From contig NW_021830015.1 in assembly GCF_006345805.1 (NCBI RefSeq), positions 1 to 5,550 on the forward strand: 5,550 nt of DNA, read 5' to 3'. The translations under genes were made by a program, and so were the position numbers. A model generated the notes under the pieces. It worked only from the letters and a program-made list of their open reading frames with translations, made no database searches and was not told where the DNA came from. This document shows, in pieces, positions 1 through 5,550 of this stretch (position 1 is the first letter of the stretch; every line of letters begins with the position of its first letter). The stretch is from Octopus sinensis. Its lineage: Eukaryota.

Positions 1-46
1 TGTGCATATATATGTATGTGTGCGTGTGCGAGCGTGCGTGTGTGTG
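1..46. repeat. Compound (TA)/(TG)/(CG) microsatellite, truncated by window edge
   Basis: Directly visible dinucleotide runs: tgtgcatatatatgtatgtgtgcgtgtgcgagcgtgcgtgtgtgtg. Confidence 0.85.
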
Positions 47-728
47 TCTTACAACTCCAAATATCAAGAACTACAATTATTTTTAGAAAATCAATTGCGG
101 AAACTATGAAATATAACTACTACAACATATATAGAAAGATTAAATAGAGCGACAGAAGTATTATTAATACTAAAAGTTAAGACATTCACCACGTTAAAGT
201 GGATGTTGCAATATTTACTCAGAGAGAAAACTCTCATATGGTCATTTGGTGCTTAAAAGCACATCATAGCTATTGCCAGCAACAGACTCTCACCGCTACT
301 TCCGCTGACCTAACTACCAGATCACGTGATTTCGGCTTATTTTGACCTTGTACTCGTTCACCTTTCTGAGCATATTTGTTCATATGACTATCTATGGCGT
401 TACTGAAAACTTTTTTTTATGAAGTAAAATAGTTGAAATATCGACGCGGTTATCATCAAATCCTAGTTTTTTTTTAATGCTCGACTATAAATACTCCTGT
501 TTGTATTATTCGCTTACACAATTAGTGCAGAAATGAGCAGAAATGGTTCTGCGATGATTGGAAGTATAAATAAAACTTACAAGAAGAAGGAAGTTGAAAA
601 CATAGTAAGAACCTCGTTCACTGATAAAATAATTTGTTTGTTTCTGACTAAGTGCAAAAGAGAAAATGTGGTGTCGCTGGATATACTCAGGTCCTCCAAA
701 TATTATAAGAACGAAGGCTGGAATTTAC

Positions 729-786
729 CTTGAGATAGAAACCCACATTTGCTGTTGGTTGCGTTTGCCACCAGGTTCGTCTTCTA
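729..786 (-). other. Possible 58-nt internal exon of an unidentified host gene
   Basis: Minus strand reads ttatcttcgtttcAG | TAGAAGACG...ATCTCAAG | GTaaat: pyrimidine-rich acceptor, AAG/GTAAAT donor, GC-richer than its flanks, two open frames (EDEPGGKRNQQQMWVSIS or RRRTWWQTQPTANVGFYLK). No homology recognised. Confidence 0.25.
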
Positions 787-867
787 CTGAAACGAAGATA
801 ATTTCAATCAATCAAAAGTTATTTTTGATTTTATATACTTTTTATGTGTTTATTTCGAAGCTGGTAA

Positions 868-1011
868 TATATATGTATATATGTATGCATATAGGTAGGT
901 GCATATATATACATATATATATATAGATATATATATATATATGGTGTGTTGTGTGTGGTGGGTTGTGTGTGTGTGTGTGTTGTGTGTGTGTGTGTGTGTG
1001 TGTGTGTGGTA

Positions 1012-1043
<32 letters not shown>

Positions 1044-1079
1044 CGCGCGTGTGTGTGTGTGTGTATATACACACATACA
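868..1079. repeat. Compound microsatellite (TA)n-(TG)n-(CG)n-(CA)n
   Basis: Visible TA run to about 942, TG run 943-1063 with CG interruptions, short CA tail. It is the source of the HT/YI/VC ORFs. Confidence 0.95.
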
Positions 1080-1917
1080 CAGACATAACAGAAGTAAATA
1101 GACTTCCCCATAAAACATCGTTTTATGTTTATTCTAGTTCTAGCTTTATATTTTTCATTAATAGACATTTTTATGTTTCAAGTCCTATATGTGGCTATTT
1201 AATTATGCCACATACAAAAGAAGCCTTGGAACTGTCAGAATTTCAGAGGCCGCATTGTGGGGCATTCTGAAGGTGGACGTAGCGTAAAATCGCATAAAAA
1301 TAATCTTGGGATCCCGCTTTCTACAGTTAATAGAGTGATTGTGCAATTCTCTAGGGAGGAGAAGGAGTCCACATCGTCTCGCCCAGATCAACCAGGGCTC
1401 TCTGACAGGACCTTTCTCTTTGTTAAGAGAAGTGTGGAAGATAATCCTCGTTGCAAGGCTTCTAACATAGAAGAACAAGTTGATGTCAGTCCCAGAGCAG
1501 CTGTCAGGTATCTCCACAAACTTGGCTTCTATGGCAGAGCAGCTAACATCAAGCGGAGAAAAGATTGGCCAGTGAGATGGTGGAGAGACATTTGAGGACA
1601 CCGATGAGTTCAGACTTGCTGTATTTCTTGACAGTGGTTGAGTGTGGGTCTGTAGACTCTGTGATCAAGAATTTGATGTGAAGAGATTGCAGCCAACAAT
1701 GAAACACGACAGCTATTCTGTGATTGTCTGAGGAGTAACTTGGAGCCATGGTTGATGAGGGGTGATGGAGTGTGAGGGAAACAGAAACTCAGATAAATAT
1801 GTGTCCATATTGCAGAAACGACTCCTTCCTCTGCTAGCCAGTGGTGAAATGATTAAAGAAGACGCTTTATTTATGGTAGATGAGGCTCGTTGTCACACGG
1901 CTAAAATGACCCAAGAT
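1080..1917 (+). mobile_element. Decayed, 3'-truncated Tc1-family (IS630-Tc1-mariner) DNA transposon
   Basis: Transposase relic at 1205-1917. The putative left end CAGACATAACAGAAGTAAATAGAC starts where the microsatellite stops (Tc1 TIRs typically begin CAG after TA). No matching right TIR seen, so the left boundary is an inference. Confidence 0.8.
1205..1917 (+). pseudogene. Tc1-like transposase pseudogene (HTH region plus first two catalytic Asp motifs; Glu motif missing)
   Basis: Joined across frameshifts: [15 protein letters not shown] / RIVGHSEGG...[15 protein letters not shown] (paired-like HTH)...[22 protein letters not shown] / TDEFRL (D at 1603, cf. FSDESRF)...PTMKHDSYSVIV*G (cf. PTVKHGGGSVMVWG)...NSDKYVSIL...FMVDEARCHTAK (D at 1879, cf. 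FQQDNAPCHTAK). Four in-frame TGA stops in the catalytic region; no SPDLNPIE motif. Confidence 0.93.
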
Positions 1918-1924
1918 TTGTGTA

Positions 1925-2061
1925 TTAAGGCTACCATTGGTTTCATGTTAAGGAATAAATTCCACAATTATCAAGCCTATCACAAATCGAGAACACCGAT
2001 GTTTCCATGTGACAGGCTTGTGTTGAGGTGGTCCTTAACACAAAACCAATGGTAGCCTTAA
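1925..2061. mobile_element. Foldback / MITE-like element with nested inverted repeats
   Basis: Outer arms 1925-1954 and 2032-2061 are 28/30 complementary; inner arms 1972-1984 and 2008-2020 are 12/13. Ends read TTAA-GGCT...AGCC-TTAA. The inverted repeat is seen directly; MITE identity is inferred. Confidence 0.6.
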
Positions 2062-2071
2062 CACAAATAAA

Positions 2072-2133
2072 GTGTGTGTGTGTGTGTATGTGTGTGTGTG
2101 TATGTGTGTGTGCGTGTGTATGTATGTATGTAT

Positions 2134-2171
<38 letters not shown>

Positions 2172-2258
2172 TAATAAATAAAATATATGCATACATACAA
2201 ACATATATGTACGTACCTACATCTACATGTATATATACATGCAATATATAAATATATA
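2072..2258. repeat. Compound (TG)n-(TATG)n-(TA)n-(TACA)n microsatellite
   Basis: Directly visible runs. Confidence 0.95.
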
Positions 2259-2281
2259 CGTGAGTACAGGACACCACAACT

Positions 2282-2407
2282 AGACGTAGAACTCAACGAA
2301 AAACGAAAACGGAAAAAAAACCATTTTTTTACAACAGAAAAACAGAGACGTAGACTCAACGAGAAACGAAAACGGAAAAACCATTTTTTTACAACAGAAA
2401 AAAACAG
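2282..2407 (+). repeat. Tandem duplication of a 62-64 bp unit
   Basis: agacgtagaactcaacgaaaaacgaaaacggaaaaaaaaccatttttttacaacagaaaaacag (2282-2345) is repeated at 2346-2407, differing by one substitution and A-run length changes. Confidence 0.92.
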
Positions 2408-2435
2408 AGTACAGGAATACTACACAAGGAAAAAT

Positions 2436-2510
2436 CCCCTTCATCAGCTGTCACTAGTTCGATTCAAGCGTGTTTCGAAGGCAAGACAGAACACGACTCG
2501 CCAAACTAGT
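2436..2510 (-). ncRNA. Candidate hammerhead ribozyme with non-canonical strand order
   Basis: Minus-strand RNA: ACUAGUUUGGCGAGU-CGUG-UU^CUGUC-UUG-CCUUC-GAAA-CACG-CUUGAAUCGAACUAGU-GACAG-CUGAUGA-A-GGGG. Core CUGAUGA (2447-2441), GAAA (2476-2473), GUU triplet (2492-2490). Stem I CUGUC/GACAG, stem III CGUG/CACG, weak stem II GGGG/CUUC. Confidence 0.55.
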
Positions 2511-2826
2511 CCTTCCTGCGAGAGAATTAAAATAAAATTACCTCGCATAGGGGTAAAAACAAGCAAGAAAAAAATGTAACACAAACAGGACGTAAAAACG
2601 ATACAAATAAAACTACAAAATAAAATACAAGATAAAAATACAAGTACAAGAAAATACAATACGAGAAATAAAAATAAACAAGGAAAACAAACGAAAAGGC
2701 CATTTTCTGGCTTAGACGGAGGAGGTTCTGGCAGCGCATGGGAACACAAATGTGTGTCTTTACAGTTTGAAGGCCGCGTTTAAAAGGAAGTAGTTTTGGC
2801 TAGCAGTGACAAAGATGAGGAGGAAT

Positions 2827-2896
2827 GAGAGAGAGAGAGAGAGGAAGACAAGCGGCTGAGAGAGAGAGATGAGGAAGAGTGAGAGAGAGAGAGAGA
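2827..2896. repeat. Interrupted (GA)n microsatellite
   Basis: Three GA runs separated by short purine-rich spacers. Confidence 0.92.
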
Positions 2897-2994
2897 AGGG
2901 AAAGTAAAGCAAAGAGATAAGGAATTTCGCGTCATAATTATATATAAAACAGTACTGGGAGAATAAGAACGTAACGAAGCGAACGAATCGAATC

Positions 2995-3020
2995 TAGATA
3001 GATAGATAAATAGATAGATA
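2995..3020. repeat. (GATA)n tetranucleotide microsatellite
   Basis: tagatagatagataaatagatagata. Confidence 0.9.
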
Positions 3021-3048
3021 CAATATTATAGAATACAATTATAATTAT

Positions 3049-3110
3049 AATTAAGGCACAGACGCTACTATGCCTATACACTAGGCATGGTACCGTCTGT
3101 GCCCTTAATT
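3049..3110. repeat. 62-bp near-perfect hairpin (mini-foldback)
   Basis: aattaaggcacagacgctactatgccta-tacac-taggcatggtaccgtctgtgcccttaatt: 26 Watson-Crick pairs, 1 G-U pair, 1 mismatch, 1 bulge, 5-nt loop. Confidence 0.9.
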
Positions 3111-3313
3111 TATTATTAGAAAGAGATGCCAAATACGTCCAACCACTATAAATTTTACTTCAATATATACAAATTAAAAGCGGGAAAAGTGGACCGACAT
3201 AAAATTCGTAAAATAATTCAGATGGTTCTAGATTGATCAATTTCTGGATAAGTTTAATAATTCTTCCTTCGCCACTAGAACATATTAGGCGAAATAAATG
3301 AAAACATTTATCC

Positions 3314-3466
3314 ATGGTTGTGTGGTGGTAGCTTTCTTCCCAACCACATAGTTCCAAGTTCAGTACCACTGCATGGCACCTTAGGCAAGTGTCTTCTGCT
3401 ATAGCCTCGGGCCTACCAAAGCCTTGTGAGTGGATTTGGTAGATGGAAAATGAAAGAAGCCCGTAG
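3314..3466 (+). mobile_element. tRNA-derived CORE-type SINE, copy 1 (5' part only)
   Basis: Degenerate Pol III A box (tggttgtgtgg) and B box (agttcagtacc), CORE-like gcaccttaggcaagt. Aligns with copies 2 and 3. Resembles octopus OR-type SINEs (recalled, not searched). Confidence 0.88.
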
Positions 3467-3498
3467 TATATATATAATATATATATAATATATATTAT

Positions 3499-3562
<64 letters not shown>
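3467..3562. repeat. Imperfect (TA)n microsatellite
   Basis: 96 nt composed of A/T only. Confidence 0.97.
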
Positions 3563-3565
<3 letters not shown>

Positions 3566-3707
3566 TGGCATATGGTAAGTAGCTTGCTTACCAACACATG
3601 GTTCCGGGTTCAGTCCCACTGCGTGGAATCTTGGGAAAGTGTCTTCTACTATAGCCTCTGGCCGACCAAAGCCTTGTGTGTGGACGGAAATTGAAAGAAG
3701 CCTGTCG
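3563..3707 (+). mobile_element. tRNA-derived CORE-type SINE, copy 2 (5' part only)
   Basis: A box-like tggcatatgg, B box ggttcagtccc (3607-3617). Colinear with copy 1 but lacks 9 nt (tttggtaga). Confidence 0.88.
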
Positions 3708-3733
3708 TATATATGTATTATGTATATATGTAT

Positions 3734-3769
3734 ATCTACTCACAAGGCTTTGGTCACCCCAAGGCTATA
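3734..3769 (-). repeat. Exact 36-bp inverted copy of 3923-3958 (SINE copy 3 internal segment)
   Basis: atctactcacaaggctttggtcaccccaaggctata is the 36/36 reverse complement of tatagccttggggtgaccaaagccttgtgagtagat. Confidence 0.97.
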
Positions 3770-3837
3770 TATATATATATATATGATATGTGGTATGTTT
3801 GGTCTTCTGTCTGTCTCTGTATGTAAGTATGTATATG

Positions 3838-4201
3838 ATGGCTGTGTGGTAAGAAGCTTGCTTCGCAACTACATGGATCCGAGTACAGTCCCACTGCGTG
3901 GCACATTGAGCATGTCTTGTACTATAGCCTTGGGGTGACCAAAGCCTTGTGAGTAGATGAGATGGATGGAAACTGGAAGAAATCATCGCATGGATTTATA
4001 TCTATGTGTGTCTTTGTGTCTGTGTTTGTTCTCCTCCACCGCTTGACAACCAGTGTTGGTGCATTTATATCCCTGTGACCTAGCGGCTCGGCCCAAGACT
4101 TGGATACATTAAGTACTGGTTTTAAGAAAATAGGTACTGAGGTTAATTCATTCGACTGAAAATCCTTCAAGGTCTGATGACTGACGTAAGTAAAAGATAA
4201 A
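3838..4201 (+). mobile_element. tRNA-derived CORE-type SINE, copy 3 (near full length)
   Basis: A box tggctgtgtgg, degenerate B box (gagtacagtccc), shared body to about 3990, short TG-rich linker, then a 3' domain (about 4025-4190) ending in the A-rich tail gtaaaagataaa. Confidence 0.85.
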
Positions 4202-4214
4202 TTATAAAGTTATT

Positions 4215-4412
4215 GTATATATTTTATATATATATATATTTAAATGTATATGTGTATGTACATATGCATACATATATACGTATATGTATGTGTAGGTGCA
4301 CACAGTATACACTGGCACGTGCATACACACAGATGCACCCTTCCCCATATATATACAGATATATATGTATACATAGTGTTTATGTGCATACATATATGAA
4401 TATACATATACA
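4215..4412. repeat. Degenerate (TA)/(TG)/(CA) compound microsatellite
   Basis: Alternating purine-pyrimidine low-complexity sequence. Confidence 0.9.
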
Positions 4413-4479
4413 TAACAGAGATCGGCGAGGGATCAATAAGCAAGTGTATTTATTTGACGCTCAGAAAAAAATAGAAAAG

Positions 4480-4517
4480 TCCTTGACATTTCGAGTCTAC
4501 GCTCTTCGACACAAAGA
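4480..4517 (-). ncRNA. Degenerate minimal type I hammerhead ribozyme (PLE-type), probably inactive
   Basis: Minus RNA: UCUUU-GUGUCGA-A-GAGC-GUAG-ACUC-GAAA-UG-UC^AAGGA. Stem I UCUUU/AAGGA, stem II GAG/CUC, GAAA and GUC present. Core GUGUCGA departs from CUGANGA at two conserved positions. Confidence 0.5.
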
Positions 4518-4673
4518 AATGCAGAGAGAAAGCAAAAAAATGTGGAGAGAGGAAAAAAGTGTCAGAATTAATGGCTTCACATGTTGAGATGACCGGAATA
4601 AAGAGGCCGCTCGAGGGGAAAATAACAGTGATCGGCTGGACTTGGGTGCGCAAACGCACGTTTTTATATGAAA

Positions 4674-5440
4674 TGTGTGTGAGCGAACTTAAGCTTATGT
4701 AAGCCTGTGTGTTTGTATGGGAGCGTGTGTGTGTGCAAGTGTATTATTAAACACGTACATGCACTGTGAGGAGCGATGGGTTCCATGTATTTATGTGTGT
4801 ATGTGCGGACGTGTGTATCTATGAGGGAGTATGAGAGGATGTGTATGGTATGCGTGTATGGCGGGGGCTATCAGATGTGTGTGCACGCCTGCAAAAGCAT
4901 GAGCGTAGCAGCTAATGTGTGCGTGTGCGAGTAACGTGTGTATGTGTGTGTATTTGAGCATGAAATGTTTGTTTGTGTCTCAGGTATATGTGTGACACTA
5001 TAATGTACGTGTGTATTGTGTGTGTTTTTATGCGTGAATATTCTCTCTGTGTGCATATGCGTGTGTGTGTATGTGAACGAGTGTAGTCACTGTTATCAGT
5101 TGGAGTTTGTGTATGGAGCAGTTGGATCAAGTATGTGTGTATATGGAGTTGATATGCGTGATGTTCTGTGTCTGTGCATGTGTATGAGTAGTAAGGTGCT
5201 TTTATGTATGTGTTAGGTCATCCAGCATATATGTGTGTGTTGTACGGGAATGCATGGAGGAGCGAGGTGGGATAGGGGTGACGAGTGTTAGGAGTTTAAA
5301 GGTGTTGGGTGCTAATGTGTGTGGAGTAGGAAGGAGTGTGTGTGCATGTGCATGTGAGTGTATGTGGTGTGCGCATAATGGTGTGTGGTATGAATTAGGT
5401 GGTGTACAGGTAGAGAGGGAGAAGGTGAGAGGTGTGTGTG
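4674..5440. repeat. Long degenerate (TG)/G-rich low-complexity tract
   Basis: About 770 nt of eroded TG repeats with a G/T skew on the plus strand. Confidence 0.8.
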
Positions 5441-5459
5441 AACGTTTAAAGGGTTGATT

Positions 5460-5549
5460 TTAGATGAAGAGAGGCGACGAAGTAAGACTATTAGGAGCAG
5501 AGGAATGAAGACAGAATATCAACTATTCTTCTCGGCAGAGCCGGGAGTC
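5460..5549 (-). pseudogene. C-terminal remnant of a Penelope-like RT/GIY-YIG endonuclease ORF
   Basis: Minus frame reads DSRLCREE*LIFCLHSSAPNSLTSSPLFI*, resembling the PLE terminal motif R..RE..(W/L)I..L....P.GLN. One internal stop; only 30 codons visible; absent from the ORF track. Confidence 0.6.
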
Positions 5550-5550
5550 C

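What the first reader, a model, noticed from the sequence alone, without database searches (positions are those of the whole stretch)
2436..2510. Hammerhead ribozyme-like motif with a strand order outside types I, II and III
Seen: the three hammerhead junction strands are all on the minus strand, each with complementary arms directly abutting the core. A = CGUG-UU^CUGUC (2495-2485), C = CCUUC-GAAA-CACG (2481-2469), B = GACAG-CUGAUGA-A-GGGG (2452-2436). Stem I (5 bp) and stem III (4 bp plus the A15.1-U16.1 pair, extendable by CGAG/CUUG) are exactly in register. Established: types I-III are circular permutations of the order A-B-C. Here the order is A-C-B, which no circular permutation gives. 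Inference: either a pseudoknotted hammerhead in which a 3-4 nt linker joins the tips of stems I and II (these lie side by side in the folded ribozyme), or a strand-swapped dimer. Type I-III descriptor searches would miss it, and I do not know of this topology being described. Predicted cleavage is between 2490 and 2489. Caveats: stem II is weak (two G-U pairs, an extra A) and GUU is a suboptimal triplet.
Basis: partly seen in the sequence, partly recalled or inferred. Interest (0 to 1): 0.9.

Follow-up and report, generated by a model that had tools for sequence, protein, structure and literature searches.

The report
Split-core permuted hammerhead in retroelements
This stretch is a self-cutting-type "hammerhead" RNA in a jumping-gene repeat whose strands come in a rare scrambled order and whose conserved core appears to be interrupted by two extra helices; the same unrecognised design recurs in several unrelated retroelement families, but cutting has not been tested.

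Summary
The motif is real: three hammerhead strands on the minus strand in site-GAAA-CUGAUGA order, in a ~860-nt non-coding Penelope-like repeat (1,380 pattern matches genome-wide, control 1). That order is not new: it is type SGC (Eckert 2023), proven to cleave. Across families the GAAA-side strand pairs with an UPSTREAM strand (window 2515-2511): 23 of 40 metagenome hits give >=5 Watson-Crick pairs, 1 of 40 pairs downstream. The bases after CUGAUGA instead close an extra helix (P0), next to a covarying hairpin (Pb). So the chain is opened between A9 and G10.1 and a four-way junction is inserted, which Eckert et al. assumed never happens. The same design sits in three other repeat families of this genome, in cephalopod Naiad elements described as having only a 'half core', and over the stop codon of restriction-like-endonuclease LINEs; most carry a kink-turn signature. 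Four other 'half-core' Naiads read as complete type-CSG hammerheads. No Rfam match; no such report in 10 literature searches. Structure is well supported by covariation; cleavage is inferred (about 0.7). New variant of a known kind.

The parts
2166..2994 (-). One near-complete monomer of a non-coding repeat (unit about 860 nt), with an internal 60-nt duplication at 2282-2402, ending in a (TA)n run at 2138-2168. Other copies form partial tandems, inversions and carry a terminal tail, as Penelope-like elements do.
   Evidence: no ORF found in the unit
2549..2553 (-). P0, 5' strand (CCCCU); pairs with 2440-2436
   Evidence: MFE fold; 22-24 of 28-29 sequences Watson-Crick at each of 5 pairs, no covariation inside this lineage
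2516..2548 (-). Pb hairpin (stem 2548-2541 with 2523-2516), abutting P0 and stem II; this copy has A instead of the usual C at 2548, which breaks the junction pair
   Evidence: G-C 19/A-U 7 at 2546-2518, G-C 14/A-U 7/A-C 7 at 2544-2520, G-C 15/A-U 12 at 2542-2522, of 29
2511..2515 (-). Upstream strand of stem II (GAAGG); G2515 is the proposed G10.1; pairs with 2481-2477
   Evidence: 5 Watson-Crick pairs; 25-28 of 29 per pair, 3 of the 29 being 5'-truncated; cross-family covariation
2500..2510 (-). 5' strand of the helix that ties the tips of stems I and II (equivalent of helix 'I' of type SGC); pairs with 2463-2453
   Evidence: A-U 24/G-C 4 at 2507-2456, U-A 20/C-G 6 at 2505-2458; high-frequency pair-keeping variants
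2496..2499 (-). 5' side of the internal loop between the tip helix and stem III (with 2468-2464); tandem GA/GA in the family, a kink-turn signature in related families but irregular here
2485..2495 (-). Block S: stem III 5' strand (2495-2491), H17 at 2490, predicted cut between 2490 and 2489, stem I 3' strand (2489-2485)
2482..2484 (-). 3-nt linker joining stem I to stem II (3-4 nt in the lineage)
2469..2481 (-). Block G: stem II 3' strand (2481-2477), GAAA (2476-2473), stem III 3' strand (2472-2469)
2453..2463 (-). 3' strand of the tip helix; 2463 and nearby 2466 are private changes of this copy
2441..2452 (-). Stem I 5' strand (2452-2448) and CUGAUGA core (2447-2441)
   Evidence: U-A 24/C-G 4/U-G 1 at 2486-2451; a relative with a different stem I and stem III
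2436..2440 (-).

Best explanation
A cis-acting hammerhead ribozyme with the reversed (non-circular) connectivity of types SGC/CSG, but opened at a fourth place: inside the core, between A9 and G10.1. Order 5'->3': P0 - Pb hairpin - stem II strand (starting with G10.1) - tip helix - cleavage strand - short linker - GAAA strand - tip helix - stem I strand - CUGAUGA - P0. P0, Pb, the tip helix and stem III fold first as a nested scaffold; the loop of stem III then docks on two single strands of the multiloop to make stems I and II. A9 runs into P0 and Pb runs into G10.1, so P0/Pb can stack on each other while A9-G12 stacks on G10.1-C11.1 as in any hammerhead (a four-way junction). A kink-turn-like loop bends stem III back so that the tip helix reaches the ends of stems I and II. 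It should cut after H17 (2490/2489), leaving a 2',3'-cyclic phosphate and 5'-OH, and serve to cut unit-length or circularisable RNA out of read-through transcripts of tandem retroelement copies. SHOWN here: sequence, order, copy number, covariation of stems I, II (across families), Pb, tip helix; presence in several retroelement families. INFERRED: 3D stacking, kink-turn, catalysis, biological role, Penelope-like identity of the host repeat.
For: In 23 clusters at 75% identity, 20 have upstream stem II >=4 bp, all 20 starting with G opposite C11.1, against 3 downstream; kink-turn signature 13 of 23 against 3 of 119 controls; P0+Pb junction 13 of 23 (best member per cluster chosen). On an 18-row alignment the upstream stem II is 80% paired with 16 two-sided changes, 0 of 500 shuffles as high; the downstream one 48.9%, 345 of 500; whole model 89.7% paired, 89 two-sided changes. 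Inside the window's lineage Pb, tip helix and stem I covary and a relative has wholly different stems I and III (L368, L358). The minimum-energy fold of 2560-2428 gives P0, Pb, tip helix and stem III and leaves exactly GAAGG and GACAG-CUGAUGA unpaired (z -2.16). Core bases CUGANGA/GAAA/UH are canonical. The same connectivity cleaves in types SGC and CSG (PMC10085705), and position 9/10.1 tolerates a one-base insert in Penelope hammerheads (PMC4209133). Weak in-vivo hint: (TA)n-joined 5' ends number 18 in the zone 5' of the site, 102 in the zone spanning it, 58 in the zone 3' of it.
Against: No cleavage assay, no RNA ends. No hammerhead with a helix inserted between A9 and G10.1 is known to be active (Eckert et al. 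state no insertions over 1-2 nt). 14 of 18 rows keep a G two bases after A9, so G10.1 might come from the downstream strand in some families. Core bases and part of stem III were fixed by the search patterns, so their conservation is not independent. The 18 rows of A1 were picked after seeing the hits. 6 of 30 viral hits without stem I also reached 5 upstream pairs (not examined). The 5'-end counts use unmatched anchors, one of which excludes the window's own subfamily, and TA microhomology or RT stalling at the hairpin can give the same pattern. For one Penelope element cleavage needed the protein and was not required for insertion in vitro (PMC11167929 passages). This genomic copy has private changes at 2548, 2466, 2463 and may be weakened or dead.
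Confidence: 0.7

Rival explanations
1. The fold is real and hammerhead-derived but is an OFF state or a non-catalytic protein-binding element (for example an RT recognition structure in the 3' UTR); it does not cleave, or only after rearrangement.
For: No activity data. The covalent A9-G10.1 link is universal in tested hammerheads. In the Naiad and family-2 forms the base before the upstream G could pair into GAAA. It sits in 3' UTRs whose ends must survive for insertion; Penelope cleavage was dispensable in vitro.
Against: Families differ in every stem yet keep a cleavable UH triplet, A15.1-U16.1 and G10.1-C11.1 in exact register; the upstream helix stops at C11.1 in the window lineage instead of invading the core; families found without the core pattern (family 3, Naiad) keep the full core.
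Confidence: 0.13
2. An ordinary type-SGC hammerhead: stem II is AGGGG with CCUUC (extra A after A9, two G-U pairs).
For: Possible in 25 of 31 rows from the own-genome pattern loci and nearly invariant; SGC alignments also show an extra base after CUGAUGA and a 3-nt linker; a true SGC with a downstream stem II was picked up by the same pattern (L229).
Against: Fails in the other families (1 of 40; 345 of 500 shuffles). AGGGG has a perfect partner at 2553-2549 that abuts a covarying hairpin; CCUUC has a perfect 5-6 bp upstream partner.
Confidence: 0.08
3. The active form is a dimer or trans complex between neighbouring tandem copies, as for minimal Penelope hammerheads.
For: Copies occur as partial tandems and head-to-tail arrays (L170, L175); Penelope minimal hammerheads are thought to work as dimers.
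Against: All helices are long enough and close within one 118-nt unit; stem III is not palindromic or minimal; monomeric SGC/CSG RNAs cleave.
Confidence: 0.07
4. A chance arrangement amplified with a repeat.
For: High copy number alone proves nothing about structure.
Against: 1 of 3000 and 0 of 3000 shuffles; compensatory changes; recurrence in unrelated families; stem I >=4 bp in 44 of 121 metagenome hits against 2 of 120 prokaryote and 0 of 30 viral hits.
Confidence: 0.02

Closest known systems
Type-SGC hammerhead (HRIMA-1 motif and variants), Eckert, Friedrich, Weinberg, Weinberg 2023, PMC10085705 (read: parts 1-6 of 8 of the main text, i.e. all but most references; supplement term search and part 18)
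   Same: Order site - GAAA - CUGAUGA; about 3-nt linker from stem I to stem II; a helix tying the tips of stems I and II; canonical core; doubly pseudoknotted.
   Different: In SGC the stem II strand follows CUGAUGA directly; here it lies upstream and P0/Pb are inserted between A9 and G10.1. Here the tip helix is joined to stem III on both strands. SGC was found only in metatranscriptomes, none in genomes of known organisms; this one is a genomic retroelement part.
Type-CSG hammerhead (same paper; two metagenome sequences)
   Same: Same circle of connections; CSG, SGC, GCS and this form are openings of one circle at different points (inference).
   Different: CSG has an intact block C. Four Naiad consensus ends read as CSG; the window does not.
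Minimal type I hammerheads of Penelope-like elements and non-LTR retrozymes (PMC4209133, passages; bioRxiv 10.64898/2026.07.22.740005, part 1 of 5 and passages)
   Same: Hammerhead in the terminal repeat of a Penelope-like or non-autonomous tandem element; G10.1-C11.1; tolerance at 9/10.1.
   Different: Those are type I with a minimal palindromic stem III and are thought to be dimers; this is non-circularly permuted, has a full stem III and six helices.
'HHR_half_core' Naiad elements, Craig et al. 2021, PMC8557442 (passages; supplement metadata and the last 200-600 nt of eight consensus sequences)
   Same: Both core halves present but not fitting descriptors; (TA)n target. The Octopus Naiad ends have this same architecture, the Euprymna one nearly (stem II 4 of 5).
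   Different: The authors report no canonical ribozyme and propose no structure. The window's repeat is not shown to derive from Naiad (no DNA similarity).

Membership tests
Hammerhead ribozyme (class) | Core CUGANGA, GAAA, UH with stems I, II, III abutting | tested here: met
   stem II abuts GAAA through the upstream strand; covariation
Hammerhead ribozyme (class) | A9 joined to 10.1 directly or through 1-2 nt | tested here: not met
   downstream stem II fails in 39 of 40 hits; formally possible only in the window's lineage
Hammerhead ribozyme (class) | Site-specific self-cleavage after H17 | not testable with these tools
   needs an assay; only contigs were available for reads; 5'-end counts inconclusive
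Types I, II, III | Circular permutation of C-G-S order | tested here: not met
   order is S-G-C; no hammerhead family in Rfam hits
Type SGC | Order S-G-C with short linker between stems I and II | tested here: met
Type SGC | Helix tying the tips of stems I and II | tested here: met
   2510-2500 with 2463-2453, covarying
Type SGC | Uninterrupted block C (stem I strand - CUGAnGA - stem II strand) | tested here: not met
Penelope-like element or its non-autonomous derivative | Partial tandem and inverted copies, terminal tail, (TA)n insertion | tested here: met
   compared with the description
Penelope-like element or its non-autonomous derivative | RT plus GIY-YIG ORF, or shared ends with an element that has one | tested here: inconclusive
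   no ORF in the unit; no shared ends with the 30 + 30 endonuclease loci or the 20 Naiad-type loci examined
Non-LTR retrozyme | Type I hammerhead in each tandem unit | tested here: not met
   one ribozyme per unit, but not type I
Non-LTR retrozyme | Circular RNA in vivo | not testable with these tools
   no raw RNA reads offered
Kink-turn (definition recalled: 3-nt bulge followed by tandem G-A, A-G) | 3-nt bulge + GA on one strand, GA on the other, between two helices | tested here: inconclusive
   met in 13 of 23 clusters against 3 of 119 controls, but not met by the strict test in the window's lineage
HERO clade (label for the LINE hosts of related copies; recalled from the C-terminal motif) | RT phylogeny within the RLE clades | not tested
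   only zf-RVT and an RLE-like C-terminus read by eye; PMC4640811 passages list HERO as one of five RLE clades

The most novel reading that the evidence does not exclude
A fourth, core-split permutation of the hammerhead is an active, widespread ribozyme of eukaryotic retroelements: its core is completed across a four-way junction inserted between A9 and G10.1 and is folded with a kink-turn that could put cleavage under control of an L7Ae-type or element-encoded protein. It is shared by Penelope-like elements and restriction-like-endonuclease LINEs, and together with type-CSG forms it accounts for the 'missing' ribozymes of Naiad elements, so non-circular permutations are common in animal genomes rather than curiosities of metatranscriptomes.
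Probability: 0.55. Interest if true: 0.88.

Novelty: new variant of a known kind. Interest (0 to 1): 0.78.

Why it matters
It would break the working rule that the hammerhead has three indivisible blocks and six possible orders, and shows a place in the catalytic core where whole helices can be inserted, which is useful for ribozyme engineering. It would put non-circularly permuted ribozymes into cellular genomes at thousands of copies, explain why Naiad elements seemed to lack ribozymes, and add a ribozyme to a LINE group for which the searches here found none. A descriptor for it can be run at once on repeat libraries, and a single transcription gel with compensatory mutants decides the main claim.

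Tried and rejected
Rfam: no hammerhead hit in the window at E<=10, none at all on 20 related loci at E<=0.1. First P0 guess (2528-2521 with 2440-2433) dropped: it is G-U rich and clashes with the covarying Pb hairpin. Autonomous partner not found: a GIY-YIG remnant family (30 of 150 loci fetched) has a canonical type I hammerhead and no shared DNA; the sequence upstream of a relative in L293 is the 3' end of another LINE; 30 of 147 Pfam GIY-YIG loci share no ends, only independent insertions of relatives into their (TA)n tails; Pfam gave no match for two remnants. Sequencing runs: no RNA holder listed; four contig sets were laid, which show presence in organisms coded A-D and variants, but cannot show RNA ends or expression. 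5'-end test suggestive only. Viral contigs: 0 of 30 hits with stem I; prokaryote genomes: 2 of 120 listed, one a full match on a 2.6-kb MAG contig that is probably host DNA. Family-2 stem I covariation count was uninformative (old CpG-decayed copies). Literature: 10 searches found type SGC/CSG but no hammerhead with helices between A9 and G10.1, no SGC/CSG in retroelements and no paper joining HERO with hammerheads; subscription journals are mostly not covered, the 2012 review PMC3334697 was not held, PMC10162972 and PMC3088659 passages showed no such variant, PMC13725137 only cites 'additional helices' without detail, and bioRxiv supplements could not be seen. Two of the eight half-core Naiads are unexplained: Naiad-3_Dst showed no clear motif in the 600 nt seen, Naiad-4_Dst was not looked at. 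Earlier scan findings: none by sequence, none relevant by words.

Full report
Observation. The three strands lie on the minus strand exactly as stated. A descriptor with this order and stems I and III of at least 5 bp matched once in 3000 dinucleotide shuffles of the window, and never when the upstream stem II described below was added. Rfam gives no hammerhead hit.

Host element. The motif lies in a repeat spanning window 2994-2166 on the minus strand. A DNA search of the own genome gave 2,957 first-look candidates, of which 40 were scored, at 94-100% identity. Copies are 5'-truncated, partly tandem or inverted, end in (TA)n, and show that the unit is about 860 nt with a short tail repeated at one end. 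This matches the description of Penelope-like insertions in PMC8557442 (passages). No ORF lies in the unit and no autonomous partner was found, so 'non-autonomous Penelope-like element' is an inference from structure. A pattern fixing only the core and part of stem III has 1,380 matches against 1 in the reversed control; by eye 93 of the 100 rows listed belong to this lineage. Contigs of four public runs, from organisms coded A, B, C and D, also hold it. The genome is octopus-like, since a motif from the published Octopus Naiad consensus occurs 645 times with up to one mismatch, control 0.

The order is known. Eckert et al. 2023 (PMC10085705) divide the hammerhead into blocks S, G and C and show that type SGC, the order seen here, and type CSG occur naturally and cleave at the predicted site, with a 3-nt linker between stems I and II and a helix tying their tips. 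They found them in metatranscriptomes and metagenomes, none (bar one weak GCS case) in genomes of known organisms, and they assume block C cannot be interrupted because no insertion over 1-2 nt was known. A term search of their supplement found no octopus, mollusc or metazoan entry.

The pattern also caught a second, old family (57 matches to its own motif; 30 loci aligned) with good stems I and III but nothing after CUGAUGA that pairs with the GAAA-side strand; a perfect partner lies upstream instead. The same holds for the Octopus Naiad ends (20 of 645 places aligned), for a third family found beside two loci (1,915 candidates; 22 of 25 loci aligned) and for the window itself, where GAAGG (2515-2511) pairs with CCUUC (2481-2477). 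To test this without selecting for it, the core pattern was run on metagenome, viral and prokaryote collections. Of the 40 metagenome hits with stem I and enough flank, 23 have an upstream partner of at least 5 Watson-Crick pairs, 29 of at least 4, and 1 has a downstream partner of 4 with G-U allowed; among 77 hits lacking stem I, 5 reach 5 upstream, among 118 prokaryote hits 2, and among 30 viral hits 6, which I did not examine. One hit (L229) is a true SGC with a 5-bp downstream stem II, showing that the scoring detects that form. Clustering 45 hits at 75% identity gave 23 clusters; taking the best member of each, 20 have the upstream stem II, all beginning with G opposite C11.1, and 3 a downstream one, two of them the window's lineage (C11.1 was fixed by the pattern, the G was not). 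On an alignment of 18 rows that I picked from these hits, the upstream stem II is 80% paired with 16 two-sided changes (0 of 500 shuffles), the downstream one 48.9% (345 of 500), and the four-helix model 89.7% with 89 two-sided changes.

What follows A9. In the window the minimum-energy fold of 2560-2428 pairs AGGGG (2440-2436) with CCCCU (2553-2549), forms a hairpin at 2548-2516, the tip helix and stem III, and leaves unpaired exactly the two strands that complement the loop of stem III (z -2.16, 5 of 200 shuffles). In 29 sequences of the lineage (window plus 28 of 30 loci; L083 and L086 dropped as not of this family; three are truncated) the hairpin Pb, the tip helix and stem I show compensatory changes, while stem II and P0 are invariant. 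A further relative has entirely different stems I and III with the same stem II and P0 (L368, L358). A P0+Pb junction was found by a strict finder in 13 of 23 clusters; one group (L176, L181, L211) has P0 and a 3-4-nt linker but no Pb. So the chain is opened between A9 and G10.1 and closed by P0, with Pb completing a four-way junction. Written as a circle (tip helix strand - stem I strand - CUGAUGA - stem II strand - tip helix strand - S - G), CSG, SGC and GCS are three openings and this is a fourth, inside the core.

How it would work (inference). P0 and Pb can stack on each other while the A9-G12 pair stacks on G10.1-C11.1, the usual geometry of a four-way junction, so the active site need not change. 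The loop between stem III and the tip helix has a 3-nt bulge and tandem GA in 13 of 23 clusters against 3 of 119 controls; this is the kink-turn signature (definition recalled) and would give the sharp bend that Eckert et al. note as unexplained for some SGC RNAs. In the window's lineage the loop has tandem GA but fails the strict test. In metagenome loci L170 and L175 the motif overlaps the last codons and stop of a non-LTR retrotransposon ORF (zf-RVT; RLE-like C-terminus by eye, HERO label recalled) and a second copy of the element starts shortly after; L164 and L219 also follow such ORF ends. A cut there would release unit RNAs from tandem read-through, the role proposed for Penelope hammerheads (PMC4209133 passages). 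Against a simple role, cleavage of one Penelope hammerhead needed the protein and was dispensable for insertion in vitro (PMC11167929 passages). Counts of (TA)n-joined 5' ends on the strand without overlap inflation were 18 upstream of the site, 102 across it and 58 downstream, in the direction expected if templates start at the cut, but anchors are unmatched and RT stalling or TA microhomology explain it as well; I give it little weight.

Naiads. Craig et al. mark eight Naiad families as 'half core'. Reading the ends of their consensus sequences by eye, the Octopus one has this split-core form, the Euprymna one nearly so (stems I 6 bp, III 7 bp, tip helix 7 bp, stem II 4 of 5), and four (Pristionchus, Nippostrongylus-3, Heligmosomoides, Stegodyphus) are complete type-CSG hammerheads with stems I and II of 4-6 bp, stem III of 5 or more and tip helices of 9-13 bp. 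One showed nothing clear in 600 nt and one was not seen. This was not run through a tool.

Limits. No cleavage data. The patterns fix the core and part of stem III. A G two bases after A9 in 14 of 18 rows leaves open which G pairs with C11.1 in some families. The window's copy has private changes at 2548, 2466 and 2463. Ten literature searches found no description of this form, but most subscription journals and bioRxiv supplements are not covered.

Verdict. Observation confirmed; interpretation partly supported. It works like a type-SGC hammerhead but is not a member by that type's definition, because block C is split. New variant of a known kind; structure about 0.9, cis cleavage by this fold about 0.7; interest 0.78.

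Noticed in passing
PMC8557442 supplement File S5, 3' ends of Naiad_Parc, Naiad-3_Nbra, Naiad_Hpol, Naiad_Smim: Four 'half-core' Naiads read by eye as complete type-CSG hammerheads, a type known from only two metagenome sequences.
   Followed up: partly
L292-L316 (e.g. L300 about 1500-1700); first seen in L080 and L090: A third, short, young repeat family of the own genome (1,915 candidates) with the split-core architecture, AUC triplet, a 13-bp P0 and a kink-turn signature; host element not identified.
   Followed up: partly
L091-L120: Old repeat family with the same architecture; its upstream DNA reads by eye like the end of an RLE-type LINE ORF, not tested with a tool.
   Followed up: partly
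L158, L164, L168, L175, L204, L226, L248, L269, L271, L421: The loop of the Pb hairpin in the LINE-associated group often contains UGAUCA or a close variant, suggesting a tertiary or protein contact.
   Followed up: no
L171, L176, L180, L181, L195, L211, L230: A group from eukaryote-looking marine contigs with the upstream stem II 27 nt away, P0 but no Pb hairpin; host and element unknown; some copies have lost the upstream strand.
   Followed up: partly
L229, 1501-1565 minus: A true type-SGC hammerhead (downstream 5-bp stem II, tip helix) in a metagenome contig.
   Followed up: no
L421: Full split-core motif on a 2.6-kb contig binned in a bacterial MAG; probably host DNA.
   Followed up: no
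L122-L150, about 150-230 nt after the endonuclease ORF: An ORF-bearing Penelope-like family (Hydra-like label recalled) with a canonical type I hammerhead and an extra U after CUGAUGA.
   Followed up: partly
L353, L354, L366, L373, L375, near the element's 3' end: Young Penelope-like family (Neptune-like label recalled) with a minimal type I hammerhead whose core reads as the U3-A8 variant.
   Followed up: no
window 4480-4512, minus strand: A second, minimal type I hammerhead-like motif with an altered first core strand, in another repeat at about 4410-4620.
   Followed up: partly
window about 1240-2050: Decayed Tc1/mariner-like transposase remnant (read by eye, label recalled).
   Followed up: no
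window 3300-3460, 3560-3710, 3840-3990 and 3734-3769: Three copies of a SINE-like repeat and a 36-nt perfect inverted piece of the third.
   Followed up: no
window 3037-3122: Imperfect long hairpin just outside the element's 5' end (weak sub-threshold microRNA-model matches).
   Followed up: no
L377-L406: 6 of 30 viral pattern hits have a 5-bp upstream partner but no stem I; probably redundant chance matches.
   Followed up: no
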